Source: Sumerlaeia bacterium
GTDB taxonomy: Bacteria; Sumerlaeota; Sumerlaeia; SLMS01; JAHLLQ01
Assembly: GCA_040219255.1 (NCBI GenBank)
Contig: JAVJSW010000046.1
Coordinates: 1 to 64,000, forward strand
DNA length: 64,000 nucleotides
Direction of reading: 5' to 3'
The notes under the pieces: generated by a model
Seen by the model: only the letters and a program-made list of their open reading frames with translations
What the model was told of the DNA's origin: nothing
The model's database searches: none
Shown: piece after piece, positions 1 through 64,000 of the stretch
Numbering within the stretch: the first letter of the stretch is position 1
Layout: the number at the start of each line of letters is the position of its first letter
Position numbers and translations under genes: made by a program

Positions 1-118
1 GGATTGCGCAGCCTGACCGGCAGGTACCTGATGCTCAGAGGAAACGAAACCGCCGGATGCGACATCGCACGTCCGGTGGTGTGAGAGGGGGGCAGGGCGA
101 CCTACCCCCCTACTCGAT
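1..118 (+). mobile_element. 3' end of a group II intron, class IIC-like (end of RT ORF, domains V and VI)
   Basis: ACCGCCGGATGCGACATCGCACGTCCGGTGGTGTGAGAGGGG folds as a short DV with the CGC triad typical of IIC. It is followed by DVI ending CCCCCCTACTCGAT. Frame 1 reads GLRSLTGRY..., like a maturase C-terminus, and stops at 82-84. The 3' boundary is 118 or 119. Confidence 0.85.
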
Positions 119-653
119 TTATGCGGTTGCTGTAGCGGCTGTTTAGGTCTTTCCGCTTCCCTTCATAGAGCACACAGAACGACGTCACGAGGAAGTACGT
201 GACAGTCCCTCGGACCTGCTGCCTTTCCAGTACGACCACGAAGTCGAAATCCTTCAGCCAGACATAGGTCCTGATCGTCGTCCCCTTGCGCGTCGCTTCC
301 TCGTAGTCCCAGCTTACGATCTCCGGCTCATCGCAGTTCTCGATAGAGGCTCTTGTCCACGGAAGACAACCCGCCCGTTTCAAGTCCGGGAGGCGCTCTT
401 TCTCTTTCTTCTTGGTTTCCCTGTTTTCGACCCACTGATCACGCGTGACAAGGTGCCAGAAGCCTTCTTCCTTACCCTGCCCCATAGCCGGATCGATGCG
501 CGAGTTGTGCTTCACGCGACAACCTCGAAAGATTGGCTCAGAAACCTTGAAATCACGGGTAAAAATCTGGTAGAGCGACGAGAGAAAAGCGTACCAGTCC
601 CCACTGAAAGGGAGGGTGGCAGGCAACCAGGCGGGCGGTGTTGGTGACTTCAC
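102..653 (-). CDS. Small protein resembling phage P1 RlfB-like / RelE-PBECR-fold proteins
   Basis: Motifs EEGFWHLVT, ERLPDLKR, YVWLKDFDFVVVLE, YFLVTSF. Its GTG start overlaps the upstream TGA (GTGA). The last codons derive from the intron antisense strand. Confidence 0.6.
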   Translation of the reverse strand: MKSPTPPAWLPATLPFSGDWYAFLSSLYQIFTRDFKVSEPIFRGCRVKHNSRIDPAMGQGKEEGFWHLVTRDQWVENRETKKKEKERLPDLKRAGCLPWTRASIENCDEPEIVSWDYEEATRKGTTIRTYVWLKDFDFVVVLERQQVRGTVTYFLVTSFCVLYEGKRKDLNSRYSNRINRVGG

Positions 654-3600
654 AGCAGCAGGCCCTCCTGGTCGTGCAGCGTCTCCGCGATGAAGCGTTC
701 AGAACCAGGTGGGCTGTCCATAGACAGGGGGAAGCCGAGGGCGGCTTCGAGGTGCTCCACAAGTTCCCGCTTCGCCTTCGACTCTTCTGGCCTGCGCGGC
801 TTGCGGGCGAAACCGACTGCTCCGAGGAGGAGGTCGCAGACCTGGAGGAGGCGCACCTCGTGGCTCCGGATGTGCTGAAGTTCGATCGACTTCTCCACCA
901 TGTCTCCCGCGTCCGCGTGAAGGCGCTCTTCCAGCTCTCGCAGCTTATCCCTGCCCCGCGTGTCCTTCAGGTCGAGGAATGCCCGGTAGCGGTTGTCCGG
1001 CTCGATGGAGTTCCGGAGGAAGTCGAAGTAGAAGCGGTAGTAGAGGTGGTCCTTGGCATCCTCGGGCAGCTTCGCGAACGCCTTCTGCTTGTCGGGCAGC
1101 AGCTTCGTACGAAAGCGAAGCTGATCGATTGCGAGGAACCAGTCGAGCAGCGCCCTGTAGAAGGGCAGCGCTCCCTTGCCGACCTTGGTCCACTTGGCCT
1201 CGAAGTCCTTCGCCATGCCGTGCTTCTTCCATAGCGTTTCCAGATCGTCCAGCGCACCGCGCGTCGCTTCCTCGGGGCAGACGAGCATCCCGAGCAGCAG
1301 GTTCGGCTCCTCGTCGTGGGGCAGGTGCGCGGACTCGTCGCAGTAGAGGCGAAGGTGCTGCCGTTCCACCAGTTGCTCTTCTGCTTTCCCCTCTTTCGCG
1401 GCCAGGGCGCGGCGCTGTGCCTGCGCCAGCTTCGGATACCGGCGAGCATACCAGTTTTCCACCTCGCGGATGTCAGAGGCATCGAAACCGTACGCCTGGT
1501 AGACGAGGTGGTCGATCTCGATCTGCTCTACGACGCTAAAGTCGTAGTCGGGCGACCGTCCCAGCTTCTGAAGGATGTTCGTGACGAGGCGGCCTATCTC
1601 GGGAAGAGGAGTGGCGAGAATCGGTATATCCTCGATTAGGGAGTCGGTAGCGTCGACACCGTGAGATAGATATGACTTTACCAGATAGCGAGTGGGGAGC
1701 GAGCACAGGATTCCCAAAAGACTGTACATCTGTGCGCTGCCCACGAAGAGTGTTGCACCCTTCTGTCCAAACACTTTTCCGCAACCGACACGAAAGGTAG
1801 GTGCATATACCCCCGTCACGGAGTAAGTTATCCCAGCTTGAAAGTATCGGTGTCTGTTCCGAAGTCCGTTGACTGAGGCAAAGTAGGTCACAGCTTCTCT
1901 GGACCAATCGATGTAAAACTCGGGAGGCTTATAGTACTGAACTAGGCGTCCGTCCCCGGTGATCATCTTCCCGCTTTTGTCAAACTCGACGAACCTCGGG
2001 GTTGAAGCGGTGACCAGCGCAATGCCACGCTCTTGTTCTTCTTGCGTGAGTCGTCGACGGACGATAAGGTGTTCATCCACTTTCTGATAGCGACCGGAGC
2101 CAGTCGCTGACCGGACATAGGAATCATTGTCATACGTCTTCACTCCTCCGACAACCTCGGCGATGCTACCCAGCTTGAGAATCGTAACCGACCGTCCGCT
2201 TAGCGTCACTGACCTACCTGAGGCAGCTCTCCCTCCGAACTCCACGCGAGAGGTCGGAGCAGCCGTATCGTTCATCAAAGCAAAGAGCTTCGGCGACGCT
2301 ACGTAGAAGGGGATGTTGGTGTTGGTGCCGATGAGCGACTGTTTGTAGTAGTAGATCGCGTAGGTCTGGTTGGCGATGCTCTGGCGGCGGGCGAAGCCCT
2401 CGGTCTGGAAGAGGATGTGAAGGAACCGCTCGTACTGATCGTGGATCGAGAGGTTCGTCAGGTCAGCCATCTGGCAGACCTGATCCGCCGTGGCGCCACC
2501 TCGTTGCAGAAGGACGACCGCGCAGTTGACCGTGGCCCTGAAGGTATCGCCGGAGACGCGAAGCATCTTGTGGATGCGATGCCCGAGGAGTTGCTGGCGC
2601 AGGGGTTTGTGGGTCTTGATGGTCATGAAGGTGTCGCTGACGATGAAGGCGAGGACACCATCGTTCGCGAGGGGACCCTGGTCGGAGCCCATGAAGCGAG
2701 CCATGAACGCGCCGTAGGGGTCCTTCGAGCCGAGGCCCAGCCGATCCTTCATCGCATCGGGGATCTTCGTGCCGCCATAGGGTGGGTTGCCGATGACGAT
2801 GTGGAAGGGGGCCGTTCGCGTATGGCCTGCTTCCGCAACGAGTTCGGGGAAGAAGGAATCGACATCGAAGAAGGGAGCGGCGACGGTGGCGTGCTTGAAC
2901 CACTCGGCGAACCAGTGCTTGTCCTGCTCGTGACGTAGTCCTTCGTTGGCGGGCTTGATGCCCCGTACCTGCTCTGCAAAGCCAGGGTAAAGCCGCGCCA
3001 AAGCGTCGCCGATCTCCTGGGCGAGTTCGTCGCGGCGTTCCTGGGTGGTGCCAGGTTCGTAGTACTCTTCCCGTGCCTCCCGCAGCTTCTCCATCGTGCT
3101 GGCGGCCAGCATGTCGTGTTCGCCGTCTTCGAGGGAGTTACAGCAGAGAAGGTTCGTTTCCAGGTTTGGCAGAGGCTGGAGGCCGTAGTTGTGGCTGCGG
3201 TCAGCGGGCGAGACTTCTTGCTCGATCACGAGGGTGAGGAAGAAGCGAAGCTTGGCGATGAGGGCCGCGAGGGGCTGGATGTCGAGGCCATAGAGGTTCT
3301 TCTGGATCAGGCCGAGCTTACGCAGGTAGTTGTAGCTCTTCTGTTCCATCCCGCGAGCGGCATCTTCCCGCATGGCACGGGGGAGACGGGCGAGCAGGCG
3401 GCGCTTCCAGCGTTCGTTGTCCGGGTCGACCAGGGCGAGAAGTTCCACAATGCGATGCAGCATGCCCATAGGAAAGGCGCCTGAGCCCACCGCAGCATCC
3501 AATACGCGTACTTCATCCAGAAAGGCCACGACCCTCTCCGCGATCGGTGAGAAGTCCACGATGCCATCGGCGCGATAACAGAGCTGGGAGAGGAGCAGGA

Positions 3601-5185
3601 GGTCTTGCTTTGTCGCACCATCCTTCTCGAAGCGAGTCCTGAGGTGAAGGTGAAGCGCCTCGTTGACCATGTAATCGACGATGCGGCGGGGGGTGTAGTA
3701 GGAGCCCGAGGCCTTTCGGGCGCTCTCCGCAGCGGCATCGTCCGTCGGATCGATCTCGGCGAGGAGGTTCTCGAACACGAGGCCGAGCAGTTCTGGGTCG
3801 AGAGCGACGTCTTCTTCGAGGGGCGTGTTCTCAGCCACCGTGAAGCGATACCGGTCGAAGATGCGGTTGATGCCCTCTACAGAGCGGTTCTTCTTCCCCT
3901 TTCCACCTGCCGAAACAGTGAAGCCTTCATCTCTGGTGGCGTAAAACAGCTTGTTGGGGACCTTGAATGGAGTCCGTTCCACGTGGGTGAACTGGAGGTT
4001 GTCTTCGGGAAGAGCATCGAAGAGCCCGCCGTTGAGGTAAGGGATACGGTCGAGGAGGTCGTAGTCGAAGTCCTCCGGGAGGTTCTGCTTCCCGACGTAC
4101 GCGAGCTTAGCCAGCTTGGGGTCCGACGTTTCCGGGTCGTTCTTGGCCTGCGCGGCGGGCTTGCGCCGTTTGTCCATGGGGCAGTTGAGGGCCTTGAAGA
4201 AGATGTTCTGAAGGATGCCCCGGTAGTACTCGTTGGAGTTGCCGAAGCCGCGCTTGCTCGCCACCTTCGTCAGGATACGTGGCCGATCCGCCGCATCGTA
4301 AAGTTCGAGGAGTTCGCCAGGGATGAGGCGCATCTCCTTCAAGAACCAGGAGAACAGGAGGCGGCAGATGAGCCGGACGGTGAACTCTTGCGTGGCTCGC
4401 GTCCGGTTTGCAGACGTGTCGGGAACATGGTCGGGAAGACAAGCGAGCTTGATCTCGCCGTTCGCCCAGGTAAACCAGTCCACAAGCTCGCGATAGAAGC
4501 GAAGGTTGAGCTCCTGTGTCGAGAGGAGCTTCTGCCAGGCGGTATCAAGGTCATTGAAGGACCTGAGGGCACCCGACTCCTCCTTCAGGCGGGTGACGGA
4601 GAAGCGGTCGAGAAGGTCGAGGTGAGCCCGGTGCGGATGGTCGCAGGAGATGTTTCGGATCAGCGAGACCCTGGTCAGAACGTCACGGGAGCCGTCCTTC
4701 ATGTTCTTGCGCCGGTTGATCACAGCCAGGGAGATGCACTTGCCATGCTTGAAGAGGACCAGTACCGGCATGGGCACGAGGCGGTTGATGGCTCTCGTGA
4801 TCTTGCTCAACTCAGTTCGTGACGGCGCTGCACCATCGGCAGGGACCTCCAGCTCCACGGCGAAGAAGAGGTAGGACCGGATGTCCTTCGGCTCCCACGA
4901 CTCGGCGAGTTCGAGCGCAAGCTGTCCGCCGCTGCTCTTGCTAATCTCGCCCTCGGTGAGCTGGAAGAGCATGTGGACGGACTTCCAGCGACCGAGTAAG
5001 GCAGTCTCGTCGTCGAGGTAACCACCGGTGTCCAGCTTGTCCCTGAGGTCCTTCACCGAATCGATGCGGAGGCGCTTCTTTGAGACGTATCCCAAGTCGG
5101 TGAAGAACGCGAGAGAGGCCTCGTACAAGGGCTTATTGAGGAAAGCAGCGAGGGCTTTGTTCATCGTGTTGGGGTTCCCGTTCAT
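650..5185 (-). CDS. Type IIG/Eco57I-like N6-adenine DNA methyltransferase with TRD and C-terminal DUF3800-like domain
   Basis: YLNGGLF, GSYYTP, motif I LDAAVGSGAF and motif IV IGNPPY. The C-terminal ~235 aa begin LYCDESAHL and include EAKWTKV and LLQVCDLLLGAV. Confidence 0.85.
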   Translation of the reverse strand: MNGNPNTMNKALAAFLNKPLYEASLAFFTDLGYVSKKRLRIDSVKDLRDKLDTGGYLDDETALLGRWKSVHMLFQLTEGEISKSSGGQLALELAESWEPKDIRSYLFFAVELEVPADGAAPSRTELSKITRAINRLVPMPVLVLFKHGKCISLAVINRRKNMKDGSRDVLTRVSLIRNISCDHPHRAHLDLLDRFSVTRLKEESGALRSFNDLDTAWQKLLSTQELNLRFYRELVDWFTWANGEIKLACLPDHVPDTSANRTRATQEFTVRLICRLLFSWFLKEMRLIPGELLELYDAADRPRILTKVASKRGFGNSNEYYRGILQNIFFKALNCPMDKRRKPAAQAKNDPETSDPKLAKLAYVGKQNLPEDFDYDLLDRIPYLNGGLFDALPEDNLQFTHVERTPFKVPNKLFYATRDEGFTVSAGGKGKKNRSVEGINRIFDRYRFTVAENTPLEEDVALDPELLGLVFENLLAEIDPTDDAAAESARKASGSYYTPRRIVDYMVNEALHLHLRTRFEKDGATKQDLLLLSQLCYRADGIVDFSPIAERVVAFLDEVRVLDAAVGSGAFPMGMLHRIVELLALVDPDNERWKRRLLARLPRAMREDAARGMEQKSYNYLRKLGLIQKNLYGLDIQPLAALIAKLRFFLTLVIEQEVSPADRSHNYGLQPLPNLETNLLCCNSLEDGEHDMLAASTMEKLREAREEYYEPGTTQERRDELAQEIGDALARLYPGFAEQVRGIKPANEGLRHEQDKHWFAEWFKHATVAAPFFDVDSFFPELVAEAGHTRTAPFHIVIGNPPYGGTKIPDAMKDRLGLGSKDPYGAFMARFMGSDQGPLANDGVLAFIVSDTFMTIKTHKPLRQQLLGHRIHKMLRVSGDTFRATVNCAVVLLQRGGATADQVCQMADLTNLSIHDQYERFLHILFQTEGFARRQSIANQTYAIYYYKQSLIGTNTNIPFYVASPKLFALMNDTAAPTSRVEFGGRAASGRSVTLSGRSVTILKLGSIAEVVGGVKTYDNDSYVRSATGSGRYQKVDEHLIVRRRLTQEEQERGIALVTASTPRFVEFDKSGKMITGDGRLVQYYKPPEFYIDWSREAVTYFASVNGLRNRHRYFQAGITYSVTGVYAPTFRVGCGKVFGQKGATLFVGSAQMYSLLGILCSLPTRYLVKSYLSHGVDATDSLIEDIPILATPLPEIGRLVTNILQKLGRSPDYDFSVVEQIEIDHLVYQAYGFDASDIREVENWYARRYPKLAQAQRRALAAKEGKAEEQLVERQHLRLYCDESAHLPHDEEPNLLLGMLVCPEEATRGALDDLETLWKKHGMAKDFEAKWTKVGKGALPFYRALLDWFLAIDQLRFRTKLLPDKQKAFAKLPEDAKDHLYYRFYFDFLRNSIEPDNRYRAFLDLKDTRGRDKLRELEERLHADAGDMVEKSIELQHIRSHEVRLLQVCDLLLGAVGFARKPRRPEESKAKRELVEHLEAALGFPLSMDSPPGSERFIAETLHDQEGLLL

Positions 5186-8100
5186 GTTGTTGCCTTCTTG
5201 ATCACCAGCCAGGTTACGAGCTCGAAGTCCTCGGAGTCGTTGGCCTGTTCGTCTTCATCCGGGAGGACGAAGCTACGGCTGTCCTGAAGCCCGGAGGCGA
5301 GGCGGTGCTGGAAGGTTGCGACGATGGCGTCGATGCAGCGCTGAAGGAGCTTGTCGTAATGGCTCATGTCACGCCCGTCGTTGGTTGCCTGATCAAACAA
5401 GGCGCACAGTTCATCGTAAGGCACCGTCTTCTCCGAGCAGAGCTGCCGGTAGATGTTCAGGATCTGCTTGGGGTGGACGAAGTTCAGGCGCACGTTGCCA
5501 TCGCTGTGAACGTAGACCAGGTAGAACGGTTGCAGCGGGTTGATCTTCTCGCCCGAGGAGTGATCCACGGACTTCGCCTTCTGGCGGAGGCAGTAGATGA
5601 CACCAGGCTGGATCGTCGTCACGAGATCGGAGACCGAGGGGACGAGCGTATACAGGCCAAATGGGGCATCTTCGAGAGCCTGTCGGTTGGCCTCCAGGAA
5701 CTTCAGCAGCTCGATCCGGAAGTCATCCAGGTTGAACTCGGTGAGGCTGATGGTCTCGTCGAGATCTTCGAGGTCGAGTACTTCATCACGGAGCCGCTTG
5801 AGCTGACGATCACGGTATCGCAGATCCTCGGTGATGAGGTCCTCCAACTCTTGCTGGAGAAGGTTGTCTTCCTGGGTAGCCGAAACGTCGACCAAGGCCA
5901 TGCGGGCTTCGACCCGGTGCTTCAGGTTGATGTAGTTTTCCAGGTTCTTCGTCGGCCAGAAGTTGATGAGCTGGATGGCGTCGTTCCGGGACCCGATGCG
6001 GTCGCATCTTCCGAATCTTTGAATTATGCGTACGGGATTCCAATGAACGTCCGCGTTTACCACGGTATCGCAATCCTGTAGGTTCTGGCCTTCGCTGATG
6101 CAGTCTGTCGCGATCAGGAGGTCGATCTCGCCTTCCTGGGGCATGGACACGATCTTGTCGCGCTTCTTGGCCATGGGGGCGAAGTTGGTGAGGATGCGGT
6201 CGAACTCCTCCTGCCTGGAGAAGCCCTTGGGCCTGTAAGTAGTCTGACAGCCCCCTCCTCCAACGACCAGCGCGGAGTGGATGCCGAGCTCCTCAATAGC
6301 CCACTCATGAAGGTTCTTGTAGAGGTACCGTGCTGTGTCAGCGAAGGCGGTGAAAATGAGGATCTTCCGGTTCGGCTTCCCTTCACGGTTGATTGGAGGA
6401 TTACGGACCTTTGCACTGATGATTTCACGGAGACGTTGAAGCTTGAGATCTCGGTCTGGCGTGACGTCCTTGGCCTGAATGTACAGAAGGTTGAGCTGCT
6501 GCTTATCCTCATGAAGGGCCCGGAGCCACTTCTCCACGTTGAGGTAGGCGACCTTGTAACGCAGCTTTTTGCCAACCTCCAGGGCATCGCGGACCTCATC
6601 GTCTTCATCCCCGGCAAGATCTTCTGGGGCAACTTCAGCCAGATCGAGGTCAGGGAAGTCTTCTTGGAGGCGCAGGAACTTCTCCAGACGGGCCTCCAGC
6701 TTCTCAATCTTGTCGATGGTCCGCTCCATGGTGAGAGCGAACGAGTAGACGGAGCTTTCCAGGCGTTTGAGGAAGTTCACCTTCATCATGCCGATGAGGA
6801 AATCCTCACGTTGGGCCTGGGTGAAGTTGCCGACCCGGCGTGTGTATTCGTCTATCACTTCCTTGGGCAGGTCTGGCTTCAGGAAGGTAGATGGCTTGAA
6901 GAGGGAGAGCTTGTACTGGTCGATCTCCTCGCTGAGGCGGTCGTAAGGCAAGAAGCGGCCCTTGGCGTCGATGTCGGGACTCTCCGTTTGAGGCTTGAGC
7001 CTCCTCGGAAACTTGCCGAGACGCTCCATCTCGTGAGAGTAGTACTTCTGAACATGCTTCCTGGCGCGAGCGATGGTGAGGCCGTCGAGGATCTTGAAGA
7101 AGTCGCTGCCAAGGCGGCTGAGAAGCTCTGAGACCCGGCGTTCCTCCGGCTTGAGCTTCGACCAGGCCGTGAAGTGCCCCTGGGCTTTGCGTAGGGTTTC
7201 TTTCAGGTCGGGGATGCCAGAGTTGGCGAAGTAGTCATCCTCCCCAGCGGAGATGAAATAGAGCTGGTTGCGCAGATCCTTGAGATCATTGTTCACTGGT
7301 GTTGCCGACAGGAGGAGAACCTTGGTCCGCACACCTGACTGGATGATGTCCTCCATGAGCCGCATGTACCGGCTCTTCCTGATGATGTTGCCGTCCTCGT
7401 CCTTTTTCCCAGGAAGGTTGTTCCGGAAGTTGTGCGATTCGTCGATCACCACGAGGTCGTAGTTGGCCCAGTTCAGGGTCTCCAGATTGATGTCGCCACT
7501 GTAGCCGGACTGACGGCTCAGGTCAGTGTGAGAGAGCACATCGTACCTGAATCTGTCCTTCTCGAAGGGGTTCAGGACATCGTTGCTTCTGTAGACCGTC
7601 CAGTTGCCGCGGAGCTTCTTCGGGCAAAGGACCAGCACCCTCTCGTTTCTCAGCTCGAAGTACTTGATGACGGCCAGGGCCAGGTACGTCTTGCCCAGGC
7701 CCGTGGAATCGGCTACAACGCAGCCGTTGTGGCGCAGGATCTTGTTGATGGCTCCCTTTACGCCGTCCTTCTGAAACTCGAAGAGGGTCTTCCAGATCTC
7801 CGTGTCGAAGAGCGTGGTGCGCCCCAGATCCAGGTCCGTCTTGTCGGCCCCATCGAGGTAGGACTTGAAGATTTCGTAGAGGGTCTTGAAGTAGATGAAC
7901 TCAGGGCTGTGGTTCTGATAGATCTGTGCGAGGTATTGAAGAACGTCGTCTTTCACGTCCTTGGTAAGCTGGTTGCTATTCCAAAGATCGTTGAACCATG
8001 CCTTCAGATCCCGCCGATCACGATCGCTGTCCACGATGAGGTTGAGTTCGATGTTTCCGCCACTGCTGCTGAGCCCAAGCCCAGCAGTCGTGAAGTTGCT

Positions 8101-8523
8101 GCTACCAAGCAGTGCGGATTCGGTCCCCCCGCGAGTGACGTGATACATCTTCCCGTGTAGCAGGTTGAGCTGTCGGACGGACCTGATGGCGACTTTGTCA
8201 CGAATCCAGTCGGCGCATTCCTTCGCGACGCGCTTCTGCTGGAGGACGTTCGCGAGCCGAAGACCGTTGGAGTCCAGGACGAAGGACTTCTTCTCCGTCC
8301 GATCAGGATCCAGGTGGGTCACGAACCTGGGCTCACCGAACAGGAAGCGGAGGTGATCGATCGAATCCAACTCGGTCTTCAGGGCCTCGTAGGCGTAGAC
8401 CGTGAAAAAGGCCGAGACGATCGAGAGGTCGCAACCAGGCTGAAGCTGCTCACGCAGGTAATCGCCGACGCAGCCGCGGGTGTGATTGTCCCTGATGCCG
8501 GAGATGAGTGTCCTGCTGTTCAT
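5182..8523 (-). CDS. PLD-family nuclease fused to SNF2-type SF2 helicase
   Basis: HxK motif LHGKMY...GSSNFT...NIELN. Walker A ADSTGLGKT, Walker B DESH, SATP, ATDCISEGQNLQ and QRFGRCDRIG. Confidence 0.9.
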   Translation of the reverse strand: MNSRTLISGIRDNHTRGCVGDYLREQLQPGCDLSIVSAFFTVYAYEALKTELDSIDHLRFLFGEPRFVTHLDPDRTEKKSFVLDSNGLRLANVLQQKRVAKECADWIRDKVAIRSVRQLNLLHGKMYHVTRGGTESALLGSSNFTTAGLGLSSSGGNIELNLIVDSDRDRRDLKAWFNDLWNSNQLTKDVKDDVLQYLAQIYQNHSPEFIYFKTLYEIFKSYLDGADKTDLDLGRTTLFDTEIWKTLFEFQKDGVKGAINKILRHNGCVVADSTGLGKTYLALAVIKYFELRNERVLVLCPKKLRGNWTVYRSNDVLNPFEKDRFRYDVLSHTDLSRQSGYSGDINLETLNWANYDLVVIDESHNFRNNLPGKKDEDGNIIRKSRYMRLMEDIIQSGVRTKVLLLSATPVNNDLKDLRNQLYFISAGEDDYFANSGIPDLKETLRKAQGHFTAWSKLKPEERRVSELLSRLGSDFFKILDGLTIARARKHVQKYYSHEMERLGKFPRRLKPQTESPDIDAKGRFLPYDRLSEEIDQYKLSLFKPSTFLKPDLPKEVIDEYTRRVGNFTQAQREDFLIGMMKVNFLKRLESSVYSFALTMERTIDKIEKLEARLEKFLRLQEDFPDLDLAEVAPEDLAGDEDDEVRDALEVGKKLRYKVAYLNVEKWLRALHEDKQQLNLLYIQAKDVTPDRDLKLQRLREIISAKVRNPPINREGKPNRKILIFTAFADTARYLYKNLHEWAIEELGIHSALVVGGGGCQTTYRPKGFSRQEEFDRILTNFAPMAKKRDKIVSMPQEGEIDLLIATDCISEGQNLQDCDTVVNADVHWNPVRIIQRFGRCDRIGSRNDAIQLINFWPTKNLENYINLKHRVEARMALVDVSATQEDNLLQQELEDLITEDLRYRDRQLKRLRDEVLDLEDLDETISLTEFNLDDFRIELLKFLEANRQALEDAPFGLYTLVPSVSDLVTTIQPGVIYCLRQKAKSVDHSSGEKINPLQPFYLVYVHSDGNVRLNFVHPKQILNIYRQLCSEKTVPYDELCALFDQATNDGRDMSHYDKLLQRCIDAIVATFQHRLASGLQDSRSFVLPDEDEQANDSEDFELVTWLVIKKATT

Positions 8524-8729
8524 TCGTCCTCTCCTTCGGCTTGGGCATCGGGCGCACCCGCCTTACCAGATTTGACCCAGGCGTCGATCTCGTCGGGATC
8601 CAGCCTCCATAGCCTGCCAACACGATGGGCGGGTAGCCCGCGCTGGTGGATCCAGGCGTACACGGTATCCGTCGCAATGCCCAAGTGGGCCGCGGCCTCA
8701 GGAACGGTCAGCCATCGTTGCTCTGCCAT
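8520..8729 (-). CDS. Excisionase-family (HTH_17) DNA-binding protein, 69 aa
   Basis: WLTVPEAAAHLGIATDTVYAWI...LPAHRVGRLWR...EIDAWV. The stop overlaps the helicase ATG (ATGA). Start reassigned to ATG 8729. Confidence 0.85.
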   Translation of the reverse strand: MAEQRWLTVPEAAAHLGIATDTVYAWIHQRGLPAHRVGRLWRLDPDEIDAWVKSGKAGAPDAQAEGEDE

Positions 8730-8835
8730 GGAGGATCTTGGCCCTTGGAAATCGGGGTGAAACCCAGTACTGAACCGACGAGACCCGATGAGGACAGAGT
8801 GGGCAAGGAAGATCACAGGCAACAGGAGGCTTACC

Positions 8836-9350
8836 ATGGCGAAGAAGCGGAGGCGAGCAACGGTGCCGGAGTACATGGACTACTACGTCCAGATGGAGCA
8901 CTGGACACCCCAGATTGGCTTGGGAATCGACCACTGCCGAGCTTGGCAGAAGCCGTACTGGGAGGACTTCGGCGTGAAGATCCAGGGCCGGATGTTGGCA
9001 CCGCAGGCGGTGAGGAAGTTCGTGGTCAGAGGTGTGGCGGTCGAGGTGACCATCAGCGGGTCCCGGTGGATCAGTCGGATCATCACTGAGGCAGAAGAGA
9101 AGTGGGATGACCGAAAGCCCACGGGGTGGGCACTATGCAGGGGCTGAAGAGGTCGGGGGTGCCGTGGGCGCTGCTCTCCGCACCGATGGAGCAACTCCCC
9201 ATCATTGTGACGCTGCTCTGCCAGGAACGGGTTCGGTACCTTCACCTTCGCGGGGCACCCCTTCTCCGAGGAAGCGCGAATATCGAGGCATGGGATTTGA
9301 AGGAGGGGCTGGATCCCGACGATGACCCAGATGTGGAGCCACTGGATTAG
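8836..9350 (+). pseudogene. Hypothetical protein split by a 1-nt frameshift (or sequencing indel)
   Basis: AGGAGG RBS before ATG 8836. Adding one G to the GGGG at 9123-9126 joins ORFs 8836-9147 and 9126-9350 (...KPTGVGTMQG...). Confidence 0.55.
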
Positions 9351-9432
9351 GAGGTATCCGATGATGGCACAAGCCGGAGGCTGATCATTGCCACAAAGAT
9401 TACTCTCTTGTTAGGCATAGTGGTCCGCACGG

Positions 9433-10446
9433 TTACGGTTCGTCCCCCTGCTCCGCAGCCCGGACCTTGTTTGCAAGATCCTCGCTGGGCGTTGGTCCCT
9501 GACGGTAGCTGTAGCTCTCCCTCTTGATCCGCTCCCACTCCACTCGGGGGAGGTTGAAGATCATGCGCCTCGGGGAAGGATCGTTCCTTCTTCCCAGGGT
9601 CTTGTTCACTTCCTCCTTCAGGAACTTGGCCTGTGGAAGATCGACCTCTTCCATCTGGGGCTCTGCGATGGGCAGGTTCTGCTTCCTGATGGGGGCAACA
9701 GGGTGGACCCCGAAGATGTCCTGCTTGTAGTCCTGCTTCGCCATGTACCACAGGCAGCCAGCCAAGTGGGCTTCACTCTGGATGACTTGCACGTCTGTTG
9801 CCGTGCTCTCCCGGCGCTTGTAGCCAGCCGCCTCAGGCCACTCATCCTCAATCTTCTGGTGCACGTCCTTCAACAGTTTCGGGTCAGACACCCAGAGCCA
9901 GACGTGGAAGTGGATGGTGCAGCCGTCGGGCCCACGCTCCATGCAGCGGTAGCCCGCAATCTCGGCCCCTCTCTTCCTGCACCACCGTTCAACTCTCTTG
10001 ATGTACTTGTTGAACACGCGGAGGGCGGCCTTCTCCTCGATCATCTTCAAGGACGGGAACATAAGGGCCATCCCCATGCTCCTATCGATGCACTGGGCGG
10101 GGATGAGCTTCTTGAACTGGACGACGAGCCGATTTCGAGCCGCATCTGAGAGGCCGTGGATGTTGCCACGGGGCTTGATCTTGCCGGTCTTTGGATCACG
10201 CAGGCGTTCGAGCCACTGTTGACGTCGCTCTTCGTCCCACTCTTCGGAATGCACGAGCGCGACAAGGGGTGCCCCTGGGTACTCCACCAGGTAGGGCTCA
10301 AGGCGGTAGGCTTCGATCGGAGAGCCATTGGGTCGCCAGAGGGCTGGGTCAGGGAGGTATTCGTCGACGGAAGAAGCCGGAAACCTTGAGAGAAAGTCTC
10401 GCCACGAGGGCTTTGGCTCAGATTTTATAGATACGTCATCCGACAT
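9433..10446 (-). CDS. HUH-superfamily rolling-circle replication initiator-like protein
   Basis: HUH motif IHFHVWLW preceded by ME, catalytic-Tyr motif WYMAK, and an N-terminal RGNIHGLSDAARNRL segment as in RCR Rep-like proteins. GAGGAGG RBS upstream. Confidence 0.7.
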   Translation of the reverse strand: MSDDVSIKSEPKPSWRDFLSRFPASSVDEYLPDPALWRPNGSPIEAYRLEPYLVEYPGAPLVALVHSEEWDEERRQQWLERLRDPKTGKIKPRGNIHGLSDAARNRLVVQFKKLIPAQCIDRSMGMALMFPSLKMIEEKAALRVFNKYIKRVERWCRKRGAEIAGYRCMERGPDGCTIHFHVWLWVSDPKLLKDVHQKIEDEWPEAAGYKRRESTATDVQVIQSEAHLAGCLWYMAKQDYKQDIFGVHPVAPIRKQNLPIAEPQMEEVDLPQAKFLKEEVNKTLGRRNDPSPRRMIFNLPRVEWERIKRESYSYRQGPTPSEDLANKVRAAEQGDEP

Positions 10447-10579
10447 GGTGAGGGTGCCTCCTCGTCATGTTGTAGGGCCGGGGTGCGCGGTGGCTGCACT
10501 CTGGCCCTTTCCTTATCTATACCGGATGCCGTGTTACGTTCCATTCTGCCACGCATGAAGCGGATGAAATCCCGGCTCC

Positions 10580-11080
10580 TCAGCCCGCCTCCTCCTTCAA
10601 CCAGGCCAGCACTTCAGCCGAGTGGTCTTCGCTGCCCTTGGCCTTCGGCCAGTGCATGGCGATCTTGCCGTCCGGATCAATGACGAAGGTTTCACGGCTG
10701 ACGCCCATGTACTTCTTCCCGTACATCGACTTCTCCTGCCAGAGGCCATACTTCTCCAGGATCTTCATGTCTTCATCGGCGAGCAGCGGGAAGTTCAGGC
10801 TGAACTTGTCCGCGAACTTCTTCTTCGACTTCGAGTCGAGGATGGAGATGCCCAGCACGACGGCGTTCAGCTTCGCGAACTCCGCCGTGGTGTCGCGAAA
10901 GCCGCAGCTCTCCGCCGAGCAGCCGGGAGTCGAATCCTTGGGGTACCCGTACAGGACAACCCAGCGGCCCTTGTAGTCGCTGAGCTTGTGGATCTTGCCG
11001 TCCTGATCGGGGAGCGCGAAGGCCGGGGCCTTCTTGCGGATCATGTCGGAGGGGGTCTCTCCGGTGTTCTTCTTTGCCAT
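10580..11080 (-). CDS. bcp: Peroxiredoxin, Bcp/PrxQ family (intact copy inside the element)
   Basis: APAFALPDQDG, YPKDSTPGCSAESC, KFSLNFPLLAD, KSMYGKKYMG and RETFVID. AAGGA RBS before ATG 11080. Confidence 0.92.
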   Translation of the reverse strand: MAKKNTGETPSDMIRKKAPAFALPDQDGKIHKLSDYKGRWVVLYGYPKDSTPGCSAESCGFRDTTAEFAKLNAVVLGISILDSKSKKKFADKFSLNFPLLADEDMKILEKYGLWQEKSMYGKKYMGVSRETFVIDPDGKIAMHWPKAKGSEDHSAEVLAWLKEEAG

Positions 11081-11119
11081 GGAGTACTGTCCTTTCATGA
11101 GTTACGGAGTGATGTCGAA

Positions 11120-11290
11120 CTACTGTGTAAGGCCAAAAGACGGCGTGTCGTCCTTCGGATAGAAGAACAGCACCACGTGCTTGCCCTTGTAATCGCTGAG
11201 CTTGTGCTGTTTGCCGTCCTGGTCGGGGAGGGTGAAGGCGGGGGCATTTTTGCCGATCATGTCGGAGGGGGTTTCCGCGGTTTTGGCCAT
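11120..11290 (-). pseudogene. bcp: Truncated 5' part of a second bcp gene
   Basis: [26 protein letters not shown]...[12 protein letters not shown], then unrelated SFGLTQ*. Has its own AGGAG RBS. 36/45 aa identical to the adjacent intact copy. Confidence 0.85.
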
Positions 11291-11363
11291 GGGTGGTATG
11301 GCTCCTGGGGTGGATTTGCGGAAGTGGAGGGAGCAAGAAAAGCGCCGGTGTGGCATGGCGGAT

Positions 11364-12011
11364 TCAGTCGCTGGCGGCCTCCAGCATTGCGAGCCATTCC
11401 TTGTCTCCGCGCACGATGGCGCCAAGGTTTTCGGTGACTTTCTCAACGGGCCAATTCCACCATCGAACCCGGAGAAGTTGGCCGATGGTTTCTTCGTCGA
11501 AGCGCTTGCGGATGGGGCGCGCGGGGTTGCCGCCAACGATCGTGTAGGGTTCGACGTCCCGGGTGACGACGGAGCCCGCGCCGACAATGGAGCCGTCGCC
11601 GATGCTCACGCCCGGCAGGACGGTCGCGCCGAACCCGATCCAGACGTCGTTTCCCACGACCGTGTCGCCTTTGTTTGTGGAGGAGTCTTGCGGGGGGACG
11701 TGGTTCCCCCAATCGTCACCAAAAATATAGAACGGAAAGGAGGAAAATCCCGCCAGCGAATGATTGCCGCCGTTCATCAAGAACCGTACGCCCCGGGCGA
11801 TCGAGCAGTAGCGCCCGATAATCAGGCGGTCTCCGATGAAGTCGAAGTGATAGAGCACATTATTCTTCTCGAAATTCTCCGGGCCCGCCGGGTCGTCGAA
11901 GTAGGTATAGTCGCCCACGATGATTCGCTCGCACTCGATGACCTGATTCAGGAAGACCAGGCCCTTGTATTGAGCCAGCGGGAAACGCTGTTGGCTGTCG
12001 GGGATGTTCAT
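11364..12011 (-). CDS. CatB/Vat-family hexapeptide O-acetyltransferase
   Basis: [51 protein letters not shown] and WWNW. ATGA overlap with the upstream gene. Confidence 0.9.
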
Positions 12012-13360
12012 GGGGTAAGCCTTTCCAGGGTCATCGCGGAGTCTTGATGCTCGCGTTTCGCGATTCGCCGGGCCCCCGCGGCCCCCACGACCCCCGCCGT
12101 CATCACAATCCACAGCGGATCCACCAACGCCAGTCGGTATCGCACGTCTGGCTGGCTGATGGCGTAGGGCAGGGTGACGGTCGCGCCGATCAGCAGCGCG
12201 AGCAGGGCGAGGCGCCGCGCTTCGCCCCCTCGCCGCAGCATCGCAATCAGCCCCCAGGTCCCGAGAATCAGAACCGGCGCCATACTGAGAAACGCGACGA
12301 TTTGCTGGGGGAGGGCGTTGCGGATGATCGGCGACCAGAAATGGGCGGCCTTTCTCACCGTCAGGATGGCGAAGAAGCCGGGGTCGGCGGCGATGTAGGC
12401 CTTGGCCTCGGCGGCCCATCGGGCGCCGGTGGCCATTTCGTCCTCGATTCCGGCGTAGGCGCGGAGTTGTGTCAGCTTCAAGTAGTCGTCCGGAACTTGC
12501 AGTAGCTCGCGCTCCTCGCCGTACCAGATGTTGGTGTAGAGCGAATGCTGCGTCAGTCCCTGGGCGAAGGTGATCGGAAAGTTCGTCGAGATGGGAATGA
12601 AGCGCCCTTCGCTCGCGACGGCATTGCGCGCCGTCCAACCGCCAAGGATCAGGGCCGCGGGAAGGGCATAGGCGGCGGCGGCGCTGAATCGGCCTTTCCA
12701 ATCGGCGCCCCCAAACCACAGCACGTAAAGCCCGAGCATCGGCACGGCCGCCCCCAGTGCGGACTTATTGAGAATCGCCAGCGCCATCAAACCCCCGGCC
12801 ACGCCATAGAGCGGGAGCGAACGGCGATTCTGGGCCAGCAGTAGCACCCAAACCGCCAGCAAGAGTTGGGTCCGAGCCAGCACTTCCGTGAGAATCTGAG
12901 CGGCTTGCAGGATGAAGGCGGGGTAGAGCGCGAAGCCCGCCGCCGCCAACACCGCCGCCCCTCGCGACAGCCCGCCCGCCCGGGCCACAGCTCCCGCCAG
13001 CGCGCAATTCAAGGCGCCCAGAAACGCCTGAACCACCGCCACCGCCAGCAAATTCCCCGCCCCAAAGAATGCGTACAGGACCGCAAGAAACACCGGAAAG
13101 ACCGGCGGGCGGAACGCCGTTGGCTCGCCACTCGGGGCCGAGTAGCGGAAATCGCTCAGCATCGTCCGGGCCAGGTGGTCGTAGTCGCCGGCGTCGCTCA
13201 GCGGCACCAGGCAGTCGCACGGGAGCGGGGGCGAAACGGAGACCATGATGAGGCGCAGCAGCAGCGCCAGGGCCGCGACCTCAAGGAGAACGATCCGGAA
13301 TCGGCGGGAATCGGATAGGGCGCTTTCGGCGTTCGAGAGCAGGGACCGGTGCAAAAACAT
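12008..13360 (-). CDS. ArnT/GT39-like membrane glycosyltransferase
   Basis: DAGDY...A, TAFRPPVFP, multiple TM segments, ILTE, WTARN and RY near the C-terminus. Confidence 0.75.
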   Translation of the reverse strand: MFLHRSLLSNAESALSDSRRFRIVLLEVAALALLLRLIMVSVSPPLPCDCLVPLSDAGDYDHLARTMLSDFRYSAPSGEPTAFRPPVFPVFLAVLYAFFGAGNLLAVAVVQAFLGALNCALAGAVARAGGLSRGAAVLAAAGFALYPAFILQAAQILTEVLARTQLLLAVWVLLLAQNRRSLPLYGVAGGLMALAILNKSALGAAVPMLGLYVLWFGGADWKGRFSAAAAYALPAALILGGWTARNAVASEGRFIPISTNFPITFAQGLTQHSLYTNIWYGEERELLQVPDDYLKLTQLRAYAGIEDEMATGARWAAEAKAYIAADPGFFAILTVRKAAHFWSPIIRNALPQQIVAFLSMAPVLILGTWGLIAMLRRGGEARRLALLALLIGATVTLPYAISQPDVRYRLALVDPLWIVMTAGVVGAAGARRIAKREHQDSAMTLERLTP

Positions 13361-13635
13361 CGCAAGACCTGACGGGCAAGGGCGTTGGCAAAGCGGGAGC
13401 CTTTGCGCGAGGCGAAGTCCGCCGCAGCAGAAAAATCCTCCGCCCGACCTTTGGGTCTACGGGGACGCGCGATTTCTTTCAGTATGATCGCTAGCAATCC
13501 CCCATCCGCCCTGCCCAGGAGGCACGGCGATGGATCGCCAAGTCTCCTGCTCGCGTGGCCACGATTCCCCTTGCCTGTCGTCTGCCCACTCTTCTCAAAT
13601 CCCCCGCTTCTGATCTTAGCGCTGAGTTCTAACCC

Positions 13636-14664
13636 TTGCCTCAGTTTCAGTTTGTTCTTCCCCTTCCATTTCTCTGCCTCTGCGTCGACCTCGCCGCCGA
13701 AACCCGCCTCTATCTGGGCTCCAGCGTTTTTGCCTCCATTATTGAGGTCGATACCGCGACTGGCAATCGCAAGCTGATCGACTTGGATGACTGGCCCAGA
13801 GTCATCAAAGCCACAGACCTCGCCGTCTCTCGCGAAGGATTCGTTTATTTCGACGCATTTGATGCGTTGCAGCGGACGGGAATTCATCGCGTCGATCCGA
13901 CGTCTCAGGCGGTTCTGCCCATCAGCGGTGGAATTGACGGCTTTCGGAACGACCTGTTGGGCGAAGGTCCGAGCTTCGGACGCATCGATCATCTCTCCCT
14001 GGATGGCGGTCAACTCTTTGCAATCAGCCTGGGCCAGACTTTGATCAGGACAGAGTTGACGACCGGCGATCGCTTCTTCGTGACATCACCTCCCGAACCT
14101 CCCACGAGCCGTACCCTGGCTCTCGACCAACCCTCGCCAGGCGCCTTGCCAAACAACTTCGTCGATCTCGTTCCTATTGATGCCCAGACTCTTCTCGTTG
14201 CTGACGCTTTCGAGGGCCTCATGTACGTCGACATTCCCTCCGGCCGCGTGACGTCATGGAACCCCGGCAGCATTCTGCGCTCAAACCCGCGCCGCCTGGA
14301 TCTCGCCCCGGATGGCAGGCTCCTTTATTCCATTGCCGACCCCGATGAAGCCGCGCTCTGGGCCGTGAATCTTCGAACGGGAACAGAAACGCTGTTCTCA
14401 GGTAGCTTTGGTGGGATAGAAGCGGGAGACGGGCCCCTTTTTCGCTCGCCCTCCGACATCGCTGTCGATGCCAGAGGAAACATCTGGGTCTACGATGCCC
14501 TTGAACTTTCTCTTTATCGGCTTACACAAGACGGCGACCGCACACTCGTATCCTCGCCAACGGTCGGCAGCGGCGATGACTTCTTCAGTTTCCAGTTTTC
14601 CCCATCTCTTGCCACCTTCGAGAAGGCCTATCCCAGTCAGAGACTGGGCTGGCTGGTTTACTAG
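13636..14664 (+). CDS. Secreted beta-propeller (NHL/SMP-30-like) protein
   Basis: Repeated blades (IEVDTATGNR, RVDPTSQA, RTELTTGDR, PSDIAVDARGNIWVYD), weak signal peptide, C-terminus GWLVY. Confidence 0.6.
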   Translation: MPQFQFVLPLPFLCLCVDLAAETRLYLGSSVFASIIEVDTATGNRKLIDLDDWPRVIKATDLAVSREGFVYFDAFDALQRTGIHRVDPTSQAVLPISGGIDGFRNDLLGEGPSFGRIDHLSLDGGQLFAISLGQTLIRTELTTGDRFFVTSPPEPPTSRTLALDQPSPGALPNNFVDLVPIDAQTLLVADAFEGLMYVDIPSGRVTSWNPGSILRSNPRRLDLAPDGRLLYSIADPDEAALWAVNLRTGTETLFSGSFGGIEAGDGPLFRSPSDIAVDARGNIWVYDALELSLYRLTQDGDRTLVSSPTVGSGDDFFSFQFSPSLATFEKAYPSQRLGWLVY

Positions 14665-15145
14665 ACGCTCTTGTCGATCAGGTCACGCGACCTGGATCGA
14701 GGTCCCGGTGTCGCTCACAACGGCATCATGGTCACCTCAGCAGCGAAAGGTGAAGCAGTAATCTGAGCCAGCCCCAGCACGGTCATTTTCCATGATACAA
14801 AGACGGTGCGCTCATCTCTGATAGCGGCGAGGGAGCGGTAGGGGAGAGGACGCTGGCTTGCCCTAAGAGTTGAGCAAATGCGCGATCACATAGTCCCTCC
14901 CGTCCGGCGCTTCAAGTAGGAATTCCCGGCACCCATGTTCTAGGAAATGGCGCGAAGGATTTTCATGCTGGGAAGCTCTCCAGAAGGGGCAAAGCAGTCA
15001 CAGGGCCCTGCCAGCGCTTATTCTGTGGGACTGACACGATGGTCAGCGAATCGCCTCGCAAGCGAGGCTTGCCCCCCGCCGCCGTCCTCCCCAGCATATC
15101 GCTTCCGTAAGGATTGATGCTTTCCCGCAAGGATACCCTTCCCTC

Positions 15146-16744
15146 ATGAGCGAACTTCGCGAACCGCGTTTTGAAGATTTCACGTCCTGGCTTTGCGTCC
15201 GGGATGAACTCCGTTTTCGTCTCGACGCCAGCCGCATGGGCATGATCTCGCAAGACCTGGACGCCCTGGCGCCCGCCATGGAGAAGGCCTTCGACGCCAT
15301 GGCCTCGCTTGAAAAAGGCGCCGTCGCCAATCCGGACGAGGGCCGTCAGGTCGGCCACTATTGGTTGCGCGCGCCGAAGCTGGCCCCCGATGCGGATCGC
15401 CGCGCGGAAATCGAAGGCGTTCTCGAACTGATCGGCGACATCACCGACGCCATCCACAGCGGCGGCATCAAGCCGCCGAAAGCCGACAAGTTCCGCAATC
15501 TGCTCATCATCGGCATCGGGGGCAGCGCCCTCGGGCCACAATTCATCGACTCCGCCCTGGGCAGGCCGGGCCGCGACCGCATGCGCGTTTACTTCTTCGA
15601 CAACACCGACCCCGACGGCATGGACAAAGTCCTCGGCGCCATTGGCCGCTACGGGCTGACGGAAACCCTCGCCCTGGTCATCAGCAAGTCCGGTGGAACG
15701 AAGGAAACACGCAACGGGATGCTGGAGGCCGAGCGAGCCTTTGGCGAAGCCGGTCATCGCTTCGCCCACCACGCCATCGCCATCACGGGCATCGGCAGCA
15801 AACTCGACCGCCACGCCGAGTCCGAAAGCTGGATCGCCCGCGTCCCCATGTACGATTACATCGGCGGCCGCACCAGTGTCATGAGCGCCGTCGGCCTGCT
15901 GCCCGCCGCGCTTCAGGGTCTCGACACCCAGGGTCTGCTCTCTGGCGCCGCCGCTATGGACGCCGCCACCCGTGATCGCGACCTCCGCAAGAACCCCGCC
16001 GCCCTGCTCGCCGCCTGCTGGTACTTCGCCACCAACGGCAAGGGCGAAAAGGACATGGTCGTCCTGCCCTACAAGGACCGCCTTGAACTCTTCAGCAAAT
16101 ACCTCCAGCAACTCGTCATGGAATCCCTTGGCAAGGAACTCGACCTGGACGGTAACGTCGTGAACCAGGGCATCGCCGTTTACGGCAACAAGGGCTCGAC
16201 CGATCAGCACGCCTACGTGCAGCAACTCCGCGAAGGCGTGAACAACTTCTTCGTGGCCTTCATCCAGGTCCTCAAAGACCGCACCGGGGAGTTCTTCGAG
16301 GTCGAGGACGGCGCGACCTCCGGCGATTACCTCAACGGTTTCTTCATGGGCACCCGGTCCGCCCTCGCGGAAAAAGGCCGGCAAAGCCTCACCATCACAG
16401 TCGAAGAAGTCTCCCCCCGCAGCGTTGGCATGCTGATTGCCCTCTTCGAACGCGCCGTGGGGTTCTACGCCACCCTGGTCAACATCAACGCCTATCACCA
16501 GCCCGGCGTCGAAGCCGGCAAGAAGGCGGCGGAAGGATTTCTAGCGCTGCAGAAGGAAGCGGAAGCGGCACTGCGCGGGAATCTCGGCAAGGCCCACAGC
16601 GCGGCCGAAATCGCCGCCGTGATCGGTGCCCCGGACCGGGCCGAGGCGGTGTTCCTTCTTCTCGAGCATCTGGCGGCGAATCGATCCGATATCGAGCAAA
16701 CGGGCGGCATGGAACCGGCCGCGGCTCGCTTCTCCGTCCGCTGA
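15146..16744 (+). CDS. pgi: Glucose-6-phosphate isomerase
   Basis: [43 protein letters not shown] and QPGVEAGK. Confidence 0.97.
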
Positions 16745-16944
16745 ACGAGGGTCAGACATCGCCACTCCCAGGGCGCGCGATGCAAGAAGTTGCGCCCCGG
16801 TCGCGGGCAACCCTTGACTCCCGCGAAAGCTAAAGCGTTACATACGGATTGATCGGAAAGTTTGCCCGCTTTTCGCGCAAACCTCCGCGCCGTCGCAGCC
16901 CACCCTCTGACCTTTACTGATTTTTGCTGGAGAATCCACAGACT

Positions 16945-18258
16945 ATGTCTACCGCAACGACCGATGCCCAAACCAAAACGGCCACAATCTCCGTGGAGGG
17001 GCAGACGATCGAACTTCCCGTCATCGTAGGGACCGAGAACGAGAAAGCGATCGATATCAGTACTCTGCGCTCGTCCACCGGCTACATCACCTATGATGAC
17101 GGCTTCAAGAACACCGGGTCTTGCCAGAGCGAAGTGACCTTCATCGACGGCGAAAAGGGCATCCTGCGCTATCGCGGAATTCCGATCGAGGAACTGGCGG
17201 AAAAATCCAACTTCGTCGAAACCGCCTACCTCATCATCTATGGCAAACTGCCGTCCAAGGTGGAACTCGATCGCTTCACGCATCAGATCGCCGACCACAC
17301 GCCCCTGCACGAGCAAGCCTACCACGCCATCGAAGGGTTCTCGTCCAGCGCCAACCCGATGGCCGTGCTCTCCGGTATGATTAACGTCATCGCTGGCTAC
17401 GCCCCGCCCCTCAGCGGCGAGGACCCGGAGGCGGAATTTCAATCCTCCGTCGCCCGCCTTCTCGGCAAGGCCGCTAGCATTTGCGCCGCCACCTATCGCA
17501 AGGCCATCGGCAAGTCCCGCGTCGAAACCCTGCGCGATACAGCCTACGCTCACAATTTCCTCCACCAGATGTTCGCCGATCCCGGGTCGAAGTACCAAGC
17601 CGACCCCGACGTGGCCCGCGCGCTCGACGTCATTCTACTCCTGCACGCCGACCACGAGCAAAACTGCTCGACCTCCACGGTGCGCATGGTGGGCAGCAGC
17701 CAGGCCAACCTCTACGCCTCCGTCGCCGCTGGCGTCTGCGCCCTCTGGGGACCCCTCCACGGCGGCGCCAACGTCAAGGTTCTCAAGATGCTGGCGGAAA
17801 TCAAAACCTCCGGCGCCACCATCGAGGAAGTCATCAAACGCGCCAAGGATAAGGACGATCCCTTCCGCCTCTTCGGCTTTGGCCACCGCGTTTACAAGAA
17901 CTTCGACCCCCGCGCCAAAATCCTCAAAGCCTCCGCGGACAAAGTCCTCTCCAAGATGGGCAAGGACGACGAACTGCTCGACATCGCCCGCAAACTCGAA
18001 GACGTCGCCCTCAACGATCCCTACTTCGTGGATCGCAAACTCTACCCGAACGTCGACTTCTACAGCGGCATCATCATGCGCGCCATGGGCATCCCTGTCG
18101 ACCTGTTCACCGTCATGTTCGCCATGGGCCGCATGCCCGGATGGATCGCCAACTGGAAAGAAGTGCACGACAATCCCAAGTCGGTCATCTACCGTCCCCG
18201 TCAAGTCTATCAGGGCCCCACGATCAACCGCTACATCGCGATCGAGGACCGTTCCTGA
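16945..18258 (+). CDS. gltA: Citrate synthase
   Basis: FIDGEKGILRYRG, HADHEQNCST, GPLHGGAN, GFGHRVYK and YPNVDFYSG. Confidence 0.97.
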   Translation: MSTATTDAQTKTATISVEGQTIELPVIVGTENEKAIDISTLRSSTGYITYDDGFKNTGSCQSEVTFIDGEKGILRYRGIPIEELAEKSNFVETAYLIIYGKLPSKVELDRFTHQIADHTPLHEQAYHAIEGFSSSANPMAVLSGMINVIAGYAPPLSGEDPEAEFQSSVARLLGKAASICAATYRKAIGKSRVETLRDTAYAHNFLHQMFADPGSKYQADPDVARALDVILLLHADHEQNCSTSTVRMVGSSQANLYASVAAGVCALWGPLHGGANVKVLKMLAEIKTSGATIEEVIKRAKDKDDPFRLFGFGHRVYKNFDPRAKILKASADKVLSKMGKDDELLDIARKLEDVALNDPYFVDRKLYPNVDFYSGIIMRAMGIPVDLFTVMFAMGRMPGWIANWKEVHDNPKSVIYRPRQVYQGPTINRYIAIEDRS

Positions 18259-18435
18259 CGCGTCCGCACGCCCCGCAAACTCAAGTCGCGACGGATGGAG
18301 TGTGCACCCGTCCACTCCATCTGTATCGTTCCAGCCGCGCAATGGCCTTGACCGGCCACCAGACTCAAACTTAAGCTCTTCAGGCCGAGGTCGTTTGCCT
18401 GGCCCATCCCCTCCCCCTTCGTTACTTTTCGTCTT

Positions 18436-19836
18436 TTGGACTCCGACCCTCCTAGTAAACGCTTCCCGTTTCTCCTGGTCACCCTCAGTGCCGCCGCCCC
18501 CCTGGCGATCGCGGCCCCCGCGGCGAACCAGTCCGGCACGGAGCCAGGCGATCTCTCCATGGCCTTGCCTTACGGCATTGTCACCGTGGTATTCTTTCTT
18601 GGCTGCCTCTTCTCCTCCTTGATCGAAGGCGCCATCCTGGCCAGCCTCCGCATCATGAAGGACGACCGCCGCCACGGCGAACTCCCCAAGATCCTCTTTC
18701 AACGCAAGAACTACGACATCGCCATGCTGGCGCGCCACAATCAACGGCTCGGCTGGATCGCCACCAGTTTGTTCTTCATCGCCTGCGGTGTGTCCTCCGC
18801 TCGCGCGGGGACTATGCTCTGGGCCGAATCGCCTTATTTCGGGGGCTTCCTCGTCTCGCTTCTGGTGCTACTATGCCTTTCCTTTTGCCTCGAAACGGGC
18901 GTGCGGAATCTGGCGCTCTCTCGGCCCCTCGCCGTCCTGCGCGCCGGCGCCTGGCCCTGGGCTCTGCTGACCTTGCCACTCCATCCGTTGCTGGGCTTCG
19001 GTAAAGCCATCCTCTCCCAACGCAGCCTGCGCATCATCCGCTATCAGCGTAACATGCGCGAGCTGACCCTCCTGCCCCACGTTCGCGGCGTCGTTCGCGT
19101 CTTCGAAGAAGGCGCGGTCGAAATGATGGACTCCGTTCGCGAGTTCGCCGAATCGACCGCCGAAGACATCATGACGCCCCGCACCGAGGTCGACGGCATC
19201 GCTCTCGACATGCCCCGCGAACACCTCATGAGCCGCCTTCGCGACACACCCTTCAGCCGCGTCGTCGTCTACGAGAAGAACCTCGACGAAATCGTCGGCG
19301 TTCTCCTGGCCAAGGACATCCTGCTCAACCTCCCCGCTGAGCCCTTCCAGCACCTCAAGCAACCCCTCTATGTGAACAAGGACACGCGGCTGCCATCCCT
19401 TCTGCGCCAATTGCGCCAGGCCCGCCTGCACCTCGCCGTCGTGGTCGACGAGTACGGCGGAACGGCCGGTATCGTGACCCTCCACGACCTCCTCGAGCAA
19501 CTCGTCGGCGCCTCCATCGAGGACGAACCGGACGAGGAGGAAATGCTCTGGATCGAAGTCCACGACGAAAACCGCGCCACCGTCTCCGGCCGCGTCGAAG
19601 TCTGGGAAGTCAATGAGGAACTTGACTTGAGCCTCGACGAGCGGCAGGCGCGGACGCTGGGCGGATATCTGCTTGCGCGCATCGGACGCATGCCGGAAAC
19701 GGGCGAGACCTGGAGCGTCAATGGCGGCGTCTTCCGAGTCCTCGAAGTACTGCATAGCCGCATTGTCTCCGTCGAATTCACACGCGATCCCAACGCCGTG
19801 GAAACACTGCTCCCGATGGAGCCGACGCCCTCATGA
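18436..19836 (+). CDS. Hemolysin/CNNM (CorB/TlyC-like) CBS-domain membrane protein
   Basis: TM region, IMTPRT, VVDEYGGTAGIVTLHDLLEQLVG and CorC_HlyC-like tail TLGGYL. Start uncertain. Confidence 0.85.
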   Translation: MDSDPPSKRFPFLLVTLSAAAPLAIAAPAANQSGTEPGDLSMALPYGIVTVVFFLGCLFSSLIEGAILASLRIMKDDRRHGELPKILFQRKNYDIAMLARHNQRLGWIATSLFFIACGVSSARAGTMLWAESPYFGGFLVSLLVLLCLSFCLETGVRNLALSRPLAVLRAGAWPWALLTLPLHPLLGFGKAILSQRSLRIIRYQRNMRELTLLPHVRGVVRVFEEGAVEMMDSVREFAESTAEDIMTPRTEVDGIALDMPREHLMSRLRDTPFSRVVVYEKNLDEIVGVLLAKDILLNLPAEPFQHLKQPLYVNKDTRLPSLLRQLRQARLHLAVVVDEYGGTAGIVTLHDLLEQLVGASIEDEPDEEEMLWIEVHDENRATVSGRVEVWEVNEELDLSLDERQARTLGGYLLARIGRMPETGETWSVNGGVFRVLEVLHSRIVSVEFTRDPNAVETLLPMEPTPS

Positions 19837-21197
19837 TCCTCTGGGAAGCCTGCCTCTTCGCCCTTCTTCTCATCGGCCTCGCGATCCGTATCAGCAGCGA
19901 AGTGATGGAATCGCGCTTCGTCTTTCTCGCCGATAGTTTCTTCAGCCACGAAGAGGAAAACCCCCACGACCGCCGCACCGTCGCCACGCTGATCGAGCGC
20001 ACCCGCATGGTCATCAGTGCGCTCAAGCTGACGCGGATCTCCTCGCTCATCTTCATCATTCCCTCCTTCGTGCTGCTCATGGCGCACGGGTGGGACATGA
20101 TCCTGCCCGAGGATGGCGGCCCCCTCGTGCGCGTTTTGACGGACCTCTCCATCCTCATCGCTCTCGCCGCGATTCTTTTCGCCACAACCCTCAGTTCCAT
20201 CCTCACCGGCTCGAAACAGGCACGCCCCGAACTGGGCTTCGAACCCCCCGAGTGGCTCATCGACGAAAAGCGCGCCGTCCCAACTCTTGTGGTCGCCGGG
20301 TGGCTCGCCTGGGAACGGGGCGTTCAGAGCGTCGACCGCTTCCTCAAGCCCTTCGACCTCTCCCGCCCGCCTGCCCATCTCTTCGAGGAAGACGGCGAAA
20401 TCCACCTGGAAGTGGAAACCGTCGCCGCCGTCGAAGAAGACACCCGCAAGAACAACGGGAATGGATCGCCCAACGAGGAACGCAGCGAAGTCGACATGAT
20501 CCGCGCGATCCAGCGCCTCGACGACACCCTCGTCCGAGAAGTCATGCGCCCCATCAATCAGGTCACCGCCATCCGCCTGAAAGACTACGATGTGCCCTCG
20601 CTCCTCAGTCTGGCCCGCCGCACCGGCTTCACCCGCATTCCCTGCTATGAGGACCAGATCACCAACCTGCGCGGATACATCAACATCTACGATATCCTGG
20701 AGGAAGGAGAGGACAACGTCGGCAGCTTGCGCGAACTCATCACCGAACCCCTCTTCGTCCCCGAGGTCGCGCGCGTCGACCGCCTCCTGAACGAGATGAT
20801 TACCCGCAAGCAGCAGACAGCCATCGTGTTCGACGAATTCGGCGGCACCTCCGGCTGGGTCACGCGCGAAGACATTCTCGAAGAAATCGTCGGCGAAATC
20901 GAAGACGAATACGACAAACCACGCCGCAAGTTGCGCCCCACCGGATCCGGCTATCTCGTCGATCCTGCCGTTGACCTCGACGACTTGCTCGATGAAATCG
21001 GTATCGACCTGCCGAAACGCAACTGCGACACCATCGCCGGCTACGTTTACAACCGCCTCGGCCGCTCGCCCCATCGCGGCGAAACCCTCGAGGCCGGCGA
21101 CTGGATCATCGAAGTCACCGCCGTCGTGAATCACCGCATCCGCCGCATCAAGATCAGCCCCATCCCGCAAGACGAAAGCGAGCAACGCGACGACTGA
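19833..21197 (+). CDS. Second hemolysin/CNNM CBS-domain protein
   Basis: VREVMRP, TRIPCY, DEFGGTSGWVTREDILEEIVGEIEDEYD and DTIAGY. Confidence 0.87.
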   Translation: MILWEACLFALLLIGLAIRISSEVMESRFVFLADSFFSHEEENPHDRRTVATLIERTRMVISALKLTRISSLIFIIPSFVLLMAHGWDMILPEDGGPLVRVLTDLSILIALAAILFATTLSSILTGSKQARPELGFEPPEWLIDEKRAVPTLVVAGWLAWERGVQSVDRFLKPFDLSRPPAHLFEEDGEIHLEVETVAAVEEDTRKNNGNGSPNEERSEVDMIRAIQRLDDTLVREVMRPINQVTAIRLKDYDVPSLLSLARRTGFTRIPCYEDQITNLRGYINIYDILEEGEDNVGSLRELITEPLFVPEVARVDRLLNEMITRKQQTAIVFDEFGGTSGWVTREDILEEIVGEIEDEYDKPRRKLRPTGSGYLVDPAVDLDDLLDEIGIDLPKRNCDTIAGYVYNRLGRSPHRGETLEAGDWIIEVTAVVNHRIRRIKISPIPQDESEQRDD

Positions 21198-22069
21198 TGT
21201 TTGGCCAAGTCCTCAAGCAGTGGTTCTGGGACTGCTACGACCATCTGGGACGCCTCCTGGCCCTCAATCTCGTCCTGTTTTTCCTGTTCCTTCCCGTCGC
21301 CCTCTATTCGGCCTCCACCGGCCTGCAGATCGCCGGAAATCTGCCACCCGCCACGGCCATTCTGCTCATCTGCGCCGCGCTCATCGTCCTCGTTCCGCTC
21401 GTCGGAACCCTCTGGTTCGGCGCCCTCCTCCCCTTCGCCGGCCAAGTTTCCCAGGAAAAAGACCCGCCATTCCGCTATGCCCTGACCGGCTTGAAGATGG
21501 CCTGGGGCCGTCTCGCCCGTTTCTTTCTTCTGACGGGCAGTACCTTCGCCATTCTGCTTCTCAACCTCTGGTTTTATTTCAGTGGCACCGCCTTCTCCGG
21601 CGCCATGCCCGTCCTAACATCCATACTCGGCGGCCTCTGCCTTTGGCTCATCGCCCTGCTGGCGCTCGTCACCGGCCACGCCCTGCCGCTGTTGGTGCGC
21701 CAGAATCGAGGCGCGCTCTCCGCCTTGAAAGTCGGTTTTCTGCTGACGGCCAAGTACCCCCTCCTCACCATCGGCGCCGGTCTGTTCCTCGCGAGCCTTT
21801 GGGTCATCGGAACGGCCCTGCGCTTCGTGGGAGTCATCGGCTTCGCCTTCAGCGGCACCGCTCTCTTCCTCAACAGCCTGCACGACGTCATCCTCGAGGC
21901 GGAAAGCCGCCAGTTGACCCGCGACCCAGCGGCGGAGAACGACCCAGAGGAACGGCCCACCTCCTGGCGCGAAATCCGTGAGGCGGAAAATCAGACGGAA
22001 GACGAGCGAATCAAGAAAGCCCGCTATGAACGCTCGTTTCGCGACATCCTCCGGCCCTGGGAAGATTAG
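21197..22069 (+). CDS. Integral membrane protein (DUF624/YesL-like)
   Basis: About five or six hydrophobic segments. Start overlaps the upstream stop. Confidence 0.6.
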   Translation: MFGQVLKQWFWDCYDHLGRLLALNLVLFFLFLPVALYSASTGLQIAGNLPPATAILLICAALIVLVPLVGTLWFGALLPFAGQVSQEKDPPFRYALTGLKMAWGRLARFFLLTGSTFAILLLNLWFYFSGTAFSGAMPVLTSILGGLCLWLIALLALVTGHALPLLVRQNRGALSALKVGFLLTAKYPLLTIGAGLFLASLWVIGTALRFVGVIGFAFSGTALFLNSLHDVILEAESRQLTRDPAAENDPEERPTSWREIREAENQTEDERIKKARYERSFRDILRPWED

Positions 22070-22159
22070 GTGCAAATACGATCACGATTGTCCTTGACTC
22101 ACGAGGGATTACGGCATGGAATAGTTTAAACGAGATAACTTTGGTCTGGTTTGTCTGTC

Positions 22160-22678
22160 ATGCTCACACGAACTTCTGAAATCGCCATCCGATCCCTCAT
22201 CTACCTCGGTCTTTGCCAGGATCAGGAACCCGTCTCACCGCGGACCGTCGCCGACGCCATCGGCGAGTCGCCGACCTATATGGCTAAGGTCGCCGGAATG
22301 TTGACCCGCGCGCACATCCTTCGGGCTCACCGGGGTGCCAACGGCGGAGTAACCCTCGCCCGCAGGCCCGAGGACATCACCATCCTCAACATCGTCGAGG
22401 CCTGCCAGGGCCTCCTCGTGGGGAACTACTGCGAATCCATCTCCGAACATCCGGAGCCGGTTTGCTCCTTTCACCAGGCCATGGTGGAAGTCCATTCCGC
22501 CACCGTCGCCGTCCTCAAGCGCTGGACGCTGGCCCGCCTGATGGAACGTCCCGGCCCCCACCCGGAACTGGGCAAGGAGATCACCTGCCGCATCGCCCTC
22601 GGGTGGATGGTGGAAGAGGGGCATGCCTGCCACTGTCAACCCGTCAACGGGTCCGGCCCGAAGCACGGCGACAACTAA
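22160..22678 (+). CDS. Rrf2-family transcriptional regulator
   Basis: AIRSLIYL, RGANGGVTLARRPEDITILNIVEA and Cys/His cluster C...C...CSFH. Confidence 0.92.
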   Translation: MLTRTSEIAIRSLIYLGLCQDQEPVSPRTVADAIGESPTYMAKVAGMLTRAHILRAHRGANGGVTLARRPEDITILNIVEACQGLLVGNYCESISEHPEPVCSFHQAMVEVHSATVAVLKRWTLARLMERPGPHPELGKEITCRIALGWMVEEGHACHCQPVNGSGPKHGDN

Positions 22679-22777
22679 GCTCTAACTCCGAAACAACCAG
22701 TATCAAAGCAATCTCGCAGCGCCCTCTTCAGGGGGCGCGAAGCTTATTCCGCGTCTTGATTGGAGGGTATGCACGCC

Positions 22778-24286
22778 ATGGAATGGTTCGATCCGGTGAT
22801 CCTGTCCCGGCTGCAATTTGCGTTCACGGTGATGTTCCACTACATCTATCCGCCGCTCAGCATCGGTCTCGGAGTCATTATCGTCATCATGGAAGCCTTG
22901 TGGCTCAAGACGAACGACCCCGTTTATGAAAACATGACGAAATTCTGGGTGAAGGTTTTCGCCCTGACCTTCGCGCTCGGCGTCGCCACAGGCATCGTGA
23001 TGGAATTCCAGTTCGGCATGAATTGGTCGACCTATTCCCGCTTCGTCGGCGATGTCTTTGGCTCCGCCCTTGCCGCGGAGGGCATCTTCGCCTTCTTCCT
23101 CGAATCCGGTTTCCTCGCGGTGCTCGTCTTCGGCTGGGACAAGGTCAGCAAGAAAATGCACTTCTTCAGCACCCTGATGGTCTCCCTCGGCTCGATGTTC
23201 TCGGCCGTCTGGATCGTCGTCGCCAATAGCTGGCAGCAGACCCCCGCCGGCTATCGGCTGGTCATGCGCGACATCACCAGTGGCAACGAAGTCCCCATTC
23301 CGGAAGGCTTTGTCGCCACCGGCGCCGTCATCGATCAGTTCCAGGTGCGGGCTGAAATCCTCGATTTCTGGCAATTGCTCTTCAATCCCTCCTCCGTCTC
23401 GCGCATTCTCCATGTGCTCGGCGGCGCCTGGCTCTTGGGCGGCTTTGTCGTGATGAGCATCTGCGCGTTCTACATCCTCAAGGGCCGCCATCTCGAATTC
23501 GCCCGGCGCGGATTCCGTATCGCGTTGATCCTGGCGACCTTCGCCTCACTCTTCCAACTCTTCCTCGGCCACCTCAGCGCCGAAGTCGTGGCCGAACACC
23601 AACCCGCCAAACTGGCCGCCATGGAAGGCGTCTTCACCACCGAGGATGGCAAAGGCACCGCCGCCTACCTCCTCGGTTGGCCCAGCGAATCCGCAGGCAA
23701 GACCATCGGCATCCCCGTTCCAGGCCTCCTGAGCTTTCTCGTCCACCGCGACTTCAACGAACCGGTCACCGGTCTCGATCGAATTCCCCGCGACGAGTGG
23801 CCGATGGTCAATATGACCTTTCAGAACTATCACATTATGGTGGCTCTCGGCATGTTGTTTATCGCCGTGACCCTGTATAGCTGCTATCTGTGGTGGCGCG
23901 GGACATTGTTCGAAAAACGCTGGCTCATGTGGTTCTATGTGTTTGGCGCGATCCTGCCCTACATCGCGAATTACGCCGGCTGGATCACCGCCGAAGTCGG
24001 CCGCCAACCCTGGGTCGTTTACGGTCTCCTCCGAACGGAGGATGGCGTCAGCAGCTCTGTCAGCGCCGGCGAAGTCTTCGCCTCGCTGATCATGTTCACA
24101 CTCCTCTATTCGCTCCTCTTCGCCTTGTTCATCTACGTCTTGAACAAGAAGATTCAGCACGGACCCGACGACACGACACCGGCGCTTCGCGGCGTGCATC
24201 GCCAGGAAGAATTGAAGGCGGTTCTTTCCGCCGCTTCCTCCGCGAAGACGAAGGGAAAAGACAACACCCAGGAGGCCAGCGCCTGA
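22778..24286 (+). CDS. cydA: Cytochrome bd ubiquinol oxidase subunit I
   Basis: [31 protein letters not shown] and EVGRQPWVV. Confidence 0.97.
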
Positions 24287-25320
24287 TGTTAGAAATGATT
24301 GATCTCAACATTATCTGGTATCTTCTGCTCGGATTTCTGATTTGCGGTTACGCCGTTCTCGACGGCTTCGATTTGGGCGTCGGTGTCTTGCACCTTTTCG
24401 CCAAAGGCGATGTGGAACGCCGCGCCATGATGCACAGTATCGGTCCCGTCTGGGACGGTAACGAAGTCTGGCTCGTGGTGGCTGGCGGTTCGCTCTTCGC
24501 CATGTTCCCCAATGCCTATGCGACGGCCTTCTCCGGGTTCTATATTCCCTTCGTGGCCTTGCTCTTCATGTTGATTTTTCGGGCCGTCTCCCTGGAATTC
24601 CGCGACAAGGAAACGATGCCCTGGTGGCGCAAGATGTGGGATTTCGGCTTCTTTCTCAGCAGCACCGTCGCCGCTCTGCTCTTTGGTGTCGCCATTGGCG
24701 ATCTTGTCATGGGATTGCCGATCGGCGCCGACATGGAATATCAAGGAACGGTTCTCAACCTCGTTCATCCCTATTCCCTCACCACTGGCATCCTGACCGT
24801 GGTGATGTTCGCGATGCACGGCGCTCTCTACATCAATTTGAAGACGGAAGGCCCCATCCGCGACAAGGCCGTTGGCTGGTTCTGGAAGGCCTTCTTCGCC
24901 TTCCTCGCCCTTTGGGCCGTCGTTACCGTCTGGACCCTCGTCAAAGTTCCCACCATGATCGCCAACTTCGGCGACGTCTGGCCCATGTGGGGCTTCGCCA
25001 TTCTGACCATTATGGCCATCGCGAACATCCCGCGGTGCGTGAAGAAGGGGCTTCCTTTCCGCGCCTTCGTCTCCTCCGGCTGTGTCATTATCGGACTCGT
25101 CTTCTTGTTCGGTATGGGAATTTACCCGAACATGATCCCCTCGAGCATCGACCCAGCCTACAACCTCACCATCTACAACACCGCGTCGTCCCAGACCACT
25201 CTCGCGATCGGGCTCTTGATGGTTCTCATCGGCATTCCGTTTGTCGCCAGCTACACCGGCGCCATCTATTGGGTCTTCCGTGGCCGCGTCTCAGGAGAGA
25301 TTGAAGGCGCGGGCTACTGA
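24286..25320 (+). CDS. cydB: Cytochrome bd ubiquinol oxidase subunit II
   Basis: YAVLDGFDLGVG, IGPVWDGNEVWL and RAVSLEFR. ATG overlaps the cydA TGA. Confidence 0.97.
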   Translation: MLEMIDLNIIWYLLLGFLICGYAVLDGFDLGVGVLHLFAKGDVERRAMMHSIGPVWDGNEVWLVVAGGSLFAMFPNAYATAFSGFYIPFVALLFMLIFRAVSLEFRDKETMPWWRKMWDFGFFLSSTVAALLFGVAIGDLVMGLPIGADMEYQGTVLNLVHPYSLTTGILTVVMFAMHGALYINLKTEGPIRDKAVGWFWKAFFAFLALWAVVTVWTLVKVPTMIANFGDVWPMWGFAILTIMAIANIPRCVKKGLPFRAFVSSGCVIIGLVFLFGMGIYPNMIPSSIDPAYNLTIYNTASSQTTLAIGLLMVLIGIPFVASYTGAIYWVFRGRVSGEIEGAGY

Positions 25321-25325
25321 TTGGC

Positions 25326-27242
25326 TTAGTGGCCCACACCCACCTGCTTACGGAGTTTCGCCGGCAGAATCTTCAACTGCTCGCGGTACTTCGCGACGGT
25401 TCGCCGCGCGATCTGAATCCCCTTTTCGCGCAGCATGTCCGCAATCTTCTGATCCGAGAGCGGATGCTCCAGATCTTCCTCCTCAATCATTTTCGTCAGC
25501 ATCTCTTTGATCGAACGACTCGACGCGTCTTCGCCGCTATCGGTCTCCAAACCGCTCGAGAAAAAGAACTTCAACTCGAAAATGCCCCGCGGAGTCTCGA
25601 CATACTTCCCGGTCGTTACGCGGGCGATGGTCGATTCGTGCATCCCAACGACTTCAGCGATGTTCCGCAGCGTCAACGGATGCAGGTGCTCGATCCCCTT
25701 CTCCAGGAAATCGTGCTGATAATTCATGATCGCTTCCGTCACGCGAAGCACCGTCGACTTCCGCTTCTCAATATTCTTGATCAGCCAAACCGCATTCTTG
25801 TACTTCTCGTGGGCGTATTGCGCCTGATTCTGATCGTGCATGCCGTTGCCATTTTTCTCCGCATGCGCCGCCGCCGCCCGGCGATGTTTGTCCACCACCA
25901 TGCGCCGGTAATTCGAAGCGATCCGCAACCGGCTCGCGTCGCCCTCGTTCAAGAAATACATATACTTCCCGTCCACCTTCTTCACATAGACGTCCGGCGT
26001 AATGTATCGGGGCGAATCCTTCGTCTGCGAACGTCCCGGAAGCGGCTCCAGGTGGGAAATCAAATGGAACACATCGACGACTTCCTCTTCCGGAACTCCG
26101 ATGGCCCGGGCGATGTCGCGGAATTTCTTCTGCTGCAAATCCTTCAAATGATCGTCGAGAATCCGATAGAGCAGCCGGTTGCGAATGCCCTGCTCCTCGC
26201 ACTGCAAGCGCAAGCACTCCGCCAAATCCCGCGCGCCCACGCCAGTCGGTTCGAAATCTTGAATCACCTCCAGAACATCGAACACCGTTTGCGCGTCCGT
26301 CTTCATCCGGAAGGCCACGCAATCGAGCACCAATTCGGTCGCCGGCTTCTCCAGCGCCTCCTCCACCCGCATTCCAATGCGCCGCGCGATCAGCGACGTC
26401 AGCAGCTCGCGCCGCGTCATGGCCATCGCCTCGTCCGCCGTGATCCGCAGGTACTTCGCCGCCAGCGACGCCACCAACTGCTTGCGGCTCAGTTGCTTCA
26501 GGTGGTCTTCCTCGCGCTCCGGATTCAGCTTCATGAGCGTTCGGCGCAGGTTCGCTTCGCTGTTCGTCCCGCCCTTTAGATCGATCAGGTCGGGGGAATA
26601 GCCCACGATCTGAGCCAGATTCTCCAACCCGCAGGCCAGGAACCCATTCTCGTCCAGATTGCCGATGATGAACTCGCCGATTTCCGTTTCCCGGTCGTCC
26701 AGCACCGACAGATGCAACTGCCTCATCAGGTTGTCGTAGAGGTTCTCCTGCAGCGCCGTATAGGTCGTGAAGTCGTGCTCCTCCTGATCCTCGCGGACCG
26801 ACCCGTAGGACGTCGTGTCGGAGTCGGAAAATTCCGTGTTCCAATCGACATCGTTCTGGTCGAAGGTCTCGAAATCCTCCGAATACTCGTCCTTCTCCTC
26901 CGGCAGCATGTCGTCGTTATCCTGAGCCCGTTCCGGTTCGCGCTCGTCAGCCTCGCGCTCGACCGACTCGTCGTCGTGCTGCTTGGCGCGCTCCTGATCC
27001 GAGAGGCCCGAATCGTCAGCCAATGGGTCTCCGCCATCCGTGTCTTTCGATTGATCCTGCTCGCTGCGAAGATCCTCTTCGTCATCGGACATTTCGAGGA
27101 ACGGATTCTCGAGCATTTCATCGTGGATCATCTGCTCAAGCTCCATCGAGTTGAGCTGCAGCAGTTGGATCGACTGCTGCATTTGCGGCGTCATGATCAG
27201 TTTTTGAGTTTGCTTCAGGACCTGTTGAAGAGATAAAGACAT
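25326..27242 (-). CDS. rpoN: RNA polymerase sigma-54 factor with an internal insertion
   Basis: Gln-rich region I, PTGVGARDLAECL, HESTIAR and RpoN box ARRTVAKYRE. Confidence 0.97.
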   Translation of the reverse strand: MSLSLQQVLKQTQKLIMTPQMQQSIQLLQLNSMELEQMIHDEMLENPFLEMSDDEEDLRSEQDQSKDTDGGDPLADDSGLSDQERAKQHDDESVEREADEREPERAQDNDDMLPEEKDEYSEDFETFDQNDVDWNTEFSDSDTTSYGSVREDQEEHDFTTYTALQENLYDNLMRQLHLSVLDDRETEIGEFIIGNLDENGFLACGLENLAQIVGYSPDLIDLKGGTNSEANLRRTLMKLNPEREEDHLKQLSRKQLVASLAAKYLRITADEAMAMTRRELLTSLIARRIGMRVEEALEKPATELVLDCVAFRMKTDAQTVFDVLEVIQDFEPTGVGARDLAECLRLQCEEQGIRNRLLYRILDDHLKDLQQKKFRDIARAIGVPEEEVVDVFHLISHLEPLPGRSQTKDSPRYITPDVYVKKVDGKYMYFLNEGDASRLRIASNYRRMVVDKHRRAAAAHAEKNGNGMHDQNQAQYAHEKYKNAVWLIKNIEKRKSTVLRVTEAIMNYQHDFLEKGIEHLHPLTLRNIAEVVGMHESTIARVTTGKYVETPRGIFELKFFFSSGLETDSGEDASSRSIKEMLTKMIEEEDLEHPLSDQKIADMLREKGIQIARRTVAKYREQLKILPAKLRKQVGVGH

Positions 27243-27518
27243 GAAATAATCTTACCTTTCGAGCGGCGTCGCGGCGCGGGCCGGAGGGCGAAGGGGAGAG
27301 GGAATCGTTATCGATGTGTGCGCTTGTTCGTACACCTTAGCAAGAATCAGTCACAACTTCTGGTACATACCTAGCTAGCCAGCCCTCCGACGTCAAGACC
27401 TTCCGGGCAAAATCTTCTGAAAATTCTTGCAAATCCTTGAAAAAAAACAGCTTGAAAATGAGGAGGGGCGGGCATGCAGACCAAAAACTCCCCTCACTTT
27501 TTTTCTCAAGCTCCTCGA

Positions 27519-30182
27519 TCACAGACCCAAAGGCTCGGATTTTTCCTCGTCCGGCGCCAAATCTTCGTCGCGGCTTTCGTCGCCGCACGACAATTTCAGC
27601 CCGCTGCTGCCGGTGCGGATTGTCACGCGAGCCCCATCGCCGATTTCGCCCGCGATGATCCCCCGCGCCAGCTTCGTTTCCACCTCGCGCTGCAAGAACC
27701 GCTTCAGCGGCCGCGCCCCGTAAACCGGGTCGTAGCCCTCGCGCGCGATGAAGCGCTTGGCCGGCTCCGACAGCTCCAGCGTGATCCGCCGGTCCGCCAG
27801 CCGCTGCCGCAGATCGTCGAGCAGCAGCTCCGCGATCCGGGCTATTTGCCCCATCCGCAGCGGCGTGAAGAGCACGATGTCGTCCACGCGGTTCAGGAAT
27901 TCCGGCCGGAACCCCGCTCGCAATTCCCGCATCACCGCGTCGCGCGCCTCATCCTTGATGACGCCGTTCTCGATGCCCTCCAGCAAATGCGGCGCGCCGA
28001 TGTTGCTGGTCATGATAATGACCGTGTTCTTGAAGTTCACGGTGCGCCCGTGGCTGTCGGTCACGCGGCCATCGTCAAGGATCTGCAGCAGCACGTTGAA
28101 GGCGTCCGGGTGAGCCTTTTCGATCTCGTCGAAGAGGATCACGCTGTAGGGCTTGCGCCGCACCGCCTCGGTCAATTGACCCCCTTCCTCGAACCCGACG
28201 TACCCGGGAGGCGCGCCGATCAGGCGGCTCACGGCGTGCTTCTCCATGTATTCGCTCATGTCGATGCGAACCATGTTGTCCTCGCTGTCGAACAACGCCT
28301 CGGCCAGGGCCTTGGCCAGCTCGGTCTTGCCGACGCCCGTCGGGCCCAGGAAAATGAACGATCCGATGGGCCGCGCCGGGTCCTTGATGCCCGCCCGGGC
28401 GCGCAGCACGGCGTCGGTGACGAGGCGCACCGCTTCGTCCTGGCCGACGACGCGGTCGTGCAGCGTGTCTTCCAATCGCAGCAGCTTTTCGCGCTCGCCC
28501 TCCACCAGCCGCGACACCGGGATGCCGGTCCATCGCGCCACGATTTCGGCGATTTCTTCCTCCGTCACTTCTTCGCGCAGCAGCCGCCCGGCGCCGCCCT
28601 GCTCCTGCTTGGCGCGCTCGGCGGCCTCCAGCTCCTTCAGCTTCGCCTCCAGATTCGGCAGGCGCCCATGGCGCAGCTCGGCGGCTTTGTTCAGGTCGTA
28701 ATCGCGCTCGGCTTTCTCCATTTCGCGGCGCGTTTGCTCCAGCTCCTCGCGGACCTGCTGCACCGCCTGGATGCCTTGCTTTTCTTCGTCGTATTGCGCC
28801 CGCAGCGTGTCCGCCTCGGCCTTGGCGTCGGCCAATTCCTTGCGCAGCGCCGCCAGGCGCTCCTGGCTCGCCGCGTCCTTCTCCTTCTTCAGGGCCGCTT
28901 CTTCCACCTCGAGCCGCATCACCCGCCGCGTCGCCGCGTCCAGCTCGGCTGGCATCGAATCGATTTCCGTGCGGATCATCGCGCAGGCTTCGTCCACCAG
29001 GTCGATGGCCTTGTCCGGCAGGAACCGGTCCGTGATGTAGCGATGGCTCAGCGCCGCCGCGCCCACGATGGCGTTGTCCTGGATGCGGACGCCGTGGTGG
29101 ACCTCGAAGCGTTCGCGCAGGCCGCGCAGGATCGAGATCGTGTCCTCAACCGTCGGCTGGTTCACCAACACCGGCTGGAACCGCCGTTCCAGGGCCTTGT
29201 CCTTCTCGATGTACTGGCGATATTCGTCCAGCGTGGTGGCTCCGATACAGCGCAGTTCGCCCCGCGCCAGCATGGGTTTCAGCATATTGCCGGCGTCCAT
29301 ACTGCCTTCCGCTTTCCCCGCGCCGACGATGGTGTGCAGTTCGTCAATGAACAGGATGATGCGGCCGTCGCTCGCCTTCACCTCGCTCAGTACCGCCTTC
29401 AGGCGCTCCTCGAACTCACCGCGGAATTTGGCGCCGGCGACCAGCGACCCCATATCCAGGGCGAAGATGACCTTGTCCTTCAGGCCCTCGGGCACGTCGC
29501 CACGCACCACGCGATGGGCCAGGCCCTCGGCGATGGCGGTCTTGCCGACGCCCGGTTCGCCGATCAGGACCGGGTTGTTTTTCGTCTTGCGCGACAAGAT
29601 TCGCACCGTGCGGCGGATTTCATCGTCGCGGCCGATCACCGGATCGAGCTTTCCGTCGCGGGCCGCCTTGACCAGATCGCGGCCGTAGCGCTCCAGCGCG
29701 TCGTAGGTCGCTACCGGGTTGGCGCTTTGCACGCGCTGATTGCCGCGCACCGCCGTCATCGCCTTCAAAAAACGATCCCGCGTCAGCCCCAGTTGCTCCA
29801 TCGCACCTTTGACTTTAGCGTCCTCCATCAGCGCCAGCATCAGGTGCTCGACGCTCACGTATTCATCCTTCAGGCGCTTCGCTTCTTTCTCCGAGTCCAA
29901 GAGCGTTTTGCTTAGGCGCTGAGTAATAAAGATCTTCCCCGGATCAAACCCCGGACCCGTTACGCGAGGGCGTTTGGCCATTTCCTTTTCGGCGGCTTTC
30001 GTCGCGCCCTCCACCGGCACATCCGCCCGCTGCAGCAGCCGCGGCACCAGGCCGTCCTCCTGTGTGATCAGCGCCACCAGCAAATGCTCGCTGTCCACCT
30101 CCTGATGGCTATGCTCCACCGCGAGGTTCTGTGCGGATTGCAGGGCTTCCTGGCTTTTCTGGGTGAGTTTGTTGATATCCAT
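27519..30182 (-). CDS. clpB: ATP-dependent disaggregase ClpB
   Basis: Two AAA+ modules ([16 protein letters not shown]), middle coiled coil and [11 protein letters not shown]. Confidence 0.97.
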
Positions 30183-30541
30183 GATGAGGTGGTTCCTTTC
30201 TTTCGTTTCCATTTTTAATTCACCGCAGAGGCGCGGAGAGCGCGGAGATTTTTATCTTGAGATTCTGGATTATTAACGACAAACTATTTCCCAACAAGCG
30301 TTGCTCCTCATCCAAACCTCCTCAGCGTCCTCGGCGTCTCTGCGGTGATTTTTTTATTCCTTCCCCCGGCATCCATGATGAGGTGGTTCCTTTTCTTTTG
30401 CAAATCACCGCAGAGGCGCGGAGGACGCTGAGGCATTAATATGAAACGTATAATCAATAGTTATTTATGAGGTATTTATTGCTATGAAGAATCGATCATT
30501 GCTTTTCCTCCTCAGCGCTCTCTGCGCCTCAGCGGTGAATT
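30177..30541. repeat. Composite repeat: 23-bp direct repeat x2 plus four ~31-bp inverted arms (TCACCGCAGAGGCGC...)
   Basis: ATCCATGATGAGGTGGTTCCTTT at 30177-30199 and 30371-30393. Arms at 30217-30247, 30318-30351, 30402-30433 and 30508-30541. Confidence 0.9.
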
Positions 30542-30543
30542 CT

Positions 30544-31557
30544 TTACCCCCGCGGGTCGAAGTTTGACTCCTCCGCCAGTTTCTCAAACAACTCCCGCTC
30601 CTTCGCGCCCAGTTCGCTTGGCACCGCCACTTCGACTTTCACCAGCAAATCCCCCGCGTGCTTCTTGCCGTGGGCGGGGAGCCCTTTGCCGCGCAGGCGC
30701 AGCGTTTTGCCGGTGCTGCTGCCCGCCGGGATGGTCAGGCGAATTGTGCCGTCGGTCAGGGTTTTCACCGGAACCTTCGCACCGAGCGCCGCTTCCCAGG
30801 GCGTCACGCGAACCGCCGTGACGATGTCGCGGTGGTGGACCTCGAACTCCGGGTCCTTGGCCACGTGCACCGTCAGGATCATGTCGCCCGCCGGGGCGCC
30901 GCCGCCGCCGGGCAGGCCCTGACCCCCGAGGCGAATCTTCGACCCGCTGTGGACGCCGGCGGGCACGTTGACTTCGTAGGTCCCCATCGGGCCGCCGCCT
31001 TGGCCGCTGGCCGGGGTTAACTGCACGGCGCGTTTGGTGCCGCGCACCGCCTCCTCCAGCGAAATCGTGATCTCGCCGGTGATATCCTCGCCCTTGCGAG
31101 CGCCGCGGGCGCCGTTGGTGTAAACGCGCCGGCCGCCCCCCGCGCCGCGAAAGAACGGGTCATCCTGAGCCGTTCCCGCGCCGCCGCCAAAAGCGCCGCT
31201 GCCAAAGAGCGCGTCGAAAAAGTCGCTGAAACCGCTCGCGCCCGCTCCGCCAAAGCCGCCGGGGCCGCCCTGGCCGAAGTGGAACTCGAACCCCTCGAAG
31301 CCGCGAGCGCCCGGGTCGATCGTCTGGCCGTGCTTCCAGTCCTTGCCGAAGCGGTCGTAGGACTTGCGCTTCTCCGGATCCTTCAGGACCTCGTTCGCTT
31401 CGTTGATTTCCTTGAACTTTTCCTCGGCGCCCGCGTCTTTGTTACGGTCCGGGTGGTATTGCGCGGCCAGCTTGCGGTAGGCCTTGCGGATTTCCTCCTG
31501 CGAGGCATCGCGCCCCACGCCCAAAATCTGGTAATAATCTTTGTACTTCATCGTCAT
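30544..31557 (-). CDS. DnaJ-class co-chaperone without zinc finger (CbpA-like)
   Basis: J domain with HPD, G/F-rich linker and C-terminal domain. No CxxCxGxG repeats. Confidence 0.93.
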
Positions 31558-31587
31558 TTTTCCTCCTCGGTGGACGGCGGCGGGAAT

Positions 31588-32238
31588 TTATTGAGCCACG
31601 AGAACCCTCGCGGGCCGCAGCAGCGTGCCGTCCTGGAACACAAAGCCCATCTGATAATCCTCAAGGATCGCCCCCGGTGCAACACCGTCTGGCGCCGAGG
31701 CCGTGCCGATGGCCTCGTGGAGCCGAGGATCGAACGCCTGCCCGACCGCTACGATGGGCTCGGCGCCGAATTCACGCAGCTTGCCCAGCATTTGGTCCCG
31801 CGTGGCGCGAAAGCCGTCGAGCCACCGGTTGTCCTCCGCTCCCTCCGCCGCCAGGGCACGGTCGAAGTTATCCACCACCTCCAGAAACCCTGCGAGCACG
31901 CGCTGGCGCTCCTGAGTCCGGGCGGCTTCCAGGTCGCGCTTGGCGCGGGCGCGGACGTTCTGCAGATCCGCCGCCAAGCGTAGCAGGTTCTCGCGGTCGG
32001 TGTTGACCGGTTCCCGCGGCGCGGGGGGCGGATCCACCGGTTCCTCGCGCGGCGGCGGGGGAGGGGCCGCTTTCGCGTTCGGTTTGCGGGCCGGGGGGCG
32101 CGGCCCCGCCAGTTCAAAAGGCTCACGCCTGCGGGGCTCCAGGTGTTCCCGCACGGCATCGGCCGCCACGGCATGCGCCGGCTGGCGGCGCGGCTCCAGC
32201 CGGTCCATCTCTCGGTAGTCATAAGGCATCCAGGTCAT
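31588..32238 (-). CDS. grpE: Nucleotide exchange factor GrpE with Pro-rich N-terminus
   Basis: LRLAADLQN, VDNFDRAL, FDPRLHEA and LLRPARV. Start uncertain. Confidence 0.9.
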   Translation of the reverse strand: MTWMPYDYREMDRLEPRRQPAHAVAADAVREHLEPRRREPFELAGPRPPARKPNAKAAPPPPPREEPVDPPPAPREPVNTDRENLLRLAADLQNVRARAKRDLEAARTQERQRVLAGFLEVVDNFDRALAAEGAEDNRWLDGFRATRDQMLGKLREFGAEPIVAVGQAFDPRLHEAIGTASAPDGVAPGAILEDYQMGFVFQDGTLLRPARVLVAQ

Positions 32239-32314
32239 CTCGTCGTCTCTTTCCGATGCGCGCCGGTCTTTGCGAGTCCAAGCGTCGCGGGGTTTGGTTT
32301 TGCCCACTCAAGAG

Positions 32315-32560
32315 GACAGAATCGTGCCAAGGGAGCCGGACTGGAAAATGGCGACTTACGGTGGATTTTCGCCCCGTCGCGGGGCGCTGCACCGTCGCAT
32401 CGGATCGCGTGCGACGGTTCCGGCCGCCGTGCGACGCCCCTGCGACGTCGCAGCTTCGTCGCGCACCGGTGCGTCATCGCCTCGCATTCACCACTCGTCT
32501 GGTCTTAACCTAGATAAATCAGTGCGTTACGATTTCTGTCCGGCTTGGCCCAACCCTTGA
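32315..32560. promoter_or_regulatory. Divergent heat-shock promoter region with clustered TGCGAC/GTCGCA palindromes
   Basis: ACCGTCGCA-N10-TGCGACGGT (32391-32418) and CTGCGACGTCGCAG (32440-32453). TTGGC -24-like boxes face each operon. Confidence 0.45.
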
Positions 32561-32632
32561 AAATACCCTTGCCGAACGCCGCGAGATCACCTCCGGCGAC
32601 GCTCCCAATGTCTGACTCTGGAGGTCACACCT

Positions 32633-33097
32633 ATGGCTACTACATTCGATCCCTTCCGCGAACTTGAAGTCCTGCGCCGCGAAATGGAGCGCGTCTTCAA
32701 CGGCGCCGCGTCCACCCCGGCCGCCAACCGCCTTCGCAACGCGTTTCTGCCGGGCCGTTCCGCCCGCACCTATCCGCTGGTGAACATGGCGGAGAACGAA
32801 GACGGCTACATCGTCGAAGCCCTCGCCCCCGGCATCGACCCCGAGAAGCTTGAGGTCTCGGTGCTGGGCAACACCCTGACCATTTCCGGCGAGAAGGGCG
32901 GCGTCCTCTCGGACGTTCCCGCCGAGAAGGTCCATCGCGCCGAGCGTGCCGCCGCGCGCTTCACCCGCACGATCAAACTGCCCGTCGCCATTGCCGACGA
33001 AGGCACCAGCGCCAAGTACGAGAACGGCGTCCTTCGCCTCGAACTGCCCAAGGCCGAAGCGTCCAAGCCCCGCAAGGTGCTGGTCCACGCCGCCTAA
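32633..33097 (+). CDS. Small heat-shock protein Hsp20
   Basis: YPLVN, LTISGEK, FTRTIKLP and AKYENGVL. GGAGG RBS. Confidence 0.93.
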   Translation: MATTFDPFRELEVLRREMERVFNGAASTPAANRLRNAFLPGRSARTYPLVNMAENEDGYIVEALAPGIDPEKLEVSVLGNTLTISGEKGGVLSDVPAEKVHRAERAAARFTRTIKLPVAIADEGTSAKYENGVLRLELPKAEASKPRKVLVHAA

Positions 33098-33149
33098 GAG
33101 CGCATCGCGCCCAACCCTGACACAGACACGATTTCCGGAGGAAACACCC

Positions 33150-33566
33150 ATGGCTGAGAACACTGTCGCCACCATCGAAGAAACCAACGGCACCGCCGCC
33201 GCGGCAGAAAGCCGCGAAGTCCAAACCACCCACGAACCGGATCGCTTCGCCACGCCGCCGGTCGATATCTACGAAGACGAGCACGGCCTGATGGTCGTGG
33301 CCGATTTGCCGGGCGCCTCGCAAGACACCATCGAAGTCGGCGTCGAGAACGATCTCCTGACCATCAAGGCCTCGCCGGTACGCGGAGCCGAAGCCGAATG
33401 GCAGGTCCGCGAATTCGCCCCCACCGGCTGGTTCCGTCAGTTCACCTTGAGCAACAAGATCGACCAGACGCGCATCGAGGCGAACTACAAGAATGGCGTG
33501 CTGACCGTGCGCCTGCCCCTGGCGGAAGAAGTCAAACCCCGCCAGATCGCCGTCAAGATCGGCTAA
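33150..33566 (+). CDS. Small heat-shock protein Hsp20 (second copy)
   Basis: PPVDIYE, ADLPG, FRQFTL and ANYKNGVL. GGAGG RBS before ATG 33150. Confidence 0.93.
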   Translation: MAENTVATIEETNGTAAAAESREVQTTHEPDRFATPPVDIYEDEHGLMVVADLPGASQDTIEVGVENDLLTIKASPVRGAEAEWQVREFAPTGWFRQFTLSNKIDQTRIEANYKNGVLTVRLPLAEEVKPRQIAVKIG

Positions 33567-33635
33567 GCCAAGTCTTCTCAAATACTGGGTCGGCTCCGGA
33601 GAACCGTAAACCGGAGGTGGGCCGGGGGAAATATG

Positions 33636-33682
33636 CGGGGAAGGAGCCAAGCGTGAGGGCTCCTTCCCCGTGTTCCTTTTTT
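33636..33682 (+). terminator. Intrinsic terminator after the hsp20 pair
   Basis: 13-bp stem CGGGGAAGGAGCC/GGCTCCTTCCCCG followed by a T-rich tract. Confidence 0.75.
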
Positions 33683-33847
33683 AGTGGGAATCAGCTGCCG
33701 CTGAAAGGCGCGGGGGACGGTCGGCGAAAATCCTCTCCACCCCATCGCTCGCCCACCTACACGGTTGCGCCGCGTTTCGCGCCGGTGCTAGGTCCCCATG
33801 TTGCCTACGCGACCGATAAAAATCTCCCTATGAAGGAACCGTGACCC

Positions 33848-35644
33848 ATGGCCCAAGAGCTCACCTTTTCACAACCCGGCGTCGCCGAACGCATCGCCGA
33901 ATGGACGTCCGAGGAATACCCCGCCGGGACCCGCCAGGAAATCCAGGCGCTGGTGGACGCGGGCGATGTGAAAGAATTGGAAGAGCGCTTCTACCGGGCT
34001 CTGGAGTTCGGCACGGGAGGTCTGCGCGGCCTCCTCGGCGCGGGCACCAACCGCATGAATTCGACCGTCGTGGCCCGCGCGACGCAGGGGCTGGCCAATT
34101 ACGTCAAGGCCCACGCCGATAAGCCCGGTCCCTTCAAAGCCGCCATCGCCCACGACTCGCGCAATTTCAGCCGCGAGTTCGCCGAAACCGCCGCGTCGGT
34201 TCTCGCCGCCAATGGCTTCACGGTTTACATCAGCCCCGAACTGCGCCCCACGCCGTACTTGTCCTTCGCCATCCGGCACCTCGATTGCCACACCGGCATC
34301 GTCGTCACGGCGAGCCATAACCCCAAGGAATACAACGGTTACAAAGTTTACTGGGACGATGGCAGCCAAGTTGTTCCGCCCCATGACAAGGGCATCATCG
34401 CCGAAGTGGACACGGTGGACAACAACGACAAAGTCCACACCATCGCCTTTGACGAGGGGGTCAAGAACGGCTCGATCATCGTCATGGGCGAGGACATCGA
34501 CCAAGCGTACCTGGACGCCATCAAGAAGGTGTCGATCCTGCCGGACGCGATCGCGAACAACCCGGTCGAGGTCGTGTACACGCCCCTCCACGGCGTTGGT
34601 GGAACATTGACGCCCAAGGCTTTGGAGATGTGGGGCTTCAAGAATGTGCACTGCGAACCGGAGCAGATGAAGCCCGACGGCAATTTCCCGACGTCGGCCT
34701 CGCCGAACCCGGAGGAAGGCGCCGCCCTGGAACGCGCCATCGGCCTCGCCAAGCAGGTGGGCGGCGAACTCGTCCTGGCCACCGACCCGGACGCCGACCG
34801 CCTGGGCATCGCGGTAAAGCACAACGGGGAATTCCGCCTCGTGACAGGCAATCAATTGGCTTGCCTGGTGTGCGACTACGTCCTCGGGCGGCGCAAGGAA
34901 GCGGGCAAGCTACCCGCCAAGCCGGGCGTCGCGACCACGATCGTGACGACGCCATTGATGAACGCCATCGCCGAGAAGTACGACGCCGCCTGCCCCCGCG
35001 TCCTGACCGGTTTCAAGTGGATCGCGAACCAGATCCGGGCCTGGGAAGCGGGCCGCGACGGTGGCTGCACCTTCCTGTACGGGACCGAGGAATCCTACGG
35101 TTACATGATCGGCGATCACTGCCGAGACAAGGATGGCATCGTCGCCTGCTGCGTCACGGCGGAGGCCGCCGCCTGGGCCAAGGGCCAGGGCATGACCCTG
35201 ATCGACTACCTCGACGACCTTTACCTCCAGCACGGCCCGCGCATGGAATGGCAGAAGTCGGTCACCATGCCCGGCATGGAAGGCGGAGCCAAGATCAAGA
35301 AGATCATGGAGGACCTCAAAGCCGCTCCGCCCAAGGAAATCGGCGGCGTCAAAGTCACCCGCGTCACCCGCGTCGACACCGGCGAAGTCCTCGACGGCCA
35401 GACCGGCGCGAAGTCCGGCACCATCGACCTGCCGAAGAGCAACGTCGTGCTGCTCGACCTGGCCGACGGCAGCATGGCCGTCGCCCGCCCCAGCGGCACC
35501 GAGCCGAAAGTGAAGTTCTATTTCTTCCTGGTGGGCGAAAAGCAAAGCGACATCGCCGGCGTTCGGCAAGCGCTGGCGGGCCTGGAAAAGAAGAAAGGGG
35601 AATTCCAGGCGGCGTTCCTCAAGGCCATCGGCGCCGAGGTGTGA
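33848..35644 (+). CDS. pgm: Phosphoglucomutase/phosphomannomutase
   Basis: FGTGGLRG, TASHNP, DPDADR, GTEESYG and RPSGTEPK. Confidence 0.93.
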   Translation: MAQELTFSQPGVAERIAEWTSEEYPAGTRQEIQALVDAGDVKELEERFYRALEFGTGGLRGLLGAGTNRMNSTVVARATQGLANYVKAHADKPGPFKAAIAHDSRNFSREFAETAASVLAANGFTVYISPELRPTPYLSFAIRHLDCHTGIVVTASHNPKEYNGYKVYWDDGSQVVPPHDKGIIAEVDTVDNNDKVHTIAFDEGVKNGSIIVMGEDIDQAYLDAIKKVSILPDAIANNPVEVVYTPLHGVGGTLTPKALEMWGFKNVHCEPEQMKPDGNFPTSASPNPEEGAALERAIGLAKQVGGELVLATDPDADRLGIAVKHNGEFRLVTGNQLACLVCDYVLGRRKEAGKLPAKPGVATTIVTTPLMNAIAEKYDAACPRVLTGFKWIANQIRAWEAGRDGGCTFLYGTEESYGYMIGDHCRDKDGIVACCVTAEAAAWAKGQGMTLIDYLDDLYLQHGPRMEWQKSVTMPGMEGGAKIKKIMEDLKAAPPKEIGGVKVTRVTRVDTGEVLDGQTGAKSGTIDLPKSNVVLLDLADGSMAVARPSGTEPKVKFYFFLVGEKQSDIAGVRQALAGLEKKKGEFQAAFLKAIGAEV

Positions 35645-35719
35645 CCCCTGCAAGGGCTCAGCGGGCAGGGGCGGGTGCGGAGTCTTCAGCTGACCCGGGA
35701 ACCGTCAGTGCGATTCCGG

Positions 35720-36622
35720 TCACTCGTGCTCGCCGGGAAGGCGCGAGGCGATGAGGAAGGTTTCCAGCAGTTCGACCGTTTGGTTGTGGTCGCGCTCGCG
35801 GGTTACGATGAAAACGGCGTTTTGGCCGGCGAGCCAATCGCTGGTGATATCGGTGTCCTCGCGCACGGCGAAGGGAAAATCCGCTTTGGACAGCCGAGCC
35901 ATCATTTGAGCATTCTCGGGCGCGAGATGATCGGTGAATAGGCTGAACAATTGATGGTCTGGATGGGCCTGAATCCAATTCGTGAAATCATCGAAATGAG
36001 AATAGGATGCATCGAGCAGGAAGACGGCGGAAACGCGGTCGTCCAGGCCGCCGTGGCGCAGGCTCCGGGCAATGCCCCGAAAGGCGCCGCTGTGGCCTGA
36101 GAGGATGACCTGGCCAAGCTTTGAGTCATCCGGCGCCTTGCTGTCCGCTTTCAATTTCGCCAGCACTTCTTCGGCCAGCCGGGCGATTCCGCCTTCCTCT
36201 TCCAGTTTCCCCAGGCCCGAATCGGAAGCGTCCTTGGGACCTTCCGGAAAGACGAAGACGACGTTCTTGCCCGAGTTGGAAACCTGTTCCAGAAGGCGGA
36301 ATTCGTTGGCCGCCTTCTCGATGCTGTTTCCCCAGCCGTGAAAGTAAAACAGCAGATGGGTCTCGGGTCCGGGTCGATAGTTCGCCGAGAGATAAAGCAG
36401 CACGGAATTGTCGCTGTAATGCTTGTCCGCCGGAAAGAACGTTTCGCCGTAGCTATGGCCCTCGGCGCGCGATTCGTGAGGAAAGGGAGCGTTTTCCATC
36501 GGCACGAGGGTCATTTCGCCGGGGGCGGAATCGGGGGTGGGGTGCCATTCGGCACGTGCCACGGAGCCGAGGCAACAGAGCGCCGTCAGGAGGAAAATCT
36601 TGCGTAGGGCATCGGTAATCAT
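35720..36622 (-). CDS. Secreted alpha/beta-hydrolase-fold protein
   Basis: Signal peptide, YFHGW, nucleophile elbow GHSGA, LLDASY and a C-terminal His. Confidence 0.65.
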   Translation of the reverse strand: MITDALRKIFLLTALCCLGSVARAEWHPTPDSAPGEMTLVPMENAPFPHESRAEGHSYGETFFPADKHYSDNSVLLYLSANYRPGPETHLLFYFHGWGNSIEKAANEFRLLEQVSNSGKNVVFVFPEGPKDASDSGLGKLEEEGGIARLAEEVLAKLKADSKAPDDSKLGQVILSGHSGAFRGIARSLRHGGLDDRVSAVFLLDASYSHFDDFTNWIQAHPDHQLFSLFTDHLAPENAQMMARLSKADFPFAVREDTDITSDWLAGQNAVFIVTRERDHNQTVELLETFLIASRLPGEHE

Positions 36623-36683
36623 GGCGGCGCCTTTCCGGGAGCGGATTATGACACGACGTCTCGCCTGAGCGAACCGAGCGGCG

Positions 36684-37181
36684 CTACGAGAGTTTTTCGA
36701 CGATCCACTCCACCGCCTTGTCCGGGCTCAGCGCGACCGGCACGAGGATCGCCCCCTCGGGCGGTTCCAGGTCGGCGAACTGTCCCGCCAGGATCGCCTC
36801 GAACCCGGTGACGAGGGGATGGCCCTCCGCCGCGCGCCGCCGCAGCCGCTCGGTGATGGCGTCGGAAGTTCCCTCCAGATAAACGAATCGTGCACCGGGT
36901 GCGTGGCGGGTGAGGGCATCGCGGTAGGCCTTCTTCAGCGCCGAGCAAGCCAGCACGGCGCCGCCGCCCACCTCCCACTGGCGAATGGCTTGGGAGAGGT
37001 CCGCGAGCCAGGGCCATCGATCCGCGTCGTTCAGCGGCAACCCGCATTGCAGCTTGGCCCGGTTGGCTGGCGGATGCCAGTCGTCGGCGTCTTGGAACGG
37101 CAGGTGGAGTGCCTTGGCGAGCGCCCGCCCGACGGTGGTTTTGCCCGCTCCGGTGACGCCCATCACGACGACGATCATCAA
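36684..37181 (-). CDS. gntK: Gluconokinase (GntK/IdnK family)
   Basis: MGVTGAGKTT, DADDWHP, LNDADRWPWL, CSALKKAYR and QFADLE. Confidence 0.92.
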   Translation of the reverse strand: MMIVVVMGVTGAGKTTVGRALAKALHLPFQDADDWHPPANRAKLQCGLPLNDADRWPWLADLSQAIRQWEVGGGAVLACSALKKAYRDALTRHAPGARFVYLEGTSDAITERLRRRAAEGHPLVTGFEAILAGQFADLEPPEGAILVPVALSPDKAVEWIVEKLS

Positions 37182-37278
37182 CTCTCCCGCCTTTCCCGTG
37201 ACGAAGGATTCAAATTGAAGCGGATTCTGAACCAGACTGGCGTTGCGGATAAGGGGAATTTTCTCGGATCGGCTCGCA

Positions 37279-40200
37279 TTATTCCGGATTCTGTTCCTCC
37301 GATTTCTCCGCTTCCTCCCTCTGCCGCGCCAGTTCCCGCTCCTGTTCGGCGCGCGGCTTCGTGAACCGCCCCAGTACCAGGTACAGCGGTGGCACCAGGA
37401 AAAGCGTCATCAACGTGGCCACCACGATCCCCGATATGATGACAAGGCCAATGGCTTGGCGGCCTTCCGCCCCGGCGCCGGAGGCGAGCACGAGCGGCAG
37501 GGCGCCGAGCAGCGTGGAAGCCGACGTCATCAGCACCGGCCTCAGGCGGACCTTGGCGGCCTCGCGGGTGGCGTCGCGCAGGCTGCTCTCGCGGTTGCGG
37601 AGCTGGTTGGCGAACTCGACCACCAGGATGGAGTTCTTCGCCATCAAGCCAATGAGCATGACCAGCGCGATTTGAGAGTACACATTGAGCGTCCCGCCGA
37701 AAATCAGCAGCGCCCCTAGTGCTCCCACCAGCGCCAGAGGCACCGCGGACAGAATCGTCAGCGGATCCAGGAAGCTTTCGAACTGCGCCGCCAGAACCAG
37801 GTAGGCGAGCACCAGGGCGAAGGCGAAGACGTAATAGATGCGCTGGGCTGACTCGCGGTATTCGCGCGCCTGGCCCAGGTAGGTGAAGCGCGCCTGCTCC
37901 GGCAGCAGTTCCTCCGCCCGCGACTCCAGCCGATTCAGCGCGTTGCCGAGCGACGTGCCCTCGGCCAGCGACGCCGTGATCGTGGCGGCGGAGAGCTTGT
38001 TGACGCCTCGGTAGGCCTGGGGCGCGCCGATCAGCCTGGTCTCCACGAGACTCGCCAGCGGAATCAGGCGCCCCGTCTCCGGCACGCGGACAAAGACATT
38101 CCGCAGGTCCTCCGGCGCGTTTTTGTCGCTGGGGCGGGCTTCGACGATGACGTCGTAGAGTTCGTTGCGATCCACGTAATCGGTCACTTCCCGCGTGCCG
38201 AAGAGCGTGCCAAGCGTTTCGCCGATGGTGCGGGCGTCGATGCCGAGATCGGCGGCCAGTTCGCGGTTCACCGTCACTTCCAATTGGGGCTTGGTCGATT
38301 CCAGGTTCATGCGCGGATTCTGGATCGCGGGGATCTGGCGGGCCGCGTTCAGCACTTGCTCGCCCCAATCCTTCACCGTGTCGTAGTTCGGGCCCTGGAC
38401 CACGAACTGGACCGGCTGATTGGTTCCGCGCAGATTGAACCCGGGCGGGTTCACGGGAATGACCTGCGCCCCAGGCAGACCCATCAGTTGGGGCCGAAGA
38501 CGTTCGACCAGCTCCATCTGAGACATGTCGCGCTCGCCCCATGGAACCAGCTTCACGATCAGGAAGGCTTCGTTGACCGGGGTGGACTGGGCGCCGCCGG
38601 GGGCCAGGATCGAAATGACGCGGTCGATGATCCGGGGGGGCTGGTCCTTGCCGTTTCCAGGGTCTTCTTGCGCCGCGGCTTCTCCGGACTCGAAGTCCCC
38701 TCCCCGTCCACGGGCGAAGTCGTTCGTGCCATATGGGGCCAGGATCGCCAGCACCTGCTCCACCACCTCGCGGGTCGAGGCGAGGGTGTTGCCCTGCGGA
38801 CCCTCGATCACTACGTAGAACGTGCCCCGGTCCTCCGTGGGGGCCAGTTCCTGGGGCACGGCGCGATAGAGGAAATACACCGCTGCGAAGCCCCCGAGAA
38901 TCACCAGGGGGGCGAGCCAGGCCGCCTTCAGAATGAGGCCCAGCAGGGCGCTGTAGAAGCGTTCGAGGACCTGGAAGCCTTTGTCCACCCAGCGTCCGAC
39001 GAAGTTCTTCAACTTGTCGGCCCGCAGAATCTTCGAGCACAACGTCGGCGTCAGCGTCAGCGCGACGAAGCTGGAGAAAATCACGGCGAAGGCCAGCGTC
39101 AGTCCGAACTCGGTGAACAGGCGGCCAATGCGGCCCGACTGGAAGCTGATGGGCACGAACACCGCCACCAGGACGGCCGTCGTGGCGATCACGGCGAAAC
39201 CGACCTCGCGGACGCCGTTGACGGTGGCCAGCAGGCGTGGCTCGCCCATTTCCAGACGCCGGTAGATGTTCTCGATCACCACGATGGCGTCGTCCACCAC
39301 CAGCCCGATAGCCAGAATCACCGCCAGCAACGTCAGCACGTTGATCGAAAACCCGAGCACGAACAGGACGGAGAACGTCGCCAGGATGGACACCGGGATC
39401 GTGATGGCTGGGATGATTGTGGCGCGGAAGGAGCCCAGCACGAAGAAGATCACGGCAATCACCAGTCCGAGGGCGATGGCCATGGTCAGAAGGACTTGGC
39501 GGATGGATTCCTCAATGTAGAGCGATTGGTCGTAGGAGACGCTGAAGGCGATATCCGGCGGCACCGTCGCACGCAACTGGTCCAACTGATCGCGGACGTT
39601 CTGGGCCACCGTCAGGGTATTCGCGTCGGTCTGGCGGATGATGCCGAGGCCGATGGCTTCTTTGCGATTTTCCAGCACCAGCGATCGAACATTGGCGGGG
39701 CCGATTCGGACTTCGGCGACGTCTTCCAGGAGGACGCGGCCTTGCTCGTCGCCAGCGTCGCGGACCACCATGGAACGGAATTCCTCTGGCCTGGCGAAGC
39801 GCGTCGTGGCGCGGACGACGGTTTCGCGGGTGCCGCCTTCGATGCGGCCGGCGGGCAGTTCCACGTTCTCGCGCCGCAGCGCGTCCGTTACGTCCGAGAC
39901 CGTCACATCGCGGGCCGCCATCGCCTCGCGGTCCAGGAAAACGCGCATCGCGTAACGCCGTTCGCCGCCCACCAGAACCCGCGCCACGCCGTTGACGATG
40001 GACAGCGGATCGACCAGGTTGCGCTCGGCGAAGTCCGTCAGTTCCAGGGGCGAGCGTTTGTCGCTCGTCAGCGTAATCCACATCATGGCGCTGCCGCCGC
40101 CAGTGTCGGCTTTTTCCACGATGGGGCGCTCGGCGCGGTCGGGCAGTTCGTTGATGACCTGGTTGACCGATTCGCGGACATCCACGGCGGCGAGGTCGAT

Positions 40201-40500
40201 GTCGCGGCTGGTCTGGAATTGAATGCGGATGCTGCTGACTTCGTTGCGGCTGGTGGATTCGATGACGTCCACGCCGCGGATACCGCTGATGACTTCCTCG
40301 AGCCTTTCGGTGATTTCCGCGTCCATCACGGAGGCCGCGGCGCCGCGATAGAAGGTCTGCACCGTCACGATCGGCGGGTCGATGTCCGGGTACTGGCGCA
40401 CCGGCAACCGCAGCAGCGCTGCCACGCCGAGCACAATCAACAGCAAGCCGGCCACGAGCGACAGCACCGGCCGGCGGACGGGAAGCGAGGCGCCTTGCAT
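37279..40500 (-). CDS. RND efflux transporter permease (AcrB/MexW-like)
   Basis: RRPV, QYPDID, GLVVDDAIVVIEN, KNSILVVEFA and RLRPVLMT. Confidence 0.95.
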   Translation of the reverse strand: MQGASLPVRRPVLSLVAGLLLIVLGVAALLRLPVRQYPDIDPPIVTVQTFYRGAAASVMDAEITERLEEVISGIRGVDVIESTSRNEVSSIRIQFQTSRDIDLAAVDVRESVNQVINELPDRAERPIVEKADTGGGSAMMWITLTSDKRSPLELTDFAERNLVDPLSIVNGVARVLVGGERRYAMRVFLDREAMAARDVTVSDVTDALRRENVELPAGRIEGGTRETVVRATTRFARPEEFRSMVVRDAGDEQGRVLLEDVAEVRIGPANVRSLVLENRKEAIGLGIIRQTDANTLTVAQNVRDQLDQLRATVPPDIAFSVSYDQSLYIEESIRQVLLTMAIALGLVIAVIFFVLGSFRATIIPAITIPVSILATFSVLFVLGFSINVLTLLAVILAIGLVVDDAIVVIENIYRRLEMGEPRLLATVNGVREVGFAVIATTAVLVAVFVPISFQSGRIGRLFTEFGLTLAFAVIFSSFVALTLTPTLCSKILRADKLKNFVGRWVDKGFQVLERFYSALLGLILKAAWLAPLVILGGFAAVYFLYRAVPQELAPTEDRGTFYVVIEGPQGNTLASTREVVEQVLAILAPYGTNDFARGRGGDFESGEAAAQEDPGNGKDQPPRIIDRVISILAPGGAQSTPVNEAFLIVKLVPWGERDMSQMELVERLRPQLMGLPGAQVIPVNPPGFNLRGTNQPVQFVVQGPNYDTVKDWGEQVLNAARQIPAIQNPRMNLESTKPQLEVTVNRELAADLGIDARTIGETLGTLFGTREVTDYVDRNELYDVIVEARPSDKNAPEDLRNVFVRVPETGRLIPLASLVETRLIGAPQAYRGVNKLSAATITASLAEGTSLGNALNRLESRAEELLPEQARFTYLGQAREYRESAQRIYYVFAFALVLAYLVLAAQFESFLDPLTILSAVPLALVGALGALLIFGGTLNVYSQIALVMLIGLMAKNSILVVEFANQLRNRESSLRDATREAAKVRLRPVLMTSASTLLGALPLVLASGAGAEGRQAIGLVIISGIVVATLMTLFLVPPLYLVLGRFTKPRAEQERELARQREEAEKSEEQNPE

Positions 40501-41657
40501 CAGGAGGGCCGCTTTCCGCCGCCGCCCTGGCCCGCGCCGCCGGATGGCTTCTCGGTCGTAACCGGCATGCCTTCCGTCAGGTTCTGCGTGCCCTGGACAA
40601 TCACGGCGTCATCGGGGGCCAGGCCTTCGCGAATTTCGACCATGCCTTCGCGGCGGTGGCCGGTGGTCACTTCGCGGCGGCTGGCCTGGCCGTCCGCGAT
40701 GACAAAGACGTATTTCGAGTCGCCGCGCAGAATCAGCGCCGACTCCGGCACCTGGATCGCATCCGCGCGCCGCTCCACGACCAACTCGACCTGCACGAAC
40801 ATGCCCGGTTTGAAGAGCCCATCGCCGTTGTCGAAGTGCGCTTCGGCGGGGATCTGACGGGTTTGGGGATCGACGCGGTTATCGACCGTGACGACTTCGC
40901 CTTCGACGCGCTCGTCTTTCAGAGCCTGGGGCGAGGCATAAACCGTGCGGCCCGGTTCGAGGATGGTGAGGTATTCCTCCGGCACGGCGAAGAGTACCTC
41001 CATCGGATCGAGCGTCCGCAGCGTGGTGATGACCGTTCCGGGCTCGACCAGCGATCCGGGTGAAACGCGACGCAGGCCGAGCTGGCCGGAAAACGGCGCC
41101 CGGATCGTGTAGTCGTCCAGCCGCTCCTCCAACTCGGCGAGTTCGGCGCGTGTCGTTTCGTATTCCGTTTGCCGGTCCTCGTATTCAGCCGCCGAGATCA
41201 CCCCTCCTTCGAACAACTCCTCCGCCCGCGCCGCGTCCTTCCGCCGATTCGCCGTTTGCTCCTCCAGCTTCTCCAAGCGTGCGCGGAGCGTTGAAGCGTC
41301 GAGGCGCAGCAGCAACTCGTCATCCTCTGCATACTCGCCTTCGGTGAAAGCGATCTCGGCGACGATGCCGCTGACTTCGGCGGTGATGTCGGCCGATTCG
41401 ACGGCCTTCGCGGTGCCGACGCTTTCGATGGTGACCTGGATGTCAGAGACGGTGGGCTCTTCGGCGATGACGTATTGAGCGCGAGGGCCGCTCTGTTGTT
41501 CAGCGCCGCCGCCTTCGCCCTGCTGGCCGGGGGCTTGGCGCTGCTCTGCCGATGATTGGCCGGCAGAATCGCCGCCGGAGCCATTCTCCGTCCCGGAGCA
41601 AGCGCTCAACGCGACGGCGGCGATCAGGGTTATGATGGGGACGGAAAAGCAATTCAT
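40500..41657 (-). CDS. RND periplasmic adaptor (MFP), lipoprotein
   Basis: Lipobox LSAC, IRAPFSG, VDPQTR and KPGMF. Confidence 0.92.
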   Translation of the reverse strand: MNCFSVPIITLIAAVALSACSGTENGSGGDSAGQSSAEQRQAPGQQGEGGGAEQQSGPRAQYVIAEEPTVSDIQVTIESVGTAKAVESADITAEVSGIVAEIAFTEGEYAEDDELLLRLDASTLRARLEKLEEQTANRRKDAARAEELFEGGVISAAEYEDRQTEYETTRAELAELEERLDDYTIRAPFSGQLGLRRVSPGSLVEPGTVITTLRTLDPMEVLFAVPEEYLTILEPGRTVYASPQALKDERVEGEVVTVDNRVDPQTRQIPAEAHFDNGDGLFKPGMFVQVELVVERRADAIQVPESALILRGDSKYVFVIADGQASRREVTTGHRREGMVEIREGLAPDDAVIVQGTQNLTEGMPVTTEKPSGGAGQGGGGKRPS

Positions 41658-41743
41658 GGCAGGCAATAACAAGGGACGGGACTGGCCACGAGGGCCGCCC
41701 GAAGCATCGACTCAAGAAGCTTGCCAGCAGGGGAGAGTCGAAC

Positions 41744-42628
41744 CTAAGTCTCTTGCACAGAAGCCACCACGCGGAGCAACTGGTCCAGCTCGGCGCGGCT
41801 TCGCATGCCGACAGTCAGGCAGTCCAGCAGGCCGCACTCGATGGCGTGGCGGATGCCCTCTTCCACATCGGCGGCGCCCCGGATGGCGCCCGCCGCCAGG
41901 ATCTTCATCCCGATCACGCCGGCGCCGCGCTCCCGGAATTCCCCAAGCACGGACTTCACCGTTTCCAGGTCGCCGTCCATCTGGCGCTCCCACGGATTCA
42001 GCCGCGCCAGGTCCACCTCGACCCAGGGCTCGCGGGCGGCGGTGCGCAAGGCGCCCAGCGAGTGGCAACTGACGCCGTGGGCGCCGACGATCCCGTTGGC
42101 TTTCGCCTCCGAAAGCACGTCCATGGCGCCTCGGTGGCTCACGTTCCAGTCGGCGGAAACTTCGCAGTGGAGCAGCACCACATCGAGCCGGTCGGTGCCG
42201 ATTTCCTTGCGAAAGCGGTCGAGGTCGGCGCGCATTTCCGCCGCCGTTCGCGCGTGGGTCTTGGTCAGGATGAAGACCTTCTCGCGGGGGATCGTGCCGC
42301 CCCCGGAGGTCAGCGCCGCCCGCATGTGACCGTGCGATCCGTACTGATCGGCCAGATCGAAAAACGTCACGCCGCGGTCGTGGGCGTACTCCAGCAGTGA
42401 AACGAGTTCGCGGCGCCCCAGTTCCGTCTGCGCCGAGCGGCCGCCCCAGCCGTTGGTGCCGGTTCCGATGCCCAGCAGCGAGCAGCGCAGGCCGGTGGCG
42501 CCGAGGGTGCGCTCGGGAAGGCGATAGCTATCAAGGTCCGGGGCTTGCGCGTCGGCGGTCCGCAGGGCGGTTCCGCCAACAAGAAGACAGCCGAGGGTGC
42601 TGAGGAATCGGCGGCGGCTGATGGTCAT
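41744..42628 (-). CDS. Aldo/keto reductase with twin-arginine signal
   Basis: MTISRRRFL, LGIGTG, FDLADQYG, TK, LLH, GVSCH and GMK. Confidence 0.88.
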   Translation of the reverse strand: MTISRRRFLSTLGCLLVGGTALRTADAQAPDLDSYRLPERTLGATGLRCSLLGIGTGTNGWGGRSAQTELGRRELVSLLEYAHDRGVTFFDLADQYGSHGHMRAALTSGGGTIPREKVFILTKTHARTAAEMRADLDRFRKEIGTDRLDVVLLHCEVSADWNVSHRGAMDVLSEAKANGIVGAHGVSCHSLGALRTAAREPWVEVDLARLNPWERQMDGDLETVKSVLGEFRERGAGVIGMKILAAGAIRGAADVEEGIRHAIECGLLDCLTVGMRSRAELDQLLRVVASVQET

Positions 42629-42819
42629 GGCGGGCTCCTTTCGGCGTATTTCAGACACAGTGTTTCCCGGGATTGGAGGAAAAGCAAGGTTCGTTCGAAT
42701 CGCGTGAGGCCCCGCGCGAGCCCGCGAGGGTGTGGAAAACCCCGTTGACGCCCCTATGACAACACGGAACAACGGCCACAGAATTCTGCCATTTTCAGGG
42801 AGTACACATTCCGTAAGTC

Positions 42820-43959
42820 ATGAAAATTCACGAGTATCAGGCCAAACAAATCCTGGCGAGCTATGGCGTTCCGACGCCCAAAGGCGAAGTCGCCGCCACC
42901 CCCCAAGAGGCCGAACGAGCCGCCACAGCGATCGGAACCTTTCCGGTCGTGATCAAGGCCCAGGTGCACGTGGGTGGCCGCGGTAAGGCCGGCGGCGTCA
43001 AGCTGGCCAAGAGCGCCGAGGAAGCCCGCGCCCACGCCGAAGCCATTCTGGGCATGGATATCAAGGGCTCGGTGGTGCAGAAGGTCCTCGTGGAGCCCGG
43101 CGCCGACATCAAGACCGAGATTTACCTGGGAATGATTCTCGACCGCGCCACGAAGTCGGCGGTCATCATGGCGTCCGCCGAGGGCGGCGTCGAAATCGAG
43201 GAAGTGGCCAAAGTCGCTCCCGAGAAGATCCTGAAGCTCTCGATCCCCCCGACGGTGGGCCTGCGTGGCTATCACGTCGTGCGCGTCGCTGAATTCCTCG
43301 ACATCCCCGCCTCGGGCTTCAAGTCCTTCCGCGCGATCCTCTCCGGCCTGGCCAAGTCTTTCTTCGAGAAGGATTGCTCGCTTGCGGAAATCAACCCGCT
43401 GGTCATCACCGGCTCTGGCGATGTGGTCGCTCTGGACGCCAAGATGAACTTCGACGACAACGCCATCGGGTCCCACCCGGACATCGAAGCGTTGCGCGAC
43501 GACGCGGAGGAAGAGCCTCTGGAAGTCAAAGCCCGCGAAAAGAAACTCAATTACGTCAAGCTCGATGGTCAGATCGGCTGTATCGTCAACGGCGCCGGTC
43601 TCGCGATGTGTACCATGGACGTGGTCAAGCACTTCGGCGGGTCGCCGGCCAACTTCCTCGACATCGGCGGTGGCGCCAAGGCCGAGCAGGTGGCCGACGC
43701 GCTCCAGCTCATCACCTCGGACAAAGCCGTGAACACCATCTTCGTCAACATCTTCGGCGGCATCGTGCGTTGCGATCTCGTGGCGGAAGGCATTCTGACG
43801 GCGCTGAAGATGCTGCCCGACTTCAACGTGCCGATCGTTATCCGCCTCTCCGGCACCAACGAAGCCGAGGCCCGCAAGATGCTGGAAGGCACGGAACTGA
43901 CCATGGCGGCCGACATGCCCGAAGGCGCCCAGAAAGCCGTGGCCATCAGCAAACGCTGA
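42820..43959 (+). CDS. sucC: Succinyl-CoA synthetase beta subunit
   Basis: MKIHEYQAK, KAQVHVGGRGKAGGV, EINPL and NGAGLAM...NFLDIGGG. Confidence 0.97.
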   Translation: MKIHEYQAKQILASYGVPTPKGEVAATPQEAERAATAIGTFPVVIKAQVHVGGRGKAGGVKLAKSAEEARAHAEAILGMDIKGSVVQKVLVEPGADIKTEIYLGMILDRATKSAVIMASAEGGVEIEEVAKVAPEKILKLSIPPTVGLRGYHVVRVAEFLDIPASGFKSFRAILSGLAKSFFEKDCSLAEINPLVITGSGDVVALDAKMNFDDNAIGSHPDIEALRDDAEEEPLEVKAREKKLNYVKLDGQIGCIVNGAGLAMCTMDVVKHFGGSPANFLDIGGGAKAEQVADALQLITSDKAVNTIFVNIFGGIVRCDLVAEGILTALKMLPDFNVPIVIRLSGTNEAEARKMLEGTELTMAADMPEGAQKAVAISKR

Positions 43960-44159
43960 ACCCCGGTCCGGCCCTCACTGGGACGAGATTTTGTTTAATG
44001 ACGAAGTTCTACTGAGACGAGACACTCAATAACTTGTGTCTTACTCTAAGGTCAGCCCTCCCGCTCGCTTCCTTCAACAAGGAGCCTCCTGCTCAGGCCA
44101 CAGCGCGCGGCGAGCGGGACGGGCTCTTCCTCCCAAGGGAGAGTGCCCCCGCACACAAA

Positions 44160-44197
44160 GAAGAACCCCGCCTTCTTGGATGGAGGCGGGGTTCTTC
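44160..44197. terminator. Hairpin terminator between convergent sucC and rpsN
   Basis: GAAGAACCCCGCCTTC / GGAGGCGGGGTTCTTC stem. Confidence 0.7.
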
Positions 44198-44228
44198 GCG
44201 ATGATCTTGCCTCGAAGCGGAAGCGGCC

Positions 44229-44534
44229 TTACCAGCTCGACTTGGTAACTCCGGGGAGCTGGCCCTGATGGGCGAGGGCGCGGAACTGGTGGCGGCACAG
44301 GCCGAAGTCGCGAATGTAGGAGCGGGCGCGGCCGGTGATCACGCAACGATTCTTGATGCGGGTCGGGGACGCATCGCGGGGAAGGCTCTGCAGTTCGCGC
44401 TGGGCGGCGTAAGCTTCCTCGGGGGAGGTGCTTGCGTTCTTGATGATCGCCTTGAGAGCGGCGCGGCGGGCGCGGTAATGCTCCACCGTGCGAATGCGCT
44501 TCTTGTTGCGGGCGACTTGACTGGTCTTAGCCAT
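44229..44534 (-). CDS. rpsN: 30S ribosomal protein S14, long 101-aa form
   Basis: [19 protein letters not shown]...FGLCR...[16 protein letters not shown]. Confidence 0.96.
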
Positions 44535-44855
44535 GTGATCTCCAAAAAATCGAGGGGGGTGAGGTGGTCTTCGCGGTTTCGAGGCAAAGGTCAAAACCTG
44601 GGGAAAACTCGCGGTTTTCCCTCATAGAGCGCCAAACCAAAGCGATAAAGCCCCCCTCGCGTCAAGCCCCGAATCTCGACACCCCCTCTTTTAATGGGCG
44701 CCCGCCCGCATCCGTCCCATCCTAGAGAACCGATTGACGTGGCCCTTCCTGTCACAAGACTGGACCGCAAGATCATAGGCTGGGGGGAATCCCCCATCTT
44801 CGCCGCAACGACCCCGGCGGCGGGCCAGCCGTCGTAAACCAGGAGAACCGATCCC

Positions 44856-47657
44856 GTGCCCCGGCAACTTACTTCTCGCCTTTTGTTGACCCTTCTGTTC
44901 TTCCAAGCCGCCTTGGCGGCGCCTCCCGCGGCCTTTGCCGGCGCCGAGTTCCAACTCGTTTCCTGGGAGCGGACCGAAAAAAACGATCGCGCCCAGGTCG
45001 CCGTCCAGTTCCGCACGGACTCCAGTCGTCAGGGCGCCTTCGCAGCCGAGCCCATTTTCCTCGATGACTTCCATGCCCGGGAAGCGGGAGCGTCCGTCGC
45101 CTATTCCATGCCGCAAGAGAGCCCCCGGCGCTCGTTTCTCCTGGCCGTCCCCGGCCTCGACCAAAGCCGCGAGTCCGGAGGCTGGAAGGCCAGCGCCCCC
45201 TGCGGAGACTGCGTTTCCGCCAAGGCCGTCCGCGTGGCCGGCGTCGATGCGTTGCAGGTGACGGTGGATGCGTCCAAGGCGAAGGACCCCGCCTTCGAAA
45301 TTTTGCTCTCCGGACCCGCTTCGGCGGGCAAATCGAACTCCGAAACGGAGGAATCGCCGGATTGGGTCCGGGCGCTCTTTCTCAATCCGGACGACGCCGG
45401 AATGACCGGCACGGCCGGGAAAGGCGGCGCTTCGAACCCCGCGCCTCCGGACCCGCCCGGGGACACCCGCGTCGCCTACGTCGAGGGCGACCGCGTGCTG
45501 CGCGTCTCCCTGGCGTCGCTTGGCTTGTCGCCGGGCGACCTGGGCACCGCGGCCTTCGTTCACCACGGAGACGTCTTGCCTTATGGCGGCGTTCTCGGGG
45601 GCGACGTCTGGCTTTACGCGCCACGCCGCGTCACGCTTTCGGACAAGCGCGACGCCATTTTCGCAGACGTCACGCCAGCGGCGCCGTCGCCGGCGATGCT
45701 CGAGATCCCAGCCTTCGACACTCTGACCGCCGCGAATGTGGAGGTGGAGCAGGAACGTTCACGCCTTTTCGAGGACAACTCAGGCCGTTACGAGCGCTTC
45801 CTGGACGCCCCGGCGGGCGAGCGCTTTGGCTTCTTCCGCATTCAGAACCCCGCCAACTCGACTTGGAAGGCCACGGAAACCATTTCGCTCGATATTTCCG
45901 ACGAACTGACCACGCCCGAACTGACCTACGAGATCCTCGCCTATGGCGTAAACCAGACCGTCGGCGTCAGTCCCGATCACGAGAACGAATTCACGGTGGC
46001 TGGCGAAGTTCTTCCGCTGCTGCGATGGGAAGGTCAGAACGCGGCGACGCTGACCGGCACCGTGGCGCTCGCCTCCCCGCCGACGCCCTCCGGCAGCATC
46101 TCCTTCGTCACCCGGGTGCTGGCGCCCGCAACGAACATCGACATTCAGGTGCTCGACAAAATCACGCTGGGCTGGACCGGCTATCCGCGGCTGAATCAGG
46201 CCGGCCTGGGGGAATTGGACCTGCCCGCCGCGGGTGCGCCACGCCTCGTCACCATCTCCGGTATTCCGGCGGGCACCGCCGCCGCCGACATCTACCTGCT
46301 CGATGTGACGGACTCGAAGACCCCGCGCCGCCTCACGGGCTTCAACCTCTTCACCGACGGCAGCGGTCTGGGCACTCTGGCGGCGGAATTCGAAGCTCCC
46401 GCCGCGCCGTCTCGGTTTTTCATCCAAACCGTCTCGACCTTTGAAACACCCTCGGAAATCGTCCCCGCCCGCAGCCTCCCCGCGCCGCTGCCGGTAACGG
46501 AAAAGCTGCGGCGCATCTACGTTCGTGACGACGCTCTGGCGGCGTCGCTGGCGCCTCTCGTGACTCTTCGGGGCGAGGGCACCCTCGCCTTCGATCCGGA
46601 AGCCGCCTACGACGTCTACGGCGGTGGTCAGCAATCACCGGAGGCCATCCGCCAGGCCCTGGCGCATTACATCACGACCGCCGCCGACCGCCTTCCCCTG
46701 CCAGTGGTCTTGCTGGTGGGCCACGGCTCCTATGACCGGAGGGATTACCTCGGTCTCCAGAGCGGGTTCCAGATTCCTCCCTTCGTCGAGGAAGGCTCGC
46801 TGACAACCCTCGGCACCGTGGAAGACTCGGTGGACCTGAGGTTCGGCCTGCTCGAAGGCGCCGACGACCTGATGGACGCCCAAGTCGGCCGCCTGCCGGT
46901 GAAGACGGCGCCCCAACTCGACATTGTCGTGGATCGGTTGCTGGACTATGAGGCGCTGGTCCCGGCGCTGCGCGAAGAGGACCGCCTTGGCCTGATCGTT
47001 CTCGACAACAATGACGGCGCCGGCGACTTCCAGGGCGACGGTCCGTACTGGATCGCCCAGTGGGAAACGACTGGCCGGCCCTCGCAGCTGCTGACGCTGG
47101 AAACACAATCCACCACCGCGGTCCGCAACGGCATCGACTCCGCCATGGAGGGCGCGGACGGCGGGGTGAACTTCGCGTTCTATGTAGGCCATGGGAATTT
47201 CAACACTTGGGCTGGGGAGCAAATCCTGACGCAAACCCTGATCGACAACATCGACACCCAGAACAAGTGGCCGATCGTGGCCACTTTCACGTGCCTGAAC
47301 CACTTCTTCGCATTCCCCGGTCTGCCGTCGCTTTCGCTCGGCGAGGCATGGATGCTGGCGACGCCGAACCGGGGGGCGGTGGCCAGCATCGCGCCCTGTG
47401 GTTTCGACGCCTATTCGAGCCATCTCCCGCTGGCGATCGGCATGGTGGATCAGTTCGCCTTGGCCCCCGGCGCCCGGCCGAAACGCATCGGCGAGTCCCA
47501 CACCCGCAACATGATCCAATACGCCCTCGATTACCCGTCGGAATCGCGGCTCAAGGTCGCCCGCAGCTACCTGCTCTTCGGCGATCCGGAGGTGGATTGG
47601 ACCATCGATCCGCCGAACGCGGGCCTGCAGTCACACTGGATGGTGTTGGGAGAATAG
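44856..47657 (+). CDS. Secreted C25 (gingipain-family) cysteine peptidase domain protein
   Basis: Signal peptide, LLVGHGSYD, VGRLPV, FYVGHG, TFTCLN and LFGDP. Confidence 0.85.
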   Translation: MPRQLTSRLLLTLLFFQAALAAPPAAFAGAEFQLVSWERTEKNDRAQVAVQFRTDSSRQGAFAAEPIFLDDFHAREAGASVAYSMPQESPRRSFLLAVPGLDQSRESGGWKASAPCGDCVSAKAVRVAGVDALQVTVDASKAKDPAFEILLSGPASAGKSNSETEESPDWVRALFLNPDDAGMTGTAGKGGASNPAPPDPPGDTRVAYVEGDRVLRVSLASLGLSPGDLGTAAFVHHGDVLPYGGVLGGDVWLYAPRRVTLSDKRDAIFADVTPAAPSPAMLEIPAFDTLTAANVEVEQERSRLFEDNSGRYERFLDAPAGERFGFFRIQNPANSTWKATETISLDISDELTTPELTYEILAYGVNQTVGVSPDHENEFTVAGEVLPLLRWEGQNAATLTGTVALASPPTPSGSISFVTRVLAPATNIDIQVLDKITLGWTGYPRLNQAGLGELDLPAAGAPRLVTISGIPAGTAAADIYLLDVTDSKTPRRLTGFNLFTDGSGLGTLAAEFEAPAAPSRFFIQTVSTFETPSEIVPARSLPAPLPVTEKLRRIYVRDDALAASLAPLVTLRGEGTLAFDPEAAYDVYGGGQQSPEAIRQALAHYITTAADRLPLPVVLLVGHGSYDRRDYLGLQSGFQIPPFVEEGSLTTLGTVEDSVDLRFGLLEGADDLMDAQVGRLPVKTAPQLDIVVDRLLDYEALVPALREEDRLGLIVLDNNDGAGDFQGDGPYWIAQWETTGRPSQLLTLETQSTTAVRNGIDSAMEGADGGVNFAFYVGHGNFNTWAGEQILTQTLIDNIDTQNKWPIVATFTCLNHFFAFPGLPSLSLGEAWMLATPNRGAVASIAPCGFDAYSSHLPLAIGMVDQFALAPGARPKRIGESHTRNMIQYALDYPSESRLKVARSYLLFGDPEVDWTIDPPNAGLQSHWMVLGE

Positions 47658-47678
47658 CTCTGGGCGCCGGGCGCTCCG

Positions 47679-48929
47679 TCAGCTCCCCGCTTTGCCAAAG
47701 TCCGCCGCGTCGGTTGATTCCTGCGGCGGCGCGGCATCTCCATGGGGTTGGCCGTCCTGACCCTGCTGCTGTTGCAGGGCTTTCTGGCGGGCCGCTTCTT
47801 TCGATGGCGGCAGCATAGCGAGGCCCTCGCGCTGGCCGTCTTCGCCTTCGATGGAGACGATGCGGCGAATCTCGTCCTTCTTGAACCCGAGCGCCGTCGG
47901 GCAGTGCGTGTTCTGAATCGCCTGCACGTCGTAGAGTTCGATGACGACGCCCTCGAGTTCCATCCAGTGGGCCATGTCGCCGGTGCGCAGATCGACGACC
48001 ATCAAGCCGCAGCGCGCGTCCGTGTCTTTCTGCTTCAATTTTTCATCGAGCGGCAGGCCGGAGAAGGTGCGCTCTTTGCGGCATTTTGACATGCCCACGA
48101 TGGCGTAGTGGCCATGGAAGGCCAGTCCGCGCAGGTAGCCGGGGCAGAAGGCGACAGGCACGAACTTCTTCTGTTCCTTATCGACATAGCCCAACTCGCC
48201 TTCGCCGCTGTTCAGGACCCAAAGTTTGTCCTGGTACAAACGGGGCGAGTGAGGCATCGACAGGCCTTCGCAGACGACCTCGCCGGTGCGCACATCCATC
48301 ACGATGCCACCTCCGGTGCGGCGGTCGCGCCAGCCATGGTACACATCGGAGCGGCTGACGGCGGTCACGTAGGCCGGTTCGCCGTCTTCCATCGCGAGGC
48401 CATTGAGATGGCATCGGTCCTCGGGCACCAGCTTGCTGATGAAGGGCGGCTTCCAGATCGGCTTGAAACTGTGGTCTTCACTGAGCGTGGCCAGACAGCA
48501 GTAAGTCGTGCTGACGAAAATCGGGCGGCCGTTCTTGTCGATGGCGATGTCGTGCGTGTCGAGTTCGCCGGTGGTGTAGCCGACGCGGGGGACGTACAGC
48601 TTGTCGTAGGTTTTCTGGTAAACCTCACCGGGCGTCAGAATGTTCTGAAACTTCCAGATTTGGAAGCGGGTCGCCAGATACATCGTGTCGTCTTTGGAGT
48701 AGAGCCCCATGGCGCGGTCAAAGAGGCGCTCGAAGACCGAAAGGCGGCCGTTGGGCTTCACGCCCAGGAGGAACAGACGGCAGGATTGATAGGTGGTGAA
48801 CCCGATACTAAGCTTTTCTTCGAGAAGCCATTGGGCGAAATTGCGCGAGAAGGACGAGCGCAGCGGCGGCTCTTTCGGCTCGCTCGCGGCGGGCTGTTGA
48901 TTCGTTACGGCGGGGGCTTGATCGGTCAA
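47679..48929 (-). CDS. TIGR03032/DUF4915 family protein
   Basis: TTYQ, FDRAMG, TGELDTHD, EDRCHLNGLA, LSMPHSPR and PGYLRGL. Start uncertain. Confidence 0.85.
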   Translation of the reverse strand: MTDQAPAVTNQQPAASEPKEPPLRSSFSRNFAQWLLEEKLSIGFTTYQSCRLFLLGVKPNGRLSVFERLFDRAMGLYSKDDTMYLATRFQIWKFQNILTPGEVYQKTYDKLYVPRVGYTTGELDTHDIAIDKNGRPIFVSTTYCCLATLSEDHSFKPIWKPPFISKLVPEDRCHLNGLAMEDGEPAYVTAVSRSDVYHGWRDRRTGGGIVMDVRTGEVVCEGLSMPHSPRLYQDKLWVLNSGEGELGYVDKEQKKFVPVAFCPGYLRGLAFHGHYAIVGMSKCRKERTFSGLPLDEKLKQKDTDARCGLMVVDLRTGDMAHWMELEGVVIELYDVQAIQNTHCPTALGFKKDEIRRIVSIEGEDGQREGLAMLPPSKEAARQKALQQQQGQDGQPHGDAAPPQESTDAADFGKAGS

Positions 48930-49136
48930 GGGTTCACCATCCCGGATGAGAATGAAAAGGGCACCGCGAGGGCGAATCGGCGGTCCGGTGGCTCGCCGGT
49001 TGCTCCGTGCCTGGGGGAGAGAGGCGCGAGTATGGGAGTTTTCCGAGCTTTCAGCGCAACCGGGAATTGACCCCCGGAATCGAATCGGCGGGAGTGACGA
49101 CCCCAACGATTCGTATCTGAAGGACTACGCGGCGGC

Positions 49137-50153
49137 ATGATTCATCAGGGACTCGAGTTTCACGGCATCGATTTTGTCGACGAAATCAACGACTCCGGCG
49201 GATGGCACCTTCGGCGCTTGCCACCCGAAGTTCATCGCCACCTCAACCCCGGGGCGAAGTTCCAGTACCTGACCCCGGCGGGGGCGGAAATTCGCTTCGT
49301 GCCCACCGGCAAGGGCTCGGTCAAACTCACGCTGTCGTCCCTCGACGCCGAACCGGTGCAGGTCTCCATCCTGTGGGGCGGGTTCGCCGAACTGGAGAGC
49401 TTCACGATCGAAACGGAGCCGACCGTCATCAAGCTCACGCTCCCCGAACGCTTCTCGGCCGTCACCGGCGAGGCCCGCGCCTCGATGTCCTTCTGTCCCC
49501 GGGTCTGCCGGGTCGTTCTCCCGACTTTCGGTAAGGTGGCGTTTCACAAGGCGGAGGGCGATTTCCGGCTGCCGCTTCAAGAAGAAAAGCCGCAACGGCG
49601 AGCCATTTTCTACGGCACTTCGATCACCCACGGGGCCAGCGCCACCCGGCCCTATCTGGCCTGGGCCTCGCTTCTGAGCCGATGGCTGGGGATGGACTGC
49701 TTGAACTATGGCACGGCCGGGTCGTGTCACATCGAACCCGAGATGTCCGATTTCATCGCCGGGCGGTCAGACTGGGACCTCGCCGTGTTCTGCATCAGCG
49801 TCAACCTGGTTGGAGACTTCAAACCCGCTCACCTGTTCGCCGAGCGGACCCGCTATCTTCTGGGAACCTGCCTTGCGGCTCATCCCAAGAAGCCCATCGT
49901 GGCGTTTTCGCCGCTGCCCTGGTGGCCGGATTTTTGCCCCGGATCGGAAGACTACAAGGCCCTTTGCGATCAATACCGCACCGTTCTGCAATCTATCGGC
50001 GAGGAATTGACTTCCCCCAACCTGCACATTTTCCACGGGCCCGACTTGCTGCGTGACGTGACTGGCCTGACGACCGACCTGCTTCATCCCTCGGACCTCG
50101 GCATGATCGAGATCGCGAAGCGGCTGGAAGAAAAACTCCGCCTGCTGGTCTAG
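49137..50153 (+). CDS. SGNH/GDSL hydrolase
   Basis: YGTSITHG, NYGTAG, SVN and DLLHP. Confidence 0.85.
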   Translation: MIHQGLEFHGIDFVDEINDSGGWHLRRLPPEVHRHLNPGAKFQYLTPAGAEIRFVPTGKGSVKLTLSSLDAEPVQVSILWGGFAELESFTIETEPTVIKLTLPERFSAVTGEARASMSFCPRVCRVVLPTFGKVAFHKAEGDFRLPLQEEKPQRRAIFYGTSITHGASATRPYLAWASLLSRWLGMDCLNYGTAGSCHIEPEMSDFIAGRSDWDLAVFCISVNLVGDFKPAHLFAERTRYLLGTCLAAHPKKPIVAFSPLPWWPDFCPGSEDYKALCDQYRTVLQSIGEELTSPNLHIFHGPDLLRDVTGLTTDLLHPSDLGMIEIAKRLEEKLRLLV

Positions 50154-50215
50154 GCGGTCCTCGGCGGAGGCGCGCCAAGACGCAACGATCCACCTTTCGG
50201 GAAGGCAATGCGACC

Positions 50216-51202
50216 ATGAGACCGACCTGCACCTCGCTCCTCTGGGGCTTGGCCGGGATTTTATTCCTGGCCCTCGCCGGGCCCCTCCGCGCCCAATCGC
50301 CCACGACCTCCACTCTTCCCTCGGAACAGGAAACCCGCGCCGCCGCCGGGCGCATCCGTGCTTTCATCGGAAGCGAGATGTTCGGCCCCGGCGCGTTCGA
50401 AGTCCTCACCGTGGCGGAGGAAGCGCTGATCGAAAAGCACGCGGCGGGGGAGGCTTCCCTGGTGCGGCTGGAGGACCTATGGGCCCACGCGCTTCAGGAA
50501 GGGCTCGTGCTCTTCAATAACCCGGAAAAGCGGTGGGGCCGCACCACCGCCGAAGAAACCAGCGACATGATCGGCCAGACCACCATCGGGCCCTGGCAGA
50601 TGACCGTGACGAATATCCGCACGACTTACGGCCCGCGCTATGGGGTCGATCAGGCCTGGATGAACACGGAGATCTACGACTTCGTGCGCGGCTATCCGGA
50701 AATCCAGGCGAAGATGATCGCCGACTATATCCAATTGAGTTACGAGAAGTTCGGTGTGCGCTCACCCTATGCGATTCAGCGCTACTTCTGGCTCGAGCCC
50801 TACGTGCGCGGCGAGATCGGCCAGGCGGAAGACTGGACAAAAAGCCCCGTCGCCAAGCCCGGACCGGGTCAGACCTGGAAGGACCTGACCGCCGCCGACA
50901 AGGCCGACACGGGCTTCTACGCCAAGCAGGTGCTCCTCGGCACGCACTACACGAAGAGCGGCCTGCTGTTCTGGCTCCTGGTTACCGGCAACGAGGATGC
51001 CGCCCGCGAGGCGATACGCACCTGGCGCGATCACCGCCGCGTTGTGCTGGACCCGCGGAATGGCTACGTGACCACCGAGGTGCCGGGCGGCTTCGCGCTG
51101 AGCCCAGAGGACGTGCGGTTTGCCGACGGCCACCCGGAGATTCGCGAGCGGCTTCGCGCGCTCATTCGTGAGGAAAACGCGGCCGCTCTCGAAGAACGCT
51201 GA
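50216..51202 (+). CDS. Hypothetical secreted protein
   Basis: Signal peptide ending LRA-Q and host-like codon usage. No family recognised. Confidence 0.65.
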   Translation: MRPTCTSLLWGLAGILFLALAGPLRAQSPTTSTLPSEQETRAAAGRIRAFIGSEMFGPGAFEVLTVAEEALIEKHAAGEASLVRLEDLWAHALQEGLVLFNNPEKRWGRTTAEETSDMIGQTTIGPWQMTVTNIRTTYGPRYGVDQAWMNTEIYDFVRGYPEIQAKMIADYIQLSYEKFGVRSPYAIQRYFWLEPYVRGEIGQAEDWTKSPVAKPGPGQTWKDLTAADKADTGFYAKQVLLGTHYTKSGLLFWLLVTGNEDAAREAIRTWRDHRRVVLDPRNGYVTTEVPGGFALSPEDVRFADGHPEIRERLRALIREENAAALEER

Positions 51203-51214
51203 TCGCTCGGCCCT

Positions 51215-51784
51215 TTAGGGCGTCGCGGAGCCACCACCGTTCGCCGCGATGCCGCTCGCATCCACAATCAGAAGCGACTCGTTGGCTTCCCGGACCTTGC
51301 CGACAACGGTGACTTCCGCGCCCGGTTCCAGTCCGTTCTGACCCTTGAGGTCGACCTTCAGCGTCTTGCCATCCGCATCAAGGACCTGGATGGTGGCGCT
51401 GTTGGCGGCGATGGTGTCGCGGGGCACGCAGCAGGCATCCCACGGCACGGCACAGGCGTCGGTGCAGGCGGGCGCGACTTCGCTGTCGGCGACCAGGAAA
51501 ATGGCGCGGCCTTCGGTGAAGGGCTCAACCCGGCCGCCGATATAGCCGGTCAGGGCGATGTCGTCCCCCGCTTTGGCGTTGGCGCGGGCCTGGGAAACGG
51601 TCAGGGCGTTGGCGGGGGCTTCGGCGAGGAAGAAACCTTCGGGCAGCGCGGGGGCCTGCTCCGCCGGGGCGGCGGCGGTGGTTTCTTGGGCGGCGGTTGC
51701 GCCGGTGGACTCGGCGCCTTCCTGGGCGCAGCCAGCGAGGGCAAGGATCGAGGCGAAGGCCAGGGTCGTGGGGATGAGCTTCAT
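51215..51784 (-). CDS. Lipoprotein with OB-fold-like domain and Cys cluster
   Basis: Lipobox LAGC and ACTDACAVPWDACC. AGGAG RBS. Confidence 0.75.
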   Translation of the reverse strand: MKLIPTTLAFASILALAGCAQEGAESTGATAAQETTAAAPAEQAPALPEGFFLAEAPANALTVSQARANAKAGDDIALTGYIGGRVEPFTEGRAIFLVADSEVAPACTDACAVPWDACCVPRDTIAANSATIQVLDADGKTLKVDLKGQNGLEPGAEVTVVGKVREANESLLIVDASGIAANGGGSATP

Positions 51785-51813
51785 GGGGTGTTCTCCTGTT
51801 GGAACGAGTGGGG

Positions 51814-52980
51814 TTAGAGAGATTTCAGGGCTTCCGGGATGGGCATTCTCAGGCACCGCCACGCGGGCGGCAGGGTTCCGAGGATGCCGAGAAAAAGGCC
51901 GACGGTTCCCCCGGCGGCCAGGACGGTGGCGTTGAGCGTGAGCTGAAACACGCCCATGGAAAAGGAAATGGCGATGCCATCGAGGAGGAGCTTGGCGACC
52001 AGCAAAGCCACAAAGACCGCGGCGGCGGCGGCCAGCAGCGCTTCCTGAACCAGGCTGAAGACGATGGCGCGGCGCGGGAACCCGAGCGATTGCAGCATCC
52101 CGATCTCGCGCACCCGGGCGGCAAAGGCGCTGTACAGTGTGTTCAGACCCCCGAGAATGCCCGCCAGCGCGATCAGGATCGCCGTGGCCCAGATCATGAT
52201 CTGGATCGGCCGGTAGAACCGCAGGAGCGACGCATAGTAATCGGCCTCCATGACCGCCGCCAACTCCAGGTCCACCCGCATCTTGGTAAAGGCGTCCACG
52301 TCGGCGAACTCGGCTTCGCCGAGGCGCACCACGACGCAGGACAGGCCATCGCGTTTCGTGGCGACCTGCAAGTCCGTCAGGGGGGTCCACAGTTCGGCGT
52401 CCATCACGGTGCCGCGGGCCATGAAGCGCCCGGCGACGGTCCAGGGCTGGCCTTCGAACCAGAGCGACTGGCCGATGGCGAGGGCTTGCGGGGGCAGGCC
52501 GAGTTTCTCCGCCGCCAGACTCCCAGCCAGCAGTTCGTTGTTGCCGGGGCGGGGGGCGCGGCCCTCCACGATTTCGACCCGTTCGTGGACCAGGAACGCT
52601 CCCGGCGTCATGCCCCGCACGACCGCGCGCAGTTCGCGCTCCGAGTTCTCGTTCTCGAAGAAGATCAGCGCGGAGACGATTTCCGGCGAGACAAAGGGCA
52701 CGCCGCCCGCGCTATGAATACCCGGCAGGCTAGCGCTGAGGATTCCGGGCGTCGTGGCGGGGATTTCGCTGCGCTCGATGCTTTCTTCGCTGCCGGTGGC
52801 CAGCAGGATGACGTTGCGCGAGTCGTTGCGGATGCTCAGGGACGAGCGCATTCCCTCCACAAAAGCGGCGGCGGCGACAATGAGCAGCACCACAAGCGCG
52901 TTCCCCAGCAGAATGGCCAGGAAGCGGCGGGGCGAACGGCCCAGGTTTCGGACGGCGTAGTCGAACGGTAAGAGCTTCAT
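51814..52980 (-). CDS. ABC transporter permease (MacB/FtsX family)
   Basis: YAVRNLGR, RVREIGMLQSLGF and PPAWR. Confidence 0.9.
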   Translation of the reverse strand: MKLLPFDYAVRNLGRSPRRFLAILLGNALVVLLIVAAAAFVEGMRSSLSIRNDSRNVILLATGSEESIERSEIPATTPGILSASLPGIHSAGGVPFVSPEIVSALIFFENENSERELRAVVRGMTPGAFLVHERVEIVEGRAPRPGNNELLAGSLAAEKLGLPPQALAIGQSLWFEGQPWTVAGRFMARGTVMDAELWTPLTDLQVATKRDGLSCVVVRLGEAEFADVDAFTKMRVDLELAAVMEADYYASLLRFYRPIQIMIWATAILIALAGILGGLNTLYSAFAARVREIGMLQSLGFPRRAIVFSLVQEALLAAAAAVFVALLVAKLLLDGIAISFSMGVFQLTLNATVLAAGGTVGLFLGILGTLPPAWRCLRMPIPEALKSL

Positions 52981-52982
52981 CG

Positions 52983-54125
52983 TCACACCGCCCGGAAGGC
53001 TTCCGCCGTGGAAAGGCGGGCGGCCCGCACGGCTGGCAGCAGCCCGGCCCCGACGCCAATGACCGCGCAGATCGCCATGCCAAGCGCGATGGTGAACGCT
53101 TCCGTCTCGATGATGACGCTGAGGCCTTCCACCGAGAAGGTGAACTGGCCAAAGCGCGACACCAGATGCGCGACGCCGACGCCCAATACGCCGCCGAGGA
53201 GGCTGAGTCCGAGACTTTCCACGACCACCAGCCGGGTGATCAGATGCTCGGGATAGCCGAGCGTCTGCATCACCGCGTGATCCTTCACCCGGTCCTGGAC
53301 GGACAGCGAAATGGCGTTGGCCACCAGAGCGAAAATCGCCACCAGGCTGCCAATGCCCAGCCAGCCGGCGAATTCCACCAGCTGAACGATATCGGTCACG
53401 GCGCGGGCCACGAAGGCTTTCTCCGAAGACGTCCACGTCGGAGCCTGCGAATTGGCGAAGGCCGCATCGATGGCCGCCGCCACTGGATCGAGTTGGCTGG
53501 GGTCGGTGACCTCGACGTTGAACTGGGTGACGATGCCTTGCTTGTTGCCGGCGGCGCGCTGGAGGAAATCGAGATGGACGAAGGCCACGTTCTGGTCCTG
53601 CGGGTTTTCCGAGGTCAGAATGCCCGCGATGCTCACCGTGATGCCGGAGGCGCTGAGGCGGTCGCCGACGCCCAGGCCACGGCGCTCGGCCAGGCGTTGG
53701 CCAACGAGGGCCGCGTCGTTCCGCCGGGTCCAGTCATCCAGGCTCCCCGCCAGGAGTTCCATCCCTTCGTCGCGCAGTGCCGCTTCCTGAACGCCCCGGA
53801 AGGTGACGACGTCGAGCGACGCGCGGCAGTTGTTCACGACGATGCGCATCGGGGCGACGCTCTTCACGCCGGGGATTCCGGCGATGGTGCGGGTGTAGTC
53901 CTGGGGCAGTTCGCTGGTGAAGGGGCAGAAGCGGTTTTCTCGGTAAACGACCAGGTGGGTGTCGCTGGCGGTTTCCTGGGTCGCGGCGGCGACGCCCGTG
54001 CGCATGGCCTGGACGGCGCAGAAAAGGAACATGGCCGTCGCGATGCCGCCCAGGGTCAGCAGGGTTCGCGCCCGATGGCGGACGATATATTTCACAACCA
54101 GAGGAATCATGCGTGAGGGGATCAT
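52983..54125 (-). CDS. ABC transporter permease (MacB/FtsX family)
   Basis: RTLLTLGGI, SVQDR...TLGY and LPAVRAAR. Confidence 0.9.
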   Translation of the reverse strand: MIPSRMIPLVVKYIVRHRARTLLTLGGIATAMFLFCAVQAMRTGVAAATQETASDTHLVVYRENRFCPFTSELPQDYTRTIAGIPGVKSVAPMRIVVNNCRASLDVVTFRGVQEAALRDEGMELLAGSLDDWTRRNDAALVGQRLAERRGLGVGDRLSASGITVSIAGILTSENPQDQNVAFVHLDFLQRAAGNKQGIVTQFNVEVTDPSQLDPVAAAIDAAFANSQAPTWTSSEKAFVARAVTDIVQLVEFAGWLGIGSLVAIFALVANAISLSVQDRVKDHAVMQTLGYPEHLITRLVVVESLGLSLLGGVLGVGVAHLVSRFGQFTFSVEGLSVIIETEAFTIALGMAICAVIGVGAGLLPAVRAARLSTAEAFRAV

Positions 54126-54814
54126 ACCAGCGCCTCCTCTTGCTGCTCCACGAGCCGCCCCTTTTCCAGGTGCAGTGTGCGGCTGGCGTAGGCGGTCGCG
54201 TGGGGATCATGGGTCACCATGATGAGCGTGCAGTGCATCTCCCGCGACAGACGCTGGAGCAGAGTCAGGATGTCGTGGGCGGAGGATTTGTCCAGATCGC
54301 CGGTCGGTTCGTCGGCGACGACGATTTTGGGCTCCGTCACAATGGCGCGGGCGATGGCGACGCGCTGCTCCTGGCCGCCGGAAAGCTGACGCGGGTAGTG
54401 ATCGTGGCGGTCGGCGATGCCCACCATGTCGAGAGCCAGCGAAACGCGCTCGTGGCGTTCCCGGCGCGAAAGCTTATGCAGCAACAACGGCAGCTCCACG
54501 TTCTCGTAGGCCGTCAGTACCGGCACCAGATTGTAGAGCTGGAAGATGTAGCCCACGTGGTCGCGGCGCCATCCGGCCAGGGCCGAGCGCGACAGCGTCG
54601 CCACGTCTCTCTCGCCAATAATCAATTGGCCCGAAGTCGGCCGGTCGATTCCGGCGATCAGATTCAGCAGCGTCGTCTTTCCGCTGCCGGACGGCCCCAT
54701 GAGGGCCAGGAACTCGCCCGTTTCCACGTCCAGATCGAGGTGGTCCAGCGGCGTGATTTCCTGATCGCCACGCTTGTAGGTGCGGGTCAATTGGCGGCAT
54801 TGAATGAACGGCAT
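54122..54814 (-). CDS. ABC transporter ATP-binding protein (LolD/MacB-like)
   Basis: GPSGSGKT, LSGGQEQR, ADEPTG and VTHD. Confidence 0.95.
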   Translation of the reverse strand: MPFIQCRQLTRTYKRGDQEITPLDHLDLDVETGEFLALMGPSGSGKTTLLNLIAGIDRPTSGQLIIGERDVATLSRSALAGWRRDHVGYIFQLYNLVPVLTAYENVELPLLLHKLSRRERHERVSLALDMVGIADRHDHYPRQLSGGQEQRVAIARAIVTEPKIVVADEPTGDLDKSSAHDILTLLQRLSREMHCTLIMVTHDPHATAYASRTLHLEKGRLVEQQEEALV

Positions 54815-54815
54815 C

Positions 54816-56270
54816 TCAGTTCTCCTCCTGGCGCACACGGACGCGCTGATCGGGTTCGAGGCGATCCGTGGCGGACACGATCAGCAAATCGCCGGGCTGC
54901 AGACCGGAGGCGATCTCGCTCCAGCCCTCTTCTGTCGCGCCTGTCGTCGTGACCGAGCGCCGGGCTGCGACGCCGGCTTCTCCATCGAAGCGCGACACCA
55001 CCCAGGCGGTGCCGTCCTCGAGCGCCTGGGCGGGGGCGAAGACCGAAAGACCGGTCGCGGGGGGCGTCGCCTCCGAATCCATGACGGGGCGCAGGAACCG
55101 GACGCGGGCGAGCATCTCCGGCTTCAGCTCTTGCGCCGGGTCATCGACCGAAACCTTCACCTCCAGGGTGTTTTTCTGAATATCCGCGCGGTGCGTGATT
55201 CGGCTGACGGTGCCGGAGAACGTGCGGTCGGCCAGCACTTCCACAACGATTTGGGCCGGTTGGCCGACGCCTACCTTGGCCGCATCCGCCAGCGGGACAT
55301 CGACGCGCACCTGGAGTTTTTCCGGATTGTAGAGCTGGGCCACGCGGGCCATATCCGCGTTGTCGGAGGCGCTCATGAGGATCGAACCCGGTTCCACCAG
55401 CCGCCGCATGACGACGCCCTCGGCGGGAGCCTTGATTTCCAGCCGCTCGACGCGAAGCTGGGCTTCCGCGAGTTCGACCCGCGCCAAGTCCAGCCGCCGC
55501 CGCTCCTCGGTTCGCAGTTCCAGGTTCCGCGCGGCCGCGGCGGCTTCCGCCTTCATCCGTTCGAGTTTCGCTTCCAGCTCCCGGATGCGGCTTTCCACGA
55601 CGCGGACGCGGGCGGCCTGTGCCTGGGCCGAGGCTTCCGCCGTGTCGTATTCTTCCTGCGCGATGGACCCTTGCCCCAAGAGGTTTCGGCGGCGGTCGTG
55701 CACCAGGTTGGCTTCGCGGCGCAGGGCCTGCTCGACCTCCAGCTCCGCCCGAGCCAATTCCAGCGCCGCTTCCGTTTCGCGGACCGAGGCTGCGGCCACG
55801 GCGGCTTCCCGCCGCCGGTCCACGTTGGCTTCCCAGGCTTCCTCCGCGGCGCGGGCTTCGGCTTGCGCCCGTTGCAGCGCCAGCCGGGCGTCTTCATCGA
55901 CAAGCCGCACGAGAACTTGCCCCATCTCGACCGCGTCGCCCTCCAGGAACAACACGTCCTCCGCTGTCCCGTTCGTCAGGGTGACGGCGTACACGGCGAA
56001 GGGATCGGGTTCGATCCAGCCGGCGGCTTGGACGATGACTTCGCCCGCCTGCTCCGGATTGTCCGGCGCCGCACTTCGCAGGATCGCCGGGCGCTCGACC
56101 ACCGGGATGGCCCGCACTTCTACAGCCGGGGTGAGACTGCTGGCCATGGAGCCGGCAAACAACCCGCCAAAGGCAACCAGAAGCCCCACCGGCAGAGCCA
56201 CTCGGGTCCCCCATCGGAACTTCGGCGGTGGGATATTCCCCCCACCCGGGGGATTGGTAACAAAAGACAT
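54816..56270 (-). CDS. Efflux periplasmic adaptor (MacA-like)
   Basis: N-terminal TM, AAGWIEP, long coiled coil, IKAPAEG and LKPEM. Confidence 0.88.
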   Translation of the reverse strand: MSFVTNPPGGGNIPPPKFRWGTRVALPVGLLVAFGGLFAGSMASSLTPAVEVRAIPVVERPAILRSAAPDNPEQAGEVIVQAAGWIEPDPFAVYAVTLTNGTAEDVLFLEGDAVEMGQVLVRLVDEDARLALQRAQAEARAAEEAWEANVDRRREAAVAAASVRETEAALELARAELEVEQALRREANLVHDRRRNLLGQGSIAQEEYDTAEASAQAQAARVRVVESRIRELEAKLERMKAEAAAAARNLELRTEERRRLDLARVELAEAQLRVERLEIKAPAEGVVMRRLVEPGSILMSASDNADMARVAQLYNPEKLQVRVDVPLADAAKVGVGQPAQIVVEVLADRTFSGTVSRITHRADIQKNTLEVKVSVDDPAQELKPEMLARVRFLRPVMDSEATPPATGLSVFAPAQALEDGTAWVVSRFDGEAGVAARRSVTTTGATEEGWSEIASGLQPGDLLIVSATDRLEPDQRVRVRQEEN

Positions 56271-56327
56271 AGAGGTCCCTCTCCGCGATTTAAAAAGACG
56301 ATGACGGTTGGACGGCATGCGTCTTTC

Positions 56328-56747
56328 TCAGCAGAGAAAAACCTGGATCTGAAGGTGAAGGCTGGGGCCGGAGCACGGCGAGGGCGGGCCTCGCTTCTCC
56401 AGGGCTTTGCTGGACAGGACCATTTGGTCGAAGTGAAGCGGAGCGGCCCTCGGCATCGGGGCGTCCATGGGCGAGGCGATGTCCACCCGCGCCGTCGCCG
56501 TCGGAGCGGGATCCGCCGCAGTGAAAACGCAGCAGCTTCGCGGGCAGGACCGGTCTTCCGCGCAGGGCGCTTCAGCCGGTTCGTGAGCCGGTTCGCCAGC
56601 TTGGCAGCAAGCGGCCGGCGCATGCGCCGGCGCGGCTGGCCGGGCAAGGCAGCAAAGCCCCGGCGCGGCCTGCAACAGCGCCGCGATCAGGAGCGGAAGC
56701 ACGCACAGAGCGCTGAGAAAACGCTGCCGCCGCAGACTCATGCCCAA
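56328..56747 (-). CDS. Cys-rich leader protein with RGPP motif (DUF2946-like)
   Basis: N-terminal TM/signal, CC...CC...C...CPRSCC and RGPP 17 aa before the stop. First gene of the efflux operon. Confidence 0.6.
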   Translation of the reverse strand: MGMSLRRQRFLSALCVLPLLIAALLQAAPGLCCLARPAAPAHAPAACCQAGEPAHEPAEAPCAEDRSCPRSCCVFTAADPAPTATARVDIASPMDAPMPRAAPLHFDQMVLSSKALEKRGPPSPCSGPSLHLQIQVFLC

Positions 56748-57134
56748 GCCTCCGTCGCCTGGAAAGGCCAGCCGTCGAGAGACCAGAACGCCCGCCTCCC
56801 ACCTCCCGCCAAAGAGGGCGGGGGCGACAGGCTGGGGCTTGGATGGGCGTACAGGACGGTCACGGATTCGGGTCTGGCCTTCCCTTTCAGTTCAAACGGT
56901 GGAATGCCTTTGCCGATAGCGTCCGGTCAAGAGCATTCCAATCCGGTCCAAGATAGTGCGCGCCGCGTTCGGCGCCTTGAGCGGAACCCGTTCGGAAATC
57001 CGCATCACTTCCTTTGACCCGTCCGAGCCCGCATGGTTTGCTCCGTCCGGTGGCGTTGGAGTCCGGCAATCAAGGACATTTCGCATCCGCAAAAGAACGC
57101 GCCTGTGAAGCATCCAGCGCGAAAACGTTATTGA

Positions 57135-59354
<2,220 letters not shown>

Positions 59355-59381
59355 ACCCCCTCAACTCCCAGCAAGACCGAA

Positions 59382-59425
59382 TGTCCCGGCCACTGTCTCC
59401 ACAGTTTGGCCGGGACGTTTTTTTT
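59382..59425 (+). terminator. Intrinsic terminator after katG
   Basis: GTCCCGGCCA...TGGCCGGGAC stem followed by T8. Confidence 0.85.
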
Positions 59426-59478
59426 GGGGCATCGGGCCCATCGCGCCCGAGGTCTTGACGAAGGACGGCGAGGCCCCG

Positions 59479-59529
59479 CCGCACACCGTTAAAACCCACG
59501 AAAAACCCAGCGGTTTGTCACGCGCCAGG
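59479..59529. repeat. 51-bp direct repeat, copy 1
   Basis: 47/51 identical to 62875-62925. Confidence 0.9.
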
Positions 59530-59968
59530 TGCGGGCTCCCGTGCGAGCCTCTCTTCATTCCCACCCCCGGCGCGGAACCCTCTCGCGCCGCACCGAAGGA
59601 CCGAACCATGCACAGCCAACAGTTGAGTCTCCTGCTCGATCTGCACGAGTCCGCACCGCGTAAACGCCATAACGGCGTCGCTTCCAGAGTCTCGGCCAAG
59701 CGGGGCGCGACATGCGGCGATTCCCGCCAGCCGCTCGATAGAGCGCCGGTGCCCCCCTTTTCAGTCCGTGTCTCGCATAAAGACTTTTATTCGCGCCATC
59801 GCCTTTCGTCATCGCCGATCTCGGACATGGGAAGTTCGAGTTGAAACAATTTCTGGAATCGCGCCTTGCCCGATGCCCCCGTGGCGGTGTCTTTCTCCGC
59901 GTTTGCGATGGGCCGCCACAAGGGACCCGTTCGCGTGAATTTGAGCTTTCATCCATAAGGGAAAATTG

Positions 59969-61609
59969 ATGCTGAATATTTTCAAGAAGAAGCGCGGGAA
60001 CTGGAAGGACGACATCCTTTCCGGCCTGACCGTATCGCTGGCGCTCGTGCCCGAGGCTATCGCCTTCGCGTTCGTCGCGGGCGTTTCGCCGCTCGTGGGC
60101 CTGTACGCTTCGTTCTTTATCGGCCTGATCACCGCCGCGTTCGGTGGCCGGCCGGGCATGATCTGTGGCGCCACGGGGGCCCTGGCCGTCGTGATGGTGA
60201 CCCTTGTCAAGCACGGCAACGAAATCGGCGGCGAAGGCGCCGGCGTGGAATATCTGTTCCTGACGGTGATTCTGATGGGCATTCTGCAGGCCTCCGCCGG
60301 GGTGCTTCGCCTTGGCAAGCTCATCCGCCTCGTTCCCCATCCGGTCATGATGGGTTTTGTGAACGGTCTGGCGATCGTGATTTTCCTGTCGCAAATCGAC
60401 ATGTTCAAGGTGCGTAACGGCGCCGAGGTCGGCGGCTGGCTCGAAGGCTCGTCGATGGCGATTATGCTGGGCCTGACGGCGCTGACGATGGCGATTATCT
60501 ATTTCCTGCCCAAGTTGACCAAGGCCGTCCCGGCCTCACTGGTGGCGATTCTGGCGGTCACCGGCATCGCCTTCTTCGGCGTCGAGACGCAGGTCGTGGG
60601 CGATCTCGCCTCGGTCAAGGGCGGGCTGCCCATTCCCGGCATCCCCAGCGTGCCGCTCAACATGGAAACGCTGGCCTTCATTTTCCCCTACGCGGCGGTG
60701 CTGGCGGCCATTGGCCTGATCGAGTCGCTGATGACGCTGCAATTGATCGACGTGCTGACGGAGTCGCGGGGCCGGGGCAATCGCGAGTGCGTCGCCCAGG
60801 GCGCCGCCAACGTGGTCACCGGATTTTTCGGCGGCATGGGTGGCTGCGCCATGATCGGCCAGAGCCTGATCAACATCGAATCGGGCGGCCGCGGCCGCAC
60901 CTCGGGAGTCGTCGCCGCCGTGGCGCTGCTCCTGTTCATCCTGTTCGGTTCGCCCTTTATCGACCGCATTCCTATCGCCGCCCTGACCGGGGTGATGTTC
61001 ATGGTGGTCATCGGCACCTTTGAGTGGGCCACCTTCCGCACCTTTGGCAAGGTCCCCAAGAGCGACCTGCTCGTCGTGGGCATCGTCACCGTGGTCACCG
61101 TGTGGCACGATCTGGCCCTCGCCGTGCTGGCCGGCGTCGTCGTCTCGGCGCTGGTGTTCGCGTGGAAGAGTTCGCGCCACGTCACGCTGGAGACCGTGAA
61201 ATCCACGGACAACGAGCGCGTTTATTCGCTCAGCGGGCTGCTCTATTTCGGCTCCGTGGTGGACTTCAACAACCACTTCAAACCGGCCAAGGACCCGGAG
61301 AACGTGGTGATCGATTTCCTCGAAGCCCGGGTGTGCGACATGTCCGGCCTGGAAGCGATCAACGTCCTGGCCGAGCGCTACCGCAAACTCGGCAAAGTGC
61401 TGCACGTGCGGCATCTTTCGCCCGATTGCCGGGCCATGCTGACCAAGGCCGGGGCTCTGGTGGACATCGAAGTGGCCAGCGACGACCCGGAATACCTGGT
61501 CACCCGCATCGGCCTGACCGCCGCCAAGGACCGCGCCGACAAGCAGAAACCGGCCGTGACCCTCCCCACCCCCGCCCTGCCCACCCCGGCGATTCCAGCG
61601 GCCCAGTAG
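59969..61609 (+). CDS. SulP/SLC26 anion transporter with STAS domain
   Basis: ALVPEAIAF, GGRPGMI, GGCAMIGQS and GLLYFGS. Confidence 0.93.
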   Translation: MLNIFKKKRGNWKDDILSGLTVSLALVPEAIAFAFVAGVSPLVGLYASFFIGLITAAFGGRPGMICGATGALAVVMVTLVKHGNEIGGEGAGVEYLFLTVILMGILQASAGVLRLGKLIRLVPHPVMMGFVNGLAIVIFLSQIDMFKVRNGAEVGGWLEGSSMAIMLGLTALTMAIIYFLPKLTKAVPASLVAILAVTGIAFFGVETQVVGDLASVKGGLPIPGIPSVPLNMETLAFIFPYAAVLAAIGLIESLMTLQLIDVLTESRGRGNRECVAQGAANVVTGFFGGMGGCAMIGQSLINIESGGRGRTSGVVAAVALLLFILFGSPFIDRIPIAALTGVMFMVVIGTFEWATFRTFGKVPKSDLLVVGIVTVVTVWHDLALAVLAGVVVSALVFAWKSSRHVTLETVKSTDNERVYSLSGLLYFGSVVDFNNHFKPAKDPENVVIDFLEARVCDMSGLEAINVLAERYRKLGKVLHVRHLSPDCRAMLTKAGALVDIEVASDDPEYLVTRIGLTAAKDRADKQKPAVTLPTPALPTPAIPAAQ

Positions 61610-61638
61610 GGCGAGAGCGGGGCGTGGCTGGTTTATGA

Positions 61639-61769
61639 TTTTAGCCACGGATGAACGCGGATGGCGCTGATGATGGGGTGTAGGGGCGGGGGAAGTAGAA
61701 GTATCAGAGCCCCGAAGCATCTGTGTTCATCCGCGTGATCTGCGGCAAAATAAAGACCTTCGTGCTTCC
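61639..61769. repeat. Periodic inverted-repeat (hairpin/MITE-like) element, copy 1
   Basis: TTTTAGCCACGGATGAACGCGGAT... / ...ATCTGTGTTCATCCGCGTGATCTGCGGCAA, with tail CCTTCGTGCTTCC. Confidence 0.8.
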
Positions 61770-61855
61770 ATGGGGCGTGGCCCCAATCGTCCCCCCGGCG
61801 GTACAACTCTTGCCTCCCTCTCGACCTCACTCCAGGGGACCCGGGAGGGCTGGTC

Positions 61856-62854
61856 TTGAGCGCTTGGATTTGGACAGTCGTTTTGGTGGCCGCCGCCTGG
61901 CTGACCAACTGGGGAGCCGATCATTTGGTCGGGCCGTTTCAGAAGGTGCGCCGCCGCTGGGGCCTGACGGGCGTGGGCGGGGCGTGTCTGATCGGCATTT
62001 TCACCGGCAGCCCGGAATACACCACCAACTCCGTCAGCGCCCTGCGCGGCGTGTCCGACATCGGCCTGGGCAACATGCTCGGGGCGAACATTTTCTCCAT
62101 ACCGCTGGTGATCACCGTCGGCTGGCTGGCCCAGCGCTTCGGCCCCGTCGAACGCACCGAGGACGGGCGCCCGCTCCTGCATCTGGAACACGCCACCATC
62201 ACGGTGCTGACGGTGCCGTACCTGGGGATCGTCGCTCTGGTGGGGCTCCTGACGCTGCCGGCGGGGTGGCGCGGGCTGCAACCCATCGATGGGTGGATCA
62301 TGCTGGGGGCCTATTTGGCGTTCCTGGTGCAGGGGCTTTTGCGGGGCCGGGGCGAATCGCACCGTGAACGCTGGACCGCCCGCGGCATCGCCATGGCGCT
62401 GCTGGGTGTGGGGGCGCTGGGGCTGGGGGCGTACCTGATCGTGCGCTCGACCGAGCAGATCGCCAACGCGCTGGGGATTTCGCACCTGGTGGGCGGATTG
62501 TTCCTCGCCGGGTTGGCATCCATCGTGCCCGAGGCCCTCAAGACCTGGAAACTGGTCCGCGCCGGCCAGGCCACCGCCGGCGCCACCAGCGTCATTCCCG
62601 ACAACGCCGTCACCATGACGCTCGGTTTTTTGCCGCTGGCGCTGGTGGGAACGGCGATCGAGGATTTCCGCCTTTACTGCGTGAACCTGGCTGCGGCGTT
62701 CCTGCTGGCGGCGGTCTTCGCCGTGGTCACCTACACCGGCAGCCGCGAGCGCGGCATCGACCTGCGCGAAGTCCTTTGGCTCGATGGAATTTGCGTGGCG
62801 TGGGTGGGGGTTGTGGGGTGGCTGATCGCCACCGGTCAGATTCAGCAAGGCTAG
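61856..62854 (+). CDS. Sodium:calcium antiporter (CaCA/YrbG-like)
   Basis: Two alpha-repeats (GSPE...GNMLGANI and SIVPE...DN) and about ten TM segments. TTG start after GGAGG. Confidence 0.85.
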   Translation: MSAWIWTVVLVAAAWLTNWGADHLVGPFQKVRRRWGLTGVGGACLIGIFTGSPEYTTNSVSALRGVSDIGLGNMLGANIFSIPLVITVGWLAQRFGPVERTEDGRPLLHLEHATITVLTVPYLGIVALVGLLTLPAGWRGLQPIDGWIMLGAYLAFLVQGLLRGRGESHRERWTARGIAMALLGVGALGLGAYLIVRSTEQIANALGISHLVGGLFLAGLASIVPEALKTWKLVRAGQATAGATSVIPDNAVTMTLGFLPLALVGTAIEDFRLYCVNLAAAFLLAAVFAVVTYTGSRERGIDLREVLWLDGICVAWVGVVGWLIATGQIQQG

Positions 62855-62874
62855 CCTCAGCCGCCGCCGAAAAA

Positions 62875-62925
62875 CCGCACACCGTTAAAACCCACAAGAA
62901 ACCCAGCGGTTAGTCACGCGACAGG
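62875..62925. repeat. 51-bp direct repeat, copy 2
   Basis: 47/51 identical to 59479-59529. Confidence 0.9.
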
Positions 62926-63011
62926 CCGCCCTCTTTTCCATACCTTAGGCGCACTTCAATTCCGGAGGCCACGTCCCATGACGCGCACCGCTCGCTACAC
63001 CGAAAATATTG

Positions 63012-63150
63012 TTTTAGCCACAGATGAACACAGATCTCGCAGATGGTGGGGCGCGGGTGGGGGAGGCACTGAGGGAGAAAAAGGGATCTCACAAATCCAA
63101 CCCATCTGCGCCCATCCGCATCATCTGCGGCAAGAACCCTTCGTGCCTCC
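63012..63150. repeat. Periodic inverted-repeat (hairpin/MITE-like) element, copy 2
   Basis: TTTTAGCCACAGATGAACACAGATCTCGCAGAT... / ...ATCTGCGCCCATCCGCATCATCTGCGGCAA, with tail CCTTCGTGCCTCC. Confidence 0.8.
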
Positions 63151-63172
63151 GCGATGCCATAAGGTGTGGAGA

Positions 63173-63838
63173 TCAGGTGGTTGCGAACAAACCTTCCTGG
63201 CGGCGCAAGTCTGCTTCGCGAAGAATAGTAAGGTATCTCTCTTCGAGCTGATTCGGCGAGATAAAAATCTCGTTATAGTGTCCGTCGAATTGGAAAGGAA
63301 TGTAACCCTTGATCAGAAATTGCCGAAGGTCGAACTGAGATGTGGGAATCTGAATATGATAGAAGAAGGTCTCCAGAGTGACTTTCTCTGGTTCGATTCG
63401 CAGAAATCCGTAAAGCTCATCACGGCAATCCTTGCCGAGCGGACTCTCCCCCCAGTGAGAGAGAACCACCAAGTCGGTCAGGTCGGGCTCAAGCCACCAT
63501 TCCGATTTTTTTCGACGGTACTCTTTCATCAAATCTTTACGAGCTTGGTAGTGAAATGCGGTCTTGGCCGGTTTGGCCTTATAGGTGAAATAAAAATACA
63601 TTCCGAGGGCCCCGCCAATCAATCCTGGCGTGAAACTACGAGTGGTTTCTTCGAAGTCGCCGGACCAAGCGGCGGGAAGGAGGTGGTTGAACAATGTATC
63701 CACAAAGGAAGAGAAAATGAGAATAAGGAGGACGCTGCAAAAGAAGTTGCTTCGGATGTCCCGCCGGGACGCCCGACCGCCCGACCATCGAGCCCAGCGG
63801 CTGGTTTTCTTCAATTCGTAGGCGAACGCCGTGTTCAT
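63173..63838 (-). CDS. Hypothetical membrane protein, lower GC than flanks
   Basis: 221-aa ORF with two hydrophobic segments and AT-richer codons. Confidence 0.55.
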   Translation of the reverse strand: MNTAFAYELKKTSRWARWSGGRASRRDIRSNFFCSVLLILIFSSFVDTLFNHLLPAAWSGDFEETTRSFTPGLIGGALGMYFYFTYKAKPAKTAFHYQARKDLMKEYRRKKSEWWLEPDLTDLVVLSHWGESPLGKDCRDELYGFLRIEPEKVTLETFFYHIQIPTSQFDLRQFLIKGYIPFQFDGHYNEIFISPNQLEERYLTILREADLRRQEGLFATT

Positions 63839-64000
63839 GCGGGGCCCTCCGACATCGGCATCATCGACATCAGTCTCTTCCTCGCCCTGCCTTCCATGGA
63901 TATGTCGAAGACGCGGCGCCTCCCAGCGTACTCGAACCAGAGAGTACCTGTTTCAAGGAAGGAGTTGAAATCGAAGCGATCCGTCGGAATCCGGACGTGG

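Follow-up and report, generated by a model that had tools for sequence, protein, structure and literature searches.

An integrative element, at least 17.5 kb long, interrupts the bcp gene of the host. The left part of the element lies in the window, meaning the whole 64,000-nucleotide stretch that was analysed, from the Sumerlaeota genome referred to here as G000. We observed the insertion itself, its two junctions, the recombinase genes, the placement of a second, complete bcp (the cargo bcp) and the recurrence of this arrangement in other genomes. Our reading, to which we assign a probability of about 80%, is that an integrative element with a plasmid-like backbone and anti-phage defence cargo entered at the Thr codon of the bcp catalytic motif through a large serine recombinase (LSR), bringing its own bcp with it.

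The host bcp gene and its two halves

The features considered are collected in Table 1. The earlier note described a bcp 5' fragment ending after ...DTP at position 11141, with a complete bcp 60 nt further on, and this was reproduced: the last bcp-like codon is CCG, ending at 11141 on the minus strand, after which seven element-encoded codons (SFGLTQ and a stop) extend the frame to 11120. The fragment is recognized by Pfam AhpC-TSA with E = 1.7e-13. The note predicted that the missing 3' half would adjoin a serine or tyrosine recombinase; it does lie on contig C16 of the same genome, together with an LSR and a tyrosine recombinase. It comprises 114 codons that are 69% identical to cargo residues 52-172, and when spliced in silico to the window fragment it yields an open bcp of 164 codons without a stop.

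Two similar bcp 5' regions separated by just 60 nt might also be expected from a tandem partial duplication of bcp, the upstream copy of which decayed without the involvement of any mobile element. We give this reading practically no chance, as at least 17.5 kb of DNA with recombinase, Rep and defence genes separates the upstream copy from its 3' remainder, as inverted-repeat arms flank the break, and as the two copies (73.8% nucleotide and 72% amino acid identity over 164 codons) fall into different clades of the bcp tree; the C16 remainder and the recombinases refute it.

On the host side of the junction, a homologue of the transferase (68% identical) is also found upstream of the bcp locus of a relative, G007. 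When the proteins flanking the G000 locus were sought in the bcp loci of 21 relatives, the transferase was common to G007 only, and an empty-site comparison by gene order could thus not be made. In a read search, contigs from run X1 matched window positions 11141-11900 with 0-2 differences, and one of them followed 11141-11364 with 2 differences before passing into a different arm that starts exactly at 11141. This contig, along with protein P0002, which begins as the host bcp fragment does and has a different tail, indicates that the same host flank is also occupied by another member of the family. Runs X1-X4 contained neither a circular junction nor an empty site from this organism, and none covered the cargo side. 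The matches in runs X2-X4 came from the intact bcp of other organisms and spanned only 36-50 nt of the conserved motif with 3-6 differences; an apparent joint from 10741 to 11141 in run X4 is the same conserved-motif artefact, again in another organism's intact bcp.

Table 1 Features of the element and its insertion site in the window and on contig C16.
Feature	Position	Strand	Remarks
Contig end inside the element, multi-copy repeat	1..122	.	Element goes on in C16
PDC-M04B partner protein, defence cargo	102..653	-	PADLOC PDC-M04B 1.9e-41
Type IIG-like Eco57I-family methyltransferase fused to DUF3800/PDC-M04A, defence cargo	650..5185	-	Pfam Eco57I 6.1e-15, DUF3800 2.3e-08; PADLOC REase_MTase_IIG 6.2e-42, PDC-M04A 4.8e-60
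PLD(HKD)-SNF2 helicase, defence cargo	5182..8523	-	Pfam PLDc_2, SNF2-rel_dom, Helicase_C; PADLOC C3a139 'HKD+Snf2' 2.9e-132
Small HTH_17 (excisionase/AlpA-like) DNA-binding protein	8520..8876	-	Pfam HTH_17 4.1e-16
Rep-like protein (REP_ORF2-G2P), backbone	9433..10446	-	Pfam 2.1e-06
Cargo bcp, complete, 166 aa	10580..11080 (11080->10580)	-	AhpC-TSA (PF00578) 4e-39, profile positions 1-122 of 124
Leader between P' arm and cargo bcp	11081..11115	-	Purine-rich ribosome-binding site GAAAGGA before ATG
Element left end, P' arm of attL, TCTTTTGGCCTTACACAGTAGTTCG	11116..11140	-	Inverted repeat of C16 P arm; source of SFGLTQ and stop
Core, 9-nt GACACGCCG	11149-11141; C16:6426-6434		Common to both junctions
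Host bcp 5' fragment	11141..11290	-	ATG at 11290; 50 codons; ...FFYPKDDTP is the left half of attB (B arm)
Hexapeptide-repeat transferase, host gene upstream of bcp	11364..12047	-	Pfam Hexapep 6.3e-13; host side of junction
EVE-domain gene	C16, element right part		
Tyrosine recombinase, 326 aa, Xer-like	C16:3340-4320	-	
Large serine recombinase (LSR), 659 aa	C16:4379-6358	-	
P arm	about C16:6402-6425		
bcp 3' remainder	C16, after core 6426-6434 to stop at 6779		Same genome

Gene content and extent of the element

The backbone consists of the Rep-like gene, the HTH protein, the tyrosine recombinase and the LSR, with the HTH_17 protein being a candidate directionality factor on the basis of its domain. 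As the parts of the element lie on separate contigs, both of which end there in multi-copy repeats (C16:1-146 as well as the window end), we can only infer that the window contig (C46) and C16 are contiguous within one element. The element of G007, at 18.3 kb, is whole on one contig and has the same gene order; between the two, identity reaches 81% for the Rep-like genes, which occupy the same position, 70% for the tyrosine recombinases and 85% for the cargo bcp. A second tyrosine recombinase, 60% identical, is encoded on contig C63, where no other element-related feature was found.

The attachment site

The ends of the element are 22-nt inverted repeats flanking the shared core, and when compared as inverted repeats the P and P' arms are identical at a fraction of 0.88 over 26 nt. 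The arms are separated by a 10-nt spacer, TGAC-AC-GCCG, centred on the AC dinucleotide of the codon for the catalytic Thr (11146-11145), two codons before the peroxidatic Cys. Owing to this symmetry, the crossover dinucleotide is probably the AC of Thr in the D-T-P-G-C motif. In that case, the final 4 nt (G CCG) of the 'host' fragment would belong to the element side; the host sequence on C16 has the same 4 nt. The inverted-repeat arms reach about 27 nt from the centre and have a conserved outer motif, YTTACRCA; seven other genomes have related arms, at a total of 10 further junctions. The layout is thus of the attP type, comprising two imperfect inverted half-sites, a central dinucleotide and an adjoining LSR gene, with about 40 nt between the start of this gene and the P arm. 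Elsewhere in G000, a search for attP-like arms returned the window attL only, besides two chance matches. Both junctions and the recombinase genes bear out the suggestion that an element is inserted at the catalytic-motif codons of bcp.

In G000, attP and attB have a block of 9 nt in common; in most junctions this block is 6 nt long, and in the second remainder of G009 only AC plus CC is left of it. Fragments 2 and 3 of G019 present no arm-target match left of AC. LSR crossover involves a 2-nt stagger, with no need for longer identity between attP and attB. Known LSRs do have common cores, with which the 6-9-nt blocks found here are compatible, although this is not diagnostic.

The recombinase responsible for integration

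The LSR contains the Pfam domains Resolvase (PF00239, 3.6e-14, residues 16-150), Recombinase (PF07508, 2.8e-08) and Zn_ribbon_recom (PF13408, 3.9e-07), and R21, S23, S24 and Q27 are invariant in an alignment of four LSRs of the family, with the catalytic Ser in an R-x-S context. The single sequence had no matches in the PDB; a profile of the four LSRs was required, and matched the A118, TP901-1 and phiC31 integrases, with the best score for the C-terminal domain of A118 integrase (2.2e-06) and 1.4e-04 for the catalytic domain of TP901-1. The LSR, rather than the tyrosine recombinase, most likely integrates the element through attP x attB recombination. Two points should be counted against this assignment, namely that the shared 6-9 nt exceed the 2 nt of an LSR and that a conserved tyrosine recombinase adjoins the LSR in 4/4 genomes.

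These same points could mean that the tyrosine recombinase is the integrating enzyme, with ACGCCG/GACACGCCG serving as an overlap region between core-binding inverted repeats. An identity block of 6-9 nt at both junctions fits such an overlap. Moreover, the G000 LSR is only 35% identical to the other LSRs of the family, G007 included, despite nearly the same left arms in G000 and G007, so that module exchange is required if the LSR is responsible; it is the tyrosine recombinase, at 70%, that matches the near-identical arms. Published SE elements that target bcp also rely on tyrosine recombinases, according to an excerpt of PMC9345347. Nonetheless, the identity block is off-centre relative to the dyad, and the junctions of G019 and G009 noted above dispense with most or all of the match left of AC or around it. 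The 22-26-nt repeats, with their reach of about 27 nt and the YTTACRCA outer motif, are LSR-sized, whereas simple tyrosine-recombinase sites have arms of 9-13 nt. In 4/4 genomes it is the LSR gene that borders directly on the att site, and a 326-aa Xer-like enzyme adjoining the Rep gene would rather suit multimer resolution. Integration by the tyrosine recombinase is, accordingly, quite unlikely in our view, and integration by the LSR is retained.

The cargo bcp

The earlier claim that the element carries a whole bcp holds, and its placement is conserved across junctions: the distance from the central AC to the cargo start codon is 64 nt in the window and 64-65 nt in 6/6 junctions that run directly into a bcp start. 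The gene has the same orientation as the broken host bcp. An in-frame ATG is also found at 11098, but homologues begin at MAK. The motif reads YGYPKDSTPGCSAESC / YPKDSTPGCSAESC, with Thr and both Cys retained, such that the PxxxTxxC motif and the resolving Cys five residues on are present (P-K-D-S-T-P-G-C-S-A-E-S-C). As the next-best bcp match in the genome is just 36% identical, the cargo copy is the sole close bcp. It clusters in the tree with other cargo copies (support 96/91) and is a member of a mobile bcp lineage that travels with the element family. It is presumably expressed and functional. On the minus strand, no terminator-like site was predicted from the fragment stop (11120) to the cargo start; a promoter scan gave no match, using a consensus that is not validated for this phylum.

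We thus picture the following course of events. The LSR would have recombined attP with attB across the AC of the Thr codon and so broken the host bcp, leaving a truncated ORF that ends at the stop supplied by the arm. Because the host gene is broken in this way, the element carries a bcp of its own, which is complete, has a ribosome-binding site and starts 64 nt inside attL. Given that this bcp is oriented as the host gene, we propose that transcripts begun at the host bcp promoter can extend into the cargo copy. With the host attB destroyed, family members that arrive later would insert into the resident cargo bcp. Several rounds of insertion, together with subsequent recombination between similar backbones, could then produce tandem arrays of bcp 5' fragments, although the order of events in such arrays is itself only a probable reconstruction.

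Recurrence in relatives and databases

Among 75 Sumerlaeota genomes, a related LSR (E<=1e-30) was found in four, and a bcp remainder adjoins it in 4/4. Fragments of the bcp 5' end lie upstream of a full bcp in 8 of the 25 genomes of the order, with up to 3 in tandem, and wherever a junction can be read, the break follows the same Thr-Pro codons. The elements of G007 and G019 likewise carry a full-length bcp. In every bcp clade, taxonomic families are mixed.

In a search of 5.8 billion proteins, at least 13 further bcp ORFs truncated right after ...DTP were seen (20 retrieved, window copy excluded), 12 of these 13 having arm-like tails (SFGLTQ, GFVFTHE..AA and similar). The same collection yielded three LSR homologues at E<=1e-30, the query included, among the 8000 word-sharing candidates that were scored, a number that has little bearing on the breadth of the family. 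When the DNA upstream of the 15 other full bcp genes was searched for decayed junctions, G023, G010 and G024 gave clear signals and G002 a weak one (z = 4.2), with nothing significant in G006 and G018. By eye, a KAPAF-containing remnant can be seen at -105 in G018, which was left out of the counts. In pattern scans, the three loci from a metagenome scan, none with a bcp, were rejected as chance matches, as were two of the seven loci from a scan of genome contigs.

Was the cargo copy recoded?

The earlier note had also proposed that the cargo bcp was selected to escape the recombinase of its own element. Its codon counts were reproduced (3/15 same-residue codons differing in LPDQDG..DYKG; 7/9, with 14/36 nt, in the last 12 codons), but the contrast between 7/9 and 3/15 arises from blocks that were picked with the data in view. 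Over the whole gene, 44/118 same-residue codons (37%) differ between host and cargo. For the synonymous test, the window was set beforehand to 8 codons on each side of Thr, with one-sided p values, and the peak was absent in 3/3 cargo/target pairs: the G000 pair gave 7/12 vs 37/97 (p = 0.15; 7/78 native pairs as extreme), the second pair 7/15 vs 52/106 (p = 0.67; 47/78) and the third 7/14 vs 42/107 (p = 0.31; 18/78). Cargo-type sequences are, moreover, themselves used as targets, so that the proposal was not upheld.

A version in which the cargo bcp was selected, largely by synonymous recoding near the crossover, against use as attB by its own or a sibling recombinase should still be weighed on total divergence. 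The G000 pair differs at 19/50 nt in the att window of +-24 nt vs 113/442 elsewhere, a ratio of 1.49 attained by 0/78 native/native pairs; the other two cargo/target pairs have ratios of 1.01 and 1.07, equalled by 9/78 and 6/78 native pairs, respectively, and the median ratio is 1.18 for the cargo clade vs native genes and 0.66 for native/native pairs. The base following AC is G or A in 6/6 used targets and T in 3/3 current cargo copies, and codon 53 begins with A in 6/6 used targets and with T in 6/6 unhit cargo-clade genes, with Ser53 being AGC in one used cargo-clade target and TCN in the unhit ones; in these comparisons the numbers are small and the sequences related. However, the excess in the att window rests on few amino acid changes (D48S/L, TK->SA) that are common to the whole clade, and thus reflects one or few events, while in the G000 pair alignment nt 246-276 diverges as much as the att window does. 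Cargo-type half-sites that were used as targets include Leu48 (CTA, twice), Ser48 (TCC, TCA) and a CSAQSC right arm, and in G019 an arm 23/24 identical to that of its neighbour is inserted inside that neighbour's cargo bcp. Nor can AC be recoded without loss of Thr. Recoding for escape is thus not supported, selection of this kind being rather unlikely, and the differences between cargo and host at the target site are mostly lineage history and not demonstrable recoding.

A broader idea, which we regard as doubtful, is that the bcp locus of this order is the site of an ongoing conflict between elements, in which serine-recombinase islands time and again overwrite the host allele with their mobile bcp and changes in the right arm of the cargo alleles (T after AC; Thr53->Ser via TCN) block re-use by siblings. 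If true, this would amount to target-site immunity within a housekeeping gene, the tandem 5' fragments would be a record of succession, and the bcp clades of mixed families would reflect element-driven gene replacement.

Significance and comparison with known systems

The Sumerlaeota element would be a second, mechanistically unrelated case of an element that homes to bcp and brings a bcp, with a serine recombinase in place of the tyrosine recombinases of Vibrio elements. As a second, unrelated type of element homes there, this suggests that bcp is a favoured 'safe' target, having an invariant catalytic motif and being dispensable long enough for swapping. A crossover on the Thr AC, which the enzyme cannot lose, would fix the landing site across the phylum, and the fragment arrays would offer a legible record of successive invasions and a route to horizontal replacement of a core antioxidant gene. 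At least three divergent LSR types are directed at one conserved 50-bp site, for which the family could supply natural attP/attB pairs, and the islands of the family would deliver defence systems (HKD-SNF2, type IIG-like methylase, PDC-M04). Our literature search revealed no serine-recombinase element in bcp and no mobile elements of such kind in Sumerlaeota.

Several LSRs split genes, such as A118 in comK, SPbeta in spsM, skin in sigK and Bxb1 in groEL1, all of them inserting within the coding sequence and using an attP of about 50 bp that is built of inverted-repeat half-sites. The Sumerlaeota element shares the LSR, attP layout and coding insertion with the A118 kind and differs by its replacement bcp; to our knowledge, the genes split by A118, SPbeta, skin and Bxb1 stay broken until excision, with no replacement copy. 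Islands with dusA-specific integrases reportedly integrate within a conserved gene and repair the damage, and at classical attP sites that restore tRNAs or gene ends, the displaced gene end alone is restored. Unlike these, which supply only a gene end, the Sumerlaeota element supplies the whole gene and leaves the host fragment as a short dead ORF. The genomic island in recA of Vibrio cholerae is said to interrupt a housekeeping gene and to bring a divergent full-length recA. Such recA-mobile elements, cited as an analogue in PMC5991714, resemble the Sumerlaeota element in replacing the interrupted gene, with gene and host being different.

The closest likeness is to Tn6283/SE-6283 of Vibrio, which, in excerpts of PMC5991714 and PMC9345347, integrates site-specifically into bcp and carries its own bcp homologue, suggested by the authors to compensate; relatives in several species are all described there as lying in bcp and carrying a bcp, with tandem copies seen at the site. 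The view in the earlier note that whole-gene replacement is unusual is fair, but such replacement is not new, as Tn6283/SE-6283 does so with bcp (same excerpts). Insertion inside bcp and a full-length replacement bcp are common to both systems. The excerpts further describe, for SE elements, an intA/intB tyrosine recombinase core, copy-out-like strand-biased circularization and an attB without an inverted repeat. The Sumerlaeota element, in contrast, has an LSR adjoining a quasi-palindromic attP and, unlike the two-tyrosine core, one Phage_integrase ORF plus the LSR, both in G000 (7 C16 element ORFs scanned) and in G007 (8 scanned out of about 14 element ORFs with 90 aa or more). The Vibrio SE target probably lies in the 3' half of bcp and not in the catalytic motif, because the E. 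coli attB primers given in the excerpt of PMC5991714 start at RFAEKEL, about residues 86-92 here. With Sumerlaeota as the host phylum rather than Vibrio as the host, the island described here is a convergent serine-recombinase variant of the published bcp-targeting, bcp-carrying elements.

An element inserted in the host bcp gene

The relevant features of the window are all on the minus strand, and their coordinates are listed below together with those of related loci. The earlier note had described a broken bcp 5' fragment followed 60 nt on by an intact bcp, and we confirmed this arrangement: after 11141 the host ORF continues for only seven unrelated codons to a stop at 11120, while the intact copy carried by the element (cargo bcp) has the motif YPKDSTPGCSAESC. 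The note had also predicted that the missing 3' half would lie beside a serine or tyrosine recombinase. It was found on C16, a second contig of the same genome (G000), adjoining both enzyme types. There, the sequence runs from the P arm of the element through GACACGCCG and GGC TGC ... to a bcp stop at 6779. Directly upstream of the remainder, on the opposite strand, is a large serine recombinase (LSR) of 659 aa, identified by its Resolvase, Recombinase and Zn_ribbon_recom domains; beyond it come a 326-aa tyrosine recombinase and then small ORFs and an EVE-domain gene. As the two host halves, when joined by script, form an open 164-codon bcp without a stop, the host gene was cut rather than decayed.

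Coordinates and arrangement of the bcp-associated features
Feature	Location	Strand	Description
Host bcp 5' fragment	window 11290->11141	-	50 Bcp-matching codons to ...FFYPKDDTP; Pfam AhpC-TSA 1.7e-13
Cargo bcp, complete, 166 aa	window 11080->10580 (starts 60 nt past 11141)	-	AhpC-TSA 4e-39
Crossover dinucleotide AC, inferred	window 11146-11145		within Thr codon
Defence cargo (PADLOC)	window 102-8523
bcp 3' remainder	C16:6414-6776		69% identity to residues 52-172 (cargo protein vs own genome)
LSR/tyrosine recombinase pair	L007 (G000:C16) 3340-6358
LSR/tyrosine recombinase pair	L043 2728-5542
LSR/tyrosine recombinase pair	L048 1519-4300
LSR/tyrosine recombinase pair	L045 8480-11468
G007 locus			degenerate fragment, intact fragment, full bcp, 18.3-kb element, LSR, two remainders
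G019 locus			three tandem fragments, then full bcp; C35 end overlaps C37 start
G009 locus			two fragments and two remainders

The first base of the window is also the first of its contig, C46. Copies of C46:1-122 are found near the starts of C70, C3 and C35, and copies of C16:1-146 at the ends of C39, C26, C20 and C54. As both ends are thus copies of multi-copy repeats also found at the starts or ends of other contigs, an unassembled repeat, IS or intron-like, probably interrupts the island, and we only infer that the C46 and C16 parts belong to one element. A second tyrosine recombinase, 60% identical, is found at the end of a 9.3-kb contig (G000:C63:8462-9193), where a search for other island-like content returned nothing beyond this enzyme.

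Junctions and the integrating enzyme

In bcp orientation, attL reads ...GAC GAC ACG CCG followed by TCTTTTGGCCTTACACAGTAGTTCG, and attR reads ...ACTACTGTGTAAAGCCAAAAGA TGACACGCCG GGC TGC. The element ends are inverted repeats (0.88 identity over 26 nt) with a 10-nt spacer between them, centred on the AC of the Thr codon, and the junctions of a related genome, G019, give the same centre. The left half of the target, attB, is similar to the element arms for about 14 nt out from the centre, as expected if one protein would bind all of them. A 9-nt block common to both junctions, and the conserved tyrosine recombinase adjoining the LSR, would suit the minor alternative that this enzyme, rather than the LSR, integrates the element. 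Long quasi-palindromic arms adjoining an integrase gene are, however, the LSR pattern. Integration by the LSR is thus the preferred reading; a profile of the four LSRs of the family matches the A118, TP901-1 and phiC31 integrases.

A family of elements

LSR homologues of 32-37% identity occur in four of the 75 genomes of the phylum, G000 counted. In all four the LSR adjoins a bcp 3' remainder and a conserved tyrosine recombinase, and the opposite element end shows one or more bcp 5' fragments and then a full bcp. The insertion in bcp and the replacement design are each strongly supported, and each extends to a family of elements. When the order's 25 genomes were surveyed with the cargo protein, G005, G010, G023 and G024 also proved to have fragments, lying 1.1-1.9 kb upstream of a full bcp (the G005 locus being the JANQSL record, with 100% identity over 3477 nt), for a total of eight genomes with such fragments. 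All readable junctions break after the same Thr-Pro codons, the AC-to-start distance is 64-65 nt in 6/6 junctions running directly into a bcp start, and the fragment ORF invariably ends at a stop within the arm or leader, 21-40 nt ahead of that start.

When 185,579 species genomes were scanned for the exact attL pattern, the true loci, those with a bcp, were confined to Sumerlaeota and numbered 5, in 4 genomes; 2 further loci were chance matches, as was everything returned by the metagenome scan for the attL pattern. With the 56-aa dead ORF as protein query, 204 short proteins were matched. Among 20 examined, the window copy set aside, 13 are bcp cut right after ...DTP, 12 of them with arm-like tails; four of the 13 are junctions already counted in G005, G009, G019 and G023.

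Several other loci should be considered separately. In G020, C52:1-153 and C4:72236-72626 (L082, L083) overlap by 55 nt and both break exactly at ...ACGCCG of bcp. Rather than proof of an insertion, we take this to be a branch of the assembly at the crossover site, possibly reflecting occupied and empty alleles in one population. L050 of G005 (JANQSL010000114.1, 387-2829), where an ECF sigma/membrane protein pair (assigned by eye) separates the dead fragment and its arm from a full native-type bcp further on, is a scar with different content. The second fragment of L084 in G024 (943-996), with KKAPAF fused directly to the distal arm part (ACGCACGAAAGC), is an internally deleted old junction. 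A second LSR (31%) and tyrosine recombinase (49%) pair on G009:C263 (L013, L095), away from any bcp piece, appears to be a related module with a different target.

Element content

The gene order common to G000 and G007 is bcp, Rep-like, PLD-SNF2 helicase, Eco57I-type methylase, variable genes, tyrosine recombinase and LSR. Identity between the two is 81% for Rep and 85% for cargo bcp, while the values of 35% for the LSR and 70% for the tyrosine recombinase imply that the LSR module was swapped; the integrase module has evidently been exchanged between family members. The defence cargo comprises HKD+Snf2 (candidate C3a139, 2.9e-132), PDC-M04B, and a 1511-aa Eco57I-type (type IIG-like) methylase in fusion with DUF3800/PDC-M04A; in the G007 element, one finds instead an MmeI/TaqI_C-type methylase, an AAA ATPase and an HATPase_c_3 protein. 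The element is a defence island whose small integrative backbone includes the Rep-like gene.

Repeated use of the site

Contigs of X1, a public sequencing run, match host side 11141-11900 with 0-2 differences, and one of them turns at 11141 into a different family arm (reverse complement AGCTTTGTCTTTACGCACGAAAATTG). Database protein P0002, a truncated bcp, combines an N-terminus one change away from that of the host with the corresponding tail SFVFTHENCMAA. Near-identical hosts thus differ in the family member that occupies the site, on the basis of one 270-nt contig and one protein record.

In G019, fragments 2 and 3 end in KDL-TP, the cargo-type motif, and are therefore 5' ends of earlier cargo genes, hit in turn. 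The P arm compares to the arms after fragments 1, 2 and 3 at 0.92, 0.88 and 0.62; as the poorly matching third is the one beside the present cargo bcp, the locus is a composite of at least three insertions, with inner right ends lost. In G007, the inner element lies within a cargo-clade bcp (fragment 2 and remainder 1, CSAQSC), itself flanked by an outer remainder on one side and a degenerate outer fragment on the other. A later element would thus insert, nested, into the cargo bcp of the resident, and recombination between similar backbones would follow. Between the outer fragment and remainder of G007 (L042 6122-7009, L043 5977-8706) are also a SAM-methyltransferase and a P-type cation ATPase, without recombinase, which may be a remnant of an older occupant.

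In a tree of the C-terminal 115 residues, one clade (96/91) unites the three cargo copies with the two remainders of G007 and with the only bcp of each of G002, G006 and G018. Each of the three bcp clades contains members of both taxonomic families, f1 and f2, and the tree thus departs from taxonomy within the order. In sequences this short, such mixing would fit horizontal spread of bcp alleles.

Was the cargo bcp recoded?

The counts behind the earlier claim of uneven codon divergence (3/15 and 7/9 same-residue codons, 14/36 nt) were recomputed identically; over the whole gene, 44/118 same-residue codons differ, with 73.8% nt identity. Windows were fixed in advance and calibrated with 13 native bcp genes, which form 78 pairs. 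For total differences, the ratio of +-24 nt around AC to the rest of the gene was 1.49, 1.01 and 1.07 in three cargo/target pairs (native median, 0.66), values reached by 0, 9 and 6 of the 78 native pairs. Synonymous differences, +-8 codons vs rest, were 7/12 vs 37/97 (p = 0.15), 7/15 vs 52/106 (p = 0.67) and 7/14 vs 42/107 (p = 0.31), with 7, 47 and 18 native pairs as extreme. As none is significant, the host vs cargo comparison that the note had proposed gives no dS peak at the site. The excess stems from few amino-acid changes (D48S/L, T53S, K54A) common to the whole cargo clade. Codon 48 in used left arms is GAC, CTA (twice), TCC and TCA, and one used right arm is CSAQSC; judged from these sequences, the cargo-clade variants would give no protection. 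With no dS peak, and with cargo-type variants used as targets, recoding to escape the recombinase is unsupported and at most an unlikely reading. Directly after AC, used targets have G or A (6/6) and current cargo copies T (3/3); at the first position of codon 53, used targets have A (6/6) and unhit cargo-clade genes T (6/6). These two right-arm positions, in small numbers of related sequences, may offer a lead on site re-use.

Comparison with known systems

Our literature search turned up no published serine-recombinase element in bcp and no report of such elements from Sumerlaeota. Tn6283/SE-6283 of Vibrio inserts into bcp and brings along a bcp homologue, which the authors propose compensates for the lost gene, and relatives in other Vibrio species show the same targeting and carriage (PMC5991714, PMC9345347); recA-mobile elements are cited as a further analogue (PMC5991714). 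Judged from the attB primers in that text, the Vibrio target would be the 3' half of bcp. As described there, Tn6283/SE-6283 relies on tyrosine recombinases and its attB lacks inverted repeats, whereas the Sumerlaeota element has an LSR and inverted-repeat arms. The kind of system is thus known from Vibrio, and the Sumerlaeota element is a convergent LSR-based variant, with a fixed layout that would capture the host promoter, and with serial insertions preserved as a fossil record.
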